Assembly (NCBI GenBank): GCA_037481835.1
Contig: JBBFKW010000002.1
Span: 128,001 to 192,000 of the forward strand
DNA from: Desulfosoma sp.
GTDB lineage: Bacteria; Desulfobacterota; Syntrophobacteria; Syntrophobacterales; DSM-9756
Direction of reading: 5' to 3'
Length of the DNA: 64,000 bases
How positions within the stretch are numbered: position 1 is the first letter of the stretch; every line of letters starts with the position of its first letter. The translations under genes were made by a program, and so were the position numbers. The notes under the pieces were generated by a model. It ran no database searches. It saw nothing but the letters and a program-made list of their open reading frames with translations, and was not told the origin of the DNA. Positions 1 through 64,000 of this stretch are shown here, piece by piece.

Positions 1-2
1 GA

Positions 3-572
3 GCCTTCCTCGTTTACGGCGACATCCGCCCGGGAGACGTGGTCCTGGAATCCGGCGTCGGGTCCGGAGCCCTCACCTTGGCGCTTCTTCGAGCCGTAGG
101 CCCTACGGGGCGTGTCGTTTCCGTGGAAATCCGCCCGGAATTTGCCGAACTGGCTAAGAAAAACATCGAGGTTTTCTTTGGAAAGAACCCGGACAACCAC
201 ACCCTTGTGGTGGGAGACATCACGGCCTCTCCCGTGGCGCTCCACGCCGACCGCGTGGTCTTGGATCTTCCCGAACCGTGGAACGCCGTGGGGGCCGTCT
301 CGGCGTGCCTTCGAACCGGAGGGCTCCTCGTGTCCTTGAGTCCCCAGGTGGGCCAGGTCCAAATGGTGTGCCAGGAACTGAAACGGCACGGCTACGCCAA
401 TGTGACGACCTTTGAGTTGCTCAAGCGCAACTGGAAAATCGACCCGCGCCGGGCCAGGCCCGAAGACCGGATGATCGGTCATACGGGCTTTATCACCGTG
501 GCGAAGAAGATTGCCCGCACGTCGGAGGAGGTTCCGACGATCCGAGATCCTGAAGCCCCCCTGCCGTCGTAA
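3..572 (+). CDS. trmI: tRNA (adenine-N1)-methyltransferase TrmI, 5'-truncated by window edge
   Basis: Open frame from the window edge; SAM motif VLESGVGSGALT, VLDLPEPW and C-terminal RMIGHTGF typical of TrmI/GCD14. Confidence 0.85.
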   Translation, partial: AFLVYGDIRPGDVVLESGVGSGALTLALLRAVGPTGRVVSVEIRPEFAELAKKNIEVFFGKNPDNHTLVVGDITASPVALHADRVVLDLPEPWNAVGAVSACLRTGGLLVSLSPQVGQVQMVCQELKRHGYANVTTFELLKRNWKIDPRRARPEDRMIGHTGFITVAKKIARTSEEVPTIRDPEAPLPS

Positions 573-696
573 AGCCGCACCCGCCGGAACAGCCGGAACA
601 GTGAGTGGTCTCGCCCCGAAACGTCTTCATGAAGTGACGGACGACCACGAGGACGCCCACGAGTATGCAGACTCCCACAAGAAGATGCTGCCACAT
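493..696 (-). CDS. FeoB-associated Cys-rich small membrane protein
   Basis: N-terminal TM helix followed by CSGCSGGC; directly downstream of feoB; RBS aaagga; 3' end overlaps trmI convergently. Confidence 0.7.
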   Translation of the reverse strand: MWQHLLVGVCILVGVLVVVRHFMKTFRGETTHCSGCSGGCGFTTAGGLQDLGSSEPPPTCGQSSSPR

Positions 697-729
697 GGAA
701 AGAATTCCTTTCTCTGAACCTGCTTGCCT

Positions 730-2961
730 CTAGCCCAGGCCCAAGAGCCGACCGCCTTGATAGACGGCGGTTGCGGCCAAAAAGGCCACCGTCGTGTTGA
801 ACGCCATGGAAAAGAGCCCCCATTTCCAAGACCCCGATTCCTTGATGATGCACGTCACGGTGACGAAACACGGCGAATAGAGCATGATGAACACCATGGC
901 GGCGAAAGCGACCAAGGGATTCCAGTGGGGGTCTTGACGCAACCTCTGGCTGAGCGTCGTGCTTTCCCCGGCATCCAGTTCCCCTAGAGAATAGGCCGTG
1001 CCCAAGGTGGAAATGATGACTTCCTTGGCGGCAAATCCACCCACCAGGGCCACGTTGGTCCGCCAGTCGAACCCGCACCAGCGGGTGACCCTTTCCAGTG
1101 CGGTGCCGATCCTGCCGGCAAAGGATGAGCGAAGGGCTGCCGTCGCTTCGTCCCGGGCGATTTCCTTGAGGCGGCGGCGGGCTTCCTCTACGGCGGTGCC
1201 GGCGGCCTGGTCTGTTTCCAGCAAGGATCGATCGTCCGGGGACAGGGATTCCATGACGGCTTGCCGCGCCGCCTGAAAGCGGGTTTTTTCTTCCGCGGAC
1301 AGGCCCGGATAGGTCATGAGGGCCCACAGCAGGACGGATATGGCCACGATGATCGTCCCGGCCTTGCGCACGTACTGCCAGATCCTCTCCCACGTGTGAA
1401 TCATCAATCCCTTGAAGGTGGGAATGCGATACGGGGGAAGCTCCAAAAGAAACGGGCTGCTGGGCCCTCGAAGGATCGTCACCCGAATCACTTTGGCCAG
1501 CACAAGGGCGAAAACCCACGCCAAAAGGGTCAGCAGGAAAAGCATCTGCGCCCGTTTTTCCGCGAAGAAGGCTGCAATCAGCATGGCCAGCACCGGCACC
1601 TTGGCGCCGCAGTTCATGAACGGGGCCGTAAGCAGCGTCGCCAGCCTTTCCCGGGACGTCCGAAGGGTCCTCGTGGCCATGACGCCCGGCACAGCGCACC
1701 CGCCTGCGATGCCGCCGGAGATGATGAATGCCATGAAGGAATTGCCATGCAGGCCGAAGATGCGAAACACCCGGTCCAGCATGTAGGCGGCTCGAGCCAA
1801 GTAGCCCGTGTCCTCCAAGAAGGCGATGGCCAAGAACATGAAGAAGATCAGCGGCACAAAGCCCATGACCCCGCCCACGCCGTCGATAATGCCGGAGACC
1901 ACGAGAGAGCGCAGCGGCCCTTCCGGCAGAACCCCTTCGGCCCAGCGGCTCAGGGCGGCGAAAGCGGCTTCGAACCACTGCACGGGAAGCTCGCTGTAGG
2001 TGAAAGTGATTTCGTAAACCCCGTACAGCACGGCCACCATGACGATGGGGCCGAAGAATCGGTTGGTGAGCACCCGATCGATCTGATCCGAGAGGTGGAG
2101 CCGGTTGCCTTTGAAACGCTGCTCCAAAACACCGTCCTTGAGCAGTGCCGCGATAAAACCGTAGCGGTGGTCGGCGATGATGGCTTCCGGGTAACTATCC
2201 AGCGTCTTTTGAATATGCTCGGTCACCTTGGCGGCCATGGTCTCCAGCATTTGGGAGACCCCGGGGTCCTTCTCCCGCCCCTTTTTTTTGACCTGCTCGT
2301 CTTCTTCCAGGTATTTCAAAGCCGTCCAGCGGGCGGGGTAGAGGTCCGTGAGGAATCCCGATTCTTCGATGATCTTTTCCATGTCCGCAAGGACCGGGTC
2401 CACATCGGGCCCGTAGGAAATGCGCAACGGCTGCCAATGCCTCTCAGAGCGGGCAAGATCCACGGCCGCCCGAATGACGGCGTCCTTGCCTTCCCCGCGC
2501 CGTGCCACCGTGGGCACCACGGGCACCCCCAACCGCTTGGAAAGTTCCTCGGCGTTGATGCGAACCCCGCGTCCTTCCGCCACATCGATCATATTGAGCG
2601 CCACCACCACGGGAACACCCAGTTCCAACAGCTGCAGCGTCAGGTAGAGGTTGCGGTCCAGGTTGGACGCATCCACAATGTTGATAACCACTTCCGGGCG
2701 CTCGTGGACCAGGAAGTCCCTCGCGACCAGCTCTTCCAGGGAATAGGCCGTGAGGGAATAGGTTCCCGGCAGATCCACCAAACGGATCTGCCGTCCGTTG
2801 AGAGCGTACAGCCCTTCTTTCTTTTCCACCGTAATGCCGGGATAGTTGCCCACATGCTGGCGCGCACCCGTGATGGCGTTGAAAAGGGTCGTTTTGCCGC
2901 AGTTGGGATTGCCCGCCAGGGCGAAAAGATGCTCGCGGGTCTCTTGAGAGGTTCGGGTCAC
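730..2961 (-). CDS. feoB: Ferrous iron transport protein B
   Basis: GTPase motifs GNPNCGKT, VGNYPGITVE, DLPGTYSL, NMID plus multi-TM gate domain (LEDTGY, PFLLELPPY). Confidence 0.97.
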   Translation of the reverse strand: MTRTSQETREHLFALAGNPNCGKTTLFNAITGARQHVGNYPGITVEKKEGLYALNGRQIRLVDLPGTYSLTAYSLEELVARDFLVHERPEVVINIVDASNLDRNLYLTLQLLELGVPVVVALNMIDVAEGRGVRINAEELSKRLGVPVVPTVARRGEGKDAVIRAAVDLARSERHWQPLRISYGPDVDPVLADMEKIIEESGFLTDLYPARWTALKYLEEDEQVKKKGREKDPGVSQMLETMAAKVTEHIQKTLDSYPEAIIADHRYGFIAALLKDGVLEQRFKGNRLHLSDQIDRVLTNRFFGPIVMVAVLYGVYEITFTYSELPVQWFEAAFAALSRWAEGVLPEGPLRSLVVSGIIDGVGGVMGFVPLIFFMFLAIAFLEDTGYLARAAYMLDRVFRIFGLHGNSFMAFIISGGIAGGCAVPGVMATRTLRTSRERLATLLTAPFMNCGAKVPVLAMLIAAFFAEKRAQMLFLLTLLAWVFALVLAKVIRVTILRGPSSPFLLELPPYRIPTFKGLMIHTWERIWQYVRKAGTIIVAISVLLWALMTYPGLSAEEKTRFQAARQAVMESLSPDDRSLLETDQAAGTAVEEARRRLKEIARDEATAALRSSFAGRIGTALERVTRWCGFDWRTNVALVGGFAAKEVIISTLGTAYSLGELDAGESTTLSQRLRQDPHWNPLVAFAAMVFIMLYSPCFVTVTCIIKESGSWKWGLFSMAFNTTVAFLAATAVYQGGRLLGLG

Positions 2962-3200
2962 GGGGATTCCTCCACGTCCACGAAAATGTGATCCGCTTCA
3001 TTGTTGCGCAAAGTGAGCGTAAATTGACGCACGCGAACGGCGACCGGATCCTTGAGGGGCGCTCTTCCCTGGACCTGGATGGGCGTTCCCGGCACAAGCC
3101 CCATGTCGCGGATGCGCCGGCCCAGCTCGCCGGTGGCCGTCACCTTCACAATGACTCCGCGCTGCTTCGGTTCCATGTGTCGCAAAAGCACTGTCGGCAT
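2958..3200 (-). CDS. feoA: Ferrous iron transport protein A
   Basis: RRIRDMGLVPGT..RAPLKDP FeoA signature; overlaps the feoB start. Confidence 0.93.
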   Translation of the reverse strand: MPTVLLRHMEPKQRGVIVKVTATGELGRRIRDMGLVPGTPIQVQGRAPLKDPVAVRVRQFTLTLRNNEADHIFVDVEESP

Positions 3201-3214
3201 AAAGCGCCTCGATG

Positions 3215-3232
3215 ATTAGGGGGCGCTAACTT
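3215..3232. promoter_or_regulatory. Candidate DtxR/MntR-family metal-responsive operator (TTAG-N6-CTAA)
   Basis: ATTAGGGGGCGCTAACTT just upstream of the feoA RBS; similar copy at 3628-3645. Confidence 0.5.
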
Positions 3233-3302
3233 TAGAGACATGAAAAGAGCGGCCCATATGGCCGCTCCGAAAGACAACCTTCACCGAACAGGTCGGCGTC
3301 GA

Positions 3303-3599
3303 TCACGCCGATTGGCCGCACACCAGGATCTTGTTGCTCACCCCGACTCCGAGACTCAAGGTGCTCCCGTGCACCTTGATGAGGCACGGGCGGTCGCATC
3401 CGGCACACAGCACCTCCACTTCGGCTCCCGGGTAAATGCCGAGGGCGGCCATGCGCGCGCACAAGTTCCGTCCCCCTTCGATGCGCTGGACGAGGAGTTT
3501 TCGTCCCGCCGGCGCTTGAGACAAAGGAACGACCGACTCCCGGCAACCATTGTCCGTTCTGCATGGAGAAAAACATCGCATCATGGGCCACCACCTCAT
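3303..3599 (-). CDS. feoA: FeoA-family protein (second copy)
   Basis: ARMAALGIYPGAEVEV..LIKVHGSTLSLG..KILV; RBS AAGGAG before the ATG. Confidence 0.85.
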   Translation of the reverse strand: MRWWPMMRCFSPCRTDNGCRESVVPLSQAPAGRKLLVQRIEGGRNLCARMAALGIYPGAEVEVLCAGCDRPCLIKVHGSTLSLGVGVSNKILVCGQSA

Positions 3600-3627
3600 C
3601 GTGCCGCTCCTTTGGCATTGGACGGAT

Positions 3628-3658
3628 ATTAGTTAAGCCAAACTTTTCCCCCTGTCAA
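3628..3658 (-). promoter_or_regulatory. feo operon sigma70-type promoter with overlapping DtxR/MntR-like box
   Basis: Minus strand TTGACA-N17-TAACTA; box ATTAGTTAAGCCAAACTT (3628-3645) overlaps the -10. Confidence 0.55.
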
Positions 3659-3941
3659 GGGGAATCCTCCGTTCACGGAGCCTTCTCCTTTCTAGTCGGC
3701 CGATTTTCAGAATTTCCTGATACCCTTGAGCGCTCAGTTCCTGAAGCCCTGGTGGGCCGCTTGAGTTGCTCGTCTTTTGGAGCGCAGTGGCCGATGATCG
3801 CTCATCTTGCCGCGATGGACACCTCTCGCCCCATGCCCAGGGGACCTTGGCGGCTTTCTTTTCGTTCGAGAAGCGTGATAGAGACAATCCCTGGAAAAGG
3901 ACCGGCGAGATCGGGACGGCTCAAAGGGGGATGATTTTCCC

Positions 3942-5912
3942 ATGACACATGAAACGCCTTCCGGACGCCGACGGGGTATCGAGCTCCGGCGTGGCCTTGA
4001 AGCGGCGCAGGACGGCGACTGGAAAACCATAGGGCGCTTGCTGTGCGACATGACAAGGATTCCCCTGGCACATGTCCCCGGCGATGTGTTGGAATTTCTA
4101 TTTGATCTTATTTTTTGGTGCTACGGAACGACCCCTTGCCTCGACTCCTGTGGGCTGGGTTCGAAAACGCCGGAGGCGGAAGGATCGGGATTTCCCGCTC
4201 CCTTCTTGCTGGCGAAGATCCAAAAGGCTCTCTCGGCCCTCCCGACCTTCCTGCAAACGAAAACGTACCCTTTGACCGGGGTGGCCGCTTTGGGAATTCC
4301 GGTGCCGAGGCCTTTTCGGAAATCCCCGGGGCGCTCTGTGTGGAGGCGCCGTTTTCGAATCCTTCGGCGTCGCCTTCTGGAAAATCCTGGGGCCGAACCA
4401 AGGCGAAACGGTCTTCCGAAGAAAGATGAGCAGTTCTTTGCGCCCGTGACCTTAAGCGATCTTTCGAGGTTGTGGCAGCCGGGTCCCGGAAGGGGATGTC
4501 TCCCGTTTCGCCCCGGGCGCTTTCTCAAGATCGGCCGTTGTCTCGCCCCTCCTGTGCGCCGGTCCGCATCTTGTCAAAGCCCTTTTTTCCCGGCATCGGA
4601 TAGGGCCCCGAAGGGTCCGGCAGGGTTCCGGCGTGGACGTGCGCGCCAGAGGTCCGCCGTGGAATTCTGGGGCGGACTCGGTGCGGGCGCCGTGCGGTTC
4701 CTGGAAGAACTCGTTGATGCCGTTGCGGAAGAGCTGCGGGCCGTACGGCGTCTGGCCGAGGCGGTGAGTCGTGCGCGGCGCCGGGTGGTTTTGAGCCTTC
4801 ACAATGCGGCCTCAGCCGCATGCAGCGGCTGGGCTTTTCAAGACATGGTCCGCCAATTCGGGCAGAGGCGAACGGCGGAGCTTTTCTTTAAGAATGTCAA
4901 GGACCGGCTGAGCGTCCCCCTCCTTTCCGAAAGGGTTCCCTCCAGCGAACCGATGCTTCAAAGACTTTGGGCGGCATGGCAGGATCGGCTGATCAGGCCG
5001 AAAGCTCTCCATGGTCTGTGGGACGCGTGGAGCCGCTCCGTTCTGGGTGGGCCTAATGAGCTTGATGCGGCGGCACGGGCGTTTGAAGATCTTTTTCCCA
5101 TGACGCCCGCTGTTGTCATGGCTGAGACCGCGCCGCTGGCCTGGTCGGGATGGCTCAGCCCTCAGCAGCAGTTTTCGTGGCGGATTGTGGAGGCCTGGCG
5201 GCGGGAAAAGAAGGCGCTTTGGGTGCCGGGATTCCGATGCCTCAAAGCCCTTCTTCAGGAAGCCCAGCAGAGGCTGGACGCGGGAGACGCGGACGCTCTC
5301 GTGGTTCCATGGATCGACAAGTTCTTCATCTCATCCAAGAGGGAAGGGGACCTGGACTATCTGCGCATGCTTTTGGACTGGCTGCGCATGGAAGGGCTTT
5401 CTCCTCTCGTCCTCTTCTGGGAAGACACGACGCGGGGACACGATCCCACCTTGGCCGTGGCCCTGAGAAGCCGATGGGCGGCCTCGCAGTTCATGGGCTT
5501 CGGCGTTTTCGGCGATGGAACGTGGACACGGCGCGACGCCGAGGGTATTTTGACAAGGACGGCCGAACCGGGCTGCCTCTATGTGCTGAGGCCTCTCGAC
5601 GACACGCACCGGCCTCTGTCCGTGGAAGCCGTGCTCCATGGGCGTGCGGATCGGAGGGATTTTTTTGCCATGTACGATTCGTCGTGGAAGGACGGCACCT
5701 ACGCCTTTTATGCAGGCACCCAGGTGGCCCCGCTGACATCCATCGCCACGGAACCGGAAAAGATTCCTCCCTGGGTGATGGTGCGTGGGGTTCGGCGAGC
5801 TCTGGGATGGTATTTTCGCCTCGCCATCAGACAGCGGGCCCTTGGAGGCGACGACGAGCCAATTCGGCCTCCGGCGATCCGGCTTTACGAGCGGTTTGCC
5901 AATCTCCTCTAG
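3942..5912 (+). CDS. Hypothetical protein (656 aa)
   Basis: Long ORF filling the gap between feo and pcm; no recognised motif. Confidence 0.65.
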   Translation: MTHETPSGRRRGIELRRGLEAAQDGDWKTIGRLLCDMTRIPLAHVPGDVLEFLFDLIFWCYGTTPCLDSCGLGSKTPEAEGSGFPAPFLLAKIQKALSALPTFLQTKTYPLTGVAALGIPVPRPFRKSPGRSVWRRRFRILRRRLLENPGAEPRRNGLPKKDEQFFAPVTLSDLSRLWQPGPGRGCLPFRPGRFLKIGRCLAPPVRRSASCQSPFFPASDRAPKGPAGFRRGRARQRSAVEFWGGLGAGAVRFLEELVDAVAEELRAVRRLAEAVSRARRRVVLSLHNAASAACSGWAFQDMVRQFGQRRTAELFFKNVKDRLSVPLLSERVPSSEPMLQRLWAAWQDRLIRPKALHGLWDAWSRSVLGGPNELDAAARAFEDLFPMTPAVVMAETAPLAWSGWLSPQQQFSWRIVEAWRREKKALWVPGFRCLKALLQEAQQRLDAGDADALVVPWIDKFFISSKREGDLDYLRMLLDWLRMEGLSPLVLFWEDTTRGHDPTLAVALRSRWAASQFMGFGVFGDGTWTRRDAEGILTRTAEPGCLYVLRPLDDTHRPLSVEAVLHGRADRRDFFAMYDSSWKDGTYAFYAGTQVAPLTSIATEPEKIPPWVMVRGVRRALGWYFRLAIRQRALGGDDEPIRPPAIRLYERFANLL

Positions 5913-5997
5913 GGCGGGAAAAAGGAATTGACTTTATTTTCAAATAGTTCTAAGCGTTACAGTGAGTTGGATTCCCAAACCCGATGCGTACGGCGTG

Positions 5998-6645
5998 ATG
6001 AACAACAATTTCCAAAAAGCCCGTGACAAGATGGTGGACACCCAGCTGGTCACGCGGGGGATTTACGATCCTCGGGTGCTGGCGGCCATGCGCAAGGTGC
6101 CCAGGCATCTTTTCGTCAGCGAAGCGTTGCAATCTCAGGCCTATGCGGATCATCCGCTGCCCATCGGCGACAAGCAGACCATCAGCCAACCCTACATCGT
6201 GGCGCTCATGACCGAGGCGCTCCAACTCAAGGGGCATGAAAAGGTCCTGGAAATCGGCACGGGCTCGGGCTATCAGACGGCCATCCTGGCGGAACTGGCC
6301 GATCGGGTTTTCAGCATCGAGCGACTTCCCGGGCTGTTGCACAGGGCACGCCACGTCTTGGAAAAGCTGGGCTACCGCAACGTGATTCTCAAGGTCGGGG
6401 ACGGCACCATGGGCTGGCCGGAAGAGGCGCCTTTCGACGCCATTTTGGTGTCGGCTGGAGCACCCAAGGTGCCGCAGCCCTTGGTAGACCAGTTGGCCAT
6501 GGGAGGCCGCCTTGTCCTTCCTGTGGGAGACCGGCTGAGTCAGGATTTGGTGCTCGTGGAGCGGGTGCCGGAGGGGATTCGCAAGAGCAGTCTAGGTGGG
6601 TGCCGTTTTGTGGATCTCATTGGCAAGTGGGGCTGGGAAGAGTAA
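5998..6645 (+). CDS. pcm: Protein-L-isoaspartate O-methyltransferase
   Basis: [29 protein letters not shown] motifs; TTGACT-N17-TAAGCG promoter-like sequence at 5928-5956. Confidence 0.95.
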
Positions 6646-6662
6646 ACGGCGAAGGACGCACC

Positions 6663-7820
6663 ATGAACGAAGCGATGGGGGAGGAACCGCGTTCGGCCGA
6701 CATTCTGGAAGAGAACCGGCTGCTTCGCCAGGAACTGGAAAGGCTTGTTCACACGGCGGCCGCCAATGAAAAGATTTGGCGGCACATGGTGGAGATCGAA
6801 CGCGTGCTGTTCCGGACGCGGGAATTCGATCGGCTGGCGTCGGAACTCCTGAAGGAGATTCGGGCCCGGTTCGACGTGGACGGGGTCGCCCTGATCATCA
6901 CCCATCCGGACGTGGTGGATCGTTTCTTCCCCCAGTTGCTCAACGGCGGCGGATGCCGAAGCCTGCAAAGCGACGGCGGCACCTGCATCCTCGCCCTGAC
7001 GGATCCGCCGACCCGACGCGAACTCACGGAGAAGGTGGCCGAGCCCGTGTTGCTTCGTGGGGAGGAGGCTTTGAGGGCGCTCTTGGCCCAGATGCCCCCC
7101 CTTCCCGAGGGGTTTTGCCCCATCGGTTCAGCCGCCCTGGTCCCGCTCACCATTCATGAGCTTTCCTATGGTTTTTTGCTCCTTACCTGTTCCGATCCCG
7201 ATCATTACCGGCCCGGGGACGGCACGGAACTGCTGGCCCAAATGGGCGTCAAGATCGCCTTGTGCATGGACAACTGCCTGGCCTACGAACGCGTGAAGGA
7301 TTTGTCCGATCGCGACGCACCGACGGGGCTATTGAATTTTTTTCAAATCCACAACGTGCTGGAACGGGAATTCCGAAGGGCCCGGCGGCTCGGCACGCCC
7401 CTGTCGCTCCTTGCCGTCGATTTGGAGTTCGTGGACGAGGCGGCGGAACACGAGGACATGGTGGACCCGGTGTTGCGGCACGTGGGGGAACTCCTGCGCA
7501 CGACTTTTCCCGACGGCGACGGCTTCATCGGGCGCTACGGCAGCGTGGAATTCCTGGTGGTGTGCCCGTATGCGGATGAAAACGAAGCCCGGACCCTGGC
7601 GTCCAACCTGTACGACCTCATCCGCCGCTCCCCGCTGAGGCGTTCGAAAACGGTGATCCTTATTAAGCCGCGCATCGGGACTGGAACGCTGACTCCCGCC
7701 ATGGAAAAGGCTCACGAGCTTCTCGATGCGGCCCAAAGGGCTCTGTGCCTCCTCAAGACATCCCAAGCCCCGCACACAGGCTTATCGGTCCCTTCGTCGG
7801 ACACGGCCTCCCCCGCCTAG
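6663..7820 (+). CDS. Coiled-coil/GAF (DUF484-like) plus degenerate GGDEF-domain protein
   Basis: N-terminal coiled coil, GAF-like region, DxxTGLLN linker; GGDEF motif reads RYGSVEF. Confidence 0.75.
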   Translation: MNEAMGEEPRSADILEENRLLRQELERLVHTAAANEKIWRHMVEIERVLFRTREFDRLASELLKEIRARFDVDGVALIITHPDVVDRFFPQLLNGGGCRSLQSDGGTCILALTDPPTRRELTEKVAEPVLLRGEEALRALLAQMPPLPEGFCPIGSAALVPLTIHELSYGFLLLTCSDPDHYRPGDGTELLAQMGVKIALCMDNCLAYERVKDLSDRDAPTGLLNFFQIHNVLEREFRRARRLGTPLSLLAVDLEFVDEAAEHEDMVDPVLRHVGELLRTTFPDGDGFIGRYGSVEFLVVCPYADENEARTLASNLYDLIRRSPLRRSKTVILIKPRIGTGTLTPAMEKAHELLDAAQRALCLLKTSQAPHTGLSVPSSDTASPA

Positions 7821-7952
7821 AAAAACCAGCGGAGAAAAGGCCCCTCAGCCCCTTAAAGGCGTCGGGGAAAGGGGGGCGGGCGGCTCCACGGAACGCCGCC
7901 CCATCATCATAGGGCAGGGCGTGCGTCTTCTGGTCTGGGAGGTGCGCTGTGC

Positions 7953-8795
7953 TTAGAGTTCCGGGAGCATGGCGCGCAGGGCCGTTCCTGAAAAGACGGG
8001 GCCGTCCACGCACACGTACGTCCCGCCGATGTTACACCGACCGCACAGCCCAATGCCGCACTTCATGCGGCGTTCCAGGGTGGTGTAGATCTGATCGTCG
8101 TCGTATCCCAGTTGTTTCAATCCTGCCAGGACGAATTTGATCATGATGGGCGGACCGCAGGTGACGGCCACACGGTTGTAGGGACTGGGAGCTTCTTCGG
8201 CGAGCACCGTGGGGACGAAGCCGACCCGTTCCCGCCAGCCGGGGGAGTCGGCATCCACGGTGAGGATGAGATTGACGCCGGCGGCGCGCCAGGCATCGAA
8301 TTCGTACCGATAACACAAGTCCTGGGGAGATCGTGCGCCGTAGATGACCGTGATGTCTCCGAAGTCGGCCCGATTGTCGATCATGGTGAGCAGCAGGGTG
8401 CGCAGCGGCGCCATGCCGATGCCGCCTCCCACAAAGAGCACGTCCCGGCCTTTCATGGAGGCGTAGGGGAAGCTGTTTCCCAGGGGAGCGCGTACGCCGA
8501 CGGTGTCGCCGATGTTCAGTTGGTGCAGGGCGCGGGTGACTTCTCCCGTTCGCATGACGCTGAACTGAAGCGTCTCTCTGCGGGTCGGGGGAGAATTGAT
8601 GACGAAAGTGGATTCCCCGACGCCGAAGACGGACAGCTGGCCCACCTGCCCCGGCTGGAAGGAAAAGGCGGCCATGGCGGCAGGATCGTCCAAAACGATG
8701 CGGAACGTTCGAATCGCCGGCGTTTCCTCGATGATCTCGCGAATGGTCGCTTTATGGGGGAGATAGGGATTCGCCTTGAGAAGGGCTCTAGACAT
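7953..8795 (-). CDS. flxA: FAD/NAD-binding oxidoreductase subunit FlxA (AsrB/PyrK-like)
   Basis: FQPGQ, GGGIGMAP, CGPPIM, ERRMKCGIGLCGRC...CVDGP 2Fe-2S motif; last gene of the hdr-flx cluster. Confidence 0.85.
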   Translation of the reverse strand: MSRALLKANPYLPHKATIREIIEETPAIRTFRIVLDDPAAMAAFSFQPGQVGQLSVFGVGESTFVINSPPTRRETLQFSVMRTGEVTRALHQLNIGDTVGVRAPLGNSFPYASMKGRDVLFVGGGIGMAPLRTLLLTMIDNRADFGDITVIYGARSPQDLCYRYEFDAWRAAGVNLILTVDADSPGWRERVGFVPTVLAEEAPSPYNRVAVTCGPPIMIKFVLAGLKQLGYDDDQIYTTLERRMKCGIGLCGRCNIGGTYVCVDGPVFSGTALRAMLPEL

Positions 8796-9849
8796 GGGCG
8801 TCCTCCGTCTGGGACAGGGCACGGACGATGGCGCGGATGTCCATGGAAACCGGGCAGGACCGGATGCAGCGGCCGCATCCGCAGCAGGCGATTCGGCCGT
8901 GTTTTTCAGGAAAATAGGAAAACTTGTGCCCGACGCGGTTGCGATACCGTTCGGCCTTGGATGGCCGGGGGTTGTGCCCGCTGGCTTCCTGGGTGAAATG
9001 ATGGAACATGCAGGCGTCCCACGAACGGAGCCGTTCCCCGTGGATGCCGTCGGATTCGTCCGTGATGGTGAAGCAGTAGCACGTAGGGCACACAAAAGTG
9101 CACAGGCCGCAACTCAGGCATCGTTCGGTCCAGAGCCTCCAGAAGGCGGCGTCGGAAAAGCGTTTCCGAAAATCGTCACTAGGGGATACCAGAGCCGCGT
9201 CTTCCAACCTTTGTGCGCGCCCCTGTTCCAATGCAGCCTGAGCCTCTTGGTGCTGGGCGAGGGTCGGCTGAACGCCCACGCCCTCCAAAAACCTTTCGCC
9301 TTTAGCGGTTACGGCCCGGAAGATGTGTCCCTCGGTTACGGGGATCATCTGGACGTCGCTTCCTTCTTCATCCGCCGGGTGACTTCCCACGGCGTGACAA
9401 AAACAGGCCGCATCCCACGTTCGGCACACCCTGGAGACCACGACCGCGCGTTCCCGACGCTCCCGATAGTAGGGGTCTGCGTAAGGGCCCTGAAGGAAGG
9501 CTTCGTCGAAGACGAGAAACCCGCGGGCATCACACGGCGGGCAGCCGAAAAGAACGGCGCAATCGACCGGGAGCACGTCTTCAAAAGACAGTCGATAGCC
9601 CGATGGGGCCGAAGGGTCCTTGTCTTTTTGAAACCGCAGGAGCACTTCCCCTTGGGGATAGAGAACCCCCTTGGCTGAAAGGGACGGCAGACGCCGAAAA
9701 TCGGGCCGGGATCCCGGCGTGAAGGGCTTATATGAGACAACCTGGGGGTGAGCGGGATCCGGGTCGGGGACCCAAACCGTGGCCTTTTCTGCCAGTCGGG
9801 CAAGCCAGCTGAGCAGATCCTCATGGGAAAGAAAGCAGGTCCTTTTCAT
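8788..9849 (-). CDS. flxB: 4Fe-4S subunit FlxB (AsrA-like)
   Basis: CLSCGLCTFVCPTCYC, RxRxWDAC, CCGCGRCIRSCP; RBS AAGGAG. Confidence 0.85.
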   Translation of the reverse strand: MKRTCFLSHEDLLSWLARLAEKATVWVPDPDPAHPQVVSYKPFTPGSRPDFRRLPSLSAKGVLYPQGEVLLRFQKDKDPSAPSGYRLSFEDVLPVDCAVLFGCPPCDARGFLVFDEAFLQGPYADPYYRERRERAVVVSRVCRTWDAACFCHAVGSHPADEEGSDVQMIPVTEGHIFRAVTAKGERFLEGVGVQPTLAQHQEAQAALEQGRAQRLEDAALVSPSDDFRKRFSDAAFWRLWTERCLSCGLCTFVCPTCYCFTITDESDGIHGERLRSWDACMFHHFTQEASGHNPRPSKAERYRNRVGHKFSYFPEKHGRIACCGCGRCIRSCPVSMDIRAIVRALSQTEDAHV

Positions 9850-9886
9850 AAAGCTCCTTGAGGGCATCCATGGCGGAATGGGAGTC

Positions 9887-10840
9887 TCAAAGACCGCTCA
9901 CCGAAGGATCGTAGGTGAGCAAAGGCGGCGGAACCAACGTGTCGAGCCCCGCTTCGTAGTGCCAGAGGTCAAAAGCGATTTCCGCCGTTTTTTCCTTCAA
10001 AAGCCCGATGGGGATTTTCATGGGGCAGACCCTTTCGCACTCGCCGCATTCCGTGCATCGACCCGCAAGATGCAAGGTATGGATCATGTGAAAGAGCACC
10101 TTGTCCCGAAGGCTGTCCCTCTGGCTGACCCACTTGGGAGAACGCGTTTCGGCGAGGCACCGGTCTTGGCACACACACAGAGGGCAGGCGTTTCGGCAGG
10201 CATAGCAACGCAGGCAGCGCCCCAGCTCCCTTTCCCAGAAGGCTCTGCGGGCTTCCAAAGGCTGGGCGTCCAACTCCCGCACGTGGGCGAAGGGGTCTTG
10301 AGGCGCGGGCCGGTCCACAGGATCGCCCACCAAGACGTCGGAGAGCACGGGGTTGGGATGCCGGCAACGCCGGCAACGGCGCGCCACGACACGCTCCAAG
10401 GGGATCCGTTCCGTTCCGTCGTCGGAGACGATTTCCACAATGTCCCGAGTGAAACGCACATGGGTCACCGGGGCGGAACTGGTGCGGGCGGCGTTCAAGG
10501 CGTCCGGATCCACCGTCCCGGAACAGGGAAGTCCCACAATGAGGAGTCGATCCCGAGAGACCAGGCCTTCCTGGATGAGGGCGACCAGTGAGCGGCTATC
10601 GCAGCCTTTGACGCAGACGGCGGTTTTTTTAGGCCCTTCGGCGGTCTTTTCCCATGTCTTGGCCAGGTACCCGGAAAGATTGGGCGCACACAGGGGATTC
10701 CACAGGAGCTTGGTGAGGTCTTCCCGGCGCCGGATGAAGGCCGGCACGGCACGAAACGGGTCATAGCCCGCCTCCCAGCCCAAAACGACCTCCACCTCGT
10801 CCCACAGGGATTCCAACACGGTTGTCAAACTGTCCGCCAT
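9887..10840 (-). CDS. flxC: 4Fe-4S subunit FlxC
   Basis: VKGCDSR, CLRCYACRNACPLCVC, HLAGRCTECGECERVCP. Confidence 0.85.
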   Translation of the reverse strand: MADSLTTVLESLWDEVEVVLGWEAGYDPFRAVPAFIRRREDLTKLLWNPLCAPNLSGYLAKTWEKTAEGPKKTAVCVKGCDSRSLVALIQEGLVSRDRLLIVGLPCSGTVDPDALNAARTSSAPVTHVRFTRDIVEIVSDDGTERIPLERVVARRCRRCRHPNPVLSDVLVGDPVDRPAPQDPFAHVRELDAQPLEARRAFWERELGRCLRCYACRNACPLCVCQDRCLAETRSPKWVSQRDSLRDKVLFHMIHTLHLAGRCTECGECERVCPMKIPIGLLKEKTAEIAFDLWHYEAGLDTLVPPPLLTYDPSVSGL

Positions 10841-10995
10841 ATGCTCGATGCGTCCTTTGTCATGGTGTCAAAAAAATCCGGCGGCCGGGCTCGCCGGATA
10901 TCATGGACAATGCCGGGTTTTCGCACTGTCGTTCGCCCCGAAAAACCGGGCCGCCGTTGTGCGCCTTGGGTGTTGCGCGTTGGAGCTCGCCGCCT

Positions 10996-11451
10996 TCATC
11001 CCGACAAAAATTGCCGCGAGTGTGATGCCGGGGCCGACGAGCCAATGCCCGGATTGGGGCCCAGCTCTTCGATGAGGGCCGAAAACTCGGTCACCACCTG
11101 CTGCCATCGTTGCCCTTCGGAAGCCGACACCCAGGTGTAGCGGAATCGGCGCGGATCCATACCGATGAACGAAAGGAAGCGTCCCACCGTCTCCAGTCGG
11201 CGCCGCGCGTAAAAGTTTCCCACACCGTAGTGGCAATCCTTGGGATGGCAGCCGGAAACCAAGACTCCGTCCGCGCCTTGGACGAGGGCTTTGACGACGA
11301 ACATGGGGTCCATTCGCCCCGTGCAGGGAATGCGGATGATCCGAAGAAGCGCCGGCTGGCGGAACCGGCACACGCCGGCGGTGTCCGCCCCGCCGTAAGA
11401 GCACCAATTGCACAAGAAGCCGAGAATTCGAAGGGAGGACCGATCCGTCAC
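10996..11451 (-). CDS. flxD: MvhD-like 2Fe-2S subunit FlxD
   Basis: GFLCNWCSYGGAD, PCTGR, GADGVLVSGCHPKDCHY, WVSASEG. Confidence 0.9.
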   Translation of the reverse strand: MTDRSSLRILGFLCNWCSYGGADTAGVCRFRQPALLRIIRIPCTGRMDPMFVVKALVQGADGVLVSGCHPKDCHYGVGNFYARRRLETVGRFLSFIGMDPRRFRYTWVSASEGQRWQQVVTEFSALIEELGPNPGIGSSAPASHSRQFLSG

Positions 11452-11498
11452 CTGTCACCTCGTGATTTCGCTTCCGTCGGAAAAGGGCCGAAACGCCG

Positions 11499-13457
11499 CT
11501 AGGCGCACAGCGTTTCCAATTGGGCCAGAATCTGATCGTCCGTAAAGTGGTTGAGCTGCACGGCCTTGGGCGGGCATGTGGCGTTGCACAGGCCGCAGCC
11601 TTGGCAGACCGTTTCCAAAACCTGGGCCTTTTTCGTCCCGTCGCGGAGCGTCTTCCATTGGATGGCCCCGAAGGGACAGACGCTCAGGCACTTGCCGCAC
11701 CCGATGCAAACCTTTTCCATCACGTGGGCCGTCTGCGGGTCGGTGGCAATGCTGTCTCGGGCGAAAAGGGCCAGGACTTTGGCCGCCGCCGCACTGCCTT
11801 GGGCCACGGACGCGGGGATGTCCTTCGGGCCCTGGCAGGCCCCGGCCAGATAAATCCCCGCCGTGTTGGTTTCCACGGGTTTCAGCTTGGGGTGGCCTTC
11901 CATGAAAAAACCGTTTGTGTCTGCGGAAATATGAAGCTTTTCCGCCAATTCCCGGGCTCCTCGGGACGGTTCCACCCCGGTGGCGAGAACCACGAGATCG
12001 GCATCCACTTCCACCCGAGCTCCCAGGAGGGTATCGGCCCCCTGGACGACCAGCCGCTCGCCCTTGGGGTAGATCTTGCCCACCCGTCCCCGAATGTACT
12101 GAACCCCGTATTCTTCAACAGCCCGGCGCACGAACTCGTCGTAATTCTTTCCCGGCGCTCTGATGTCCATGTAGAAAACGTAGCAGCGCGCCTCGGGCAG
12201 ATGGTCCCGGGCCAGGATGGCCTGCTTGGCGATGACCATGCAACAGACTCCCGAGCAATAGGGGCGGTTTACCGATTTGTCCCGGGATCCCACACAGGCG
12301 ACGAAGACGATGTCTCGGGGTTCCCGCCCGTCTGAGGGCCGCCGGATATGGCCGCCGTAAGGCCCCGAGGCGCTCAGGATGCGTTCGAACTGCATCGCCG
12401 TGATCACGTCCGGGTATCTGCCCGCACCGTATTCCCCATAGGCTGCGGGATCGAAAAGATCGTAGCCCGTGGCCACGATGATGGCGCCCACGTGTTCCAC
12501 AACCTGCCGGTCCTCCATGTCGAAGCGAACGGCCCCCACGGGACAGATCTTTTGGCACACTCGGCATTTCCCCGTGCTGAAATACCTGCAGGCACTTCTA
12601 TCGATGTGAGCCTTTTTGGGAATGGCTTGGGGAAAGGGAATGCGGATAGCCGGGGCCGCTCCCAAGCCTTCGTTGAACCCGTCGGGGTTCTTCTTGGACG
12701 GGCATTTTTCCATGCACAGGCCGCATCCCGTGCAGGCGTCCCAATCCACGTAGACGGCCTTCTTGCGCAAGGTGACCGTAAAATTGCCGATGGTGCCGCT
12801 CAGGGACTCCACTTCTGTGGCGGCGTGAAGCGTGATGTTTTCCTTTTGCGCCACGTCCACCATCTTGGGGCCGAGAATGCAGGACGAACAGTCGATGGTC
12901 GGAAAGGTCTTGTCCAGCTTGGCCATCTTGCCGCCGATGGTGGGTTCCCTTTCCACAAGCACCACGTCCAGGCCGGCGTCAGCGCAATCCAGGGCGGCTT
13001 GGATGCCCGCCACCCCGCCGCCGATGACCATGACGCGTTTGGTGAGGGGCACTTGGGAGCCGAAAAGCGGCTCGTTCCGGCGCACCTTGGCCACGGCCAT
13101 GCGCACCAGTTCAAGGGCTTTTTCGGTGTTGGCGGCCTTGTCCTGGCCGATCCATGAAACGTGCTCCCGGATGTTGGCCATTTCCAGGAGGTACCGGTTG
13201 AGCCCCGCCTTTTCCACGGCGCGACGGAAGGTGAGCTCGTGCATGCGCGGGGAGCAGGCGGCGACTACCACGCCCTGGAGCCGATGGGTGAGGACGGCGT
13301 TTTGGATTTCCTGCTGGCCCGGTTCGGAACACGTGTACAGGAGTTCCGTGGCATAGACCACGTCCGGGGATGCCAGAGCCCCGGCCGCCACCGCTTGGGT
13401 ATCCACGGTGCCGGCGATGTTCGTTCCGCAGCGGCAGACAAAGACACCGATCCGCAT
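11499..13457 (-). CDS. hdrA: Heterodisulfide reductase subunit A (flavin electron-bifurcating)
   Basis: RIGVFVCRCGTNIA, AACSPRMHE, IGGGVAG, DKTFPTIDC, CVGSRD, multiple ferredoxin motifs. Confidence 0.96.
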   Translation of the reverse strand: MRIGVFVCRCGTNIAGTVDTQAVAAGALASPDVVYATELLYTCSEPGQQEIQNAVLTHRLQGVVVAACSPRMHELTFRRAVEKAGLNRYLLEMANIREHVSWIGQDKAANTEKALELVRMAVAKVRRNEPLFGSQVPLTKRVMVIGGGVAGIQAALDCADAGLDVVLVEREPTIGGKMAKLDKTFPTIDCSSCILGPKMVDVAQKENITLHAATEVESLSGTIGNFTVTLRKKAVYVDWDACTGCGLCMEKCPSKKNPDGFNEGLGAAPAIRIPFPQAIPKKAHIDRSACRYFSTGKCRVCQKICPVGAVRFDMEDRQVVEHVGAIIVATGYDLFDPAAYGEYGAGRYPDVITAMQFERILSASGPYGGHIRRPSDGREPRDIVFVACVGSRDKSVNRPYCSGVCCMVIAKQAILARDHLPEARCYVFYMDIRAPGKNYDEFVRRAVEEYGVQYIRGRVGKIYPKGERLVVQGADTLLGARVEVDADLVVLATGVEPSRGARELAEKLHISADTNGFFMEGHPKLKPVETNTAGIYLAGACQGPKDIPASVAQGSAAAAKVLALFARDSIATDPQTAHVMEKVCIGCGKCLSVCPFGAIQWKTLRDGTKKAQVLETVCQGCGLCNATCPPKAVQLNHFTDDQILAQLETLCA

Positions 13458-13478
13458 GAGCGTTCCCTCAATTCATCT

Positions 13479-14369
13479 TCACGATTCCGAAGGCTCCGGG
13501 GGCTCCCGGGCCGGCAAGAGGCCGTCTCCAGGCACGATGAGTTTTTCCAATCCCAGGTCTTTTTGCGGCAGTCCCAGGGCCCAGCCGATGACCTGGGTGA
13601 GGTAAAAAACGGGGATGCCGAAACGGGTTCCCATGGCCTTTTCCGCCTGAGCCTGCCTCAGGTCCAGGTTCTGCTGGCACAAAGGACAGGCGACGACGAT
13701 GGCTCGAGCCCCCGAGCGCTGGGCCATATCCAGAATGCGACCCGAGAGGCGGGAGACGATGTCGCTTCGCGTGATGCCCGAGGTCGCCCCGCAGCATTCG
13801 GTTTTGAAAGGAAAGTCCGGAACGGTGCAGCCGACGGCTTCCAAAAGGCGGTCCATGGAAACCGGGTTTTCGGGATCATCGAACCGCGCGACGGCCTGGG
13901 GGCGGGTGAGCAAACATCCGTAGTAGGGCACCACCGGCAGGCCGTCGAACCCCCGGCGCACGGCTCGGGACAGTGCCTCGGGGCCGACCTTTTCGTAGAG
14001 AAGCTGCAGCACGGATACGGCATGCACTTGTTCGGACAGGGGGCGGCCCAAAGCCTGAGCCAAGGCCTCAGGGTGGGAATCGCGGATTTTGATGGCCCCC
14101 TTGAGCGCCTTGAGGCACCCGGGACACGGCGTCATGACGGTGTTCAAATGGTTCTCTTGGGCTAGAAGGAGATTGCGCCCGGCAAGGGCAGCGGAAAGCA
14201 TGGGCTCATGGAGGGAGGCCGGGGAGGAGCCGCAGCAGTTCCAATCGTTCAGTTCCACCAGGGTGAGGCCGAGCGCCCGGCACACGGCTCGGGTGGACAC
14301 ATCGTATTCCACCGCCAGGCCTTCCAAAGAACATCCGGGATAATAGGCAACGCAGTCGCTCATGGGCAT
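13479..14369 (-). CDS. hdrB: Heterodisulfide reductase subunit B
   Basis: YYPGCS, WNCCG, YYGC, ECCG, CPLCQQNLD (two CCG domains). Confidence 0.94.
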   Translation of the reverse strand: MPMSDCVAYYPGCSLEGLAVEYDVSTRAVCRALGLTLVELNDWNCCGSSPASLHEPMLSAALAGRNLLLAQENHLNTVMTPCPGCLKALKGAIKIRDSHPEALAQALGRPLSEQVHAVSVLQLLYEKVGPEALSRAVRRGFDGLPVVPYYGCLLTRPQAVARFDDPENPVSMDRLLEAVGCTVPDFPFKTECCGATSGITRSDIVSRLSGRILDMAQRSGARAIVVACPLCQQNLDLRQAQAEKAMGTRFGIPVFYLTQVIGWALGLPQKDLGLEKLIVPGDGLLPAREPPEPSES

Positions 14370-14395
14370 GAGGCACCTGTGACCATAACGGAGCG

Positions 14396-14962
14396 TTAGA
14401 GAGCGCTGGAAAAACGTTTCACCAGAGCGGCCACTTCCCGACGGCCTCCGATGCGATGGGGCACGAAGCTCAGCTTGCCTTTTTTCAAGAGTTCGGGAGC
14501 CAACTCCATGTCGCTCAGGACGGTTCCCGACCGGAGCTTGTAGGCGGCAAGCAGGCCGGCTTCGAAAACGCGCCCGAAAAGGGATACCGACCGGAGAAAT
14601 TCATCGGCGAAACGCCGCAGGTTCTTGTCGGCGACATACCCGTTTTCCAAGGCAAGGACCCGAAGGGTGCCCATGACCCGGGCAACGTCGATGGTGCACG
14701 GGCATCGCACCGTGCAGGCCTGGCACTGGCCGCACAACCAGATGGCCCGACTGCCGAGCACGGTTTCCTTGCGGCCCAACTGGATCAGGCGCATGATCTG
14801 GTTGACGGGAAAGTCGTAATCGTCCGTAAAGGCGCAGCTCGCCGTGCAGTTGCCGCATTGGTAACACTGGGAGACCTTTTGATGGCTTTGTTGTTCCACG
14901 CGGCGCACAAAGGCGCAGTCATGGTGCTCCTGAATCCTCAGAACGTTCTGCCCGTTTTTCAT
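14396..14962 (-). CDS. hdrC: Heterodisulfide reductase subunit C
   Basis: CYQCGNCTASC and IWLCGQCQACTVRCP; start placed at MKNGQ, after the GAF gene. Confidence 0.92.
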   Translation of the reverse strand: MKNGQNVLRIQEHHDCAFVRRVEQQSHQKVSQCYQCGNCTASCAFTDDYDFPVNQIMRLIQLGRKETVLGSRAIWLCGQCQACTVRCPCTIDVARVMGTLRVLALENGYVADKNLRRFADEFLRSVSLFGRVFEAGLLAAYKLRSGTVLSDMELAPELLKKGKLSFVPHRIGGRREVAALVKRFSSAL

Positions 14963-14975
14963 GACCGTCTCGTCC

Positions 14976-16025
14976 CTAGCGGCTGCTTCCTTCGTAACCG
15001 AAATCGATGAGCAGTTGCTGGTATTCGTATTTGACGCGCTGGTACATGCGAGCGTTTTCAATGGCCATGGCGCACTGTTGGGCGACGGCGGCCGCAAACT
15101 GGATTTCCAAGTCGTGGAACGGGGGACGTTCCCCGGTGAGGATCCGCAGCACGCCGATGACCTTGCCGCGCACCTGCAAGGGAATGGAAAGGATCTTGCG
15201 GATGCCTTCCTCGATGACTTCCGCACGGTATTGGATCCGCGGGTCCGTGTACACGTCCTCGATGACGACGATCCGGCCGGCCATGTTTTCGGCGATGCTT
15301 TTCGCCGCATCCACTGGACCTTTCTTGAGGAACCGCTCGCTCAAGCCGTAGGCCTGGGCCAGGTAGAGCGTGTTGGACTTGGGATCCAGGAGGCGGACGG
15401 TCGTGCCGAGAACCCCCATGACCTGCGTGATTTTGGTGACCACCAGTTCCAGCACCTTGTTGATGTTCAGCGTCGAATTGATGGCCTGGGTGATGTCCTG
15501 GAAGCTGCTCAGATAACGCCGCTCCCTTTCGACGAGGGATTCCAGCTTGCGTTCCCATGCCAGGGCCACGATCCCGCGGCCCGCCAAGGCTTCGGCAAAC
15601 TGGATTTCTTCCTTTGTGAAGGTTCTGGGTTCGGCCGAAAACAAAACGAGCATCCCCGCAGGGTGCTGCTCCACCTCGAGGGGAATGACGGCGGCGGCGC
15701 GGATGCCTTCGAGGAGCATGGCTTCCCAATCCCCGTCGCCGTTTTGGGCGCGCAGATCCTCGATCTGGATCACCTCCTGCGGAACCGCCGCACACGGGCT
15801 TCCCTGACGGGGTTTGGAAAAAAGAAAATGTTCGCTCAAGCCCCAACCGGCCACCAGTTCCAGCCGGGATCGGGTCGGGTCATAAGCCTTGATGACCGCC
15901 CCCTTGAGGCCGAGGGATTGGGTGAGGCGCCGCACGATGAGGTTCATGACGTCGGCGGCTTCCACGCCGTCGCACAGAGCGCGGCTCACTTCCGCAAAAG
16001 GTTTGAGAATGCTGGAAACATCCAT
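14976..16025 (-). CDS. Tandem GAF-domain protein without output domain
   Basis: Two repeats (LELVAGWGLSEHF / LYLAQAYGLSERF; VIPLEV / SIPLQV) and a C-terminal AMAIENARMY helix. Confidence 0.85.
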   Translation of the reverse strand: MDVSSILKPFAEVSRALCDGVEAADVMNLIVRRLTQSLGLKGAVIKAYDPTRSRLELVAGWGLSEHFLFSKPRQGSPCAAVPQEVIQIEDLRAQNGDGDWEAMLLEGIRAAAVIPLEVEQHPAGMLVLFSAEPRTFTKEEIQFAEALAGRGIVALAWERKLESLVERERRYLSSFQDITQAINSTLNINKVLELVVTKITQVMGVLGTTVRLLDPKSNTLYLAQAYGLSERFLKKGPVDAAKSIAENMAGRIVVIEDVYTDPRIQYRAEVIEEGIRKILSIPLQVRGKVIGVLRILTGERPPFHDLEIQFAAAVAQQCAMAIENARMYQRVKYEYQQLLIDFGYEGSSR

Positions 16026-16116
16026 ACCGGCTTTCCTTTGCGTGTCGGCATCGACTCTATGGCATCCCCCGTGGGGGGAAGAAAAAGCCCCTCGACAGCC
16101 GGCGAGAGGCCCATGA

Positions 16117-16174
16117 ATGAATGACCATTCATAACAGGAGCGCTAATTTAGGCAAAGACGCTCGGCCCTGTCAA
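16117..16174 (-). promoter_or_regulatory. Promoter of the GAF-hdr-flx operon with downstream palindromic operator
   Basis: Minus strand TTGACA-N18-TAAATT (16174-16145); palindrome ATGAATG-AC-CATTCAT at 16117-16132. Confidence 0.6.
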
Positions 16175-16342
16175 TCCCCATGGTCATGATCCCCCAAGAC
16201 TGGAGGGGCGGCCCGTTTTCGGCTGTGGGCCCGGTGAGCCCCCATGGGTAAAAAGGGCCGTGGCGAGGGGATGCGTTGCGGGGAAAAGCCTTGACCTTTT
16301 TGGGAACCTTCGGATTTGATGAGATGGCTCGTGAGGGGATCC

Positions 16343-16420
16343 TGGTCGGGACGGGCGGATTTGAACCGCCGACCCCCTGCTCCCAAGGCAGGTGCGCTGA
16401 CCAGTCTGCGCTACGCCCCG
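16343..16420 (-). tRNA. tRNA-Pro(TGG)
   Basis: CGGGGCG acceptor, anticodon arm CCTGC-CT-TGG-GA-GCAGG, GTTCAAATC, encoded CCA. Confidence 0.96.
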
Positions 16421-16655
16421 ACGCGTCCCGAGCGGGACGGGATTGGCTCGGTGCCTATCACAGCGATCCTTGAAATGCAAGCCGATTACCAGGAGGGGCC
16501 GAGGAAGGGCGAGGCAATAAAGAAGGGCTCGCGAAGAAGATGGGCCGCCGCAGGGCTGGTGGATCTGCGGAGAGCCTGAGGGTGTCAACCGCGGCGGAAG
16601 CGGGATGATCTTCACATGAAAAGCGGGGCGCCAAGCCCCGGGTGAGGAGACGTGG

Positions 16656-18869
16656 ATGGTGCGCAGTATTGCGGTGATGACCAGCGGCGGGGACGCGCCG
16701 GGCATGAACGCCGGGGTTCGGGCGGTGGTTCGGCGCGCTTTGGATTGCGGGTTAAAGGTCTACGGCATCCAAAACGGCTATGAAGGGCTGGTAAGCGGCG
16801 GTGGATCCATTCGCCCCATGGGGTGGAACGACGTGGGCGGGATCCTTCCCCGGGGCGGAACGTTTCTCGGCACGGCCCGGTCCGAAAGATTCCGCAGTCG
16901 CGAAGGTCGGCTCGAGGCCGTGAGGAATCTTGTGGCCGTGGGGATTGACGCCCTTGTGGTGATCGGAGGCGACGGGTCGCTCATGGGAGCCCATATCCTG
17001 GCGGAAGAGTGGCCGTCCCACGTGGAAGCGCTTCAGAAGGAAGGCGTATCGGAAGCGCCCCAAGCCTTGCACGTCGTGGGTCTTCCCGGATCCATCGATA
17101 ATGACCTCTACGGGACGGACATGTCCATCGGGGTGGATACGGCGCTGAACCACATCGTGCAAGCCATCGACGATTTGACGTCCACGGCGGCGTCCCACCA
17201 GCGCACCTTCGTGGTGGAAACCATGGGGCGCCACTGCGGATACCTGGCCCTCATGGGGGCTCTGGGCGGTGGAGCCTCCTGGGTGCTTGTGCCCGAAGAG
17301 GAATTGGACCTGCGCTGGCATCAGAAGATGACGCGGGCCATCGAAAAGGCGCGAGCCATCGGGCGGCCGCACCAGATGGTCGTGGTGGCGGAAGGGGCCC
17401 GCCATCCCGACGGACTGCCGATTCGAACCGAGGAACTCAAGAAGATCCTGGCGGACCGCTTGGGCATTGATGTGCGTGCGACCGTCTTGGGCCACGTGCA
17501 GCGGGGCGGGGCGCCTTCGGCTTTCGATCGGATTCTCGCCACCCGCCTGGGTGTGGCCGCCGTGGACGCCCTGGTGCAAGCGGGGGACGAGCCGCTTCGG
17601 CACATGGTCGGGCTCCAAAAGAACCGAGTGGTCATGACCCCTCTGATGGAAGTGGTGGAAAAGAGCCAAGCGGTGGGCAAGCAGATCGACCAGGGATACT
17701 ACCAGGAAGCGCAGAAACTTCGCGGGGAAGGATTCATTCGCACCCTGGAACTCATCAAGACGCTCACGCGCATCGAGCCGGCGGCGGCGACGCATACGGA
17801 CGGCGCCGTAGCGCTGCTCACCGGAGGAGCCGACGCCCCGGGGATGAACACGGCGGTGAGCATCGCCGCCCGGTGCCTCATGAACGAAGGGTTTCCCGTA
17901 CTGGGGGTGCGGGACGCCTTCTGGGGCCTGATCCGAGGGGAATTCATGCCCCTGGAATGGAACGAGCTGACCTCGTGGGTTAACCGGCCCAGTTCGGATC
18001 TGGGCACCATGAGGCACGACCTCAGTGCGCAAGACGTGGAAAGGGTGGCCCAAACCATCGAAAAGCACCAAATCCGGGGACTCATCGCCATCGGCGGCTT
18101 GGGGACCTACCAGAACGTGGTGCGGCTGGTTGAGAGGGCCTCCGAGCTGAAACCTTTGGCCATTCCCATGGTCTTGGTCCCGGCGACCATCGACAACAAC
18201 CTTCCGGGAACGGAATTCACCATCGGCTGCGATACGGCGCTGAACAACATCGTGCAGGCCATCGACAAGATCCGGCACACGGCGGGTGCCACCAAGCGCA
18301 CCTTCGTGGTGGAAGTCATGGGGCGCCAGTCCGGGTTTCTCGCCTTGATGGCGGCTTTGGCTTCCGGAGCGGAAAAGGCCTATCTGCCGGAAAAAGGCAT
18401 CACGCTGGCCGAACTGAACGAAGATGTGGCCGCCCTTCGAGAAAGCTTCCAGTGCGGAAAAAGGATGGTCATCTATCTACGAAACGAGAATGCATCGCGG
18501 CATTACACCACGGATTTCATCAGCCGCCTTTTGGAGGAGGAAAGCCATGGGCTGTACCAGGTGCGAACCGCCATCCTCGGGCATCTCCAACGGGGCGGCG
18601 TCCCGTCGGCCTTCGACCGCATTCTCGCCAGCCGCATGGGGTCGACGGCGGCTCGAGAAATGAGCGCCATGCTGCGCCAAGACCGGCGGGACGTTTTGGT
18701 CCTGGGCCAACGGGGCAGGGGTTTGGAGGTCTTTCCGTTGGCGCAGATTCTTCAAGAGATTGATTTCAAAGAGGGTCGTCCCAAAGCGGAATGGTTTCTT
18801 GAGCTTACGGCCATGGCGGAGGCGCTGGCCAAGCACGCGCCGGTCTGCCGCATGGACGAGTCGAGGTGA
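16656..18869 (+). CDS. pfkA: ATP-dependent 6-phosphofructokinase, internally duplicated (eukaryote-like architecture)
   Basis: Two PFK halves: TSGGDAPGMN/GGDGS/GSIDND/MGRHCG/LGHVQRGG and TGGADAPGMN/ATIDNN/MGRQSG/LGHLQRGG. Confidence 0.92.
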   Translation: MVRSIAVMTSGGDAPGMNAGVRAVVRRALDCGLKVYGIQNGYEGLVSGGGSIRPMGWNDVGGILPRGGTFLGTARSERFRSREGRLEAVRNLVAVGIDALVVIGGDGSLMGAHILAEEWPSHVEALQKEGVSEAPQALHVVGLPGSIDNDLYGTDMSIGVDTALNHIVQAIDDLTSTAASHQRTFVVETMGRHCGYLALMGALGGGASWVLVPEEELDLRWHQKMTRAIEKARAIGRPHQMVVVAEGARHPDGLPIRTEELKKILADRLGIDVRATVLGHVQRGGAPSAFDRILATRLGVAAVDALVQAGDEPLRHMVGLQKNRVVMTPLMEVVEKSQAVGKQIDQGYYQEAQKLRGEGFIRTLELIKTLTRIEPAAATHTDGAVALLTGGADAPGMNTAVSIAARCLMNEGFPVLGVRDAFWGLIRGEFMPLEWNELTSWVNRPSSDLGTMRHDLSAQDVERVAQTIEKHQIRGLIAIGGLGTYQNVVRLVERASELKPLAIPMVLVPATIDNNLPGTEFTIGCDTALNNIVQAIDKIRHTAGATKRTFVVEVMGRQSGFLALMAALASGAEKAYLPEKGITLAELNEDVAALRESFQCGKRMVIYLRNENASRHYTTDFISRLLEEESHGLYQVRTAILGHLQRGGVPSAFDRILASRMGSTAAREMSAMLRQDRRDVLVLGQRGRGLEVFPLAQILQEIDFKEGRPKAEWFLELTAMAEALAKHAPVCRMDESR

Positions 18870-18872
18870 GCC

Positions 18873-19400
18873 ATGAGACGGATGGTCTTTGTTCTGTGCC
18901 TCTGTGTGTTGGGGATTTCGGCCGGATGCGCCCACGTCATCTCTCCCGGGGTGCGCGAGCAGGCGACCATGAATCTCGGCCTGGAAGAGGTGCGTCGAAA
19001 CCCGGATTTTTACAAGGGCAAGGTGATCATCTGGAGCGGCAAGATTCTCTCCGGAGAAAACAGGGCCGACGGGACATGGTTTGAAATCCTCGAACTGCCG
19101 GCCGACCGGCAGGGAAAACCGTCCAATTCCACTCGATCGGGAGGAAGGTTTCTCGCCAAAGATCCTCGCTTTGTGGACACGGCCCTCTTTGCTCCCAACC
19201 GGCTGGTGACCGTGGCCGGGACCATCACCGGAACGGAGCAGAGGAACGTGGGCGCCGTTTCCTACGTGTACCCCGTCGTGACCGTCCTGGAAATGCACCT
19301 ATGGCCCGAGGAACCGGTGGTCATCCGGGACCCCTATTGGGAGGACCGGTACCCTCCCATTTGGTGGCGGTTTTACTTCGGGCACGGGTGGTGCTGGTGA
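18873..19400 (+). CDS. Slp-family outer-membrane lipoprotein
   Basis: Lipobox ISAGC; WSGKI, GGRFLA, LVTVAG, YVYPVV motifs. Confidence 0.85.
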   Translation: MRRMVFVLCLCVLGISAGCAHVISPGVREQATMNLGLEEVRRNPDFYKGKVIIWSGKILSGENRADGTWFEILELPADRQGKPSNSTRSGGRFLAKDPRFVDTALFAPNRLVTVAGTITGTEQRNVGAVSYVYPVVTVLEMHLWPEEPVVIRDPYWEDRYPPIWWRFYFGHGWCW

Positions 19401-19406
19401 GCGCCC

Positions 19407-21476
19407 CTAAACCGGGACGATGCGGCACGGGATGGCCCGAACCTGCGGTGTCGCCATCACGGGGTCCGTTCGGTCCACCGCCGTAAGCATGTTGAGGTTG
19501 GCCGTCTCCCAACCCCGCAAAGGATCGTGGGTCCTTTCCGGGAACCACCAGCCGTAGTCGGCCGACACCACGGGGTGTTTCAGCGCGTCCGTGAGATGAG
19601 CCCGTTGCTGGATCCGACCGTAGGCCGTCTCGATGGCCACGTGCTGTCCTTCGTCGATGCCCAGCCGAGCTGCCGTATCCCTTGGAATCCACACGACGGG
19701 TTCCGGGTGTTTCTTGCGCAGGCTCTCCAGGTGCCTGTAGGCCGAGTGGAAAAAGTCCTTGGGCTTTCGGCTGGTGAGCAGCAGGGGGAAATCGTCCGGC
19801 AGGGGCCCGGGGTCCTCGGCTGCCGGAAGCGCCTCAAATCCCCACTTTTCCAGGAGGCTTGATCGCAGTTCCACCTTGCCGGACGGGGTCTTGAATCCTT
19901 TGTCCCGGTACGTTCGAAAGCGCTTGGGTCCGAACAGCACTCCTTTTTGGCAAAACTCGGCGTAAGAGATCCCGGATGGAGCCAGGATGGCTTCCAGGAT
20001 GGCCTCGGGACCGTCCCAAAACCGATGGGCCAGTCCCAGGCGTTTTCCCCATTCGTTCAGGATCCACAAGTCCGAACGGCACCCTTCGGGAGGATCCACC
20101 ACCTTGGGGCGTGCCGTGACGAACCCGTGGGGCAGGCCGTAGTGGCCCATATCGTCGTATTCCATGGGCAGGGCAATGGGGAGCACCACGTCCGCCAGCG
20201 CGGCCGTGGGCGTCATGACCTGGTCGGCCACAGCCAGAAAATCCAAGGACTCCAGAGCCCTCTTGACGCTCGGGGCCTCGGAGTAACTGAGCATGGGGTT
20301 GGTGCCTTGCACGTACAGGCAGCGGATGGGGTAGGGGGCCTGCTTGAGAATGGATTGCACCACCATCCAGCTGGGCACGGAAATGAGGCGCGGCAGGATG
20401 CCGTGGTGGTGGTTGAGGAGCTTCCTGGGACGATCGGGAAAATCATCCAGAGCGATCATGTCCTTGAGGGGCAAGAGGCGCGGCATTTCAGTGCGCACAT
20501 TGCCCCCGGGTTCTTCCAAATTGCCCGTGACGGCCATGAGATGCACCAGGGCGCGACACGTGTGGGCGCTGTTGGGGGTGTGTTCCACGGCGTTACCCCA
20601 CTGGAGGCACGCCGGGCGGGATCGGGCGTAAAGCCGTGCCGCCGAGACGATCTTTTCCCTGTCCACCCAGCAGCCGGCGGCGACCCGATCGGGCGTATAG
20701 GATTGCACGGCCCGGCGCAGATCGTCGAAGCCCACCGTCCACTGATCCACGAACTCCCGATCGTACAGTCCCTCTTCCAAGATCACATGGAGGAAGCCCA
20801 TGGCGAGCAGGTCGTCCGTGCCGGGGCGGATCTGGAGCCACAGGTCGGCTTTTTCGGCCGCACCCGTCCGCATGGGGTCCACGACCACAAGACGCGCACC
20901 TTGCTTGAGGCACGCATGGAGATGGCCTCCCAGAACCCCTTCCTCGTTGGTGGCCGAAGGGTTACTCCCCCACAAGAGCACGCACCGAGACGGGCCGTGC
21001 AAATCGGCTACGGGAAAGAATCCGCAGGTGACGAGAGCCATCTGTTCCCGAGGCATGTGACACACGTGCTGGCTTCCGGCCACGTTGGGGCAGCGGAGCA
21101 GGTTCGCCAGGCGAAGGAGCAGGAAAAATTCCGGGCCCTTGGGCGCCCCCTGGGCGAAAGCGAGGCTTTCCGGTCCCGTGGCCTGCAGCGCCTTGGAAAA
21201 GGCCTGGGTCAGTTGGCCCAGAGCCTCATCCCAGGAAATGGGTTTCCACAGGCCGGAGCCTCGAGGCCCGTTTCGCTGAAGGGGCTGAGTGAGCCTCAAG
21301 GGATGTTCCAAGCGCTCTTTCGCGGAAAGGCCTTTGCGGCAATGCCAGCCACGGCTGAAAGGATCGTCGGGGTCCGGCGCCACCGTGTCGATACGGCCGT
21401 CCTCGACGGCCACCTTCAAGCCGCAGCCGCCATGATCAAAGCGGGCACAATGGGTCCGAAACCATTCCTGCGCCAT
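19407..21476 (-). CDS. Molybdo/tungsto-bis-PGD oxidoreductase (DMSO reductase family, acetylene-hydratase-like)
   Basis: N-terminal Fe-S region HCARFDHGGC...CRKG, WGSNP, VVDP, IRPGTD, TPSGKVE, FFHS; no signal peptide seen. Confidence 0.88.
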   Translation of the reverse strand: MAQEWFRTHCARFDHGGCGLKVAVEDGRIDTVAPDPDDPFSRGWHCRKGLSAKERLEHPLRLTQPLQRNGPRGSGLWKPISWDEALGQLTQAFSKALQATGPESLAFAQGAPKGPEFFLLLRLANLLRCPNVAGSQHVCHMPREQMALVTCGFFPVADLHGPSRCVLLWGSNPSATNEEGVLGGHLHACLKQGARLVVVDPMRTGAAEKADLWLQIRPGTDDLLAMGFLHVILEEGLYDREFVDQWTVGFDDLRRAVQSYTPDRVAAGCWVDREKIVSAARLYARSRPACLQWGNAVEHTPNSAHTCRALVHLMAVTGNLEEPGGNVRTEMPRLLPLKDMIALDDFPDRPRKLLNHHHGILPRLISVPSWMVVQSILKQAPYPIRCLYVQGTNPMLSYSEAPSVKRALESLDFLAVADQVMTPTAALADVVLPIALPMEYDDMGHYGLPHGFVTARPKVVDPPEGCRSDLWILNEWGKRLGLAHRFWDGPEAILEAILAPSGISYAEFCQKGVLFGPKRFRTYRDKGFKTPSGKVELRSSLLEKWGFEALPAAEDPGPLPDDFPLLLTSRKPKDFFHSAYRHLESLRKKHPEPVVWIPRDTAARLGIDEGQHVAIETAYGRIQQRAHLTDALKHPVVSADYGWWFPERTHDPLRGWETANLNMLTAVDRTDPVMATPQVRAIPCRIVPV

Positions 21477-21502
21477 GGTTTTTTCCTCATAGACCTTCAC
21501 AG

Positions 21503-21844
21503 TCACGATGGGAGGTTCGCTCTCGCCTTTTCCAGCAGGACCGTCAATTCCAAGGATTTTTGGGCGATGGTTTCCAAGGTCTCCGCGACCTCGGGAAGGC
21601 CTTCCGAGCGGGCGCGCTGCGCCCACAGGCGGTAGGAGGTCACGTGATCGTGGTTATGATGCACCCAATGATCGAGCATCTTGGCAAGTTTTTCCTTGGC
21701 GGACAGGGGGCTGGGGGAGTGTTCGTCTTGGGACGCTTCTGCTTCGGGGCCGGCGTGCGTCGCGTGCCCGGGGTCGTGGTGATGGTGGTGGTGTCCGTGT
21801 CCGTGCCCGTGATGATGGGAGTCGTCATGGTGATGATGTGTCAT
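21503..21844 (-). CDS. His-rich putative metal-binding protein
   Basis: 17 His in the first 30 aa, then helical HWVHHNHDH motif; operonic spacing with neighbours. Confidence 0.8.
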   Translation of the reverse strand: MTHHHHDDSHHHGHGHGHHHHHHDPGHATHAGPEAEASQDEHSPSPLSAKEKLAKMLDHWVHHNHDHVTSYRLWAQRARSEGLPEVAETLETIAQKSLELTVLLEKARANLPS

Positions 21845-21868
21845 GGGTGTCCCTTCCTCAAAGGAGGA

Positions 21869-22672
21869 TCACTTCATGTCTGTGGTGTGGACCCAGAAGA
21901 CCGCGCCGATTTCCACGGGCTTGGGAACCCCGTCTTTTTTGAGCTTCCACGGAGCTTCGCTGAGCGCCGCAAAGCCCCACCAGCCGGCTCGAGGCATGGC
22001 ATAGGTGAACACGCCGTTGCGGTCGGCTTTGACCACCTGGGTCACGTACGGGTCCGAAGGGGCCTTGACTGTGGAGGGATTATCCGGCGATTCGTTGAGG
22101 TATTCCACTTCCACCTCGGCGTAAGGGACGGGTTTTCCTTTGAGGAGCACCCGGCCGGTAAAGACATTTCCGGTCCATAGGCCGTAGGGCCTGGTCAGCG
22201 GCACGATTTCCGTCTCCAAACCGACCTCTGCGTCCCAGCCTTCCTCCAATCCCAGGGCCTGCACGCACACCTTGGTGTAGTGCACGATGTACTTGTCCTC
22301 GGCGGGTTCCCAGTAGGGAGCCGGCTCCAAGAAGAAGAGATAGTCGCCGGGCTTTCGGATGGCGGTGGTCGTCTCCCAAAACGTAAAATCGCGATCCTGA
22401 TCCGGGGCACGCCCTTTACGGGCCTGGAGGGATGGGGTAAGGTCCGTTTTCTGACCCTTGTGGAGGAAACCGAACCGTTTGGGTTTTTCCATGTCCATGT
22501 AGTGGCCTTCCATGGGATGGAGGAACTTGGCCTGAACGGTCACGGTCTTGGGGTCATCGGAGGTGACGATGTCGTCGGAGGGGAGGATCAGCCCGAAATG
22601 GGCCACGGCGCGATCGGCGCCCATGAGAAAACAGGACAAGAGAGCAAGGCACACAACGGTCAAGCGTTTCAT
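21869..22672 (-). CDS. DUF4198 / NikM-like periplasmic Co/Ni transport-associated protein
   Basis: Signal peptide ending [38 protein letters not shown]. Confidence 0.85.
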
Positions 22673-22802
22673 GGCAACCTCCTTCACTGAAGCGGGCCGA
22701 TGGGTTTGGGAAAGCTTCTGCGTCATGAGCCGGGTCTTCGTGACCGGAGGTTCATGGGAGGGTTCCACCGGGGAACCTTGTGGGGTTTGTGGGGTCGTGC
22801 CG

Positions 22803-22860
22803 GGAAAGTTTCAACTTTCCATTACCGGCCTAATGTGAAGGAAAACGCAGGACCTGTCAA
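22803..22860. promoter_or_regulatory. Divergent promoter region with perfect palindrome
   Basis: GGAAAGTT-TC-AACTTTCC (22803-22820); minus strand TTGACA-N17-CACATT; plus strand TAATGT at 22831-22836. Confidence 0.5.
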
Positions 22861-22876
22861 GGCGCGGAGGACAGAA

Positions 22877-23149
22877 GTGACAAAGGAAAGATCCGTGGCA
22901 GGAAAAACGGCGCAACAGGACGACGGCATTGCCGATTACCGGGGCGATTGTTGAGCGGGCTTTCTGGACGTAAGTTTACGTCTTCGGTTTTTGCGGCCGG
23001 GCGAAGGGTTCCGCATCCGCGTCACGGCCGACCAGCGCCCCAAGATGGAACGGGTGGTGGCCCACAACGGCGGCATTGTGGCCGACCTGCTCCAAAAGCC
23101 AGACGCTGTGGAAATGCTCATCGTCAGAAAACCCAAAGAGCCCTCCTAA
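22877..23149 (+). CDS. TusA/SirA-like sulfur-carrier-fold selenoprotein (Sec at TGA 22952-22954); not in the ORF track
   Basis: GGAGG RBS + GTG; read-through gives MTKERSVAGKTAQQDDGIADYRGDCUAGFLDVSLRLRFLRPGEGFRIRVTADQRPKMERVVAHNGGIVADLLQKPDAVEMLIVRKPKEPS; SECIS-like hairpin 3' of the UGA; selC is in the window. Confidence 0.75.
22955..22994 (+). promoter_or_regulatory. Candidate bacterial SECIS element
   Basis: Stem GGACGUA/UACGUCU (22966-22983) with apical loop AGUU starting 19 nt after the UGA. Confidence 0.65.
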
Positions 23150-23352
23150 CGTTCGGTTTGCCACTCCCTCGTTTCCGCTCACGAGGCTTTCTTTGCGCCT
23201 TTGCGCAAGACCTTTTTACCTCGCGCCAGGCCCCAAGGCGCTGTTTTGTTTGACATGAGCCTCCACGTCTCCACCCTGGGGGATCTCATGAAAAATTTCC
23301 CTTGACACGACCGGGCGGGGCTTGTTACCCGTAGAGCACAATTTTTCATGAG

Positions 23353-23514
23353 CGGTCAGGTGCTCGGCGCTTAAAAGGGAATCCCGTGAGAGTCGGGAGC
23401 GGTCCCGCCGCTGTGAACGGGGACGGCGCCTGCAGGAATGCCACTGGCGACGAAAAATCGCCGGGAAGGTGCAGGCGTTCGGATGATCCGTGAGCCAGAA
23501 GACCTGCCTGATCG
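23353..23514 (+). ncRNA. Cobalamin (B12) riboswitch
   Basis: AAAAGGGAATCCCGTGAGAGTCGGGAGCGGTCCCGCCGCTGT, GCCACTG...GGGAAGG, B12 box GAGCCAGAAGACCTGCC; P1 CGGTCAGG/CCTGATCG; upstream of cbiK. Confidence 0.95.
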
Positions 23515-23580
23515 CCGGGAAACACGGCACGGGTGCATGCCGTCACGTTTCCGCCGCAAGGACCAAGCGAAACTGGGTGC

Positions 23581-23616
23581 AATCCTTAGAGCTGCCGGCT
23601 CTAAGGATTTTTTTTT
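23581..23616 (+). terminator. Intrinsic terminator, likely riboswitch expression platform
   Basis: AATCCTTAGAGC-loop-GCTCTAAGGATT followed by a T run, between the aptamer and the first gene. Confidence 0.85.
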
Positions 23617-23732
23617 GGGAAAGGACGGCCCATCCTTTCCCCGCACCACCCTCCTCATCGTTCCTTTCACCCTTTAACCGCTCGGGGACGACGCCGTGCG
23701 TCCCCGAGCGCACCCAAAAATGGAGGAACATC

Positions 23733-23978
23733 ATGAAAAGAGGACTCATCGTTTATGTGACGGGCGGTGGAGAACTTCACGAAGAAAGCTGGGGTTCCTA
23801 CGCGTGCATGGACCGCTTCGGGGCCGACGCGGTGGGGGTCGCCCGCAGCGAATTCGACATCGCCGAAAACTGGTGGCGCATGATCACTCGAGGCATGCAG
23901 GAAATCCTCTGCGTGCGGGCTCAGGTAAGTGACGACGGCATGAGCATCATCGGGGCTCCTTTGAGGATTTGCGGCTGA
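23733..23978 (+). CDS. Small hypothetical protein (81 aa), B12-regulated
   Basis: GGAGG RBS; MKRGLIVYV...WWRMITRGMQEI...PLRICG; first gene after the riboswitch. Confidence 0.75.
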   Translation: MKRGLIVYVTGGGELHEESWGSYACMDRFGADAVGVARSEFDIAENWWRMITRGMQEILCVRAQVSDDGMSIIGAPLRICG

Positions 23979-24037
23979 GGGAGCGCGCGGCTCGGGCGGG
24001 CCATGGATTCTTTTGCCTTGGGAAAGGAGAACACTCT

Positions 24038-24955
24038 ATGCTCAAAAGGTTCGTGAAACATCCGGGGGTTCTTCTGGGCGTTCTTGGTCTTTTGGTGGTT
24101 TTTTGCGGAGGCTTCGGGGTGGATAAGGCTTTTGCCAAACACGGGGCGGATCGAGAAGGCAAGCAGGCGATCCTGGTGGTGGCTTTCGGCACCAGTGTGC
24201 CGGAAGCGAAGAAGGCGTACGATGCCATCGACAAGCGCATCGGGGAGGCTTTCCCCGGCATGGAAAGGCGCTGGGCGTACACGTCGGGCATCATCCGGAA
24301 AAAGCTCCGATCCCAGGGAACCGAGATCCATTCCCCGGAAACGGCTATGGCCAAACTCATGGAAGACGGCTTTACTCATGTGGCCGTTGTGTCCCTGCAC
24401 GTCATTCCCGGGGCCGAATTCCACGACCTCTACACGAACGCTCGGCTGTTCACCCAGATGTCGGGCGGGTTCAAAAAGGTGACGTTCGCCATGCCGCTCC
24501 TTTCGTCCACTGAGGACATGGCGGACGTCGTGCGCGCCGTCACGGCCGCCGTCCCTCGGGAGCGCCGCCCTGAAGAAGCGGTGGTCTTCATGGGGCACGG
24601 GAGCGAGCATCACCCGGCCGACGCTTTCTATACGGCCATGGACGCCCTTTTTCAGAAGCAGGATCCCAACATGTTCCTTGCCACCGTGGAAGGCTCGCCA
24701 GGCTTCGACGATGTGCTGCCCGTCCTCGAGAGCCGCAAAATCAAGAAAGCCTACCTCATCCCCTTCATGGTCGTCGCCGGGGATCACGCCCGAAACGACA
24801 TGGCGGGAGACGACGCAGACAGCTGGAAGTCCCGCCTCGCCGCCAAGGGCATTGCGGCGGTCCCCGTTTTTCGGGGTATGGGTGAAATTCCCGATGTGGT
24901 GGACGTTTGGGTCCGTCACCTGCGTTCGGCCGTGGAGGCCTTGGGGACGCCGTAA
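24038..24955 (+). CDS. cbiK: Sirohydrochlorin cobaltochelatase CbiK with N-terminal signal peptide (periplasmic type)
   Basis: ILVVAFGTS, AYTS, HVIPGAEF, MGHG, VAGDHARND; hydrophobic leader; RBS AAGGAG. Confidence 0.92.
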   Translation: MLKRFVKHPGVLLGVLGLLVVFCGGFGVDKAFAKHGADREGKQAILVVAFGTSVPEAKKAYDAIDKRIGEAFPGMERRWAYTSGIIRKKLRSQGTEIHSPETAMAKLMEDGFTHVAVVSLHVIPGAEFHDLYTNARLFTQMSGGFKKVTFAMPLLSSTEDMADVVRAVTAAVPRERRPEEAVVFMGHGSEHHPADAFYTAMDALFQKQDPNMFLATVEGSPGFDDVLPVLESRKIKKAYLIPFMVVAGDHARNDMAGDDADSWKSRLAAKGIAAVPVFRGMGEIPDVVDVWVRHLRSAVEALGTP

Positions 24956-25701
24956 CTGCACGGGACGTCCGCCACGCATTTGCCGCACACGTCCACAAGG
25001 GGCAGGTCGGCATAGTGGCGATCGTTTTCCAGAAGCTGGGCGTAGCACCGATGGCGATCGAGCCCGTCTTGGGTGAGGGCGCCGTAGGTGCAGCGCCGGA
25101 CGCAGGCCGAGCACGAATGGCCGGACTTGGCCAGGCAGTATTCCCGTCCGGGACGAGTCGTGGGTTCCATGGGTTTGGACGTGACCAGACTGCCCAGCCG
25201 GCCGCACGCGCCTTGAGGGGTGATGAGCTGGTGATGAAGGCCGAAGGTTCCCAAGCCGGCGATGTATCCCAGATGCTTGTGGGACCATCGGCTCACCAGC
25301 CGCTTTTCATCAAAGTTGTGGGTCGCCGGTGTCACGGCGCTCTCATGGCCTTCCGCGGCAAACGCCTGCCGAAGAGCCTCGCAGATTTGGGCGATGAGGG
25401 CGTTGGTTGCCAGGTAGGCTTCGGCCCACGATCGGGCCGCATAGGGCGTTTTGTTTCGGTTTTTTTGAGCGAGGGCTTCCTGGAACGGCAGGAAAAACAC
25501 GACGACCGATGCGGCGGAAGAAAGCAGATCTCGGGGCAGGGCATGATCCGGGGCCACCACCTCGCGGAGTTTCTCAAAGAGCGGGTCTGTGACGTCGGCG
25601 ATGCCGACGCACACGGGAAACCGCCAGTACGCCCTCCCCCCGAAGCTGTCCGTGCAGCGGCGCACTTCCTTTTCGATGATATGTCGGATTCTCTGGATCA
25701 T
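24916..25701 (-). CDS. Epoxyqueuosine-reductase-like Fe-S protein
   Basis: SVVVFFLPF, WSHKHLGYIAGLGTFG, GRLGS, CSACVRRC, DVCGKC. Confidence 0.75.
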   Translation of the reverse strand: MIQRIRHIIEKEVRRCTDSFGGRAYWRFPVCVGIADVTDPLFEKLREVVAPDHALPRDLLSSAASVVVFFLPFQEALAQKNRNKTPYAARSWAEAYLATNALIAQICEALRQAFAAEGHESAVTPATHNFDEKRLVSRWSHKHLGYIAGLGTFGLHHQLITPQGACGRLGSLVTSKPMEPTTRPGREYCLAKSGHSCSACVRRCTYGALTQDGLDRHRCYAQLLENDRHYADLPLVDVCGKCVADVPCSYGVPKASTAERR

Positions 25702-25832
25702 CAGACTCCCTCATGACGGCATGGGAGAAAAGAGCTCGAAACACCGGTGTGGTTGCGCCTTCGGTCTCGAGCCTTTACAATGGGCCTCGTTGTCCATGCA
25801 CTTCCGAGAATTCTTAATGCGCGGTTTCTCCC

Positions 25833-26324
25833 ATGACGAACATCCCTCAGGGATCCCAAGCGTTTTTTCGTGCCGACCGAAGAGCGAGCCGTTGGGACGT
25901 CACTGTCATGGTCCTGCTGGCGATCCTTCTTTTGATTCCCATCCCCTTCGTCCAGTTTCGGTCGTGGCCCGAAAGGCGCCTTATCCTGGAACGGCCAGTG
26001 CTCCCGTGGAGTGCCTTTCGCCTGTGCTACCACCCCATCGAAGGCGGACCGCCCGTGGAAGAGCTCTACCGCTTTGAGGGATCGGGACGCCTCGCCCCGC
26101 AACCCCTGAACGCCGTGTCTCCTTTGGCCTTGGAATCCTCGGAGCTCCCCTTTCTCCAATGGCAAAAGCAGCCGGAAATCGGCTTGCATGAAATCCATCG
26201 CACAGGGGCGTTGCTGGAAATCACGGTCCGCTGGCAACCCATCCTGGCCTACCCTTTGAAAATGCTTAGAGATGCCTGGCAGGCTCATCCCTTGGGATCC
26301 CACGGAGGTGAAGCCAGCCGATAA
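25833..26324 (+). CDS. Hypothetical membrane-anchored protein (distantly DUF1850-like)
   Basis: TM helix followed by FRLCYHP..PVEELYRF. Confidence 0.5.
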   Translation: MTNIPQGSQAFFRADRRASRWDVTVMVLLAILLLIPIPFVQFRSWPERRLILERPVLPWSAFRLCYHPIEGGPPVEELYRFEGSGRLAPQPLNAVSPLALESSELPFLQWQKQPEIGLHEIHRTGALLEITVRWQPILAYPLKMLRDAWQAHPLGSHGGEASR

Positions 26325-26857
26325 ATGACCCGAATGCGTTCCGGGTTGACCCCCTCATCCAAAAGGGAGACGACGCGGCGCAGACTGCGCCGCAGCTTGT
26401 AAAGCGCCGCGTAGGAAGCCACCATATCGAAAGGCGCCGTGCTCATTTCGGGAAAGGCCTTTTCGAAGACGCTCAAGGCCTGTTCCAAGCGCTCCAGGCC
26501 CTGGCGATAATTGTTTTCCAGCATGGCAACGGAAACCAGATTCGTCAGCAGGCCGAAACACAGCACCGGGTCGCCGGCTGAGACGCCCAAACCTTCCTGA
26601 AGCAGGTCCTTGGCCTTGTCCGTGTTGTGATGGTGCAAGTAGAGGTAGCCCAAATCCCGGCACAGCCGTCCCTGGAGATCGAGGAATTGGCGGGTTCTCG
26701 CCAGATCCAGAGCGAGCTGGTAATAGCGGATGGCCTTGATGAAATGGCGCCGGGTGCAGGCCTGATCGCCCTGATGGATCCAGACAAGAACCTGGTCCCG
26801 GTCGGCGTCGGGATCCGAAGGCTCACGAGGGGGGCGCACCTGTAGACTCCTCTGCAA
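26285..26857 (-). CDS. TPR-like hypothetical protein
   Basis: Helical repeats AIRYYQLAL, LGYLY..KAKDLLQEGL, GLERLEQAL. Confidence 0.6.
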   Translation of the reverse strand: MQRSLQVRPPREPSDPDADRDQVLVWIHQGDQACTRRHFIKAIRYYQLALDLARTRQFLDLQGRLCRDLGYLYLHHHNTDKAKDLLQEGLGVSAGDPVLCFGLLTNLVSVAMLENNYRQGLERLEQALSVFEKAFPEMSTAPFDMVASYAALYKLRRSLRRVVSLLDEGVNPERIRVIYRLASPPWDPKG

Positions 26858-27893
26858 GTGTTGGCTCCTGCAGCCGAAGATTGGGAAAGACGAGCCGGCT
26901 TACGGCAAAGCTGAAGGCCAAGGGCAGCCAATAATACGCCATTCGATACAAAAGCACCGCCAGGAGGGCCTGGTTGTAGTCTTTGCCCAAAAGATAGAAC
27001 GCGCCCGCCATGGACCCTTCCATGAGGCCGAGGGATACGGGCGTGATGGAAAACAACCCTGTGAAAATGCCCACCGAAAACCCCACGGACAATTCCCTCA
27101 AGGAAATGGGGCAGTCGACGGCTTTGAAGGCGTACTTGAGACAGAGGAACATGAAGGCCCAATCCAGGGTGGCGTATAGGATCGGGCGCGTGAGGCGCGA
27201 GGTGTTCTGAATCATGAGAGTCAGGCTTTCGTCGAAGTTGTGAAAGAAGGCTTCGGCCTTCTTCGGCACAATCCACTGAGGCTTCTTGAGGACAGCGGCG
27301 AGGCGATGGGCGGCTCGAATGCTCACGTCCCACGCGCGACGGCGGAACGACGGGCTGATGAGGATCTGCAAGGTCATCCACGTCAAGACAAAAGCGGCGC
27401 TCAGGACGAGGATGGCCACCCCCAATTGCTTGGCGTGGATCTGAGCATGCCCGTAAAGATAAAAGAAGCCCAAATAGATGAGGATCACCGCCACGGTGTT
27501 GGTCAGAAACCCGTGAACCATGGAAATACTCAGCGTGCGGCTCGGCGGAATGCGCTGCCGGCTCAGGAGATAAACCTTGACCGCCAGGCCGCTCAGGCCT
27601 CCGAAGGGCATGAGGTAGTTGACGCAACAGGAGACGAGGGAAATGGAAAGGACCGTCCCCAGGGGCAGGGCGTGTTCCAAGTTCTTGATGAGCTCAAAAA
27701 GCACGGCCCCCATGAAGAGATAACTCAAAGCGCTGGCCCCGATGGCCGTGAGAGCCCACATGGGCTCGATTTCTTCGAGGCGCCTCGTAAGCACGGGAAG
27801 ATCCGCCCGATAGAGCACAAAGGCCAAGACGGCAAGCCCGAAAACGCCGGCGACCCAGAAGCGGATTCGATGACGCGCGGGGACACTCACCAT
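26823..27893 (-). CDS. Lysylphosphatidylglycerol synthase TM / flippase-like membrane protein (UPF0104)
   Basis: Multi-TM; NYLMPFGG, TPVSLGLMEG, LLYRMAYYWLP; RBS AAGGAG. Confidence 0.8.
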   Translation of the reverse strand: MVSVPARHRIRFWVAGVFGLAVLAFVLYRADLPVLTRRLEEIEPMWALTAIGASALSYLFMGAVLFELIKNLEHALPLGTVLSISLVSCCVNYLMPFGGLSGLAVKVYLLSRQRIPPSRTLSISMVHGFLTNTVAVILIYLGFFYLYGHAQIHAKQLGVAILVLSAAFVLTWMTLQILISPSFRRRAWDVSIRAAHRLAAVLKKPQWIVPKKAEAFFHNFDESLTLMIQNTSRLTRPILYATLDWAFMFLCLKYAFKAVDCPISLRELSVGFSVGIFTGLFSITPVSLGLMEGSMAGAFYLLGKDYNQALLAVLLYRMAYYWLPLAFSFAVSRLVFPNLRLQEPTLAEESTGAPPS

Positions 27894-28143
27894 GGGCTCC
27901 TTAATGGCTTGAGCACGTTGCAGCACAGGTCCTCTTACCAAAGCTTGGCGGTAGAGAAAAGACGATCTTCACGGGAACCGTCCGGGAGACAAGCCCAATG
28001 GGGCGGCATTCCGATGCGGTTGGGAATGCCTTGAATCCAATGGGAAGGGCACTCCGGGCTTGCGGAAAAGTGGCTTTCGGCTGTAGTGATATGAAACGCT
28101 GATTTCGAGACGATGACTCATGCTCAGGGAATTGTGGAAGGCG

Positions 28144-29025
28144 ATGGCAAGATTCGGGGAATACTCCACAGAAGACGTGCTCAAAATGGTGGGCGAGATC
28201 CCCACCTTTTCCACCGCGGTCTCCCATCTCCTAAAACAGCTTCGGGACCCGGATTCGGGCCTGGAAGACATTGCAGCGACCATTTCCGGGGATCCCGGCC
28301 TGTGCGCCCTGGTCCTGCGCATGGCCAATTCCCCCCTGTACCGGCAGGGCTACTCGGCCCCGGCGACGCTCAGCATCCCCAGAGCCGTCCATCTCTTGGG
28401 CCGAAAGACCATGGAATCGGCCGTGCTGAGCTACGCCCTCAAGAGCATGGTGCACACCTCGTCGTTGGCGGAAAAGCTCCTCTGGGAGCATGCGGTGGCG
28501 TGCGCCGTGGTGGCCTCGGAAGTCGTCCGGATCATGGGGTCCAAAAACCTGGACACGGCCTATGTGTGCGGACTCCTCCACGATGTGGGCAAAACCGTCT
28601 TGTGCCGGCGCTTCCCGGACGCCATGCACTCCATCCTCGAAGATCAATATAACGAGTCCTCCGAGGAAGACTCCTGGCCCTCCTCGGTGTCCTTGGAAAA
28701 AGAACGCCTGGGGATCGACCACTGCCACGTGGGCGCGGTGTGCCTCAATGTGTGGCAGTGCGGCGAAGAAGCTGCCATCGCGTGCGCCTATCACCACCGG
28801 CCTAAAGACGCCGCGGGAAGATCCGTGTGGCCTGCGGTGATCCGCGTGGCGGACATCCTCTGCCATAAGCTGGAATATGGCCCCATCCGCCGCCCCGCCA
28901 TGGACCTCAAACCCGTGGAGAAGGCTTTGCGGATCGAAACCTCCGAAATGACGGCTTTGCTCGCGGCGTGGCGAAAAAAGATCCAAGAGACCCTGCTCGC
29001 CTTTTCCGAAAACACTGCCGGTTAG
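28144..29025 (+). CDS. HDOD-domain protein
   Basis: IPTF, DPGL..VLRMANS, WEHA, GLLHDVGK, DHCHVG, YHH. Confidence 0.9.
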   Translation: MARFGEYSTEDVLKMVGEIPTFSTAVSHLLKQLRDPDSGLEDIAATISGDPGLCALVLRMANSPLYRQGYSAPATLSIPRAVHLLGRKTMESAVLSYALKSMVHTSSLAEKLLWEHAVACAVVASEVVRIMGSKNLDTAYVCGLLHDVGKTVLCRRFPDAMHSILEDQYNESSEEDSWPSSVSLEKERLGIDHCHVGAVCLNVWQCGEEAAIACAYHHRPKDAAGRSVWPAVIRVADILCHKLEYGPIRRPAMDLKPVEKALRIETSEMTALLAAWRKKIQETLLAFSENTAG

Positions 29026-29053
29026 GTCCCTTCGATGGGGGGTGCCCCCAAAG

Positions 29054-29077
29054 AAAAAGGGCCCTTTCGGGCCCTTT
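29054..29077. terminator. Bidirectional intrinsic terminator
   Basis: AAAAAGGGCCC-TTTC-GGGCCCTTT between the convergent HDOD gene and tRNA-Gly. Confidence 0.75.
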
Positions 29078-29087
29078 CCATGCGGGG

Positions 29088-29164
29088 TGGAGCGGGAGAC
29101 GGGCTTCGAACCCGCGACCCTCAGCTTGGAAGGCTGATGCTCTAGCCAGCTGAGCTACTCCCGC
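29088..29164 (-). tRNA. tRNA-Gly(TCC)
   Basis: GCGGGAG acceptor, TCAGC-CT-TCC-AA-GCTGA anticodon arm, GTTCGAA, CCA. Confidence 0.96.
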
Positions 29165-29331
29165 GTGAAATCAAGGCTTTCATAACACACGATCCCGCCG
29201 TTTTTCAACGATAATTTTGCCTTGCTTTTTCAGGCGGAACGTGGGATTCGATGAGACGAAACATTTTTTGTCAAAAAGGGTCCGATTCATGGGTGCGCCG
29301 GTGTGTCTTCAAAGATGTGTGAGGAGGTCCC

Positions 29332-30333
29332 ATGGAGAAACACTATCGAGATGTGATCGAACAGGTGAACATGTTGGAAGTGTTCAAGGCCCGTCGCATC
29401 GTGCAGCGGGTGCTGCCCAGGACCCCTTTGGCCCGGTACGAAAGATTGTGCGGAGAGTTGGGGGCGGATGTCTACATCAAGCATGAAAACCATCTGCCCA
29501 CCAATTCCTTCAAAGTCCGCGGCGCCGCGAATTTCATGGCCAATGTGACGCCGGAAATCGAGCGCACGGGGATCGTGGTGGCGACCCGAGGCAACCACGG
29601 CATGGCGGTGGCATGGGCGGCTCGGGAAAAAGGGATCTTTTGCAACGTGGTGGTCCCGGAAAGCAACGACCCGGAAATGAATGCGGCAATTGTCTCCTAC
29701 GGGGCCCAGCTCATCGTCAAGGGCGCGGACTTTTACGAAGCGCAGGACTACTGTGAAGAATTGGCGGAGAGCGCCGGCTATTATTATCTACGCCAAGGCA
29801 ACGAGCCCCATCTCATTACGGGCATTGCCGTGATGGGCGTGGAAATCTTCGAGGAACTCCCCGAAGTGGACGTCATCCTCATGCCCATCGGCGGGGGGAC
29901 GGGCTGCGCCGCCTTGGCTGCGGTCATCCAAGGAATCAACCCCAAGGTGGAACTCATCGGCGTCCAGGCGCACAACATCCCCTCCTTTTACGAATCGTGG
30001 AAGCAGAAGAAAAAGGTGACCGTCCCCCTGGCGGAAACCGTGGCTGATGGATTGGCGGCCCGGTCGGTTTTCGAGGTCCCGTTCCTCCTTTTGAAGGACG
30101 TGGTGAGCGATGTTGTCTTGCTGAGCGAGGATGAGCTGGTAGACGGGGTGCGGCTGGCGCTGCGCTATACCCACAATCTGGCGGAGGTGGCCGGGGCGGC
30201 GGCCCTGGCGGCGGCCTTCAAGATCCGGGAGCGTTTGGCCGGAAAGAAGGTGGTCGCGGTCATGACGGGCGGGAACATGACCTACGGGAAACTGGCCAGA
30301 ATCTTTGCCGAAGCGCCGGCTGCAGGCTGTTAG
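29332..30333 (+). CDS. PLP-dependent threonine/serine dehydratase family protein (no ACT domain)
   Basis: KHEN..TNSFKVRGA, TRGNHG, PIGGG, TVADGLA, TGGN; RBS GAGGAGG. Confidence 0.88.
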   Translation: MEKHYRDVIEQVNMLEVFKARRIVQRVLPRTPLARYERLCGELGADVYIKHENHLPTNSFKVRGAANFMANVTPEIERTGIVVATRGNHGMAVAWAAREKGIFCNVVVPESNDPEMNAAIVSYGAQLIVKGADFYEAQDYCEELAESAGYYYLRQGNEPHLITGIAVMGVEIFEELPEVDVILMPIGGGTGCAALAAVIQGINPKVELIGVQAHNIPSFYESWKQKKKVTVPLAETVADGLAARSVFEVPFLLLKDVVSDVVLLSEDELVDGVRLALRYTHNLAEVAGAAALAAAFKIRERLAGKKVVAVMTGGNMTYGKLARIFAEAPAAGC

Positions 30334-30466
30334 ACCGGGCGCCGGGCAGAGCGCCCTGCTGCGGCCGCGGCCCTGGTGCCCCTTCGGTTTGCCGCTCCGG
30401 CGTGCAGGCCTGACGTTGGGGGTTTTGCCGTCGGAAGAAGCTGCCGCTGGTTCCTTCGGCGGCGTC

Positions 30467-31021
30467 TCACGCCGCCGAGCGGCATTCCAGGACGACCTTG
30501 TCGGCGCCGTCTTTTTCTTCCAGGTACACGTTAACCTGCTCTTCGGGGCGTGTCTTCAGTTCCAACCCCACGAAATGGGCGCAGATGGGCAGTTCTCGAT
30601 GCCCGCGATCGACCAGGGCGGCGACGCGCACCCTGCGCGGCCGGCCGTAATCCATCAGGGCGTCCAGGGCGGCGCGGATGGTACGCCCGGTAAAGAGCAC
30701 ATCATCCACGAGGACGATGTCCTTATCGTCCACGGCGAAAGGAAGCACGGTGGCACGCACCTTGGGCTGGATGTGGAGACGCGACCAATCGTCGCGATAG
30801 AGGTTGATATCCAGGGTGCCGATGGGCACGTGAAGCCCGTAATCCTTTTCGAGGATCCGGCCGAGGCGCCGGGCCAGGAAAACCCCGCCCGTGTGGATCC
30901 CCACCAGAGCCAGCGCGGAGGGGTCGTCGGCTTCATGGACGATTTCCCGGGCGATGCGCTCCAGAGCCCGTCCCATGGCATCGCTTTCCATGACCACGTG
31001 ATCGAGTGCTTTTGCATCCAT
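30467..31021 (-). CDS. pyrR: Pyrimidine regulatory protein / uracil phosphoribosyltransferase PyrR
   Basis: RIAREI, LDINLYRDD, LVDDVLFTGRTIRAA, DRGHRELPI. Confidence 0.95.
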   Translation of the reverse strand: MDAKALDHVVMESDAMGRALERIAREIVHEADDPSALALVGIHTGGVFLARRLGRILEKDYGLHVPIGTLDINLYRDDWSRLHIQPKVRATVLPFAVDDKDIVLVDDVLFTGRTIRAALDALMDYGRPRRVRVAALVDRGHRELPICAHFVGLELKTRPEEQVNVYLEEKDGADKVVLECRSAA

Positions 31022-31046
31022 GGTGCCACCTACCGTGTCGTCGAGG

Positions 31047-31115
31047 AAAAGGAAAAGGGCGCCTCCGCGGGCACCCTGTCAAGCATACCCTAGGAAACCT
31101 CGTGTGGATTGTCAA
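31047..31115 (-). promoter_or_regulatory. pyrR promoter and leader hairpin with U-tract
   Basis: Minus strand TTGACA-N17-TAGGGT followed by GGGTGCC-loop-GGCGCCC-TTTTCCTTTT. Confidence 0.5.
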
Positions 31116-31262
31116 TCTTTTCAAAGGTACGCCCTGCCGTTCTTCGCCTCTTCTTGACGAAAGAAGGAGACCTTTGGTAAGGGGGGCCGGAACGGCGGGA
31201 AAGTCCCGCTGACGATGGGCCCACGGGCGCCGAAGCACGGCCGCCGGCAAAGGAGATTTCGC

Positions 31263-31949
31263 ATGGGTGCAAAGAAGATCAAGGTCCGCAAGAAAGACAC
31301 GGACAAAGCCGAGGAGATTTTGAGCCTGACCGATCGCGTCCTGGAATGGGGCCGAAAGCACCTGACCGTCCTTCTCGGCACGGTGGCGGGGCTTCTTTTG
31401 GTCATGGTGGTCTCGTGGGCCTACGGGGCCTATTCGGACATGAAGGAACGCAAAGCGCAGCGGGAACTGGCGGTCCTTTGGAAAGAAACAGAGGGGCTGG
31501 ATCGGAAGAACGCTGTAGCGCTGGAGGAGCATCTGAGCCGGATGAAGGCCGTTGTGGAAGGCCACAAAGGCACCGCCGCGGCGGCAGGGGCGGCCGCCAC
31601 CTTGGCGCGGCTCCTTTTCGATGCCGGTCGGTATGAGGAAGCCTTGTCGTGGTACGATCGGGCCCTCAAGGAATTCCCCAAGAATGCAGCGGCCGACGTG
31701 GTGCTCGATTACGGGCGGCTCATGTGCCTGGAATCCCTGGGCCGCGTGGAAGAGGCTTTGGCGGGCTGGGCCGCCTTGGCCGAAAAAGTGGACGGGGCCC
31801 TCAAAAGGGAATGCCTGTGGCATCAGGCGCGGCTGGCGTCCGCCAAAGGGGATCGGGACAAGGCCGTGACCCTGTACGAGGCGGCTTTGGCCGTCAAAGG
31901 CTTCTATCCGGAAGACGGCTTTCTCAGGGCGGAAAAAAGCCGGCTCTGA
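31263..31949 (+). CDS. YfgM-like membrane-anchored TPR protein
   Basis: Basic N-terminus, one TM helix, TPR-like helices (YEEALSWYDRAL, AVTLYEAAL); RBS AAGGAG. Confidence 0.8.
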   Translation: MGAKKIKVRKKDTDKAEEILSLTDRVLEWGRKHLTVLLGTVAGLLLVMVVSWAYGAYSDMKERKAQRELAVLWKETEGLDRKNAVALEEHLSRMKAVVEGHKGTAAAAGAAATLARLLFDAGRYEEALSWYDRALKEFPKNAAADVVLDYGRLMCLESLGRVEEALAGWAALAEKVDGALKRECLWHQARLASAKGDRDKAVTLYEAALAVKGFYPEDGFLRAEKSRL

Positions 31950-32132
31950 AAACGCTTTCATCCTCGCAGGGCTGCGGCGCAAACCGGTATTTCGGGGGCG
32001 CATCCCATGCCGTTCGCGAAGCATCGCGGCTTTTGGCTTGACAGGGATCGTGGCCTTGGGTAAGGAACCGTTCTGAACACAGGATACGGCCACGATCCGG
32101 GAATTGGAGCTCACTCAAAAAGCGGCGCGGCG

Positions 32133-32219
32133 ATGATGACGCGGTTCTTTCGTTTCTACTTTATCGGCGAAAAGGGGGGCTTCTTTTTTAGGAAGTCTAC
32201 CCATGGCCGAGCGGGGTAG
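32133..32219 (+). CDS. Putative Phe-rich leader peptide (MMTRFFRFYFIGEKGGFFFRKSTHGRAG)
   Basis: 7 Phe + 1 Tyr in 28 codons, downstream of TTGACA-N17-TAAGGA (32038-32066) and overlapping alternative hairpins; RBS is weak. Confidence 0.7.
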   Translation: MMTRFFRFYFIGEKGGFFFRKSTHGRAG

Positions 32220-32346
32220 GCGAAAGGAGCCGGTCGCACAGCCCCGCTCAAGCGGGATAACCAGCCATGGGTAGACGAGATCGGAACCCATGGCTTTTCG
32301 TTTTTAGAGGCCGTGGGTTCGTGGAACCGACGGCCTTTGCGTTTTT
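32195..32346 (+). promoter_or_regulatory. Transcription attenuator (alternative hairpins plus terminator) upstream of paaK
   Basis: Segments 32195-32207, 32263-32276, 32284-32295, 32308-32320 and 32324-32336 pair alternately; last hairpin is followed by TTGCGTTTTT. Confidence 0.7.
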
Positions 32347-32400
32347 GGCGGACACACTCCCCCAAACTACGGCTCCCTCACACAAAGGAGGAACGATGCG

Positions 32401-33702
32401 ATGATCTACGACATGGAATATGAAACCCTACCCCGCGAGGCCCTGGAGGCCATTCAACTCAGAAGACTCCAGAACACGCTCCAACGCGTCTATGCCACGG
32501 TTCCCTTTTACAGGAAACGGTTCGACGAAGTGGGGTTCAAACCCTCGGAACTGAAATCCCTTGACGATTTGCGGCGCGTGCCGTTCACCACCAAGCAGGA
32601 TCTTCGGGACAACTACCCTTTCGGGCTTTTTGCCGTGCCCATGGAAAACGTGGTCCGCATTCACGCCTCGTCGGGTACCACCGGTAAACCCACGGTGGTT
32701 GGCTACACGGCCCGGGACATCGAGACCTGGGCGACTCTCATGGCCCGGTCCCTTTCCGCCGCCGGAGCCACTCGAGGCGACATCATCCATAACGCCTACG
32801 GGTACGGTTTGTTCACGGGGGGGTTGGGCGTCCACTACGGTGCGGAAAAGCTGGGCGCCTCGGTCATTCCCATCTCCGGGGGAAACACCAAGCGGCAGAT
32901 CATGATCATGAAGGATTTCGGCGCCACGATCCTCACCTGCACACCGTCCTACGCCCTGCACTTGGCGGAAGTTGCCCAGGAGATGGGGGTGGAGTTCAAG
33001 GACCTGAAATTTAAGGCGGGTCTTTTTGGAGCCGAGCCTTGGTCCGAGAGGATGCGGGAGGAGATCGAAAGGAAGCTTCATTTGGACGCCGTGGACATTT
33101 ACGGGCTGAGTGAAGTCATCGGGCCCGGCGTTGCGGTGGAGTGCCTGGAAGCCAAAGCGGGACTCCATATCTTCGAAGATCATTTCATTGCCGAAATCAT
33201 CGATCCGGCAACGGGAGAAGTTTTGCCTCCGGGATCCGTGGGCGAACTCGTCTTCACCTCCATCACCAAGGAAGCCTTTCCCGTCATCCGTTACCGCACG
33301 CGGGACATCACGAGCCTGAACCCCGAACCGTGCGTGTGCGGCCGGACCTTCGTGCGCATGAACCGCGTGAGCGGCCGAAGCGACGACATGCTCATCATCC
33401 GGGGCGTCAACGTGTTCCCGTCCCAGATCGAAAGCGTTCTCATGGAGATTCAAGGGGTCGAGCCCCACTACCAGCTCATCGTGGACCGGGAAGGGAACCT
33501 GGATATGCTCACGGTCCTTGTGGAAGTCGGGGAATCGGCCTTTTCCGACAAGGTGAAGACCCTCCAAGACCTTGAAAAGGTGATCACCAAGAACATCAAG
33601 GAATACCTTGGAATTTCGGCCAAGGTGAAACTGGTGGAACCCAAGACGATCGCCCGCAGCGAAGGCAAAGCGGTTCGGGTGATCGATAACAGAAAACTTT
33701 AA
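32401..33702 (+). CDS. paaK: Phenylacetate-CoA ligase
   Basis: [56 protein letters not shown]. Confidence 0.93.
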
Positions 33703-33733
33703 CGCGGGCTTCGCACAAGAAAGGAGGCCGAGG

Positions 33734-34165
33734 ATGCGCGTGGAACAGATTTCGGTCTTTTTGGAAAACAAGGCGGGACGTCTCGCCGAAGTGACCCGGG
33801 TCTTGTCGGAAGCGGGGGTGAACATCCGAGCCTTGTCCCTTGCCGACACGTCGGATTTCGGGATTCTACGCCTCATCGTCAACGATAACGAAAAGGCCAA
33901 GGAGGCCCTCAAGGCCAACGGCTTTACAGTCGGAAAGACCGACGTCGTGGCGGTGGAAGTGGAAGACCGCCCCGGGGGGCTCCACAAGATTCTGGACATC
34001 CTCCGAAAGGCCGGCATCAACGTGGAGTACATGTACGCCTTCGTGCAGCAGAGCGGGAACAACGCCGTGATCATCTTCCGATTCGACAACTTGGACGAGG
34101 CGGTCCGCGTTCTTACGGAAAACGGCGTGACGGTCATCAACGGAAGCCGGGTTTACAGCATGTAG
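33734..34165 (+). CDS. Tandem ACT-domain protein
   Basis: [41 protein letters not shown]. Confidence 0.9.
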
Positions 34166-34257
34166 CGGGTGGCTCCGGCGGGCCGGATGCCGCTCGGTCA
34201 CGGCACCGGGGCGGCCCGCCGGATGGATGAACATGGACCAAGACAGGAGGAAGGGCG

Positions 34258-35418
34258 ATGGAAAGAAGGGCAAGACCGTGGATCTTCTGGATGGCGGCCG
34301 TGGCGGCGGTTCTGGGACTTGTGGTCGGGCCGAAGGCGGCTTTCAGCGCCGAGCCTTACAAGATCGGAGGCGTTTTTTCCATCACCGGCTCTTCCTCTTT
34401 TCTCGGGGATCCCGAGAAGAAAAGCCTGGAGATGGCCGTCGATGAGATCAACGCCCAGGGGGGGATCGACGGCCGGCCGTTGGAGGCCGTCGTCTACGAC
34501 ACGGAAGGGGATCCCACGAAAGCCGTGCTGGCGGTCAACAAGCTGATCAGCAAGGATAACGTCGTGGCCATTATCGGGCCCAGCCTGACCCCCACGACCT
34601 TGGCGGTCATGCCCATTGTGGAGCGGGTCCAGATGCCGCTCATCAGCTGTGCGGCCGGGATCCAAATCGTGGAACCCGTCAAGCCCTACGTTTTCAAGAC
34701 GGCCCAGAGCGACGTCCTGGCTGTGGCCGCCATCTACAAGCACATGCAGAAGCACGGCATCAAGAAAATCGGGATTCTCACGGTGACCAACGCCTTCGGG
34801 GTGAGCGGTCGGGATCAGCTGGTCAAGCAGGCCCCGGATTACGGCATTCAGATCGTCAAGGAAGAGGCCTACGGGGCCGGCGACACGGACATGACGGCGC
34901 AATTGACGAAGATCAAAGGGGAAAATCCCGATGCCGTCGTGTGCTGGGGGACCAATCCGGGGCCGGCCGTGGTGGCCAAGAACATGCGCCAGTTGGGCTT
35001 TAACGCACCCCTGTACCAAAGCCACGGGGTCGCCTCGCCCAAGTTCATCGAACTGGCGGGGGAAGCGGCTGAAGGCATTCGGCTTCCCACGGGAAAGATT
35101 CTCGTGGCGGACCTTTTGCCCGACATGGACCCCCAGAAGGCCGTCCTGAAAAAATACATTGTCGACTTTAACCAGCGCTACGGCGGCGGGGTTTCGGGCT
35201 TCGGCGGTTACGCCTACGACGCCATGCACATCCTTGCCAAGGCGCTCAAGGGAACCGGCGGCGATAAGGCCAAGATTCGGGACAACCTGGAAAAGATCGC
35301 CAACCATGTGGGTATCAGCGGAATTTTCACCATGACGGCCAAGGACCACAACGGTTTGGGGCCCGAGGCTTTCGTCATGGTGGAAATCCGAAACGGCACG
35401 TGGAAACTGCTGGACTAG
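34258..35418 (+). CDS. Liv-type ABC transporter substrate-binding protein
   Basis: Signal peptide; YKIGGVFSITG, INAQGGIDG, IIGP. Confidence 0.9.
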   Translation: MERRARPWIFWMAAVAAVLGLVVGPKAAFSAEPYKIGGVFSITGSSSFLGDPEKKSLEMAVDEINAQGGIDGRPLEAVVYDTEGDPTKAVLAVNKLISKDNVVAIIGPSLTPTTLAVMPIVERVQMPLISCAAGIQIVEPVKPYVFKTAQSDVLAVAAIYKHMQKHGIKKIGILTVTNAFGVSGRDQLVKQAPDYGIQIVKEEAYGAGDTDMTAQLTKIKGENPDAVVCWGTNPGPAVVAKNMRQLGFNAPLYQSHGVASPKFIELAGEAAEGIRLPTGKILVADLLPDMDPQKAVLKKYIVDFNQRYGGGVSGFGGYAYDAMHILAKALKGTGGDKAKIRDNLEKIANHVGISGIFTMTAKDHNGLGPEAFVMVEIRNGTWKLLD

Positions 35419-35436
35419 AGGGGATAGGCCGTCTTC

Positions 35437-36315
35437 ATGAGCGAATTCCTGCAGTTTCTCCTCACGGGGATCACCACCGGGGCGATCTACGGCCTGATCG
35501 CCCTGGGGTTCAACGTGCTCTACAACGCCACGGATTTGATCAACTTCGCCCAGGGCGAATTCGTCATGCTGGGCGGCCTGTGCTTCTATTCGCTGGGGTC
35601 GGCTCTTGGATGGCCTGCGGCCGCGGCTTTCGCCGCCGCCGTCTGCATCGTCTCCCTGTTGGGGCTGCTGCTGGAAAGGGTGGCGCTGCGCCCGGTCAAG
35701 AAACCGGAACCTCTCACCCTCATCATCATCACCGTGGGAGCGAGCATTTTCCTTCGGGGTGTGGCCATGCGGCTGTGGGGCAAGGACCCGTACAGCGTCC
35801 CGGGGCTCACGGCGTCCGTGGAGCCCGTTCGGATCTGGGGCGCGGCGCTCATGCCCCAGAGCTTGTGGATCGTGGGCATCGTTGTCGCTTTCATGACGGG
35901 TTTGCACCTTTTCGGCAAACGCACCTTGACCGGCAAGGCCATGGAGGCCTGTGCCATTCACCGCAACGCCGCCTGGATCCTGGGCATTCCCAGCGATCGC
36001 ATGGTGCTTTTGGCCTTCGCCTTGAGCGCCGGGCTGGGGGCTGTGGGGGGGGTGATCATCGCCCCCATTACCATGTGCAGCTACGATATGGGCACCATGC
36101 TGGGCCTGAAGGGCTTTTGCGCGGCCATGTTGGGAGGCTTGGGCAGCCACTGGGGGGCGGCGCTGGGCGGCGTGCTCCTCGGTGTGCTGGAATCCCTCGG
36201 GGTGGGCTATTTTTCCTCCGGCATCAAGGACGCCGTCGCCTTTCTCGTGCTCCTGGTGATCCTCATCGTGCGACCCGCCGGCCTTCTCGGGGCCTCTGCG
36301 GTGAAGCGTTTTTAG
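35437..36315 (+). CDS. Liv-type ABC transporter permease (LivH-like)
   Basis: GAIYGLIALG, INFAQGEF, LGGLGS, RPAGLLG. Confidence 0.92.
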   Translation: MSEFLQFLLTGITTGAIYGLIALGFNVLYNATDLINFAQGEFVMLGGLCFYSLGSALGWPAAAAFAAAVCIVSLLGLLLERVALRPVKKPEPLTLIIITVGASIFLRGVAMRLWGKDPYSVPGLTASVEPVRIWGAALMPQSLWIVGIVVAFMTGLHLFGKRTLTGKAMEACAIHRNAAWILGIPSDRMVLLAFALSAGLGAVGGVIIAPITMCSYDMGTMLGLKGFCAAMLGGLGSHWGAALGGVLLGVLESLGVGYFSSGIKDAVAFLVLLVILIVRPAGLLGASAVKRF

Positions 36316-36334
36316 GCGGGGGAAAGGAGGGGCG

Positions 36335-37291
36335 GTGGGTTCTCGACAGAGGCTGTACGGGACTGCGATTTTTTCCCTGGGAATGGCGGCGCTCGGCGTG
36401 GCGGTGTCCAACCCCTATGAACAGCAGTTGCTGACCATTATCGGCATCCACACCCTGTTGGCTCTGGGCCTGAACATGCTCATGGGCTATGCGGGCCAGA
36501 TTTCCCTGGGCCATGCCGCCTTTTTCGGCCTGGGCGCCTACGGCACGGGCATTCTCACCACCCACTTTCAATGGTCCCCGTGGGCGTCTTTGCCCGCCGT
36601 GCTCGTATTCGCCGCCCTCTCGGGCTACCTCATCGGCCGTCCCATCCTTCGCCTTTCGGGGTATTACCTGGCCATGGGGACCCTCGGCCTGGGCATCATC
36701 GTCCATGTCCTCTTTCGAGAATGGGACACGTTCACCGGCGGGGCTTCGGGCCTGGTGGGCATTCCTCCCCTGAGCGTGGGGCGACTGATCGTGGGGCTCG
36801 GGCGAAGCGGCTTCTTCGCGGTGTGGGCGACCGTGGTCCTGTTTTTCGTCCTCTGCGGCCGAGTGGTGGATTCGCGCATCGGCCGCGCCCTGCGCGCCTT
36901 GGGGGACAGCCAGGGCGCTGCGGCCGCTTCCGGCATCCATACCGCCCATCTCAAGGCGGCCATTTTTTCCTTCAGCGCCGTCATGGCGGCACTGGCCGGG
37001 TACCTCTACGCCCATCTTCTGGGATTTATCAGCCCCAGTTCTTTCGATTTTCTCATGTCCATCCGCATGGTCACCATGGTGGTCATCGGCGGTATGGCCA
37101 GCATTTGGGGTTCCCTTCTCGGCGCCTCGGTCATCACTCTCCTCCCCGAATGGCTCCACGTATTTTCCGATTACGAAATGATGGTCTACGGATTGATCCT
37201 CATGGGAGTCATGATTTTTCTGCCCCAGGGGCTCACGCGAGGGGTCCTGGATGCCCTCCAGCGCGCCCGGGCGCGAACGGCTTCTTCGTAG
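36335..37291 (+). CDS. Liv-type ABC transporter permease (LivM-like)
   Basis: GYAGQISLGHAAF, RLSGYYLA, TGGASG, FLPQGL. Confidence 0.92.
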   Translation: MGSRQRLYGTAIFSLGMAALGVAVSNPYEQQLLTIIGIHTLLALGLNMLMGYAGQISLGHAAFFGLGAYGTGILTTHFQWSPWASLPAVLVFAALSGYLIGRPILRLSGYYLAMGTLGLGIIVHVLFREWDTFTGGASGLVGIPPLSVGRLIVGLGRSGFFAVWATVVLFFVLCGRVVDSRIGRALRALGDSQGAAAASGIHTAHLKAAIFSFSAVMAALAGYLYAHLLGFISPSSFDFLMSIRMVTMVVIGGMASIWGSLLGASVITLLPEWLHVFSDYEMMVYGLILMGVMIFLPQGLTRGVLDALQRARARTASS

Positions 37292-37318
37292 AAGCGAAGG
37301 GGGAAGGAGACAAGGTTT

Positions 37319-38092
37319 TTGAGCGGCCTCAACCCATTTCTGACCATCGACGGCGTCTCCAAGGCCTTCGGGGGCATCCAAGCCCTCTATCAGGTCTCCT
37401 TCGCAGTGCAGGCGCGGCACATCCATGCCCTGATCGGCCCCAACGGGGCGGGAAAGACGACTCTTTTCAACGTGATCTCAGGGGCCTTCGCGCCCGATGA
37501 GGGTTCCATCCGGCTGGACGGCAAAGACATTCAGGGGCGTCCCATGCATGAGCTCGTGCGGCGAGGCATCGCGCGCACCTTCCAGAACGTGGAGCTTTTC
37601 GGGAGCATGAGCGTTTTGGAAAACGTTCTTGTGGGATGCCACACTCGCACACGTTGTGGGCTCATCGGGGCCATGGTGCGATGGCCGTGGGTTTCCCGCG
37701 AGGAACGCTGGGCTCGAGAACGCGCCATGGAACTCCTAAACATGGTGGGCCTTGCAGACTCGGCCATGAAAAGAGCCGTGGACCTTCCCTTCGGGTGGCA
37801 GCGCCTTGTGGAAATCGCCCGGGCCTTGGCCGGCGATCCCAAGCTCTTGCTTCTGGACGAGCCCGCTGCGGGACTCAATGCCGTGGAAACCGAAAGGCTG
37901 TCCCGGCTCATTCAAGAGATTCAAGCCCTTGGCGTTACGGTCCTCCTGGTCGAACACGACATGAACCTCACCATGGACATTTCCGACCGCATCGTGGTCC
38001 TGGACCGCGGCCGAAAGCTTGCGGAAGGAACGCCTCGGGAAATCCAATCCAGCGACGCGGTCATGGAAGCCTACTTGGGAAAGAAACACTGA
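37319..38092 (+). CDS. Liv-type ABC transporter ATPase (LivG-like)
   Basis: GPNGAGKT, RTFQN, LLLDEPAAG, VEHDM. Confidence 0.92.
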   Translation: MSGLNPFLTIDGVSKAFGGIQALYQVSFAVQARHIHALIGPNGAGKTTLFNVISGAFAPDEGSIRLDGKDIQGRPMHELVRRGIARTFQNVELFGSMSVLENVLVGCHTRTRCGLIGAMVRWPWVSREERWARERAMELLNMVGLADSAMKRAVDLPFGWQRLVEIARALAGDPKLLLLDEPAAGLNAVETERLSRLIQEIQALGVTVLLVEHDMNLTMDISDRIVVLDRGRKLAEGTPREIQSSDAVMEAYLGKKH

Positions 38093-38114
38093 GAGGGGAG
38101 GGGTCCGCCGACCC

Positions 38115-38861
38115 ATGCTGATCGTTCGCAATCTTCGGGCTGGCTACGGCCGCATCGAGGCGCTCCACGGGGTGAGTCTTTCCGTGAGGCACGGGGAAAT
38201 CGTGGCCATCGTGGGGGCCAACGGGGCGGGAAAGAGCACCCTGTTGCGGGCCGTTGCGGGGTTGATCGTGCCGTGGCAGGGAGAGGTTCTCTTTGAGGAG
38301 CGGTCCCTTGCGGGGACGAAACCGCCGGCGATCGTCGCCGCGGGAATCGGCTTGGTCCCGGAAGGGCGCTGGTTGTTCCCCCCCATGAGCGTCCTGGACA
38401 ATCTCCGCCTGGGGGCTTACTTGAGGCTGCGCCGCGGCGAAAAAGAGGCCGTGCGGGAGGACTTGGAGCGCGTCTTTGAGCTCTTTCCCATTCTCGCCGA
38501 ACGCCGAAAACAGCCGGCGGGGTCCCTTTCCGGCGGCGAGCAGCAGATGCTGGCCATTGCCCGAGCCCTTATGAGCCGCCCCAAGATGCTTCTGCTCGAC
38601 GAACCGTCCACGGGCCTAGCCCCGCTCCTCGTGGAAAAGATCTTTGAAACCATCGTCCAGCTCAACGGGGAAGGGATCACCTTCCTCCTCGTAGAACAGA
38701 ACGCCCGGGCGGCTTTGGCCGTGGCGAGCCGCGGTTACGTCCTGGAAACCGGCCGGATGGTCCTCCAGGGAAAGGCGGGGGACCTCCTCGAGGATCAAGA
38801 AGTGAAGCGAGCCTACCTGGGTAAGGACTATCGTGAGTTTGCGGAAGGGAGGGCCCGATGA
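38115..38861 (+). CDS. Liv-type ABC transporter ATPase (LivF-like)
   Basis: GANGAGKS, VPEGR, LSGGEQQM, LDEPS. Confidence 0.92.
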   Translation: MLIVRNLRAGYGRIEALHGVSLSVRHGEIVAIVGANGAGKSTLLRAVAGLIVPWQGEVLFEERSLAGTKPPAIVAAGIGLVPEGRWLFPPMSVLDNLRLGAYLRLRRGEKEAVREDLERVFELFPILAERRKQPAGSLSGGEQQMLAIARALMSRPKMLLLDEPSTGLAPLLVEKIFETIVQLNGEGITFLLVEQNARAALAVASRGYVLETGRMVLQGKAGDLLEDQEVKRAYLGKDYREFAEGRAR

Positions 38862-40132
38862 GCGATGCAGGAAACGGCAACGGGGAATGGCTGCCGCCGG
38901 CGGAACGGCGCCAGCAACAGCTGGAGCGGCTCCAGATTGTGTGCAATCGCGCGTACAAGAACGTGCCGTTTTACCGGAATCGGTTTCAGGCGGCGGCCCT
39001 TTCCCCTCAGGACATCGGCAGCCTGGAAGACGTTCGGCGCCTGCCTTTTACGGAACGCCGCCACTTCGGCGAACATTACCCCTACGGGCTTTTTGCCGTG
39101 CCGTTACGGGACATCGTGCGCATCCACACGGCGCCGGGCATCGGCGGCAGTCTGGCGGTGAGCGGCTACACGGCCCGGGACCTGAAGATGTGGAAGGAGA
39201 TGGTTGCTCGAGCCCTGAGGGCGGCCGGGGTCTCAGTGGACGATATCCTCCAAATCGTCCTCCATCCCGGGTTGGCCAACTGGGGCCGGGATTACAAGGA
39301 CGGCGCCGAGGCGCTTCAGGCGGGCGTCATCCCCCTGAATGCCCTGCACCTGAGCAAACAGATCATGGTTCTGCGGGACTACAAGACCTCCGTGCTCATC
39401 ACCACGCCGACTTCGGCCGTCCAAATCCAGGAACTCTTGTTTTCCTCGGACATCAATCCCAACGAACTTTCTCTGAAGACCCTGATTCTCGTCGGGGAGC
39501 CGGCGTCACAGGAGCTGCGCCGCAGGATCGAGGAGCAGCTGCACGTGCGCACATGGCAGCATTACGGGTTGAGCGAGGTGCCCGGGCCGGCGGTGGCCTA
39601 TGAGTGCGAAGGGCACGATGGGCTTCATGTGTCCGAAGACCATTTCCTCGTGGAGGTGCTGGATCCGATAACCCTTGAGCCCGTACCCGAGGGAGAAAGC
39701 GGCGAATTGGTCCTCACGAGTCTCACCATCCAGGCATTCCCTCTCATTCGGTTCCGCACCGGAGACCGGGTGAGGGTCCTTGCCGAGGGCTGCCCGTGCG
39801 GGAGGACCCTGAGGCGGCTGGAGTGGCTTCCCGACCGGGTGGACGACCTCCTTGTCATTCAGGGGGTGAAGATTGACAAGGACCAGGTTGCCGTTCGAGT
39901 GGCCCAGACGCTCGGGTTTGCTCCCCGGAAGCTCTCGGTGCACCTTGTCCGGCAAGGCGGCTACAAGGCTCTGGAAGTGCAGTTGGGCATGGAAGAAAAC
40001 CTCTTCAGCGACGAGATCAAGGAATTGGAGCGGCTCGTTCGAAAGACGGCCTTCGAGCTCCGGCAGGAATTCGGCGTTCCGGTGGAAGTGCGCCTCCTGG
40101 AGGGCCCCAGCGTGGAGGCGGCTTTCCCATGA
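38858..40132 (+). CDS. Phenylacetate-CoA ligase paralogue with degenerate catalytic motifs
   Basis: Colinear with paaK (YPYGLFAVP, YGLSE, RFRTGD, FSDEIK), but the P-loop reads TAPGIGGS and the C-terminal GKAxR is missing. Confidence 0.85.
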   Translation: MSDAGNGNGEWLPPAERRQQQLERLQIVCNRAYKNVPFYRNRFQAAALSPQDIGSLEDVRRLPFTERRHFGEHYPYGLFAVPLRDIVRIHTAPGIGGSLAVSGYTARDLKMWKEMVARALRAAGVSVDDILQIVLHPGLANWGRDYKDGAEALQAGVIPLNALHLSKQIMVLRDYKTSVLITTPTSAVQIQELLFSSDINPNELSLKTLILVGEPASQELRRRIEEQLHVRTWQHYGLSEVPGPAVAYECEGHDGLHVSEDHFLVEVLDPITLEPVPEGESGELVLTSLTIQAFPLIRFRTGDRVRVLAEGCPCGRTLRRLEWLPDRVDDLLVIQGVKIDKDQVAVRVAQTLGFAPRKLSVHLVRQGGYKALEVQLGMEENLFSDEIKELERLVRKTAFELRQEFGVPVEVRLLEGPSVEAAFP

Positions 40133-40166
40133 TTTTCCTCGGTCGGGGTCAATCCCAGGGCCACTC

Positions 40167-40197
40167 GAAGGTTGGGGTGAGCGCAGCGAACCCCGAT
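40167..40197 (+). repeat. REP-like palindrome, family A
   Basis: GAAG-GTTGGGGTGAGCGCAGCGAACCCCGAT. Confidence 0.75.
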
Positions 40198-40297
40198 ACC
40201 TGCACAAACAGCGCAGGACGAGCGCCCATGGAAGTTGGTGTCCCTATGCATGATCACAAAAGCCGGCATTTTTGCAAACCATGGAGGACAGCGGTCT

Positions 40298-41212
40298 ATG
40301 GATGTTTTGGTCGTAGGAACGGGCGCCATCGGCGGCTACTACGGAGGCCGGCTGGCTCAAGCTGGGGCGAGGGTCTCCGTGGTGGCCCGTTCGGACTACG
40401 AGGTCGTGGCTGAAGACGGGATTCGCATTGAAAGCCCGGCGGGCGATTTCCATTTTCGTCCCGATCGGGTGGTTCGAACCGCCGCGGCTTTCGGCGACTT
40501 TCCCGATGTGATTCTTGTGGGCCTGAAGGTTTTGGAAGAAATCCGCACGCCGGATCTGATTCGGGATGCCGTGGGGCCCAAGACCGCCGTCCTTCTCATC
40601 CAAAACGGGGTGGATATTGAACCTGCGGTGGCCGACGCCTTTCCCAACAATGAGATCCTGAGCGGGCTGGCGTTTATCTGCGTGCACCGCACGGCGCCGG
40701 GGAAAGTGCTGCACCAGGACTACGGCCGCCTGGTTCTCGGCCGGTACCCCGGCGGCCCCTCGGAGACAGCCCACAGGCTTGCCGAAATTTTTCGCCGGGC
40801 CGGGGTGCCGTGCGAAGTCACCGAAGACGTGGTCACGGCCCGATGGCAGAAACTGGTCTGGAACGCGCCCTTCAATCCCATGTCCGTGCTGTGCGGGGGG
40901 GCGAGCACCCAAGATATGCTCGCTCATGAAGAGACGACCCGCCTTGTGCGCGCGGTCATGGAAGAGGTGTGCGCCGTGGCGGCGGCGACGGGACATGCCC
41001 TTCCTCCGGACGTGGTGGATCGCATGATCTCCGACACGCGAAAGATGACCCCTTACAAGACAAGCATGCTCTTGGACTTCGAGGCGGGCCGCCCCATGGA
41101 AGTGGAAGCCATCGTGGGCAACGCCGTGCGCATCGCTCGGAGCCTTCACGTTCCGGTTCCCCACATGGAAACCCTGTATGCGCTTTTGAGCGGCTTGAAG
41201 GAACGGGCCTGA
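40298..41212 (+). CDS. panE: 2-dehydropantoate 2-reductase
   Basis: VVGTGAIGGYYG, QNG, WQKLVWN, YKTSM..D...GRPMEVE; RBS GGAGG. Confidence 0.9.
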   Translation: MDVLVVGTGAIGGYYGGRLAQAGARVSVVARSDYEVVAEDGIRIESPAGDFHFRPDRVVRTAAAFGDFPDVILVGLKVLEEIRTPDLIRDAVGPKTAVLLIQNGVDIEPAVADAFPNNEILSGLAFICVHRTAPGKVLHQDYGRLVLGRYPGGPSETAHRLAEIFRRAGVPCEVTEDVVTARWQKLVWNAPFNPMSVLCGGASTQDMLAHEETTRLVRAVMEEVCAVAAATGHALPPDVVDRMISDTRKMTPYKTSMLLDFEAGRPMEVEAIVGNAVRIARSLHVPVPHMETLYALLSGLKERA

Positions 41213-41297
41213 GAAAGGAGGCGATGGGGGGCTTGGAGGTCGGTGAGGCCTCTTGTCCGCTGGACGGGTTGAAATGCAGGGTCCGATGGGAAAGAAA

Positions 41298-41396
41298 TGG
41301 CGGAAGTGCATGGGAATCGAACCCACCTGGGACGCCCCTCAGCGCCCCACACCGGATTTGAAGTCCGGGAGCCCCACCAGTGAGCTTGGCACTTCC
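41298..41396 (-). tRNA. selC: tRNA-Sec(TCA)
   Basis: 8-bp acceptor GGAAGTGC/GCACTTCC, anticodon arm CCGGA-CT-TCA-AA-TCCGG, long variable arm, GTTCGATTC, GCCA end. Confidence 0.96.
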
Positions 41397-41462
41397 GGGG
41401 GCTTTTTTACTTCAGAGGATGCGCTTTGGCAAGCCCTTGTGCGGGATGATGGGGAAAGAAGA

Positions 41463-41557
41463 GTGTTGGGGTTCGCTGCGCTCACCCCAACCTCCATCTC
41501 GCCGCACCATATGCTCGAACAAACGCGTAGGTTGGGGTGAGCGAAGCAAACCCCAAC
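41463..41557. repeat. Inverted pair of REP-like palindromes (family A)
   Basis: 41463-41495 (minus; GGAG foot) and 41527-41557 (plus; GTAG-GTTGGGGTGAGCGAAGCAAACCCCAAC). Confidence 0.8.
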
Positions 41558-41668
41558 GGACATTTGGTGCGCCATATTTCGTGCGAGACATTTGGGCGCT
41601 GCACTCGACCTGCGTTTTGCTCCCCCGAACCGACGTAGACACAACGGGGGAAACGCGGGAAACGCTCC

Positions 41669-41793
41669 TAGAGCTTGTCCGATAATAAAAAATGGCGATG
41701 TTTTTCCTGGGAGTGCGGGCGTCTCGCCCGCCTATGGGGCGGCCGAGATTCCCGCGCTCTTCGGGACAAAGCCGTTCTCGGACAAGCTGTTAG
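41669..41793. mobile_element. MITE-like element (~125 bp) with internal GGAG-foot hairpin
   Basis: Inverted ends AGCTTGTCCGA (41672-41682) / TCGGACAAGCT (41778-41788) with TAG-containing flanks; internal GGAG-T-GCGGGCG-TCT-CGCCCGC. Confidence 0.5.
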
Positions 41794-42965
41794 CGGCCTT
41801 TTTTCTTCTTCGGGGGCTGGACGCGGATGAGTTCGTAGTCCCGGAAGCCCAGTCCCAAGGATTCCGCATACTCCAGCTGGTGTTCCCACGGGATGTTGGG
41901 GTAGACGGCGCGGATCTTGTCCGTCGGTGCCGGGTTCATGGACCCGAGCCGGCTGCCGGCCAAAACAGGCTGGGCGTTCATGAGATCCACCGAAGCCTGG
42001 TCAATGGCTACGGGGTCCGCCGAGGCCATGATGCCCAGGTCCGCCACAATGGGGGCGTCCGCCGAGGCGTGGCAGTCGCACGCCGGGGAAATCTGGGTCA
42101 AGAAGTTGATGAAGAAGCTTTTGTCCTGCTTTCCGTAAAGAGCCCCCACCGTGTACTCGACCATGCGCTCCATGAACCCCGCGATGTCGTTATCCCAATT
42201 GATGTCGATGGCTTCTTCCGGGCAGGCGTGGATACAGGAGCCGCATCCCACGCACTTGGCGGGGTCGATGCGGGCGATCTTCTTGATGGAATCTTTGGGC
42301 CGCGCCATGCCTTCCGGCCGATCGGCCAAGGAAAGGGCGTCGTGGGCGCACACCTTGAGGCAGGTCCCGCAGGCGATGCACTTTTTGGGCCGAATCCTGG
42401 GTTCCATGACGCTGTGCTGCTGCAGCTTGCCGCGCCGGGAAGCCGCGCCCATGCCCACGTTCTTCATGGCCCCGCCGAACCCGGCCAGTTCGTGCAGCTT
42501 GAAATGGGCGACCGACACCAGGGCCTCGGCCCGGGCGACGGCCGACGCGATGTAGGTATCTTGACACCGCTTGAGGCACACCGGCACGGCCACTTCATCC
42601 CGGCCGTCCAGACCGTCGGCGATGATGAGGGGGGCCCCCACCACTTCCAGGACAAAGCCGTTGCGCACGGCCGTGAGCAGATGATCCACGGCGTTGCCCC
42701 GCGTGCCCACGTAGAGCGTCCCCGCATCCGTGAGAAAAGGGCGCCCTCCGGCTTGTGCGATGGCGTCGATGATGGGGCGCACGAGAAGCGGCCGGACGAA
42801 AGCCGTGTTTCCCCGTTCGCCGAAATGGATTTTTACGGCCGTCAAAGCCTTCTTGGGGATGCGGCTTGCCAATCCGGCTTCCTTCAGGAGCAGGTGGATC
42901 TTGTCCAAAAGATTCCACGTGTCGTCGGCTCGAAGATCGATGAAATAAACGGCGCTTCGCGGCAT
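41790..42965 (-). CDS. DUF362-family Fe-S protein with 2x[4Fe-4S] ferredoxin insert
   Basis: AVKIHFGERGN, HFKLH..AGFGGAMKNVGMG, two CxxCxxCxxxC, SPACDC, DPVAIDQA. Confidence 0.88.
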   Translation of the reverse strand: MPRSAVYFIDLRADDTWNLLDKIHLLLKEAGLASRIPKKALTAVKIHFGERGNTAFVRPLLVRPIIDAIAQAGGRPFLTDAGTLYVGTRGNAVDHLLTAVRNGFVLEVVGAPLIIADGLDGRDEVAVPVCLKRCQDTYIASAVARAEALVSVAHFKLHELAGFGGAMKNVGMGAASRRGKLQQHSVMEPRIRPKKCIACGTCLKVCAHDALSLADRPEGMARPKDSIKKIARIDPAKCVGCGSCIHACPEEAIDINWDNDIAGFMERMVEYTVGALYGKQDKSFFINFLTQISPACDCHASADAPIVADLGIMASADPVAIDQASVDLMNAQPVLAGSRLGSMNPAPTDKIRAVYPNIPWEHQLEYAESLGLGFRDYELIRVQPPKKKKGR

Positions 42966-42980
42966 GTGTTTCCTCTCTTT

Positions 42981-43655
42981 TTACCAGGACAACAAAACGG
43001 CCAAAATACCCGTCAGAAAAATTCCGTCAAAAGTGCCCGCCCCGCCGATGGAAGCCACCGGAGCCTTGAGTTCCCGGATGCGGTTAAGGTTCAGAAGGTC
43101 CGCGCCGATGAGCGTCCCCAGCGTTCCGGCCACATAGGCCGTCGGGGGCGCCCAGTGGGGATTGAGCACAAGCGCGGCCAAGGCGGCCACCAGGGGCGGG
43201 ATGAACATGGGTGTGGCGATCCCCAAGCCGGGAATGGGGCGGGCGATGCGGTGGATCACGGTGGTCACGACCCCGGTGGCGAGCAGCATGCGGATGGGGT
43301 GTTCCGCGTGCATCAACAGGTAGAGGGAAATGAGCGTGGGGATGACGGCGCCGCCCACGTTGACCGCCAGAACCATTTCCCGGGGACGTCGCCACTGGGG
43401 CGGGCGATACCGCATGCCGAAAAACGAAATCAGGGTCAACGGAGGCGGTTCGTCCTCCAGCCGGATGCGTTTCACGGGAATGTTGATCATGCTCCCGATG
43501 ATGCACAGAAAGAGCAAGGAAAACAGCTGCTCCGGCGGGATGCCCAGACGGGCGAAGGCCACGGCGAAAAGGCCGAACTTGACGAGCCCGAAGACCAGAA
43601 ACAGGAGAAAGACGAAGAGGAAAAAGAAAATCACGAGAAACGGCGGGAAAAACAT
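42981..43655 (-). CDS. DUF1614-family membrane protein
   Basis: GSMINIP, AVNVGGAVIP, GTLIGADL, SIGGAGTFDGIF. Confidence 0.88.
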   Translation of the reverse strand: MFFPPFLVIFFFLFVFLLFLVFGLVKFGLFAVAFARLGIPPEQLFSLLFLCIIGSMINIPVKRIRLEDEPPPLTLISFFGMRYRPPQWRRPREMVLAVNVGGAVIPTLISLYLLMHAEHPIRMLLATGVVTTVIHRIARPIPGLGIATPMFIPPLVAALAALVLNPHWAPPTAYVAGTLGTLIGADLLNLNRIRELKAPVASIGGAGTFDGIFLTGILAVLLSW

Positions 43656-43666
43656 GACGCATCCTT

Positions 43667-45271
43667 TCAGGCCATGACGGAGCGCACTGCGGGATCCACC
43701 TGTCCCCTGTAATCCGCAAAGTTTTTCCTGAACAGTCCCTTGAGGTGTTCCGCCTGGCTGCGGTAGGCCTCCTTGTCCTGCCAGGTGGCCGACGGGCTCA
43801 GCACTTCCGGGGGCACCCCGGGGCACATCCGCGGCACGAGCAACCCGAAATAGGGCTCCTTTTCAAAATCCACCGTATCCAGAGCGCCGCTCAAAGCCGC
43901 TTGGACCATGGCCCGCGTATACCCGATGGGAATGCGCCGCCCGACGCCGTACGGACCCCCGGACCAGCCCGTATTGATGAGCCAGCATCGAGCCCCGTGA
44001 GCCTCCATGCGTCGGCGGAGCAGTTCGGCGTAGACGGTCGGGGGAAGGGCCATGAAGGGCGCCCCGAAACACGTGCTGAACGTCGCCTGGGGTTCCGTGA
44101 TGCCGGCTTCGGTTCCGGCCACTTTGGCCGTGTAGCCGGAAAGGAAATGGAACATGGCTTCATGAGGCGTCAGGCGCGCAATGGGCGGCAAGACGCCGAA
44201 GGCGTCACAGGTCAGCATGACGATGTCCGTGGGGTGGGGGGCCATGCCGTCCGGGGACGCATTGTCTATGAAAGACAGGGGATAGGCGGCCCGGGTGTTT
44301 TCCGTGAGCGAATCGTCGTTGAGATCGATTTCGCGGCTCTGTGTGTCGATGGCCACATTCTCCAGAACCGTGCCGAATCGCCGGGTGCACTGGAAGATCT
44401 GAGGCTCGGCTTCCGGGGAAAGACGAATGACCTTGGCGTAACAGCCGCCCTCGAAATTGAAAATGCCGTGGTCGCTCCAGCCGTGTTCGTCGTCCCCTAC
44501 CAGGGTTCTCGAGGGGTCGGCGGAAAGGCTGGTCTTCCCGGTTCCGGAAAGGCCGAAAAAGATGGCCGCGCGACCGTCCGGTCCCACATTGGCCGAACAG
44601 TGCATGGGGAAAACGCCTTTTTGCGGCAAGATGAAGTTCATCATGGTAAAGACGGATTTCTTGATTTCACCGCCGTAGCCCGTCCCGCCGATGAGGATGC
44701 GCTTCTTGCCGAAATGCTCGATGATGAAGGCGCCGGAACGGGTGTGGTCCCACTCGGGGGACGCCCGGAAATGAGGCGCGGCGATCAGGGTGTATTCCGG
44801 CTGGAATTCGGCCAGCTCCCGGCGGTCCCGGATCCGAATGAACATGTTGCGGGCGAAAAGACTCTGCCAGGCCATTTCCGTAATGATCCGAACCGGCACG
44901 CGGTATTTGGGGTCGGCCCCCACATAACAATCCTGGACGTAGATTTCCCGGCCCTGCAGGTAGGCGAGAAGCCGCGCCTCCAGCTTGTCGAAATCTCCCG
45001 GGTCGAAGGCCCGGTTCACCGGTCCCCACCAAATCTTGTTTTCACAGGACGGTTCCCGCACAAGGAACTTATCTTGGGGAGCCCGGCCCGTGTAGGCGCC
45101 CGTGCGCACGACCAGAGGACCGCTTCGAGCGAGAAGGCCTTCCTGCCGTTTGATGGCCTGCTCGTAAAGGACGGGCGCCGGGGCGTTGTAAAAGACCCGC
45201 GTGTAGTTCACGATGCCTTGTGCATCCACCGGGACCTTTCTTCCATCAGTCGGTTTGTCACACGTCTCCAT
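43667..45271 (-). CDS. pckA: Phosphoenolpyruvate carboxykinase (ATP)
   Basis: TGRAPQDK, YGGEIKK, MHCSAN, GLSGTGKT, GDDEHGW, NFEGGCYAK. Confidence 0.97.
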   Translation of the reverse strand: METCDKPTDGRKVPVDAQGIVNYTRVFYNAPAPVLYEQAIKRQEGLLARSGPLVVRTGAYTGRAPQDKFLVREPSCENKIWWGPVNRAFDPGDFDKLEARLLAYLQGREIYVQDCYVGADPKYRVPVRIITEMAWQSLFARNMFIRIRDRRELAEFQPEYTLIAAPHFRASPEWDHTRSGAFIIEHFGKKRILIGGTGYGGEIKKSVFTMMNFILPQKGVFPMHCSANVGPDGRAAIFFGLSGTGKTSLSADPSRTLVGDDEHGWSDHGIFNFEGGCYAKVIRLSPEAEPQIFQCTRRFGTVLENVAIDTQSREIDLNDDSLTENTRAAYPLSFIDNASPDGMAPHPTDIVMLTCDAFGVLPPIARLTPHEAMFHFLSGYTAKVAGTEAGITEPQATFSTCFGAPFMALPPTVYAELLRRRMEAHGARCWLINTGWSGGPYGVGRRIPIGYTRAMVQAALSGALDTVDFEKEPYFGLLVPRMCPGVPPEVLSPSATWQDKEAYRSQAEHLKGLFRKNFADYRGQVDPAVRSVMA

Positions 45272-45312
45272 GACCTTCCCCCAGATTGTCAAAACAATTG
45301 ATTTGCAGGTTT

Positions 45313-45894
45313 TCAGCGCACAGCGCAGTCCCCGGCTGCGGTGTCGAAGAGGCCTCTTACGGCATCAAAAAAAGTGTTGTATACAGGAACACCCGGGGGT
45401 GCCTCCACGGCGTCTGGAGTGCGCCGTAGGAGCACGGGGAGGCATCCGGCGCTTTCAGCGGCGGCCACATCCGTGAGCTTATCCCCCACAAAGGGCGTTT
45501 GGGCAAGGGGCAGGCCGTAGAGGGAAGCCGCGGCCAGAATCATTCCTGGAGCCGGTTTTCGACACAAACATCCTTCATCGGGCCGATGGGGGCAGTAAAA
45601 AGCGGCGTCGATTCGGCCGCCGAAGGCGCCGATTTCACGGATCATGTAACCATGAATGTCGAAAAAGGCGTCCCACGGCATGAGGCCTCGGTGCAAGGCC
45701 GACTGGTTGCTGACGACGATGACTTGGACTCCGCGGGCGTGCACCCAACGCAGCGCCTCCAAGGCGTCGGGATAAAAAATGAACTCGTTTCGGTTTTTCA
45801 CGTAATCGGAACGATCTTGATTGATGACCCCGTCTCGATCCACCAAGAGAAATCCATGGGAAGAAGGACGCCTGGGGGAAATCCAGCAGATCAC
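45313..45894 (-). CDS. gmhB: D,D-heptose 1,7-bisphosphate phosphatase (HAD IIIA); start uncertain
   Basis: DRDGVIN, SNQS, CPH..C.CRKPAPGM, VGDK. Confidence 0.85.
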   Translation of the reverse strand: MICWISPRRPSSHGFLLVDRDGVINQDRSDYVKNRNEFIFYPDALEALRWVHARGVQVIVVSNQSALHRGLMPWDAFFDIHGYMIREIGAFGGRIDAAFYCPHRPDEGCLCRKPAPGMILAAASLYGLPLAQTPFVGDKLTDVAAAESAGCLPVLLRRTPDAVEAPPGVPVYNTFFDAVRGLFDTAAGDCAVR

Positions 45895-46027
45895 GCCGTG
45901 GGCTCCTGTGGCGGGGGCCGTTCGCGTCTTGACAGACGATGTTCGGCGGAAAACAATGGGTGTCCGAAAAAAAAACCTGCACCGCCGCCACTGCTCGTAA
46001 CAGGAAATCCCCGTGAACGCAAGATCC

Positions 46028-46738
46028 ATGAGATCCCTCCAAAACATCCTGGCCTATCGATTTCGAAACCTCCACGTGCTTCGGCAGGCCTTGATCCATC
46101 GGTCCTACTCCCACGAAAACCCCAGAGAAAGGCGCGGTGACAATGAACGGTTGGAATTCCTCGGCGATGTGGTCCTGAGCCTTACCATTTCCCACATGCT
46201 CTTGGAAAAGTTTCCCGATGCGGACGAAGGCACCCTGTCGCGCATGCGGGCGTCCTTGGTCAACGAAGAGCAGCTCGCCCGGATCGCCGGAAACCTGGGT
46301 CTGGGCGAATTGCTCCTTCTCGGCAAAGGGGAGGAACTTTCCGGGGGCCGCACGAAGCCGTCCATTCTGGCCGACGCCGTGGAAGCACTCCTCGGGGCCG
46401 TCTATTGGGACGGCGGGCTGGAGCCGGCCCTGGCGATTGTGCGGCGGTTTTTTCAGGCCAAACTGGCGCAGGCCGAAACAGACGAGGACCCTCTGCGCCG
46501 TCTGGACAAGGACTTCAAAACCCAGTTACAGGAAGTCTCACAGGCTCGGATGCGTCTCGTGCCCCAGTACGAGGTGGAGCGGGAAGAAGGGCCCGACCAC
46601 GACAAGACCTTTTACATTGCGGTGAGCCTTGCCGGTCGGGTCATCGCCCGAGGGGCGGGCAAGAGCAAGAAAGCCGCCGAACAGGCCGCGGCCCGGGAAG
46701 CCCTGGCCCTTCTCGAAAGCGATCAAGGAAAACCATGA
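46028..46738 (+). CDS. rnc: Ribonuclease III
   Basis: ALIHRSY, NERLEFLGD, ADAVEA, dsRBD DFKTQLQE..GKSKKAAEQ. Confidence 0.97.
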   Translation: MRSLQNILAYRFRNLHVLRQALIHRSYSHENPRERRGDNERLEFLGDVVLSLTISHMLLEKFPDADEGTLSRMRASLVNEEQLARIAGNLGLGELLLLGKGEELSGGRTKPSILADAVEALLGAVYWDGGLEPALAIVRRFFQAKLAQAETDEDPLRRLDKDFKTQLQEVSQARMRLVPQYEVEREEGPDHDKTFYIAVSLAGRVIARGAGKSKKAAEQAAAREALALLESDQGKP

Positions 46739-49700
46739 GTGAAGAACAAGGATTCCGGAAATACCCGGTCGGACTCATCGTTGCCTGTGTGGCGGCCGTT
46801 GCGGCCGTCGCCCTCGGCGGCTTAAAGTTTTTGCAAACCCATCAAAAATCCCAGGAGCGGGAGGCGGAACACTACCTGCTCACCATCGCTCAGCAGAAGG
46901 AAGCCCAGCTCGCCGCCTGGATTCGCGACCAGAAGGAAGACGCCCTGGCGCTCCAGGAGTCGCTGATCTTCGCGGCTCACGCCTATTCGGTCCTGGAAAG
47001 CCCCGAAAGCCCCGTCTCCAAGACCTTGGAAAATTTCGTGCACTACGTCGCCGTAAGTCACGAGGTCGATGATGTGCTGCTGGTGGACCTGGCGGGCCGC
47101 GTGCGGTTTTCGCTACGGGGCACTCAAGAGATCCATGCAGAAGGTCAGGCTGCCCTTGCCGAAGCCATGCGAAACGTTCGGCCCGTCATGACCGATATCC
47201 ACGCGGATCCGAGGACCGGGGACGGCTGCGTGGGCGTCGCCATCCCCGTGAAGGTCCCCTTAAGCGACCCGCCCAGGGCCGCCGGGGGAGCCCTCCTCGT
47301 CACCAAGGCGTCCCGGTTCATGGATCCTCTGATGGAGTCATGGCCCGTGCCGAGCCGAACGGGGGAAGCCCTGCTGGTGCGCCGGGAAGGCGAGAATGTC
47401 CTTTACCTCAACGCCCTGCGCAGCCGCCCCGACAGCGCCCTGAAACTGCGGGTTCCCCTGAGCCGGGCCGATCTTCCCGAGGTCATGGCCGCGCGAGGAC
47501 AAACGGGGGTGGTTCGAGGCACGGATGAGCGTGGCGTCCCGGTGACGGCGGCCATCGTTCCCGTGGAAGGGACGTCGTGGTTCTTGGTGGCCAAGGTGGA
47601 TCGCGCGGAACTGGACGAGGACAATCGGATCCTTTCCGTCTCCATGGGATTGCATTGGATCGGGTTTGCCGCGCTCCTCGTTTTCGTGGTGATCTGGGCA
47701 AGGCAGAGGGCCCGGAAAGAACAGTTCCGCCGCCTCTTTCAGGCGGAATCGGAGCTGCGCAAGACCCTGGTGCGACACGCCGTCGTCCTCGAGGCCATGG
47801 AAGATGCGGTGATCGTCACGGACGCCCGTGGCTTTGTGGAACTGTGCAACCCGGCGGCCGAAAGGCTCACCTGCTGGACGGCCGGCGAAGCCAAAGGAAA
47901 GCCCCTGAAAGACGTTTTTCCCATAGAAGGGGAACCGGGGAAGGAAATCGTCCAGGATCCCGTTTCCTTTGTTCGTGCACGGGTTCGTGAAGGAAGTTTC
48001 AGAGACACCGTTGTGCTGCGCACGCGGGACGGGCGCCGAAAGCCCGTTTCGGTTAGCGTCAGCCTGCTGCGGGAGGCTTCGGGCACCGTAACCGGGGCGA
48101 TCCTGTGCTGTCGGGACCAGAGCGAAGAATTCGTGCGGCGGCGCATCTTGGAAATTCGCCTGGGCTTCATGGAGCGATCCCACGCGGTTCCCCTGGAGGA
48201 GGCCCTTTCCGAAACCCTGGATGCCGTGGGCGATCTCCTGGAAAGTCCCGTGGGATTTTACGCTTCCATAGCGCCGAACGGAGAGGGCATAGAAGCCCGT
48301 TTTGGGTCCTCCGGCGCAGCCCGGGGCTTTTGCCCAGGCGGGGCCCAGAAAGGTCATGAAAGCCTTGAGAAAGACGGCCTGTGGGCCCAAGCCGCCCAAG
48401 AGAAAAGACCGATCATCCTCAACGACGATGCCGAGGGGGCTTTGCGGGGCAGACTGCCTCAAGGACATGGGCCGGTGCAAAGAATCATCGTGGTTCCCGT
48501 GGTACGAGACGGAACCGCCCGAGCGCTCCTTGCTCTGGCGAACAAAGAGACCGCCTATACCGATGAAGACGCCGCCACCCTGGGCCTCGTGGCCGACATG
48601 ATCCAGCAGGTGGTGGAGCACCGCCAGGCCGAAGAGAGGCTGAGGCAGAGTGAAGCGCGCTATAAGAGCCTGTTTCGGGACCACAAGGCCGTAAAGCTTC
48701 TCATCGATCCGGAAGACGGGAGCATCGTGGACGCCAATCAGGCTGCCGTGGAATTCTACGGCTGGTCCCACGAAGAACTCACCCGAATGAAGATCCAGCA
48801 GATCAACACCCTGCCCCCCGAGGCCGTCAAGGAGCGAATCGCCGAGGTGAAGGGGCGGCGTCGCGTGCCTTTTGAATTTCAACATCGGCGGGCCGACGGT
48901 TCCGTAAGAGATGTGGAGGTTTACAGCAGCCGCATCGATGTGAATGGAAAACCCTTCCTGCATTCCATCGTTCACGACGTCACCGCGAGGAAGCGGATGG
49001 AAGCCGAGCGTGAGCGGTGGCTTACGGCCATCGAACAGGCCGGCGAAGTGGTCCTCATCACGGATGCGGAGGGCATCATCCAATATGTGAACCCGGCCTT
49101 CGAGGCTGTGACGGGCTACAAGAGGGAAGAGGCCGTCGGGCGAAAACCGGCGATCCTGAAAAGCGGCGTCCAGGAAGAGGCGTTTTATAGAGAGTTGTGG
49201 GATAGGCTGCGATCCGGCAAGAAATGGACGGGCCGCATGGTCAACAGGAAGAAAGACGGCACCCTGTACACGGAGGAAGCCACCATCTCGCCCGTCAAGG
49301 ACGCCCAGGGAAACATCGTGAACTATGTGGCCGTCATGCGCGACATTACGGAAAAACTGCAGCTGGAGCAGCAGTTCCATCAAGCCCAGAAGATGGAGTC
49401 GGTCGGCCGATTGGCAGGCGGGGTCGCCCACGATTACAATAACAGCCTGACCATTATCCTGGGCTTTGCGGATCTGGCGCTTAAAGAGATCCCTCCGGAC
49501 AGCCCGGCCGCCCGTCATATCCACGAGATCATCCAGGCTGCAAACCGTTCTGTGGCCATTACGCGGCAGTTGCTCGCCTTCGCCCGCAAACAGATCATCG
49601 AACCCGTGATCATGGACCTTAACGTGTCCGTGGAATCGACCCTGAAGATGCTCCGGCGCCTCATCGGCGAAGACATCGAGCTCGTGTGGAAGCCGGGACC

Positions 49701-50526
49701 CAACCTGTGGAAGGTCAAGATGGATCCGGCCCAGCTGGATCAAATTTTGGCGAACCTCTGCGTCAACGCCCGAGATGCCATCGGCGGGGTGGGGACCATC
49801 ACGCTGGAGACGGAAAACGCGGTATTGAGCGAGGAATACTGCGCGGGGCGTGCCGAGTTCGTCCCGGGGGAGTATGTCATGCTGGCGGTGACGGACACCG
49901 GCTGCGGCATGGACAAAGAGACCCTGGGCAAGATTTTCGAACCCTTCTTCACCACGAAAGAAATCGGCAAGGGAACCGGCCTGGGCCTGGCCACGGTGTA
50001 CGGCATCGTGCGTCAAAACCGCGGGTTTATCAACGTCTACAGCGAACCCGGGGTGGGCACCACTTTTAAGATTTACATCCCCCGAGAACCTGAGGCCGAG
50101 ACGGATCACACGGAGAAGCTCCAGGATGCCGGCGAGGTGCCTCGTGGCCGAGGGGAGACGATCCTTTTGGTGGAAGATGACCTCATCTTGCTGGAAATGA
50201 CTCGGATCTTGCTCACCCAACTGGGTTATACCGTGCTCGAGGCCGCAAGCCCCCAGGATGCGGCGGCTTTGGCCCGAAGCCACGAAGGCCCCATCCATGC
50301 GCTCATGACCGATGTGATCATGCCCGGGATGAACGGCAAAGAGTTGGCGGACCTTGTGCGGGAACTGAGGCCCGGCATCCGGGTGCTGTTCATGTCGGGA
50401 TACACGGCGAATGTGATCGCCCATCACGGGGTGCTGGACCCCGGCGTCGCCTTCATTCAGAAACCTTTTGGCCTTTGGGATCTCGCGTCGCGAATCCGCC
50501 AGGTGCTGGACGGCGCGACGGCATGA
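46735..50526 (+). CDS. Membrane hybrid sensor kinase (periplasmic sensor, PAS-GAF-PAS-PAS, HisKA/HATPase, REC)
   Basis: Two TM helices, PAS motifs (NPAA, NQAA, VNPAF), [26 protein letters not shown]-terminal REC; ATGA overlap with rnc. Confidence 0.92.
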
Positions 50527-50679
50527 AGCGCCATGAGGCCCGTTCCGGGCGGCAATGGCGGATGTGGCCAAAGCGTTGGCGAACACGCCCCTTTCCGGCA
50601 AAGGGGCGGGCTTAGGGAGCGCTGTGCAGGGGTGGCAACGAGGCGTTTAGGGCAAACTCATGAAGGGAGAGGTGGCAGC

Positions 50680-51432
50680 ATGAGTCAGGAAGCGAGGGTT
50701 AAGGCGTTCGAAGAGCTCACGGAAGCGGAATTGATCCCCTGGGTGATGGACGGGCTGCGCCGCACGCTGGTGCATTACGGCTGCTGGTTTCGCGAAGTGG
50801 AGTATCAGTTGGGGATGGCCAAGGCCATGGACGTGGAAGCGGAAGCCGGGGACGCCGCGTTTTCCATCATCTTGAAGCGCCTTTCCAAGGTCCTGGGGTT
50901 TGAAATGGACGGGGACGTGCCCAAGGCGCTCAAGCAACTGGACAAGGCAAAGCTTCTGGAACTCATGGATGCCGTGGGGACCAACTGGCTGGCCAACGAC
51001 GGCGTGTGGTTTCAGGCTGTGGAAAAGCGCTTCGGCATGGATGCCGCCAAGCGCTGTAACGACACCTGCTGGACTCGGTTTTCTCCTTACGAAGCCTTGC
51101 GCATCAAGAAACTCCTCGGCCTCGGCCCGCTCCCGGGCCTGGAAGGGCTCAAGGCGGCTCTGGGCTATCGGCTCTACGCGCGGATCAACCGGCAAACCAT
51201 CGAAGACGTGGACGCCCACAGCTTCATCTTCAGGATGGTGGACTGCCGCGTGCAAGGGGCCAGGAAACGCAAAGGCCTTCCCGACTACCCCTGTAAATCC
51301 GCAGGCCTTGTGGAATATCCCTATTTCGCCGAAGCCATCGACCCGAGAATCCGAACCGAATGCGTGGGGTGTCCTCCCGACGCCCACCCCGATTCATGGT
51401 GGTGCGCCTGGAAGTTCACCCTGAAAGAATAA
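50680..51432 (+). CDS. DUF6125-like cytosolic protein with Cys-rich C-terminus
   Basis: Repeated G.WF..VE...GM..A motif; CRVQ.AR, YPCK, CVGCPPD, WCAW. Confidence 0.7.
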   Translation: MSQEARVKAFEELTEAELIPWVMDGLRRTLVHYGCWFREVEYQLGMAKAMDVEAEAGDAAFSIILKRLSKVLGFEMDGDVPKALKQLDKAKLLELMDAVGTNWLANDGVWFQAVEKRFGMDAAKRCNDTCWTRFSPYEALRIKKLLGLGPLPGLEGLKAALGYRLYARINRQTIEDVDAHSFIFRMVDCRVQGARKRKGLPDYPCKSAGLVEYPYFAEAIDPRIRTECVGCPPDAHPDSWWCAWKFTLKE

Positions 51433-51619
51433 GCTGAGAAGACCACCGGGTTCGCATGGTCCTGAAGCCTTGAGGATGACGCGGGCTTTAGCCCTGCATG
51501 CGGATATTGTGGCCAAGCCTGTTCCCCCAGAAGGGCGGGAGAAAAGCTTGGCCCTTCAGCGGGGTTCAACGTGACCTGGGGCCCCCTGTGAGCCTAAAAG
51601 ACCCTGGAAGAACGGCCGA

Positions 51620-51791
51620 TGTTGCGCGAAAGCCACATCCGGAAGCGGAGTGTGGCTTTTGTGCGACAAGAGAGGGGATGGGGCAAGAGGGGGCTCGAAA
51701 GGGGCTTTTTCCAAGAAACGGGGAAAAACCTAGCGTGGCAAAAGACTTCCACAGCGCACGGGTCTGAAAGGGCCGCTGGTATGCTCTTTGC
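51620..51791 (+). promoter_or_regulatory. Sigma54 promoter of lpxC with candidate upstream activator sites
   Basis: TGGTATGCTCTTTGC (GG-N10-GC, 51777-51791); inverted TGT-N12-ACA boxes at 51620-51637 and 51651-51668. Confidence 0.65.
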
Positions 51792-51823
51792 TCCACCTGA
51801 AAAACTCGAGGAGGAAGAGACCA

Positions 51824-52765
51824 GTGCGCTATGACCTTTTCACGCAGCATACGATTCGAGCGGATGTTCATTTTGGCGGGACGGGCCTACATACGGGGGC
51901 TCGCGTGCATGTAGTGATCCGTCCCGCGCCTCCCAACCACGGCGTGGTGTTCTACCGTGTGGACCAGCCGGGGGCTCCGGCCGTACCCGCCCGTTACGAC
52001 CATGTGGTGGACACGGCTTTGGCCACCGTGATCGGCAAAAACGGTGTGTCCGTCGCCACGGTGGAACATTTTATGGCGGCCGTGAGGGTGGCCGGCCTGG
52101 ACAACCTGCGGGTGGAAATCGACGGGGCGGAAATGCCCGTTCTGGACGGGAGCGCCAGGCCTTTTCTGGAGATTCTTCAGGAAGCGGGAATTCAAGCCCA
52201 GGAAACCCCGAAGAAATGCCTCCGAGTGAACCACCCCTTCACGGTGAGCCAGGGAGACGCCTACATTAAGGTGGCGCCTTCCGATGAGTTGCGCATTTGC
52301 TACACCATCGATTTTCCTCATCCCCTGGTGGGCCGGCAGGCCTTCACGTGGAGATTCGATCCGGGTTCTTTCGCCCGCGATCTGGCTTCGGCACGGACCT
52401 TCGGGTTCCTTCGCGATGTGCAGAGCCTCCAGAGCCGGGGTTTGGCCTTGGGGGGATCTTTGGAAAACGCGGTGGTTTTCGACGATCACAAGGTGCTGAA
52501 CCCGGACGGGCTCCGGTATCGGGACGAGTGCGTGCGCCACAAGGTGCTGGATTTTTTGGGGGACCTGGGGCTGTGTCCTTTCCCGGTCTTTGGCGCCTTT
52601 GAAGCCCACAAGGCAGGGCATGCTTTGCATAACCGGCTGCTGCGTCACCTGTGTGAACGGCCGGGCTACGTGCGCTTCGTCCCGGCGACGGTTATGCCGC
52701 CCAGGAGCGTGACGCCGACGCGTCCGTCGGTATACTGGAAACCGCCGGTGCTGCCCGTGGGCTGA
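51824..52765 (+). CDS. lpxC: UDP-3-O-acyl-N-acetylglucosamine deacetylase
   Basis: GTGLHTG, TVEHF, LDGSA, ARTFGF, GGSLEN, HKVLD..GD, GHALH. Confidence 0.96.
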   Translation: MRYDLFTQHTIRADVHFGGTGLHTGARVHVVIRPAPPNHGVVFYRVDQPGAPAVPARYDHVVDTALATVIGKNGVSVATVEHFMAAVRVAGLDNLRVEIDGAEMPVLDGSARPFLEILQEAGIQAQETPKKCLRVNHPFTVSQGDAYIKVAPSDELRICYTIDFPHPLVGRQAFTWRFDPGSFARDLASARTFGFLRDVQSLQSRGLALGGSLENAVVFDDHKVLNPDGLRYRDECVRHKVLDFLGDLGLCPFPVFGAFEAHKAGHALHNRLLRHLCERPGYVRFVPATVMPPRSVTPTRPSVYWKPPVLPVG

Positions 52766-52869
52766 AGGAAAGCCGCCGGGGCCTTCGGCCTATTTTCTTG
52801 TCAACGCCAAGCGCCTTCGCTACAATCCAATCCTTCCGGGACATCCACAGAGGGGAAGGGTCGGACGCG

Positions 52870-53436
52870 ATGCGTAAGGCGTTTTTTTTTGCAGGGTGTC
52901 TTTTGCTCGTGCTCATGACGGTGTCCGAACCCGCGCCGGCCAGAAATAAGGCGGATATCGCCGACCTTAAGGTATTTGCCGATCCCCCGAGCCTCAAGAT
53001 CAGCTTCCGCATTGACAACTGTTTCAACGAAGAAATGGAGCAGGCCATCCAAAGCGGCGTGACGACCACGTTCCGCATCCGGATCGTTGTGGAAAAGGAT
53101 GGTTTGCCCTATGTGCGCGAGCGCTTGGTGGATACGTCCGTGGAACGCACCATCCGCTACGACACTTTGCACGAACAGTATTTGGTGTCCCGCGTGGACC
53201 AGCCCGCGTCGTTTCTCACGACCAAGCGCTTTGACGAGGCCAAAGCCTGGATGAGCGAGGTCAGGGATCTGCCCGTCATCGCGCTGTGGCGGCTTGCCCC
53301 GGAACAAACCTACCTTGTTCAGGTCAAGGCCGAACTGTCCAAAGCTCAAGTGCCGTCCTTCCTACGCTACGTCTTCTTCTTTGTGAGCCTTTGGGACTTC
53401 GAAACGCCCTGGGTCACCGCCACCTACACGCCCTGA
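52870..53436 (+). CDS. DUF4390-family exported protein
   Basis: Signal peptide, AIQSG, C-terminal WDFETPW; directly upstream of ntrY. Confidence 0.75.
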   Translation: MRKAFFFAGCLLLVLMTVSEPAPARNKADIADLKVFADPPSLKISFRIDNCFNEEMEQAIQSGVTTTFRIRIVVEKDGLPYVRERLVDTSVERTIRYDTLHEQYLVSRVDQPASFLTTKRFDEAKAWMSEVRDLPVIALWRLAPEQTYLVQVKAELSKAQVPSFLRYVFFFVSLWDFETPWVTATYTP

Positions 53437-53453
53437 GCCGCAGAGATGCCGTC

Positions 53454-55712
53454 ATGACGTTCCCAGATGCCGCCATGATCCGTCGGCGCCGCCGGCGTGA
53501 AAGGGCCGTGCTCATTACGGTTCTCGCTCTGGTGCTGGTCTTCGGCTTCCTTCAGGGCTGGTTTTTCCATTACGAATCGGAACTGCCCCTTCTCGGCAAC
53601 CTCCTGCTCATCGCCCTCGTCAACGTTAACTTGATCCTGCTCTTGCTTTTGCTCTATCTGGTGCTCCGCCAGTTGGTGAAGCTCGTTTTCGAGCGGAAAC
53701 GAGGCGTGCTGGGCCACAAGCTGCGCACGCGTCTCACCCTGGCCTTTGTGGCCCTGACCCTCATCCCCACCATTCCCCTTTTCGGGGTCGCCGTGCAGTT
53801 CATGTCCTTCAGTTTGGATTACTGGTTCAGCGCCCAGGTTGAGCAGTCCTTGGCTCAGAGCGTGGAACTGGGCCGAGGATACCTGAGGCAGGTTCAGGAG
53901 GATTTGCGGGCGGAAGCCGCCGCGGCGGCGGCTGAAATCTTTCCAGACGGAGCCGGTGCCGATCTGCGGATTCCAGAGGTGTCCCTTGCGCCCGCCTTTT
54001 GGAGCCGCCATCATGTGTGCGGGGTGTTTGCGGCCGATGCCGACGGAACGGTGCTGTGGTCCGCGTGGAAGGACCCGGAGTGGGCTCGGTTTGCCGTCAA
54101 CGTGGCCCGGGCGATTCACGAACGGGTGACGCATCGGGAGGACCTCTCAGAAGCGTTTCCCGTTGCCCTGGGGGACTACGGGGAGGCGCTTCTGTTGCTG
54201 CGGTCTTTGGGCGGGGAAAACCATGGCCGGGATGCCGTTTTCTACCTGGGGGTCCTTCGGCCTTTGCCGTCGGATCTCTCCTCCAAGCTGAGCACCGTGG
54301 TGCAGGGCTACCAGAACTACCGCCAGTTGAAACTCTTCAAGGCTCCCTTGAAGACCACGTACTTTATCGCCTTTTCCATCGTCACCCTCTTGGTGGCCTT
54401 TGCCGCCATTTGGTTTGGATTTTATCTCGCTCGCCATATCACGGGCCCGGTCCAGAGCCTGCTCACGGCCACCGACCGGGTGGCCCACGGAGATCTGGAC
54501 GTGAGCCTCCACTTGGACCGGGAGGACGAGCTGGGTCTTCTCATGGCTTCTTTCAACCACATGGTGCGCGACTTGCGTTCGGGCCGGGAAAAGCTCACCG
54601 AAGCCTACCGCGCCTTGCAGGAAAGCCATGAAGAATTGGAAGCGCGCCGGCGGTACATGGAGATTGTTCTGGCCAACATCGGAGCGGGTGTGGTGGGGGT
54701 GGACGCCGATGGGATCGTCCGGGCGATGAACAAGGCTGCCGAAAAGATGTCCGGCGTGCGGGCCGATGAGATCACGGGGCGGCATTACCGGGATTTTCTC
54801 CAGCCGGAACATCTGGACGTGGTGAAATCCTTCCTCAGGCTTTATCAGATCAGCCGCCAGACCTATTTGGAAAAGCATGTGCAGGTCATGGTGGGCAACC
54901 GCCCCTTGGCCCTCCTTGTCAAGGTGAGTGTGCTTACGGACGAAAACGGGCGGCATGCGGGAGCCGTGGTGGTTTTGGACGATTTGAGCGAGCTTCAGAG
55001 GGCACAGCGCATGGCCGCGTGGCGCGAAGTGGCGCGCCGCATCGCCCATGAGATCAAGAACCCCCTCACGCCCATCAAGCTGTGCGCGCAGCGGCTTCGC
55101 CGCCGGTACACCGCCGGGTCGGGGACCGAGGGAACGGATCCGGTGTTGGACGAATGCACCGAAACCATCATCCAGCAAGTGGATCACATGAAGCGGCTGG
55201 TCAACGAGTTTTCCCTGTTTGCCCGCATGCCGGAAGCCCATCCGCAGCCGTGCGATTTGGGTGCCCTGGCGCAGGAGGCCGTGTCCCTGTACCGGCACAC
55301 GTATGGGAACATCCGGTTCCATCTGAAAAAAAGCGGCGTTTTTCCCGTGCTGCACCTGGACCCCGACCAGTTCCGCCAGGTCTTGAACAACCTCTTGGAA
55401 AACGCCGTTCAGGCCTTGGACGGCGGGGACGGCGATGTGGAGATCCGGCTGGACTACGATCCCATCTTGCGAATCGCCCGGCTGGAATGCGCGGACACGG
55501 GGCCGGGGTTGGATCTGGAAGCCAAGGTGCGGGTTTTTGAGCCGTATTTTTCCACGAAGGAGAAAGGAACAGGCCTGGGACTGCCCATTGTGGCCAAGAT
55601 CGTCGCCGACCACAACGGATTCGTGCGGGTGCGTGACAACGAACCCCGAGGGACGGTGTTCGTCATTGAGTTGCCGGTGGTCCAGATGGAGGGTGCCGAG
55701 CCGACCGCGTGA
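53454..55712 (+). CDS. ntrY: NtrY-like sensor histidine kinase (HAMP, PAS)
   Basis: N-terminal TM helices, HAMP, WREVARRIAHEIKNPLTP, GTGLGL. Confidence 0.88.
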   Translation: MTFPDAAMIRRRRRRERAVLITVLALVLVFGFLQGWFFHYESELPLLGNLLLIALVNVNLILLLLLLYLVLRQLVKLVFERKRGVLGHKLRTRLTLAFVALTLIPTIPLFGVAVQFMSFSLDYWFSAQVEQSLAQSVELGRGYLRQVQEDLRAEAAAAAAEIFPDGAGADLRIPEVSLAPAFWSRHHVCGVFAADADGTVLWSAWKDPEWARFAVNVARAIHERVTHREDLSEAFPVALGDYGEALLLLRSLGGENHGRDAVFYLGVLRPLPSDLSSKLSTVVQGYQNYRQLKLFKAPLKTTYFIAFSIVTLLVAFAAIWFGFYLARHITGPVQSLLTATDRVAHGDLDVSLHLDREDELGLLMASFNHMVRDLRSGREKLTEAYRALQESHEELEARRRYMEIVLANIGAGVVGVDADGIVRAMNKAAEKMSGVRADEITGRHYRDFLQPEHLDVVKSFLRLYQISRQTYLEKHVQVMVGNRPLALLVKVSVLTDENGRHAGAVVVLDDLSELQRAQRMAAWREVARRIAHEIKNPLTPIKLCAQRLRRRYTAGSGTEGTDPVLDECTETIIQQVDHMKRLVNEFSLFARMPEAHPQPCDLGALAQEAVSLYRHTYGNIRFHLKKSGVFPVLHLDPDQFRQVLNNLLENAVQALDGGDGDVEIRLDYDPILRIARLECADTGPGLDLEAKVRVFEPYFSTKEKGTGLGLPIVAKIVADHNGFVRVRDNEPRGTVFVIELPVVQMEGAEPTA

Positions 55713-55752
55713 GCGGTGGGGGCACGGTCCTGCCCGATGGAAAGTTCTGTAA

Positions 55753-55782
55753 GTGTTGGGTTTCACTGAGCTCACCCCCCAA
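55753..55782 (-). repeat. Degenerate REP-like palindrome (family A)
   Basis: GTGTTGGGTTTCACTGAGCTCACCCCCC resembles the copy at 41463. Confidence 0.5.
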
Positions 55783-55848
55783 ATCTGCGTTCACGGAGAC
55801 ATGCGGTGCGAGGGCGCTTCAGGGGGGAATCCTGCAGGAGAGGGCGTC

Positions 55849-57240
55849 ATGGCCATCAAGATCCTCGTGGTGGACGATGAACCGAACATCCTTCGGTCAC
55901 TTAAAGGCGTCTTGGAGGATGAAGGCTATGAGACGGTGCTGGCTTCGTCCGGGGAAGCGGCCCTGGAGGAGCTGAAAAAAGAGCCGCCCGATGCAGTGCT
56001 CCTGGATATTTGGCTCCCTGGATTGGACGGCCTGGAAGTGCTTCGGCGCATCAAGACGTCCCATCCCACGCTCCCGGTCATTATCATTTCCGGGCACGGC
56101 ACCATCGAAACGGCCGTTCGCGCCACCCGCATGGGCGCCTTCGACTTTGTGGAAAAGCCGCTGTCCCTGGAAAGGGTGTTGGTGAGCATACAAAACGCCT
56201 TGCAGGTGTCCCGCTTGGAGGCGGACAACCTGCTCTGGCGCCAGAAGGCGGAGAAACGCTATCGAATCACGGGCCAGGGTCCCGCGGTCGTCCGATTGCG
56301 GGAATTCATCGAACGGGCCGCCCCCAGCAACGCCACGGTGCTCATTACCGGAGAAAACGGCACGGGAAAGGAGCTGGCGGCCCGGTCCATCCATTTCTTG
56401 AGCCCCCGCAGGCACAGGCCGCTTATTGAAGTCAACTGCGCCGCCATTCCGGAAGATCTCATTGAAAGCGAACTGTTCGGCCACGAAAAGGGCGCTTTCA
56501 CGGGAGCCCAGGAAAGACGGCGCGGCAAATTCGACTTGGCGGACGGCGGCACGCTCTTCCTGGACGAAATCGGGGACATGAGCTTGAAGACCCAGGCGAA
56601 GATCTTGCGGATCCTCCAGGAACAGACCTTCGAAAGGGTGGGCGGGTCGCGCACCATTCGGGTTGACGTGCGCATCGTGGCGGCCACGAACAAAGATCTT
56701 CCCAAGGAAATCGAGGCGGGCCGGTTTCGACAGGACCTCTATTTCCGTTTAAACGTCATTCCCATCCACGTGCCGCCTCTGCGGGAGCGTCTGGAAGACA
56801 TCCCTTTGCTCGTGGAAGACTTCTTGGACGAACTGTCCCGGGAAAGTTCCATGGGCCGAAAGGAGATCGCCCCGGAAGTCTATCCTCTGCTCAGCCGCTA
56901 TACCTGGCCGGGGAACGTGCGCGAGCTCAAGAATTTCGTGGAACGGCTGGTCATCATGACCCCGTCGCGCATCATCGGGGTGAAAGATCTGCCGGACGAT
57001 TTTCTGCGGCACTTGGGCCAGGACCTGCCTCGGACCGATCCCTTCCAATACGGGACGCTCAAGGAAGCCCGGCACCACTTCGAAAGGGAATATCTCCTGC
57101 GCAAGCTTCGAGAAAACGACTGGAACGTCTCCCTGACCGCTCAAAATATCGGGGTGGAAAGAACCCATCTCCATCGCAAGATGAAAACCTTGGGGTTGCG
57201 TCCCGTCAGCGAGACGGAAGGGGAGGGTCGGTTGGGGTGA
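55849..57240 (+). CDS. ntrX: NtrX-like sigma54-dependent response regulator
   Basis: REC (VDDE, LLDIW), GENGTGKE, intact GAFTGA, FLDEIGD, WPGNVREL, Fis-type HTH. Confidence 0.9.
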   Translation: MAIKILVVDDEPNILRSLKGVLEDEGYETVLASSGEAALEELKKEPPDAVLLDIWLPGLDGLEVLRRIKTSHPTLPVIIISGHGTIETAVRATRMGAFDFVEKPLSLERVLVSIQNALQVSRLEADNLLWRQKAEKRYRITGQGPAVVRLREFIERAAPSNATVLITGENGTGKELAARSIHFLSPRRHRPLIEVNCAAIPEDLIESELFGHEKGAFTGAQERRRGKFDLADGGTLFLDEIGDMSLKTQAKILRILQEQTFERVGGSRTIRVDVRIVAATNKDLPKEIEAGRFRQDLYFRLNVIPIHVPPLRERLEDIPLLVEDFLDELSRESSMGRKEIAPEVYPLLSRYTWPGNVRELKNFVERLVIMTPSRIIGVKDLPDDFLRHLGQDLPRTDPFQYGTLKEARHHFEREYLLRKLRENDWNVSLTAQNIGVERTHLHRKMKTLGLRPVSETEGEGRLG

Positions 57241-57260
57241 GCGAAGCGAACCCCAACACC
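57227..57260 (+). repeat. REP-like palindrome (family A) containing the ntrX stop codon
   Basis: GTCG-GTTGGGGTGAGCGAAGCGAACCCCAAC. Confidence 0.8.
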
Positions 57261-57368
57261 CTTCCGGGATTACGACCCGTCAACGGAACGGAAGGGCAGA
57301 GCGACGAGCGGTCCGTGCGGTTCCCTTGACACGGCACGGGTTTTGGTGCTAAGAGAGCCCGACGCTGT

Positions 57369-57446
57369 CGGGGCGTAGCGCAGTCTGGTAAGCGCACTAG
57401 CATGGGGAGCTAGGGGTCGGCGGTTCAAATCCGCCCGTCCCGACCA
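57369..57446 (+). tRNA. tRNA-Pro(GGG)
   Basis: CGGGGCG acceptor, CTAGC-AT-GGG-GA-GCTAG anticodon arm, GTTCAAATC, CCA; TTGACA upstream at 57326. Confidence 0.96.
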
Positions 57447-57460
57447 GGTTTCCGCCTTCG

Positions 57461-57488
57461 AGGGGCCGCATGGGCCCCTTTATTTTTT
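57461..57488 (+). terminator. Intrinsic terminator after tRNA-Pro
   Basis: AGGGGCC-GCATG-GGCCCCT followed by TTATTTTTT. Confidence 0.8.
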
Positions 57489-57675
57489 CCCGTGACGTCC
57501 GGGCTATGCCGCCCGGCGATTTTGTCCGTCCTCCCAAGGCTTCCGCAACCCTTTCCTTCTGACCGCGGTTCCTGTGCCCCTTTCGGCGCGTGTTTTTTTT
57601 TCGCCCGAGGCTAATCGAATGATGCCATCTTTCCGAATAGAGAAATAGCGCAAAGGTGCAAGGAGAAGAAGGGAT

Positions 57676-58881
57676 ATGGGATGGAGCATTGTTTTCGTCG
57701 ATGATGATCCCGGCGTGCTGGAAGGACTCCAGCGCATGCTTCGATCCATGCGGCGTGAATGGCGGATGCACTTTTTCCCCAGTGCGGCCCAGGCCCTTGC
57801 CTTTCTGGAATCGGAACCGGTGGACGTCGTCGTTTCCGACATGCGCATGCCGGGAGTGGACGGCGCGGAATTTCTCGCCCAGGTAAAGCGCGCCTATCCC
57901 CATGTCATCCGCATTGCCCTTTCAGGCTATGCGGACCAGGAGATGGTCCTGAGGGCCGTCCGATCCGCCCACCAGTACTTGGCCAAGCCGTGCAGCGCCG
58001 AGACCCTCAAGGGCGCCATCGATAGGGTCAGAGCGCTCAGGGAACTCCTGGAGGAAGAATCTCTCAGGGCCGTGGTCGCCGACTTGGAAGTGCTTCCCAG
58101 CTTGCTGTCCCTTTACCAGGACATCATGAAGGAACTGGAATCGCAAGAGGCGTCCGTCAAGAGGGTGGGGGAAATCATCGCGAAAGACGTGGGGATGACC
58201 GCCAAAATTCTCCAGCTGGTAAACTCGGCCTTCTTCGGCGTGTCCCGGCATGTGTCCAACCCGGCCCAGGCCGCCGTGCTCTTGGGCCTAGACACCATCC
58301 GCGCCCTGGTCTTGTCGCTGCACATCTTTTCTCAGTTCAAAGGCAAAGCCTTTTCGGAAAAGGACGTCAGCCTCCTGTGGGAACACAGCCTGACGACGGC
58401 CGTGTACGCCAAGACCATCGCCTCCGCCTTCGGAGCGGACCGCATGGTCTGTGAGGACGCTTTCATGGCGGGAATGCTCCACGATGTGGGGAAACTCATT
58501 TTCATACAAAACCTACCGGAAAAGACCAAGCAGGCCGTGGAACGCTCAACCCAGACCGTCGAGCCCCTCTGGGCCAGCGAAAAGGCCGTGGTGGGCACCT
58601 CCCACGGCGAGGTGGGGGCGTACCTTATGGGCGTGTGGGGCTTGCCTGACAGTATTGTGGAGGCTCTGGCCTTTCATCATTTCCCGAGCCGGTGCCCCCA
58701 CCGACAGTTCAGCGCCTTGACGGCGGTTCATGTTGCGGACTTTCTCCATTATGCCGCATCCGGCGGGCCGTCCTTTCAGGGACCTGGATTGGTGGATCAG
58801 GCCTATCTTTCGGATTTGGGGGTGTTGGGCCAGCTGAGGCCGTGGAAGGAAGCCTGTCAGAGGGCGATCGCCGCCCAGTAG
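57676..58881 (+). CDS. Response regulator with HDOD domain
   Basis: FVDDD, VSDMRMP; ILQLVNSAFF, WEHS, LHDVGK. Confidence 0.9.
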   Translation: MGWSIVFVDDDPGVLEGLQRMLRSMRREWRMHFFPSAAQALAFLESEPVDVVVSDMRMPGVDGAEFLAQVKRAYPHVIRIALSGYADQEMVLRAVRSAHQYLAKPCSAETLKGAIDRVRALRELLEEESLRAVVADLEVLPSLLSLYQDIMKELESQEASVKRVGEIIAKDVGMTAKILQLVNSAFFGVSRHVSNPAQAAVLLGLDTIRALVLSLHIFSQFKGKAFSEKDVSLLWEHSLTTAVYAKTIASAFGADRMVCEDAFMAGMLHDVGKLIFIQNLPEKTKQAVERSTQTVEPLWASEKAVVGTSHGEVGAYLMGVWGLPDSIVEALAFHHFPSRCPHRQFSALTAVHVADFLHYAASGGPSFQGPGLVDQAYLSDLGVLGQLRPWKEACQRAIAAQ

Positions 58882-58891
58882 GGGCTGGATC

Positions 58892-60037
58892 ATGCCGATA
58901 TCGGAAAAGATTCTCTTTGTGGATGACGATCCCAACATTTTGGCCTCTTTCAAGAGGACGCTGCGCAAGCGCTACGATGTAGACACGGCCGTGGGGCCCG
59001 AAGAAGGCCTGGAGGCCGTCGGCAGGTACCGCCATTACGCCTTGATCATTTCCGATCTGCGCATGCCCGTCATGGACGGCATCCAGTTTCTCAGCAAAGT
59101 CAAGGAACTGTGCCCGGAAACGATCCGCATGATCCTCACCGGTAACGCCGATCTCCAAGCCGCCATCGACGCGGTGAACCGGGGCAACATTTTCCGTTTC
59201 CTGACCAAACCGTGCCCTCCGGAGACGCTTCAGCTGGCCGTCGATGCGGGACTGCAGCAATATCGGCTGATCCGCGCCGAAAAAGAGCTTTTGGAAAAGA
59301 CCTTGCGCGGGGCCATCCGTATCCTGACGGACGTCTTGAGCCTGGTCAATCCCGAGGCGTACGGCAGGGCCTCACGAATCCGGCGGTATGTGCGCGATAT
59401 CGGGGCCCGTCTCGCATATGCCAAGGCCTGGCAGCTGGAAACCGCGGCCATGCTGAGCCAGATCGGCTGCGTCGTGCTCCCCGAGGATTCCCTTAAGAAA
59501 ATCTATCGCGGAAAGGAACTTACGCCCGAAGAGGCGCAGCTGTTCCGAATGTACCCTTCGGTAGGGGCGGATCTCATCGCCAAGATCCCCCGCATGGAAG
59601 AAATCAGCGAAATCATCGCCTACCAAGAAAAACATTTCGACGGCGGCGGGATTCCCAAGGATGAGCGCAGCGGAGAGGCCATCCCGCTGGGGTCCCGGAT
59701 CCTTAAGGTGGTTTTGGATTTCGATGCGCTGGAAACCCGAGGCCTTCCACGGGCCGCCGCCATGAACCAGCTGAGAAAGCGGGACGGGTGGTATGATCCG
59801 ACCGTCCTGAAGGCGCTGGAAAAGGTTCTGGGGGACGAGGCGCGCTTCCAGGTCAAGGAACTTTCGCTGCAGGAACTCCAGCTCAACATGATCGTCGGGG
59901 AAGACGTCCTAAGCCTCAAAGGCGTGCTGCTCATCGCCAAGGGCCAGGAGATCACCCCGGCTCTCTTGGAACGATTGAAAAATTTCGCCAAGACCGTGGG
60001 GGTCAAGGAGCCCATCCGGGTTTTGATTCCGGTCTGA
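58892..60037 (+). CDS. Response regulator with degenerate HD-GYP-like domain
   Basis: REC followed by AAMLSQIG (HD replaced by SQ), EKHFDGGG.P, IPLGSRILKV. Confidence 0.85.
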   Translation: MPISEKILFVDDDPNILASFKRTLRKRYDVDTAVGPEEGLEAVGRYRHYALIISDLRMPVMDGIQFLSKVKELCPETIRMILTGNADLQAAIDAVNRGNIFRFLTKPCPPETLQLAVDAGLQQYRLIRAEKELLEKTLRGAIRILTDVLSLVNPEAYGRASRIRRYVRDIGARLAYAKAWQLETAAMLSQIGCVVLPEDSLKKIYRGKELTPEEAQLFRMYPSVGADLIAKIPRMEEISEIIAYQEKHFDGGGIPKDERSGEAIPLGSRILKVVLDFDALETRGLPRAAAMNQLRKRDGWYDPTVLKALEKVLGDEARFQVKELSLQELQLNMIVGEDVLSLKGVLLIAKGQEITPALLERLKNFAKTVGVKEPIRVLIPV

Positions 60038-60060
60038 GCAAGCGAGGCGAGGGGTGGAGC

Positions 60061-60621
60061 ATGAAGGGAACCGTTCTTTTTGTGGACGACGAACCCCATT
60101 TCACCAGTGCGTTACAGCGGGCCTTGCGCCATGAACCCTATCGGATCCTGACGGCCAATTCCGCAGCCCGGGCCTTGGAGATCCTGGCAAGCGAGCCCGT
60201 GGACGTGGTGGTTTCCGACGAAAGGATGCCGGGTATGAGCGGTTCCGAGTTCCTGGCCGTGGTGCGGCGCCGCCATCCACGGACCGTGCGCATTCTGCTC
60301 ACCGGATACGCGACGCTGGATGCGGCGGTCAAGGCCATTAACGAAGGAGAAATCTATAGGTTCTTGACGAAACCGTGCCAAGCGAAGGATCTTTCGGAAA
60401 TCATCCGGCAGGCGCTGGCTATCAGCCGGCACATGGACAAGGCGAAAGAAAGGCCTGCCGGATCGGCAGAGGAGACCGACCCCCTGGGGGTTTTGTCGGA
60501 ATTGGAACGCCATTATCCGGGGATCACCCGGATCAAGATGGACGAAACGGGGGCCATCATCCTGGACGACACAGACCTGGGTTTGGACAGGCCCCCGGAA
60601 TCCAACGAGGAGAGTGTTTAA
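60061..60621 (+). CDS. Single-domain response regulator
   Basis: FVDDE, VSDERMP, LTGY, FLTKP; C-terminal LERHYPGIT tail. Confidence 0.85.
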   Translation: MKGTVLFVDDEPHFTSALQRALRHEPYRILTANSAARALEILASEPVDVVVSDERMPGMSGSEFLAVVRRRHPRTVRILLTGYATLDAAVKAINEGEIYRFLTKPCQAKDLSEIIRQALAISRHMDKAKERPAGSAEETDPLGVLSELERHYPGITRIKMDETGAIILDDTDLGLDRPPESNEESV

Positions 60622-61727
60622 GTTTCCAGGGTGCGTATCTGGAAGCGGTCTTCCAAGTCCTTGAGTTTCTGCACAATGCCTCCGTACTCCAGTTCAGCGT
60701 AGGGAAGCATGGCGTTTCCGAAGAAACCTTGGCGACGGATTTCCGTGGCCTTGTCGGAAACTTTTTGGCGGATGCGGTCCCAATAGGGATGGTCGAAAGC
60801 GTCCACGGCGCCGGACAGCCGTCCGTGGTGGACGCAGTAGGCGGCGCACGAGACGATAGGCGGGCCGTCGAAGAAAGAAGTGCCCGTATTCTGCCGAACG
60901 GGCATGAGCGGCCCGTTGTGGCTTCCCCGCATGAATCCCGCCACATACGCCCCCAGGTTGAACGGGGCCAGAACCTCTCCGGTGGCGGGAAAGGCGCCCT
61001 GCACACGAACGAGCATGATGGGGTCGTCCTTTCCAGTGTATTTGCCGGCGATGTTGTGCAACCGCGTGGTGCTCACGGCCGCGGCTTGCTCGCCCGTTTG
61101 GCGGGAATGGATGGATTCGATGACGAATCGTTCCGGGTCGCGAAGCAGCGCCGCGATATCGTAGAGTTCTTCCGGGGCGTTCAAAGTGATGACCCGGTCG
61201 GCTTCCACGTGGTTCACGTCCATGATGGTGAAGGAGAAGCCCTGGAACATGCCCGGAGATAGGATGAGGCCCGAACAATACATGGGGTCGGCGAAAGCCA
61301 GGTAGAGCGGCAAATTGTAGGCTCCGGGATCGGTCTTGTCGGCGGCGAAGAAAAGGAAAGGTTCGGCGGGCCTTTCGTCGAATTCCATTTCCGCCACGGC
61401 CGGGCCCAGCCCCCGGACGTTACCGGCGAAAGCGTCTTTGAGCAAGTCTTGGCCGGCGCCGTAAAGACCCTGGTCCTTGGCCACGTCCGTTCCCGCCTTG
61501 AAGGCTTCCCAGGCCAGCCGGTGGACATCTTCGTTGCAGACCCCGCCGGTGTGCGTGCACAAAATGGCGATGTCGTCTCCCGTGTAGGTGACCCGAAAGT
61601 CGATGAGCATCCCTCGGTGATGCTGCTTGACGTGTTCCGCAACCGTCTCCAGCAGCCTGCGGCTGGGCTGGATGTGGCCTCCCACACTGCCGATGTCCGC
61701 CTTGATGGCTGTCAGCGTTGTTTTCAT
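60618..61727 (-). CDS. fbp: Bifunctional fructose-1,6-bisphosphate aldolase/phosphatase (class V FBPase)
   Basis: KADIGS.GGH, GDD, YGAGQDLL, DKTDPGAYN, NIAGKYTGKDDP, MRGSH.GPLMP. Confidence 0.95.
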   Translation of the reverse strand: MKTTLTAIKADIGSVGGHIQPSRRLLETVAEHVKQHHRGMLIDFRVTYTGDDIAILCTHTGGVCNEDVHRLAWEAFKAGTDVAKDQGLYGAGQDLLKDAFAGNVRGLGPAVAEMEFDERPAEPFLFFAADKTDPGAYNLPLYLAFADPMYCSGLILSPGMFQGFSFTIMDVNHVEADRVITLNAPEELYDIAALLRDPERFVIESIHSRQTGEQAAAVSTTRLHNIAGKYTGKDDPIMLVRVQGAFPATGEVLAPFNLGAYVAGFMRGSHNGPLMPVRQNTGTSFFDGPPIVSCAAYCVHHGRLSGAVDAFDHPYWDRIRQKVSDKATEIRRQGFFGNAMLPYAELEYGGIVQKLKDLEDRFQIRTLET

Positions 61728-61917
61728 GATCCACCCCCTTGGTTAATGTTTGCCGATTTCATTGTTTTTCCATGATCTTGGCCCGTATGCTGCGCGGTGG
61801 AGCGGACGTCACCTGGATCGCGAAAAGGCCCCTGGAAGGCGAAGGGAAGGCGATGTCATGGATGGAGTGATCGCACTGGAGCAGGAAAAGATTCGGCGCA
61901 GGTTTTTCTGAGTATAT

Positions 61918-62508
61918 TTACTCTACCACAAACGAGGCGTCGAAACGACCGTAGGATTCCATGTACCGCACGAGGGCAGCCAACTCCTGAAGGAGAACAG
62001 GATAGAGCTTTCGAGCGGTGAGAGCCTGGAGCATGGCCTTATAATACCACAAGGTGCCGTCGCGGCCTCCTTGGAAGCGGTCCCAGACGCCGGGGCCCGA
62101 GCGGTGGAGGTCCGCGACGATGCTCCTGGCGTTGTGGGTCTTGTCCGCCAAAACGACGAGGATTTCCTCCGGGGACGCCTTTTCCAAGCGTCGGAGGGCT
62201 TTTTCTTTGCGTTCCTTCCAGGGAGGCTTGGGAGTGGTGTCGGAATCGGAACAATGCCGGACGATGTCCGCAACCCGTTCTCCGAAACGAGATCGGATAA
62301 TGTCCAAGGTCTCGCGCCCTCCCTGATCTTCCACGGCGTCGTGAAGGAGGGCTGCGATGGCCGTGTCTTCATCCCCGCCGTTTTCCAGCACAAGGGAGGC
62401 TACGGCCATGAGGTGGGAAATGTAGGGAACCGGCGTTCCTTTGCGGACTTGGCTCCGATGCAAATCGAAACAATACCCCAAAGCCTCTCGGAACCGATCG
62501 CTGAGCAT
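61918..62508 (-). CDS. Stand-alone HD-domain protein, (p)ppGpp hydrolase/Mesh1-like (alternative start 62640)
   Basis: H..QVRKG...PYISH, AALLHDAVED, ADKTHN. Confidence 0.82.
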   Translation of the reverse strand: MLSDRFREALGYCFDLHRSQVRKGTPVPYISHLMAVASLVLENGGDEDTAIAALLHDAVEDQGGRETLDIIRSRFGERVADIVRHCSDSDTTPKPPWKERKEKALRRLEKASPEEILVVLADKTHNARSIVADLHRSGPGVWDRFQGGRDGTLWYYKAMLQALTARKLYPVLLQELAALVRYMESYGRFDASFVVE

Positions 62509-62636
62509 GGCCTGTGAGCCCGTTTCCATGGGTAGCGCGCTCTCCACGTGGCCTGATCCATCGACGAGGGGGGGAGCCTCGTTGCCTGTGGTTTTCGAGT
62601 TTCCCCGGACCACTCCCGTAAAGGACATGCAGGGGA

Positions 62637-63077
62637 TCATTGGTAGGGCTTGCCGGAGCCGTGGGACTTGCCCTGCTTCTTGGTTTGTCCCGGAGGGTAT
62701 TTTTTTATCACCTCTTTGTGGAATTCATAGGGGCGTTCCGTATCCATTTCCAGGACCACGTAGGTGCCCAAACTGGACGCAAGGGATTTGGGGAGGGAGG
62801 CGGCCGTAATCCAGCGGCCGTCTTGCACGTAAAAGTAAACGCTCCGGGAGACATCCAGATAGACCGCCGCGTCGGGATAATAGTGATAGCGATATTTGGC
62901 CCGATAGCCGTGAGCCGGAGCCCACGGAGGTGGGCCTCCTCCTTGACCCGGCCCGATGTAAGCATCGTCGGACACAACCACTTGGCCGGGGAGGACGCAT
63001 CCGTAAAAGGCTGGGCTTGTGACCAAAAGGATAAGCCCGATGATCAAGCGCGTTAGGGCGGTTCGCATCGTCTCCAT
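62637..63077 (-). CDS. Hypothetical lipoprotein
   Basis: Lipobox FYGC; GPPPWAPAHGYRAKY.Y.YYP. Confidence 0.75.
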   Translation of the reverse strand: METMRTALTRLIIGLILLVTSPAFYGCVLPGQVVVSDDAYIGPGQGGGPPPWAPAHGYRAKYRYHYYPDAAVYLDVSRSVYFYVQDGRWITAASLPKSLASSLGTYVVLEMDTERPYEFHKEVIKKYPPGQTKKQGKSHGSGKPYQ

Positions 63078-63310
63078 TAGGGTTTTCCTTCCCCGATCAA
63101 GCCCGCGGGATCAGAGTTTTTTCAACCTGGACGATTATGGTACTCAATTGTCCTTGTCACCGCAACATTTCATGGACCTCCCAGGATGAAAGATATTCGT
63201 GCGGTCGAGGCTGACTCGGCACCGCCTTTTCACCCGTCGTCTTGACAGGAGCGCTGAAGGCTGATAGGCGAAGCGTAATCCAAAAAATTTCCCTGAATCA
63301 GGAGCCTGCC

Positions 63311-64000
63311 ATGACGAACGGACACGGAGCGGCTTTTACGCTCGGCATTTTCATATGCATCGGCCTATTCGGACTGGGCATGAGCCTTGGCTCTTCCATC
63401 CATCGCCTCAAAGGCTATGAACGGGTCGTCACGGTGAAAGGACTGGCGGAACGGGAGGTGCCGGCCGATATCGCGGTCTGGCCCATCACCTTTGCCTCGG
63501 CCAATAACGACGTGACGGCCCTTTATGCGACCATGGAAGAAAACACGAAGGAGATCCTTGCTTTTCTGCGAGCGGCCGGGTTTTCCGATGCGGAAATCAC
63601 GACAGCGGCTCCCGTGGTCACGGATAAATTCGCCCAGCGATACGGGACACAGGAGGCCAGCGTCCGCTACACGGCGCAACAGACCATAACGGTTTATTCT
63701 CAACGAATCGATTTTGTGCGGGCCTCCCAGAGTCGGCTGGCCGAGCTGGGCAAGAAGGGAATTGCCTTCGGCGGTGAGGACTACAACCAAAGGACCCAGT
63801 TTCTTTTTACAAAGTTGAATGATTTGAAACCAGCCATGATCGAGGAGGCGACGAGGAATGCCCGGGCCGTGGCGGAAAAGTTCGCTGCGGACTCCCAAAG
63901 CCGGCTCGGCAAACTGAAGCGGGCCAGTCAGGGTCAGTTCACCATCGAGGACCGGGACAGCAACACGCCCTACATCAAGAGGGTCCGCGTCGTCTCAACC
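63311..64000 (+). CDS. SIMPL-domain (DUF541) protein, 3'-truncated by window edge
   Basis: GGAG RBS; MTNGHGAAFTLG...ERVVTVKGLAEREVPADIAVWP...KPAMIEEATRNARAVAEKFA.DS.SRLG; no stop before the edge. Confidence 0.85.
   Translation, partial: MTNGHGAAFTLGIFICIGLFGLGMSLGSSIHRLKGYERVVTVKGLAEREVPADIAVWPITFASANNDVTALYATMEENTKEILAFLRAAGFSDAEITTAAPVVTDKFAQRYGTQEASVRYTAQQTITVYSQRIDFVRASQSRLAELGKKGIAFGGEDYNQRTQFLFTKLNDLKPAMIEEATRNARAVAEKFAADSQSRLGKLKRASQGQFTIEDRDSNTPYIKRVRVVST

What the first reader, a model, noticed from the sequence alone, without database searches (positions are those of the whole stretch)
22877..23149. Hidden TusA/SirA-like selenoprotein with a Cys-Sec pair and SECIS hairpin
Seen: the ORF track stops at TGA 22952-22954, but the frame continues 64 more codons to TAA 23147-23149. 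With the GGAGG RBS and GTG at 22877 this gives a 90-aa protein (...ADYRGDCUAGFLDVSLRLRFLRPGEGFRIRV...EMLIVRK). A 7-bp hairpin with loop AGUU starts its loop 19 nt after the UGA, and selC is at 41298-41396. Established: TusA-family proteins have D-x-x-G-x-x-C-P, then a helix, PGE and a strand, and end in LIRK-like residues; bacterial SECIS elements lie just 3' of the UGA with a G in the apical loop. Inference: Sec sits at the TusA persulfide Cys position, is preceded by a vicinal Cys, and lacks the CPxP prolines. This points to a distinct S/Se-carrier or redox subfamily that standard gene callers would miss. SirA-like selenoproteins are not unprecedented in general; whether this CU variant is described needs a search.
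Basis: partly seen in the sequence, partly recalled or inferred. Interest (0 to 1): 0.88.

Follow-up and report, generated by a model that had tools for sequence, protein, structure and literature searches.

The report
Hidden TusA-like selenoprotein with Cys-Sec pair
A small gene that annotation cuts in two at a UGA codon really encodes a 90-residue selenocysteine protein, with the fold of the sulfur carrier TusA and an unusual adjacent cysteine-selenocysteine pair at its active site.

Summary
GTG 22877 to TAA 23149 reads through one UGA (22952-22954) to give a 90-aa protein.

- **Conservation:** The same in-frame UGA, always preceded by Cys, is present in all 28 homologous loci examined, which come from several families of the phylum. 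Protein similarity and third-position codon variation occur on both sides of it.
- **SECIS:** A 7-bp hairpin lies 11 nt after the UGA. It is kept in 96.9% of pair cells, has compensatory changes at 3 of 7 pairs and has an invariant loop G.
- **Sec machinery:** selA, selB, selC and selD are present.
- **Fold:** AlphaFold gives a confident beta-alpha-beta-alpha-beta-beta fold. Its best solved matches are YeeD/TsuB, TusA and a SirA-like protein. Sec falls on TusA's persulfide cysteine, but the CPxP box is absent and Pfam TusA scores stay below threshold.
- **Annotation and literature:** No homologue with Cys at the Sec site was found among 1.84 billion representatives. Databases hold only truncated or mistranslated pieces. 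I found no description in print.
- **Function (not shown):** The gene sits next to the chelatase gene cbiK in 14 of 20 related loci. I favour a TusA-like sulfur/selenium relay or redox centre (about 40%) over a cobalt/iron chaperone for CbiK (about 30%).

The parts
22866..22870 (+). Shine-Dalgarno-like GGAGG, 6 nt before the GTG start
   Evidence: Read directly from the sequence. All 20 related loci have a start codon 17-41 codons before the UGA, most of them with a purine-rich stretch before it.
22877..23149 (+). Selenoprotein gene: 90 aa with UGA read as Sec26; TusA-like fold
   Evidence: Translation. Homologues with the same in-frame TGA. Alignment A1. AlphaFold model with pLDDT 85.5 and pTM 0.72. 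Fold matches. Third codon positions vary most on both sides of the TGA.
22949..22954 (+). Cys25-Sec26 dyad (TGT TGA) at the N-cap of helix 1
   Evidence: Invariant in 28 of 28 loci; the Cys codon is TGC in 17 and TGT in 11. The helix spans residues 25-38 in the model. Sec aligns with the TusA Cys.
22966..22983 (+). SECIS hairpin: stem 22966-22972 / 22977-22983, loop 22973-22976, invariant G at 22974
   Evidence: RNAalifold predicts the same 7 pairs on 28 sequences. 96.9% of cells are paired, against 26.5-64.3% for slid partners. Three pairs have compensatory changes. 0 of 500 shuffles reach the observed covariation score. G29 is an invariant column.
23167..23209 (+). Two terminator-like hairpins just after the stop codon
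   Evidence: Consensus scan only. This is a weak hint that the gene forms its own transcription unit in this genome.
23341..23525 (+). Cobalamin riboswitch aptamer between the selenoprotein gene and cbiK
   Evidence: Rfam RF00174, 117.5 bits against a gathering score of 31.5. The same arrangement occurs in L002-L007. A 13-bp terminator-like hairpin follows at 23581-23609.
24038..24955 (+). cbiK (sirohydrochlorin chelatase family) with a signal-peptide-like N-terminus; conserved downstream neighbour
   Evidence: Pfam PF06180, 242.4 bits. NCBIfam SiroCoChCbiK, 215 bits, which is below its 400-bit cut-off. It has 33 extra N-terminal residues relative to the CbiK copies of family f3. A cbiK lies downstream on the same strand in 14 of 20 loci.
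21869..22768 (-). DUF4198 protein gene, divergently transcribed upstream neighbour
   Evidence: Pfam PF10670, 206.4 bits. Present in the same place in 7 of 20 loci, all in the window's own family.
19407..21626 (-). Molybdopterin oxidoreductase gene of unassigned subfamily, downstream of DUF4198
   Evidence: Pfam PF00384, PF01568 and PF04879. All NCBIfam matches are below their cut-offs. Also found next to the gene in L002 and L013.
41298..41396 (-). selC (tRNA-Sec), needed to read the UGA
   Evidence: ARAGORN; Rfam RF01852.

Best explanation
**Shown or strongly supported**
- 22877-23149 is one gene for a cytoplasmic 90-aa selenoprotein.
- SelB reads UGA 22952-22954 as selenocysteine, with the help of the hairpin 11 nt downstream.
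- The protein has the two-layer beta-alpha-beta-alpha-beta-beta fold of the TusA/SirA sulfur carriers.
- Sec26 occupies the place of TusA's persulfide-carrying cysteine at the N-terminal cap of helix 1. An invariant Cys25 lies next to it, and the CPxP capping box is missing.
- The family is stand-alone and is found only with Sec, never with Cys, at this site.

**Inferred mechanism (about 40% for this part)**
- The Sec selenolate attacks sulfane sulfur or selenium offered by a rhodanese- or desulfurase-type donor and holds it as a Se-S(e) adduct, as TusA holds a persulfide.
- Cys25 can resolve the adduct by closing a selenenylsulfide with Sec26. This would make the dyad a redox-active relay or reductase centre rather than a passive carrier.
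- Why the gene stays next to cbiK is not explained by this reading.

**Confidence.** The value given is for the whole statement, cargo included. The identity part alone I put at about 0.93.
For: **Selenoprotein reading**
- With the read-through protein, 22 of 61 related genomes matched. 21 of the 23 places listed contain an in-frame TGA.
- All 20 loci kept show D-[YH]-[RQ]-x-D-C-U at the same place, with similarity on both sides.
- In a sample of 401 genomes of the phylum, 13 matched. 13 of the 14 places contain a TGA, and 8 of 8 new loci keep C-U.
- Mean pairwise differences at codon positions 1, 2 and 3 are 0.26, 0.20 and 0.58 upstream of the TGA and 0.42, 0.31 and 0.56 downstream of it.
- 12 of 20 family genes end in TGA, so TGA is an ordinary stop in these genomes.
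- The hairpin is kept in 96.9% of 196 cells, with 3 of 7 pairs compensatory and an invariant loop G.
- selA, two selB-like genes, selD (itself with a TGA) and selC are present. selA scores above its cut-off in 10 of 10 other carrier genomes tested.

**Fold**
- In the model, 67 of 90 residues have pLDDT of 90 or more.
- Of 48,161 representative chains, ranks 1-3 are YeeD/TsuB (Z 9.6), SirA-like 3hz7 (Z 8.9) and TusA 3lvj_C (Z 8.8).
- TusA 1dcj gives Z 9.3 and rmsd 1.9 over 69 residues, with model 18-86 on chain 11-81. That offset puts Sec26 on residue 19.
- hhalign against the genome's four canonical TusA paralogues is collinear over 68 columns and aligns U to their Cys.
- In the Pfam TusA match of L004, residues 13-78 lie on profile positions 4-70. 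That places its U19 on profile position 10, which is the Cys.

**Cargo**
- Rhodanese-fusion proteins lie next to the gene in L019 (CoA-disulfide-reductase-like plus rhodanese) and L020 (metallo-beta-lactamase fold plus rhodanese).
- A selenium-metabolism-associated LysR regulator (NF040786, 260-273 bits against a cut-off of 250) lies directly upstream in L030-L032.
Against: - No experiment shows Se in the protein, and no RNA run was available.
- At the sequence level the TusA relation is weak. There is no Pfam hit for the window protein at E up to 1. The best family member scores 21.6 bits against a cut-off of 28.6. hhalign gives E 0.017 and probability 2.7%. A profile search of PDB sequences gave nothing.
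- The structural Z of 8.8-10.2 lies only 1-2 units above generic IF3-C/Alba-like folds at Z about 7-8.6.
- A vicinal resolving Cys is not a feature of known TusA carriers.
- The commonest conserved neighbour is cbiK (14 of 20 loci). The other recurring neighbours are DUF4198, NikA-like binding proteins, a ZIP transporter and a cobalamin riboswitch. None of these points to sulfur chemistry.
- The rhodanese neighbours occur in only 2 of 28 loci.
Confidence: 0.42

Rival explanations
1. The protein is the same as above, but it carries a metal. The Cys-Sec dyad, with the nearby invariant Asp residues, binds Co(II) (or Fe(II) or Ni(II)) in a sulfide-rich cytoplasm. It then hands the metal to the sirohydrochlorin chelatase CbiK, or otherwise serves cobalt and corrinoid handling.
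For: - cbiK follows on the same strand in 14 of 20 related loci, spanning six genera of two families.
- In L010, L012 and L014 (one genus) the cbiK start overlaps, or lies 1 nt after, the selenoprotein stop. The gap is 52 nt in L011 and L016. These CbiK copies lack a signal peptide.
- In those genomes the linked CbiK is a second paralogue.
- A cobalamin riboswitch lies between the two genes in 7 loci.
- Other neighbours fit metal handling: DUF4198 in 7 loci, NikA-like family-5 binding proteins in 4 loci and a ZIP transporter in L020.
- Haft and Gwadz argue that CU and CC motifs mark metal-binding sites in several selenoproteins, including the corrinoid protein HgcA (passages read).
- The 2022 family list includes Sec forms of a CobW-like protein and of BtuF (table read).
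- D20, D24 and D31 are invariant in alignment A1.
Against: - In the window's own family, CbiK carries a signal-peptide-like N-terminus and is the genome's only CbiK. The selenoprotein has no signal peptide, so the two would sit in different compartments.
- Terminator-like hairpins and the riboswitch separate the two genes here.
- None of the 8 more distant loci has cbiK within 1.5 kb.
- CbiK scores above its cut-off in 52 of 61 relatives, but the selenoprotein was found in only 22, so CbiK does not need it.
- D24 and D31 are not kept in the most distant members.
- No TusA-fold metallochaperone is known (recalled, not searched).
Confidence: 0.3
2. The protein is the same, but it has another role that neither cargo model captures. 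It could be a selenium-status or redox sensor, or the partner of an unidentified enzyme, with its neighbours differing by lineage.
For: - Neighbourhoods differ strongly between lineages. They include cbiK, LysR_Sec_metab, rhodanese fusions, agmatinase with Dus, PRPP synthetase and others.
- Two database homologues, P0038 and P0040, have neither Cys nor Sec at the dyad yet keep the rest of the fold signature.
Against: An invariant Cys-Sec pair at the known active site of a carrier fold, kept in 28 of 28 loci at the cost of Sec decoding, argues for direct chemistry at that site.
Confidence: 0.2
3. It is not a selenoprotein. The UGA is a real stop, and the region holds a short upstream ORF plus a separate downstream ORF starting at TTG 22991, or else a decaying gene.
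For: - Gene callers produce exactly these pieces: P0012 (66 aa) and P0002 (52 aa).
- The hairpin also fits a terminator-like pattern.
- On its own the hairpin is not more stable than shuffled sequence.
Against: - The TGA is fixed at one codon in 28 of 28 loci across several families.
- The coding signature continues across it.
- The predicted helix 1 spans the UGA, and strand 1 lies before it. The 52-aa piece would therefore lack two of the six fold elements.
- The hairpin stem shows compensatory changes.
- A decaying gene would not keep one and the same stop in every lineage.
Confidence: 0.03
4. The UGA is read through, but not as Sec. It could be read as Trp, Cys or Gly by near-cognate or suppressor decoding.
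For: Database forms carry W at this position. I read this as table-4 gene calling, but I did not see their DNA.
Against: - 12 of 20 family genes end in TGA themselves.
- A SECIS-like hairpin with an invariant loop G sits at the spacing known for SelB-dependent decoding (the spacing rule is recalled).
- The full Sec machinery is present.
- No homologue encodes Trp, Cys or Gly by a sense codon at this site in the 28 loci whose DNA I read.
Confidence: 0.03

Closest known systems
TusA (YhhP/SirA) sulfur carrier, Pfam PF01206; PDB 1dcj, 3lvj
   Same: - About 70-residue beta-alpha-beta-alpha-beta-beta fold.
- A D-x-R-G-x-x-[C/U] stretch leads into helix 1, with the reactive residue at the helix N-cap.
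- A P-G-E-like turn precedes strand 2, and the C-terminal strand ends in a basic residue.
- Z 8.8-9.3 with rmsd 1.9-2.2 over 68-69 residues.
   Different: - Sec replaces Cys, and an extra invariant Cys lies directly before it.
- There is no CPxP capping box.
- Pfam scores stay below the gathering cut-off.
- A disordered N-terminal tail of 17-40 residues is present.
- The genome also has four canonical CPxP TusA paralogues.
YeeD/TsuB of the YeeE-YeeD thiosulfate uptake system (PDB 8k1r, 8j4c)
   Same: It is the best structural match (Foldseek E 2.8e-4; Z 9.6-10.2). It is a TusA-family protein that takes a sulfur compound on its Cys.
   Different: No YeeE-type membrane partner was seen next to the gene in the loci I scanned. 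YeeD has a single Cys and no Sec.
YedF / 'SirA-like' proteins linked to selD (Zhang 2008, PMC2432076; Lin 2015, PMC5322559; passages read)
   Same: They have a TusA-type domain tied by comparative genomics to selenium metabolism. This genome has such genes beside selD.
   Different: They are Cys proteins with CPxP, often fused to a DsrE-like domain. They are not selenoproteins and do not neighbour cbiK.
Vicinal Cys-Sec centres: the C-terminal G-C-U-G of animal thioredoxin reductase (recalled), and the CU motifs of SaoL, SaoB, SaoC and HgcA (Haft and Gwadz 2022 preprint, passages read)
   Same: They have an adjacent Cys-Sec pair. In thioredoxin reductase it forms a redox-active selenenylsulfide. 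In the Haft families it is proposed to bind soft metals.
   Different: The folds and contexts are unrelated. Here the pair sits at a helix N-cap inside a TusA fold, not on a flexible tail or in a MerB- or binding-protein-like pocket.
Sec-containing CobW-like and BtuF-like proteins (table of PMC9312934, read)
   Same: They are selenoproteins of anaerobes tied to cobalt or cobalamin handling, as the cbiK and riboswitch context suggests here.
   Different: They belong to different families (COG0523 GTPase; BtuF binding protein) with UxxC or CxxU motifs. No homology was found.

Membership tests
Bacterial SelB/SECIS-dependent selenoprotein | In-frame UGA conserved at the same codon in homologues, with protein similarity on both sides | tested here: met
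   28 of 28 loci. The coding signature holds on both sides of the UGA.
Bacterial SelB/SECIS-dependent selenoprotein | Stem-loop immediately 3' of the UGA with a conserved G in the apical loop | tested here: met
   A 7-bp hairpin 11 nt after the UGA. 96.9% of cells are paired, 3 pairs are compensatory, and the loop G is invariant.
Bacterial SelB/SECIS-dependent selenoprotein | selA, selB, selC and selD present in the genome | tested here: met
   selA is above its cut-off in 10 of 10 other carrier genomes tested.
Bacterial SelB/SECIS-dependent selenoprotein | Homologues with Cys in place of Sec (a usual discovery criterion, not a requirement) | tested here: not met
   None was found among the 57 clusters from 1.84 billion representatives. 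Of the 14 forms I read that span the site, 12 have C-W and 2 have T-R or T-L. None was found in 61 plus 401 genomes.
Bacterial SelB/SECIS-dependent selenoprotein | Selenium shown in the protein (75Se labelling or mass spectrometry) | not testable with these tools
   No experiment was possible.
TusA/SirA family (PF01206) | Score at or above Pfam's gathering cut-off (28.6 bits) | tested here: not met
   The window protein has no hit at E up to 1. Among 29 family members scanned, 4 gave weak hits of 14.6-21.6 bits.
TusA/SirA family (PF01206) | Two-layer beta-alpha-beta-alpha-beta-beta sandwich | tested here: met
   This rests on a predicted model, not a solved structure. TusA-family chains take ranks 1-3 of 48,161, but by a margin of only 1-2 Z units.
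TusA/SirA family (PF01206) | Reactive Cys at the N-cap of helix 1, after D-x-x-G-x-x | tested here: met
   Sec takes the place of the Cys. The register is given by structure, hhalign and Pfam coordinates.
TusA/SirA family (PF01206) | C-P-x-P capping box | tested here: not met
   The window has C-U-A-G-F. No Pro follows the dyad in any of the 19 aligned members.
TusA/SirA family (PF01206) | Accepts a persulfide from a cysteine desulfurase or rhodanese | not testable with these tools
   Only indirect evidence: rhodanese-fusion neighbours in 2 loci.
CU-motif metal-binding selenoproteins (as proposed by Haft and Gwadz 2022) | Adjacent Cys-Sec dipeptide | tested here: met
   Invariant in 28 of 28 loci.
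CU-motif metal-binding selenoproteins (as proposed by Haft and Gwadz 2022) | Binds a soft metal at the dyad | not testable with these tools
   Context only: cbiK, riboswitch, DUF4198, NikA-like proteins and ZIP.

The most novel reading that the evidence does not exclude
The protein is an obligate-selenocysteine metallochaperone on a TusA scaffold. Its Cys-Sec dyad captures Co(II) (or Fe(II)) in a sulfide-rich cytoplasm and passes it to the sirohydrochlorin chelatase CbiK. That would make it the first dedicated metal-delivery protein of the anaerobic cobalamin/sirohaem branch. It would also be the first metal-trafficking use of the TusA fold.
Probability: 0.27. Interest if true: 0.82.

Novelty: new variant of a known kind. 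Interest (0 to 1): 0.62.

Why it matters
- **Annotation gap:** The finding adds a selenoprotein family that current annotation does not see. RefSeq names a 59-aa fragment 'hypothetical protein', and NCBIfam release 20 has no model for it.
- **No Cys form:** The family seems to have no cysteine form. This is unusual, because the 2022 review states that almost all selenoproteins have Cys homologues (PMC9312934, passage read). It also explains why searches based on Cys/Sec pairs would miss it.
- **New chemistry on a known scaffold:** A vicinal Cys-Sec centre sits on the best-known sulfur-carrier fold. This gives a small, tractable protein for asking what selenium adds to sulfur or metal trafficking.
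- **Testable link:** Its conserved place beside cbiK and a cobalamin riboswitch gives a testable link between selenium use and cobalt-tetrapyrrole metabolism in sulfate-reducing and syntrophic anaerobes.
- **Practical use:** The conserved D-Y-R-G-D-C-U motif and its hairpin can be used to correct gene calls in many genomes and metagenomes.

Tried and rejected
**Searches that found nothing**
- A profile search of PDB sequences with A1 gave no match at E up to 10.
- NCBIfam on the 19 members gave only a chance-level YscQ hit (E 0.015, 14.5 bits against a cut-off of 230).
- No RNA holder was listed for the region, so expression could not be looked at.
- Cluster look-up of 10 family proteins gave only 'hypothetical' or 'uncharacterized' names, and no accession linking them to a published family.

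Binding to CbiK therefore remains untested.

**Leads examined and set aside**
- The weak second match in G275 (L038, no TGA, E 7.8e-4) lacks the motif. I treat it as spurious.
- Two weak matches without TGA among the relatives (G012, G040:C3, E about 0.009) were not followed.
- L018 is cut short after about 27 residues past the UGA. It may be a frameshift or a decaying copy, and I left it out of alignment A1.
- The long proteins P0052 and P0056 (E about 1e-5, partial stretches) were not examined. I do not count them as fused forms.

**Readings rejected**
- The upstream in-frame ATG at 22700 is not the start. It would overlap the divergent DUF4198 gene, and the region is not conserved.

**Literature searches**
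- 'SirA-like' with 'selenoprotein' gave 4 papers.
- 'TusA' with 'selenocysteine' and 'selenoprotein' gave 7 papers.
- 'CbiK' with 'selenoprotein' gave 5 papers.
- 'Syntrophobacter fumaroxidans' with 'selenoproteome' gave 8 papers.
- None of the passages I read describes this family.
Full report
**1. The observation**

GGAGG lies at 22866-22870 and GTG at 22877. TGT-TGA lies at 22949-22954. After that the frame stays open for 64 more codons to TAA 23147-23149. Read with UGA as Sec, this gives a 90-residue protein.

A 7-bp hairpin (GGACGUA, loop AGUU, UACGUCU; 22966-22983) begins 11 nt after the UGA. By itself the hairpin is not remarkable. The 66-nt region folds no better than shuffles (z +0.90), and the pattern also fits a terminator scan.

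tRNA-Sec lies at 41298-41396 on the minus strand.

Contigs of four other public runs, from three other studies, cover 22600-23202. One is identical, and three differ at 10-24 places. None differs at the TGA or in the hairpin. The four differences inside the gene are at 22920, 23032, 23128 and 23141.

**2. Is the UGA decoded?**

- *Relatives.* I searched 61 related genomes in six frames with the read-through protein, and 22 matched. Of the 23 places listed, 21 contain an in-frame TGA. The two that do not are at E about 0.009.
- *Motif.* In all 20 loci that were kept, the TGA sits at the same codon, directly after Cys, inside a conserved D-[YH]-[RQ]-x-D-C-U-x-[GA]-[FY] stretch. There is clear similarity before and after it.
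- *Phylum sample.* A profile of 19 members was searched over 401 genomes of the phylum and found 13 carriers. 13 of the 14 places contain a TGA. The eight new loci (L030-L037) again keep C-U.
- *Coding signature.* Across 27 sequences, third codon positions vary most on both sides of the UGA: 0.26, 0.20 and 0.58 before it, and 0.42, 0.31 and 0.56 after it.
- *TGA is an ordinary stop.* 12 of the 20 family genes end in TGA, so the recoding is local.
  - 96.9% of 196 cells pair, against 26.5-64.3% when partners are slid.
  - Three pairs have compensatory changes.
  - No shuffle of 500 reaches the observed covariation score.
  - The second loop base is an invariant G.
  - The 11-nt spacing and the loop G agree with what I recall of the E. 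coli fdhF element and the bSECISearch model. The 2022 review says only that the element lies immediately 3' of the UGA (PMC9312934, passage read).
- *Machinery.* The genome has selA, two selB-like genes above the cut-off, and a selD that itself contains a TGA. selA is above its cut-off in 10 of 10 other carriers tested.

I put the selenoprotein reading at about 0.93-0.95.

**3. What annotation sees**

The protein collection holds the window's gene as two pieces. One is a 66-aa ORF ending at Cys25 (P0012). The other is a 52-aa ORF from TTG 22991 (P0002). Close relatives appear as 50-62-aa C-terminal fragments. One of these is named 'hypothetical protein [Desulfosoma sp.]' / 'Uncharacterized protein, Desulfacinum infernum' by its sources.

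A profile search of 1.84 billion representatives found 57 clusters at E up to 0.001. I read 16 of them.
- 14 span the site. Of these, 12 have Cys-Trp at the dyad. I take this to be TGA called under a Trp-reading table, but I did not see their DNA.
- The other 2 (P0038, P0040) have Thr-Arg or Thr-Leu, with neither Cys nor Sec.
- None has Cys at the Sec position.
- That search has no length filter and gave no convincing fused form.

**4. Fold and family**

Pfam finds nothing for the window protein at E up to 1. NCBIfam finds nothing meaningful, and a profile search of PDB sequences finds nothing.

With the 19-sequence alignment, AlphaFold gives a confident model: pLDDT 85.5, pTM 0.72, and 67 residues at 90 or above. 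The first 15 residues are disordered. The secondary structure is strand 18-20, helix 25-38, strand 44-49, helix 54-63, and strands 66-73 and 78-84. Cys25-Sec26 therefore sit at the N-cap of helix 1.

| Search | Result |
|---|---|
| Foldseek | Best hits are YeeE-YeeD fusions (E 2.8e-4 to 6.2e-4). TusA (3lvj_C) and a SirA-like protein (3hz7) follow at E 0.014-0.035. |
| Second look | YeeD Z 10.2; TusA 1dcj Z 9.3 (rmsd 1.9 over 69 residues); 3hz7 Z 8.9; 3lvj_C Z 8.8 |
| Search independent of Foldseek, 48,161 representative chains | YeeD, 3hz7 and TusA are ranks 1-3 |

The margin over generic IF3-C/Alba-like folds (Z about 7-8.6) is only 1-2 units, so fold alone would not settle the family.

Three registers agree on the key point.
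- Model 18-86 lies on TusA 11-81, which puts Sec26 on residue 19. I recall that residue as the persulfide Cys of E. coli TusA.
- hhalign against the genome's four canonical TusA paralogues is collinear over 68 columns, with U on their Cys and Cys25 on the residue before. The statistics are weak (E 0.017).
- In the sub-threshold Pfam TusA match of L004, residues 13-78 lie on profile positions 4-70. This places its Sec on profile position 10, which is the Cys.

Four of 29 family members give such weak TusA hits (14.6-21.6 bits against a cut-off of 28.6).

I conclude that this is a divergent branch of the TusA superfamily (about 0.85). It works from the same structural position but fails two formal membership features: the Pfam threshold and the CPxP box.

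**5. Surroundings**

*In the window.*
- Upstream and divergent lie a DUF4198 gene (21869-22768) and an unassigned molybdopterin oxidoreductase gene (19407-21626).
- Downstream lie two terminator-like hairpins (23167-23209).
- Next comes a cobalamin riboswitch (23341-23525, 117.5 bits) with its own terminator-like stem (23581-23609).
- Then comes cbiK (ATG 24038 to 24955; PF06180, 242 bits).
- This CbiK has a 33-residue N-terminus that looks like a signal peptide. It is the genome's only CbiK.

*Across the 20 related loci.*
- cbiK follows on the same strand in 14.
- DUF4198 lies upstream in 7, all in the window's own family.
- The riboswitch lies between the two genes in 7.
- In the sister family there is no riboswitch, and the linked CbiK has no signal peptide.
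  - Its start overlaps, or lies 1 nt after, the selenoprotein stop in L010, L012 and L014 (one genus).
  - It lies 52 nt away in L011 and L016, and about 250 nt away in L017.
  - Those genomes have a second CbiK elsewhere.
- NikA-like family-5 binding proteins lie upstream in L009, L012, L014 and L018.

*Other contexts.*
- Rhodanese fusions lie beside the gene in L019 and L020. L020 also has a ZIP transporter directly downstream.
- A selenium-metabolism-associated LysR regulator, above its curated cut-off, lies directly upstream in L030-L032.
- Agmatinase lies upstream and Dus downstream in L035-L037.

*Limits of the cbiK link.*
- None of the eight distant loci has cbiK within 1.5 kb.
- CbiK is above its cut-off in 52 of 61 relatives, while the selenoprotein was found in only 22. 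It is therefore an accessory to CbiK, not a requirement.

**6. Mechanism**

*Shown or strongly supported.* Sec insertion depends on SelB and a SECIS element. The protein has a TusA-type fold, with Sec at the carrier position and an invariant neighbouring Cys. It is stand-alone and has no signal peptide.

*Inferred.* The selenolate is the reactive atom. Two cargo models compete.
- **Relay model (about 40%).**
  - It rests on homology: every characterized TusA-family protein I know of carries sulfur on that residue (recalled).
  - It rests on the rule that Sec replaces catalytic redox Cys.
  - It rests on the rhodanese and LysR_Sec_metab contexts.
  - The vicinal Cys would resolve adducts through a selenenylsulfide, as in the Cys-Sec centre of thioredoxin reductase (recalled).
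  - This model does not explain cbiK.
- **Metal model (about 30%).**
  - It explains cbiK, the riboswitch, DUF4198, the NikA-like proteins and ZIP.
  - It fits Haft and Gwadz's argument that CU motifs mark metal sites, including in the corrinoid protein HgcA (preprint 10.1101/2022.07.06.499078, passages read).
  - It fits the existence of Sec forms of CobW-like and BtuF-like proteins (table read).
  - It must cope with a probably periplasmic CbiK in the window's own family, and with the lack of cbiK next to distant members.

**7. Known or new?**

- The 2022 review's 'complete list' of 87 prokaryotic selenoprotein families has no TusA/SirA (COG0425, PF01206) entry (PMC9312934, table read).
- The 'SirA-like' proteins of the selenium literature are Cys proteins near selD (PMC2432076 and PMC5322559, passages read).
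- The 2025 deep-Sep paper names nine new families, none TusA-like in the passages I read. It notes that its pipeline may drop families without Cys homologues (PMC12013277).
- Haft and Gwadz list the CU-motif selenoproteins they know, and no TusA-like one is among them.
- NCBIfam release 20 has no model for the family, and RefSeq carries a truncated fragment.

*Caveat.* The Olavius-symbiont paper reports unnamed families without Cys homologues (OS_HP2, OS_HP3) and further unassigned TGA candidates (PMC1976440, section 12 read). Their sequences and figures were not available to me, so I cannot exclude that this family was seen there without a fold assignment. Supplements were not consulted.

**8. 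Verdict**

This is a real, unannotated selenoprotein family. It is best described as a new Sec-only variant of the TusA scaffold with a vicinal Cys-Sec centre. It is widespread in sulfate-reducing and syntrophic lineages of the phylum and in metagenomes. Within the window's order it is conserved next to cbiK. Its function is open between chalcogen relay or redox chemistry and cobalt or iron handling. Interest is moderate to high for selenium biology. New bacterial selenoprotein families are still found regularly, which tempers the surprise.

Noticed in passing
window 23341-23609 and 24038-24955: A cobalamin riboswitch with a strong terminator-like stem controls a cbiK whose product has a signal-peptide-like N-terminus. 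This is the genome's only CbiK. A B12-regulated, probably exported chelatase-family protein suggests a role in cobalt or corrinoid uptake rather than cytoplasmic B12 synthesis.
   Followed up: partly
window 23164-23247: When public contigs were laid on the window, depth rose several-fold here and many contigs began or ended here. The short palindromic intergenic stretch, which holds the terminator-like hairpins, seems to be a repeated element in this and related genomes.
   Followed up: no
G000 contig C9: 78605-78808, 80257-81183, 84496-84678 (L023, L042, L024): selD, itself with an in-frame TGA, lies between a canonical CPxP TusA gene and a longer ORF with an N-terminal TusA domain. This recalls the published SirA-like/YedF-selD linkage.
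   Followed up: no
G000 contigs C8:95294-97192 and C21:4209-6098: Two selB-like genes both score above the curated selB cut-off (411 and 277 bits against 242).
   Followed up: no
window 16656-18869 (+): A 737-aa tandem-domain phosphofructokinase scores above the cut-off of the 'eukaryotic-type' 6-phosphofructokinase model (TIGR02478, 829.8 bits against 708.4).
   Followed up: no
database proteins P0038 and P0040: Two homologues of 72-73 aa keep the family's D-Y-R-x-D start and the rest of the fold signature. They have Thr-Arg or Thr-Leu in place of Cys-Sec, so this form lacks the reactive dyad.
   Followed up: no
L018 (genome G018): This copy keeps the C-U motif and the hairpin but diverges and stops about 27 residues after the UGA. 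It may be a frameshift or a decaying copy.
   Followed up: no
L030-L032: In another family of the phylum, the selenoprotein gene lies directly downstream of a LysR regulator that passes the curated 'selenium metabolism-associated' model NF040786.
   Followed up: partly
window 22966-22983: The SECIS hairpin is followed by a U-rich run and also fits the intrinsic-terminator pattern. Whether it attenuates transcription when Sec decoding fails was not examined.
   Followed up: no

Follow-up and report, generated by a model that had tools for sequence, protein, structure and literature searches.

A probable phenylalanine-sensing leader-peptide attenuator ahead of a paaK-livKHMGF operon in Desulfosoma, with sister Tyr and Trp leaders at iorAB operons

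In the lettering used for the his attenuator, the helices A:B, C:D and E:F stand against B:C and D:E. For the his leader it has been proposed, in the part of the paper by Elf and Ehrenberg available to us (PMC1183508), that an extra hairpin between the pause hairpin and the terminator lowers basal read-through. The pheL-pheA leader, as described in the accessible text of PMC3082878, has 1:2 as pause hairpin, 2:3 as antiterminator and 3:4 as terminator, and the same source, the Gurvich 2011 survey, which covered regions upstream of pheA only, names Desulfobacterium autotrophicum and Bacteroides as bacteria beyond the gamma group that might use it. According to the accessible portion of Sun 2013 (PMC3766115), amino-acid attenuators are mainly gammaproteobacterial and have biosynthetic targets. 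As for metabolism, the excerpts available describe the making of aromatic amino acids from aryl acids via Ior in Methanococcus maripaludis (PMC3462420) and of Phe from phenylacetate in rumen anaerobes (PMC7356843, citing Allison 1965).

Here we analysed a stretch of 64,000 nucleotides of Desulfosoma DNA (hereafter the window), in which a short Phe-rich ORF precedes an operon of the order paaK-ACT-livKHMGF-paaK2 that contains no ior genes. An earlier note on this DNA had proposed a Phe-sensing attenuator in which 1:2 and 3:4 allow read-through and 2:3 and 4:5 stop transcription, and both conservation and covariation among relatives speak for it. Judging from these sequence data, we consider it very probable that the leader is a Phe-sensing leader-peptide attenuator; that a six-segment attenuator responding to charged tRNA-Phe and controlling the whole paaK-ACT-livKHMGF-paaK2 operon would be the full explanation is, in our opinion, likely. 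A full-text literature search, with supplements and subscription papers outside its scope, returned no description of a Phe leader at paaK, and the accessible parts of PMC8632094, PMC2965389, PMC3766115, PMC4833913, PMC11887813, PMC11304471 and PMC3896937 make no mention of such a leader.

The promoter, the leader ORF with its Phe and Tyr codons and segments 1 to 5 lie exactly where the earlier note had placed them (Table 1), and the pairings that it had listed were recovered as well: 1:2 is a perfect helix of 13 bp, 2:3 a perfect helix of 10 bp, 3:4 has 12 bp including G-U pairs, and the terminator-like 4:5 hairpin forms 12 of 13 pairs at -21.1 kcal/mol. A sigma-70 consensus scanner called no promoter at 32038..32066, because the -10 box is without the final T; of the 63 homologues with sufficient upstream DNA, 62 have TTGAC at most 160 nt 5' of the start of the leader, and in most of these TA stands at an equal distance from it. 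The Phe codons of the leader ORF form two clusters, at codons 5-10 and 17-19. At least seven Phe are found in only 12 of the 26,298 short ATG ORFs of the genome, and with the filter applied in our genome scan the window leader was the sole Phe-rich short ORF with a terminator-like hairpin behind it. Of 300 dinucleotide shuffles, 1 produced a perfect 13-bp inverted repeat, and the folding z-score of the leader region is -6.07. The tail 3' of 4:5 is interrupted (TTTGCGTTTTT), and a simple terminator scanner left this hairpin uncalled. The leader region had no match in Rfam, including Phe_leader (whose accession we take to be RF01859), either at the gathering score or at E up to 10. A search of the genome for a second DNA copy of the leader gave nothing significant beyond one short match (E 0.004), and the plasmid collection contained no match to it.

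Table 1. Features of the leader and its operon (window coordinates) and of related loci elsewhere in the genome (G000, given with contig).
Feature	Location	Strand	Remarks
Promoter TTGACA-N17-TAAGGA	32038..32066	+	from sequence; TTGACA 32038-32043, TAAGGA 32061-32066, 17 nt spacing
Leader peptide ORF	32133..32219	+	28 codons, 7 Phe and 1 Tyr
Segment A (Phe codons of the first cluster)	32141..32159	+	MFE; pairs with C over the stop codon
Hairpin 0:1	32174..32202	+	segment 0 (32174-32185) pairs with 32190-32202; -14.0 kcal/mol
Segment 1	32195..32207	+	pairs with 0 or with 2
Segment C (spans stop codon)	32214..32233	+	MFE; partner of A
Segment 2	32263..32276	+	pairs with 1 (read-through) or 3 (stop)
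Segment 3	32284..32295	+	joins 2 in hairpin T1 or 4 in the antiterminator
U-tract 1	32295..32305	+	after hairpin 2:3
Predicted terminator T2	32308..32346	+	segment 4 32308-32320, segment 5 32324-32336, U-tract 2 32336-32346
PaaK-type aryl-acetate CoA ligase	32401..33702	+	TIGR02155, 637.1 bits vs cut-off 646.3, full model
ACT-domain-pair protein	33734..34165	+	PF19571; PDB 2f06, E 1.3e-33
LivK-type binding protein	34258..35418	+	solved relatives include aryl-acid binders
livH, livM, livG, livF-type ABC importer genes	35437..38861	+	NCBIfam best matches, all below cut-off
Second, divergent PaaK-like ligase	38858..40132	+	39% identical to the first
Tyr-rich leader	G000:C21:20584-20658	+	before livKHMGF-paaK-iorAB; livK at 20788; two hairpins with U-tracts
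Trp leader	G000:C7:21322-21236	-	one terminator; before iorAB-livH-livMG-livF-paaK-paaK-livK
Tyr/Phe/Trp-rich leader	G000:C8:71852-71766	-	two terminators; 5' of a 719-aa ORF
Leu-rich leader	G000:C1:162541-162639	+	one terminator, in which the CCATGG core of segments 1-3 recurs
pheA (chorismate mutase, dehydratase, ACT)	G000:C3:93-2209	+	other contig, within a run of aro genes
Sixth PaaK paralogue	G000:C16:83246-84571	-	49% identical to window PaaK; no leader found

Homologous leaders were collected from loci around the best paaK of this genome and of 39 relatives (a fortieth relative offered only a 53% match), together with 80 named paaK loci and 21 phylum loci of 117 listed matches. After 7 duplicates had been dropped, 134 loci remained, of which 62 satisfied a strict criterion (a Phe-rich ORF plus the segment 2-3 motif); 12 variants were added by eye and L093, with no stop before segment 2, was dropped, which left 73 leaders, or 64 after dereplication at 90% identity. 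At 34 of the 40 loci of the order a Phe leader precedes the orthologous paaK, and such leaders occur in Desulfobacterales too; within the order, L033, L034 and L040 are without a leader, and L013, L014 and L016 keep one hairpin only. Across the 64 dereplicated leaders Phe makes up 28% of the residues, and in-frame Phe codons number 464, while the two remaining frames have 215 and 180, and frame 0 is the best in 61 leaders; conservation of the Phe codons in relatives had been suggested as a check of the attenuator, and it holds in frame. The phase counts of TTC are 141/45/7. In 200 shuffles the mean was 150 (sd 11). Partial leaders 5' of paaK were observed at L013, L014, L016, L069, L093, L097 and L127, and comprise a promoter with one hairpin, loss of the start codon, loss of the stop, deletion of segments 2-5, and loss of the leader ORF with segments 2-5 kept. 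In many Desulfobacterales loci (L078, L081, L086, L118, L124, L126, L128, L131, L133, L135, L136 and L137) a presumably crotonase-like gene lies directly 5' of paaK, and no Phe leader was observed there.

For covariation we aligned 55 of the 64 leaders (alignment A1), leaving out the short forms L010, L011 and L018 as well as L031, L071, L083, L107, L134 and L139, which have inserts or irregular ends. In the read-through fold (1:2 and 3:4) 90.6% of positions are paired and 12 of 25 pairs are compensated (7 of 13 in 1:2 and 5 of 12 in 3:4); one pair of 1:2 is UA in 31 leaders, CG in 24 and broken in none. The 2:3 and 4:5 helices are 94.7% paired, with 14 of 19 pairs compensated (6 of 10 and 8 of 9, respectively). 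None of 500 shuffles reached the paired fractions of either fold and slid registers gave 26-49%, in tests of a kind that kinship inflates. The compensations in 3:4, a helix rich in G-U pairs, may follow from those in the other helices; in 1:2, 2:3 and 4:5 the aligned leaders do carry the compensatory changes that the earlier note had advised looking for.

The leader has one more segment than was thought. Segment 0 carries the last Phe codons (the GGFFF codons), and its pairing in 0:1 locks the 5' half of segment 1, so that the stop fold consists of 0:1, 2:3 and 4:5 and the read-through fold of 1:2 and 3:4. Among 63 homologues, a set that excludes L071, hairpin 0:1 has a free energy of -4 kcal/mol or lower in 62 and beats shuffles at z < -2 in 52; its own halves pair better than swapped ones in 55. 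Its fixed-column covariation was not significant (44 of 500 shuffles were as high, and 1 of 7 pairs is compensated), because pairing registers differ among subgroups. We regard 0:1 as a probable pause hairpin, and a layout of six segments with 0:1 as protector seems likely to us. The claim that the leader follows a novel five-segment logic had to be abandoned: besides the sixth segment, an extra hairpin has its precedent in the described design of the his leader, and the attenuator logic is therefore not new. Another helix, A:C, forms a weaker outer arm of the untranslated fold; its cognate pairing beats the swapped one in 52 of 63 homologues (control, 31 of 63), which lends moderate support to this putative arm. 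As the main protector A:C was rejected in favour of 0:1, since it beats shuffles (z < -2) in only 22 of 63, and a local hairpin that would join segment 1 to the region around the stop codon was likewise rejected, having failed to form in any folding ensemble.

The last Phe codon stands exactly 5 nt upstream of segment 1 in 58 of 63 homologues, and the stop codon follows at 10 codons in 37, at 1 codon in 7 and at 2-15 codons in the rest. We modelled a ribosome footprint from A-15 to A+9 on transcripts ended after segment 2. In these models 1:2 forms in 57-59 of 63 homologues with the ribosome at codons -5 to -1 and in 49 at the last Phe codon, then in 15 at codon +1, in 1 of 56 at +2 and in 7 of 63 at the stop codon. 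What is informative in the model is that the last Phe codon is held at the masking boundary; the loss of 1:2 past this point follows from the masking itself. The earlier note had the ribosome mask segment 1 on reaching the stop codon; masking by the ribosome is retained, its restriction to the stop codon is not, as segment 1 would be masked once the last Phe codon has been passed. A footprint longer by 3 nt shifts the switching boundary one codon upstream, and with no ribosome the outcome is split, 1:2 forming in 34 of 63.

Foldings of longer transcripts were made for the window leader and for 55 homologues, 8 being left out for short or irregular ends. For the window leader ended at segment 4 (37 C, A+9), 3:4 amounts to 11.9 bp with the ribosome at codons 4-19 and to at most 0.5 bp at codons 20-29, where 2:3 holds. 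Among the homologues, foldings at equilibrium gave a contrast of 33-36 of 55 against 13-18 for the segment-4 end. At equilibrium the read-through fold lacks robustness: once segment 3 is included, ribosomes stalled at -8 to -1 leave 1:2 in place in no more than 18-24 of 55, and once segment 5 is included, 4:5 prevails in 48-51 of 55 despite a stalled ribosome. Since the full-length equilibrium favours termination, read-through must be kinetic, that is, depend on the order of folding.

We propose that the polymerase would pause at 0:1 until the ribosome melts this hairpin. With Phe plentiful, the ribosome would pass the last Phe codon, its leading edge would cover segment 1 and 2:3 would form; transcription would end at U-tract 1 or else at 4:5 with U-tract 2, and after ribosome release 0:1 would re-form and keep segment 1 locked. 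With Phe scarce, a ribosome stalled at or before the last Phe codon would cover segment 0, 1:2 would form before segment 3 emerges, 3 would pair with 4 before segment 5 emerges, and both terminators would be cancelled in relay.

The role of 2:3 in this scheme deserves separate consideration. Hairpin 4:5, with compensatory change in 8 of its 9 pairs, is followed by a U-tract in 55 of 59 homologues. U-tract 1 makes 2:3 a candidate first terminator: at least 5 T in 8 nt follow it in 49 of 63 homologues (two misses were mislocated by our script) and at least 6 T in 37 of 63, as compared with at least 5 T in 0 of 63 after segment 2. Taken together with the 74% identity between segment 3 plus tail and segment 5 plus tail (repeat D1) and with the loci L010, L011 and L018, which carry segments 0-3 only, this suggests that the 2:3/4:5 arrangement was produced by duplication of a terminator. 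That 2:3 is itself a working terminator, so that the leader has two, we hold to be evenly balanced. A little under an even chance goes to a reading with the same attenuator, in which 2:3 is a relay hairpin of the his type only, 4:5 is the single terminator, and the U residues that follow segment 3 lengthen 3:4 or bring about a pause. In the 3:4 fold the first of these residues do pair with the purines that precede segment 4, yet at least 6 T in 8 nt, as found in 37 of 63 homologues, is beyond what 3:4 needs. The U-tract is less constant after 2:3 than after 4:5 and is missing in some close relatives such as L003, and the 2:3 loop is long (13 nt in the window copy); against this, 2:3 is the sole candidate terminator of L010, L011 and L018, and the Tyr leaders described below possess two hairpins, both of them followed in most leaders by a T-rich tail. 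An extra hairpin that does not terminate is the design of the his leader in the accessible text of PMC1183508.

The attenuator, whether with one or two terminators, precedes genes for the predicted uptake and activation of aryl acids. The first paaK has a ribosome-binding site (AAGGAGGAA, at 32385-32393); the best solved relatives of its product are the phenylacetate-CoA ligases 2y27, 2y4o and 4r1l, and the closest named PaaK, 97% identical, is from an uncultured Desulfosoma genome. The gene of the ACT-pair protein, which may be a putative Phe feedback subunit, was also observed beside the Phe-type paaK at almost every locus for which downstream DNA exists. Among solved structures LivK matches 3sg0 (7e-47), 4dqd (1.6e-46), 3ukj/4eyo/4eyq (1.6e-42) and the LivK 3td9 (8.7e-33), and the entry titles of its relatives name 3-phenylpyruvic acid (4dqd), p-coumarate and caffeic acid; a single-sequence structure model of LivK was poor (pLDDT 43).

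Supporting a biosynthetic purpose is the observation that other operons of the genome carry leaders for the other aromatic amino acids. Our genome scan sought short ORFs followed by terminators, a procedure that also listed many chance Trp ORFs. The genome has two iorA genes, one behind a Tyr leader and the other behind a Trp leader, and the suggestion that iorAB might be found elsewhere with a similar leader was thereby borne out twice. In the first IorA clade livK is present in 11 of 20 fetched upstream loci of relatives; 8 of the 11 have leaders with at least three Tyr and two hairpins and 2 have leaders with two Tyr (by eye), and as the eleventh is without upstream DNA, the Tyr leader is present in 10 of 10 loci where such DNA exists. 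Most Tyr leaders have T-rich tails after both hairpins. At the second iorA copy a leader with at least two Trp and one terminator occurs in 9 of 32 relatives' loci; at one further locus the leader contains just one Trp, and at another there are three but no nearby stop. All loci with Trp leaders belong to two of three families, and terminator remnants without a leader are found at the second iorA in L196, L204, L210 and L218. IorA is encoded in 40 of 41 genomes, in 34 of them twice. Records from Nitrospirae and Thermodesulfovibrio are among the 7 loci at which iorAB immediately precedes the orthologous paaK; no leader was seen before iorAB-paaK in L087, L089 and L099.

Thus both the CoA ligase and IorAB are encoded in the genome, IorAB lying outside the window operon. 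Ring-degradation markers were not found: profile searches detected no paaA and no dch above cut-off, and oah, over the cut-off in 3 of 41 genomes, was not found in this one (99% complete). The two iorAB operons with Tyr or Trp leaders and the missing markers both favour the anabolic role that the earlier note had assigned to the operon, and we think that it probably serves anabolic salvage. The operon would import an aryl acid and activate phenylacetate to its CoA ester; IorAB encoded elsewhere would reductively carboxylate the ester to phenylpyruvate, from which transamination would give Phe. Against this reading count the lack of ior genes in the window operon and the position of both iorAB copies behind Tyr or Trp leaders; and since the genome also has pheA and aroC of the de novo route, salvage is not essential. 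The three leaders suggest that the Phe, Tyr and Trp operons all rebuild aromatic amino acids from scavenged acids. More tentatively, and with somewhat less than an even chance in our estimate, there could be in Syntrophobacteria a three-channel salvage regulon in which Phe, Tyr and Trp attenuators mark the substrates and the Phe and Tyr switches arose through terminator duplication and have two working terminators. If true, the channels would be phenylacetate, 4-hydroxyphenylacetate and indoleacetate, served by three importer/CoA-ligase sets and two Ior enzymes, and a one-terminator ancestor would have given rise to switches in which one stalled ribosome cancels both terminators in relay, with an off state tighter than in any single-terminator attenuator.

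An alternative with the same Phe switch is that the operon mainly imports phenylpyruvate or Phe, the ligase/Ior route being secondary. The second-best solved relative of LivK is by title a complex with 3-phenylpyruvic acid (4dqd), E. coli LIV-I carries Phe and the window operon has no ior, but we find this alternative unlikely: the first gene to follow the leader is paaK, the leader is kept where no liv homologue was detected downstream (L011, L018), amino-acid binders score below aryl-acid binders among the relatives of LivK, and the Tyr and Trp operons unite ligase, importer and Ior.

It may also be asked whether the window copy still functions. The earlier note had called the leader's ribosome-binding site weak, and indeed no clear Shine-Dalgarno sequence precedes its ATG (32113-32132 examined), as compared with a loose SD-like 4-mer in 47 of 64 homologues, a count made without a background control. 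Decayed leaders, moreover, are found in relatives (L013, L014, L016, L069, L097 and L127). The window leader might thus be untranslated and the operon low regardless of Phe; the window copy has nevertheless kept its reading frame and all of its 7 Phe codons, neither the 5-nt spacing nor any helix is disturbed in it, and we consider such decay quite improbable. Least credible of all is that the Phe codons are a by-product of U-rich RNA in a constitutive or protein-controlled terminator before a catabolic phenylacetate operon, for although the U runs belong to 0:1 and the A:C arm and PaaK is annotated as catabolic, the Phe frame bias and TTC phase, the fixed spacing of the last Phe codon, the change to Tyr or Trp codons in the paralogous operons and the missing ring-degradation markers all stand against it.

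The genome contains further leaders and related genes. Behind the Tyr/Phe/Trp-rich leader lie what we take to be an aroF-like gene and, in the 719-aa ORF, a TyrA-like start, and the gene behind the Leu-rich leader is presumably leuA-like, to judge by its N-terminal sequence. The genome scan found no leader before pheA; the ORF before pheA, we assume, resembles an archaeal-type dehydroquinate synthase. Elsewhere in the window we noted a cobalamin riboswitch at 23341-23525 (+; 117.5 bits) upstream of an ORF at 23969 (328 aa) that seems to resemble a cobalt chelatase, tRNA-Sec and three other tRNA genes (41302-41396 (-), 29091-29164 (-), 16346-16420 (-) and 57369-57443 (+)), a stand-alone pyrR above cut-off at 30467-31021 (-) and a threonine-dehydratase-like gene below cut-off at 29332-30333 (+).

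If our reading is correct, genes of sulfate reducers and syntrophs annotated as phenylacetate catabolism and branched-chain amino-acid transport would be switched on by amino-acid shortage, and would therefore be anabolic. The cognate leaders offer candidate genes for the long-known anaerobic synthesis of Phe from phenylacetate. They also add a conserved attenuator family outside Gammaproteobacteria with natural one- and two-terminator forms, and the natural shifts of the stop codon are a test of models of basal read-through.

Several known systems resemble parts of this picture. A second tandem terminator and a potential antiterminator, like those proposed here, are found in some rimP leaders of Gammaproteobacteria, whose target is unrelated and for which the accessible description includes no amino-acid leader peptide (PMC2965389). 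The proposed route from aryl acid to aromatic amino acid is shared with M. maripaludis, where it involves Ior, and with the rumen, where Phe is made from phenylacetate, as far as the available parts of those papers go; here, in contrast, there are three paralogous operons, each with a leader for one amino acid, and such leaders would assign substrates to ligases, importers and the two Ior enzymes. The pheL-pheA leader likewise has runs of Phe codons in a short ORF, but it has four segments where the window leader has six, and the latter precedes paaK and not pheA or pheST. The his attenuator of Salmonella and E. coli, in the accessible accounts, has the same succession of control-codon run, pause/protector hairpin, extra hairpin and terminator. 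The window leader differs from it in sensing, on our reading, Phe, in having no sequence match to it, in the U-tract that its extra hairpin owns, and in its target, which is an importer with a CoA ligase and not a de novo pathway. The attenuation mechanism is classical; what is new is the leader family, its target, the probable second terminator and the sister Tyr and Trp leaders.
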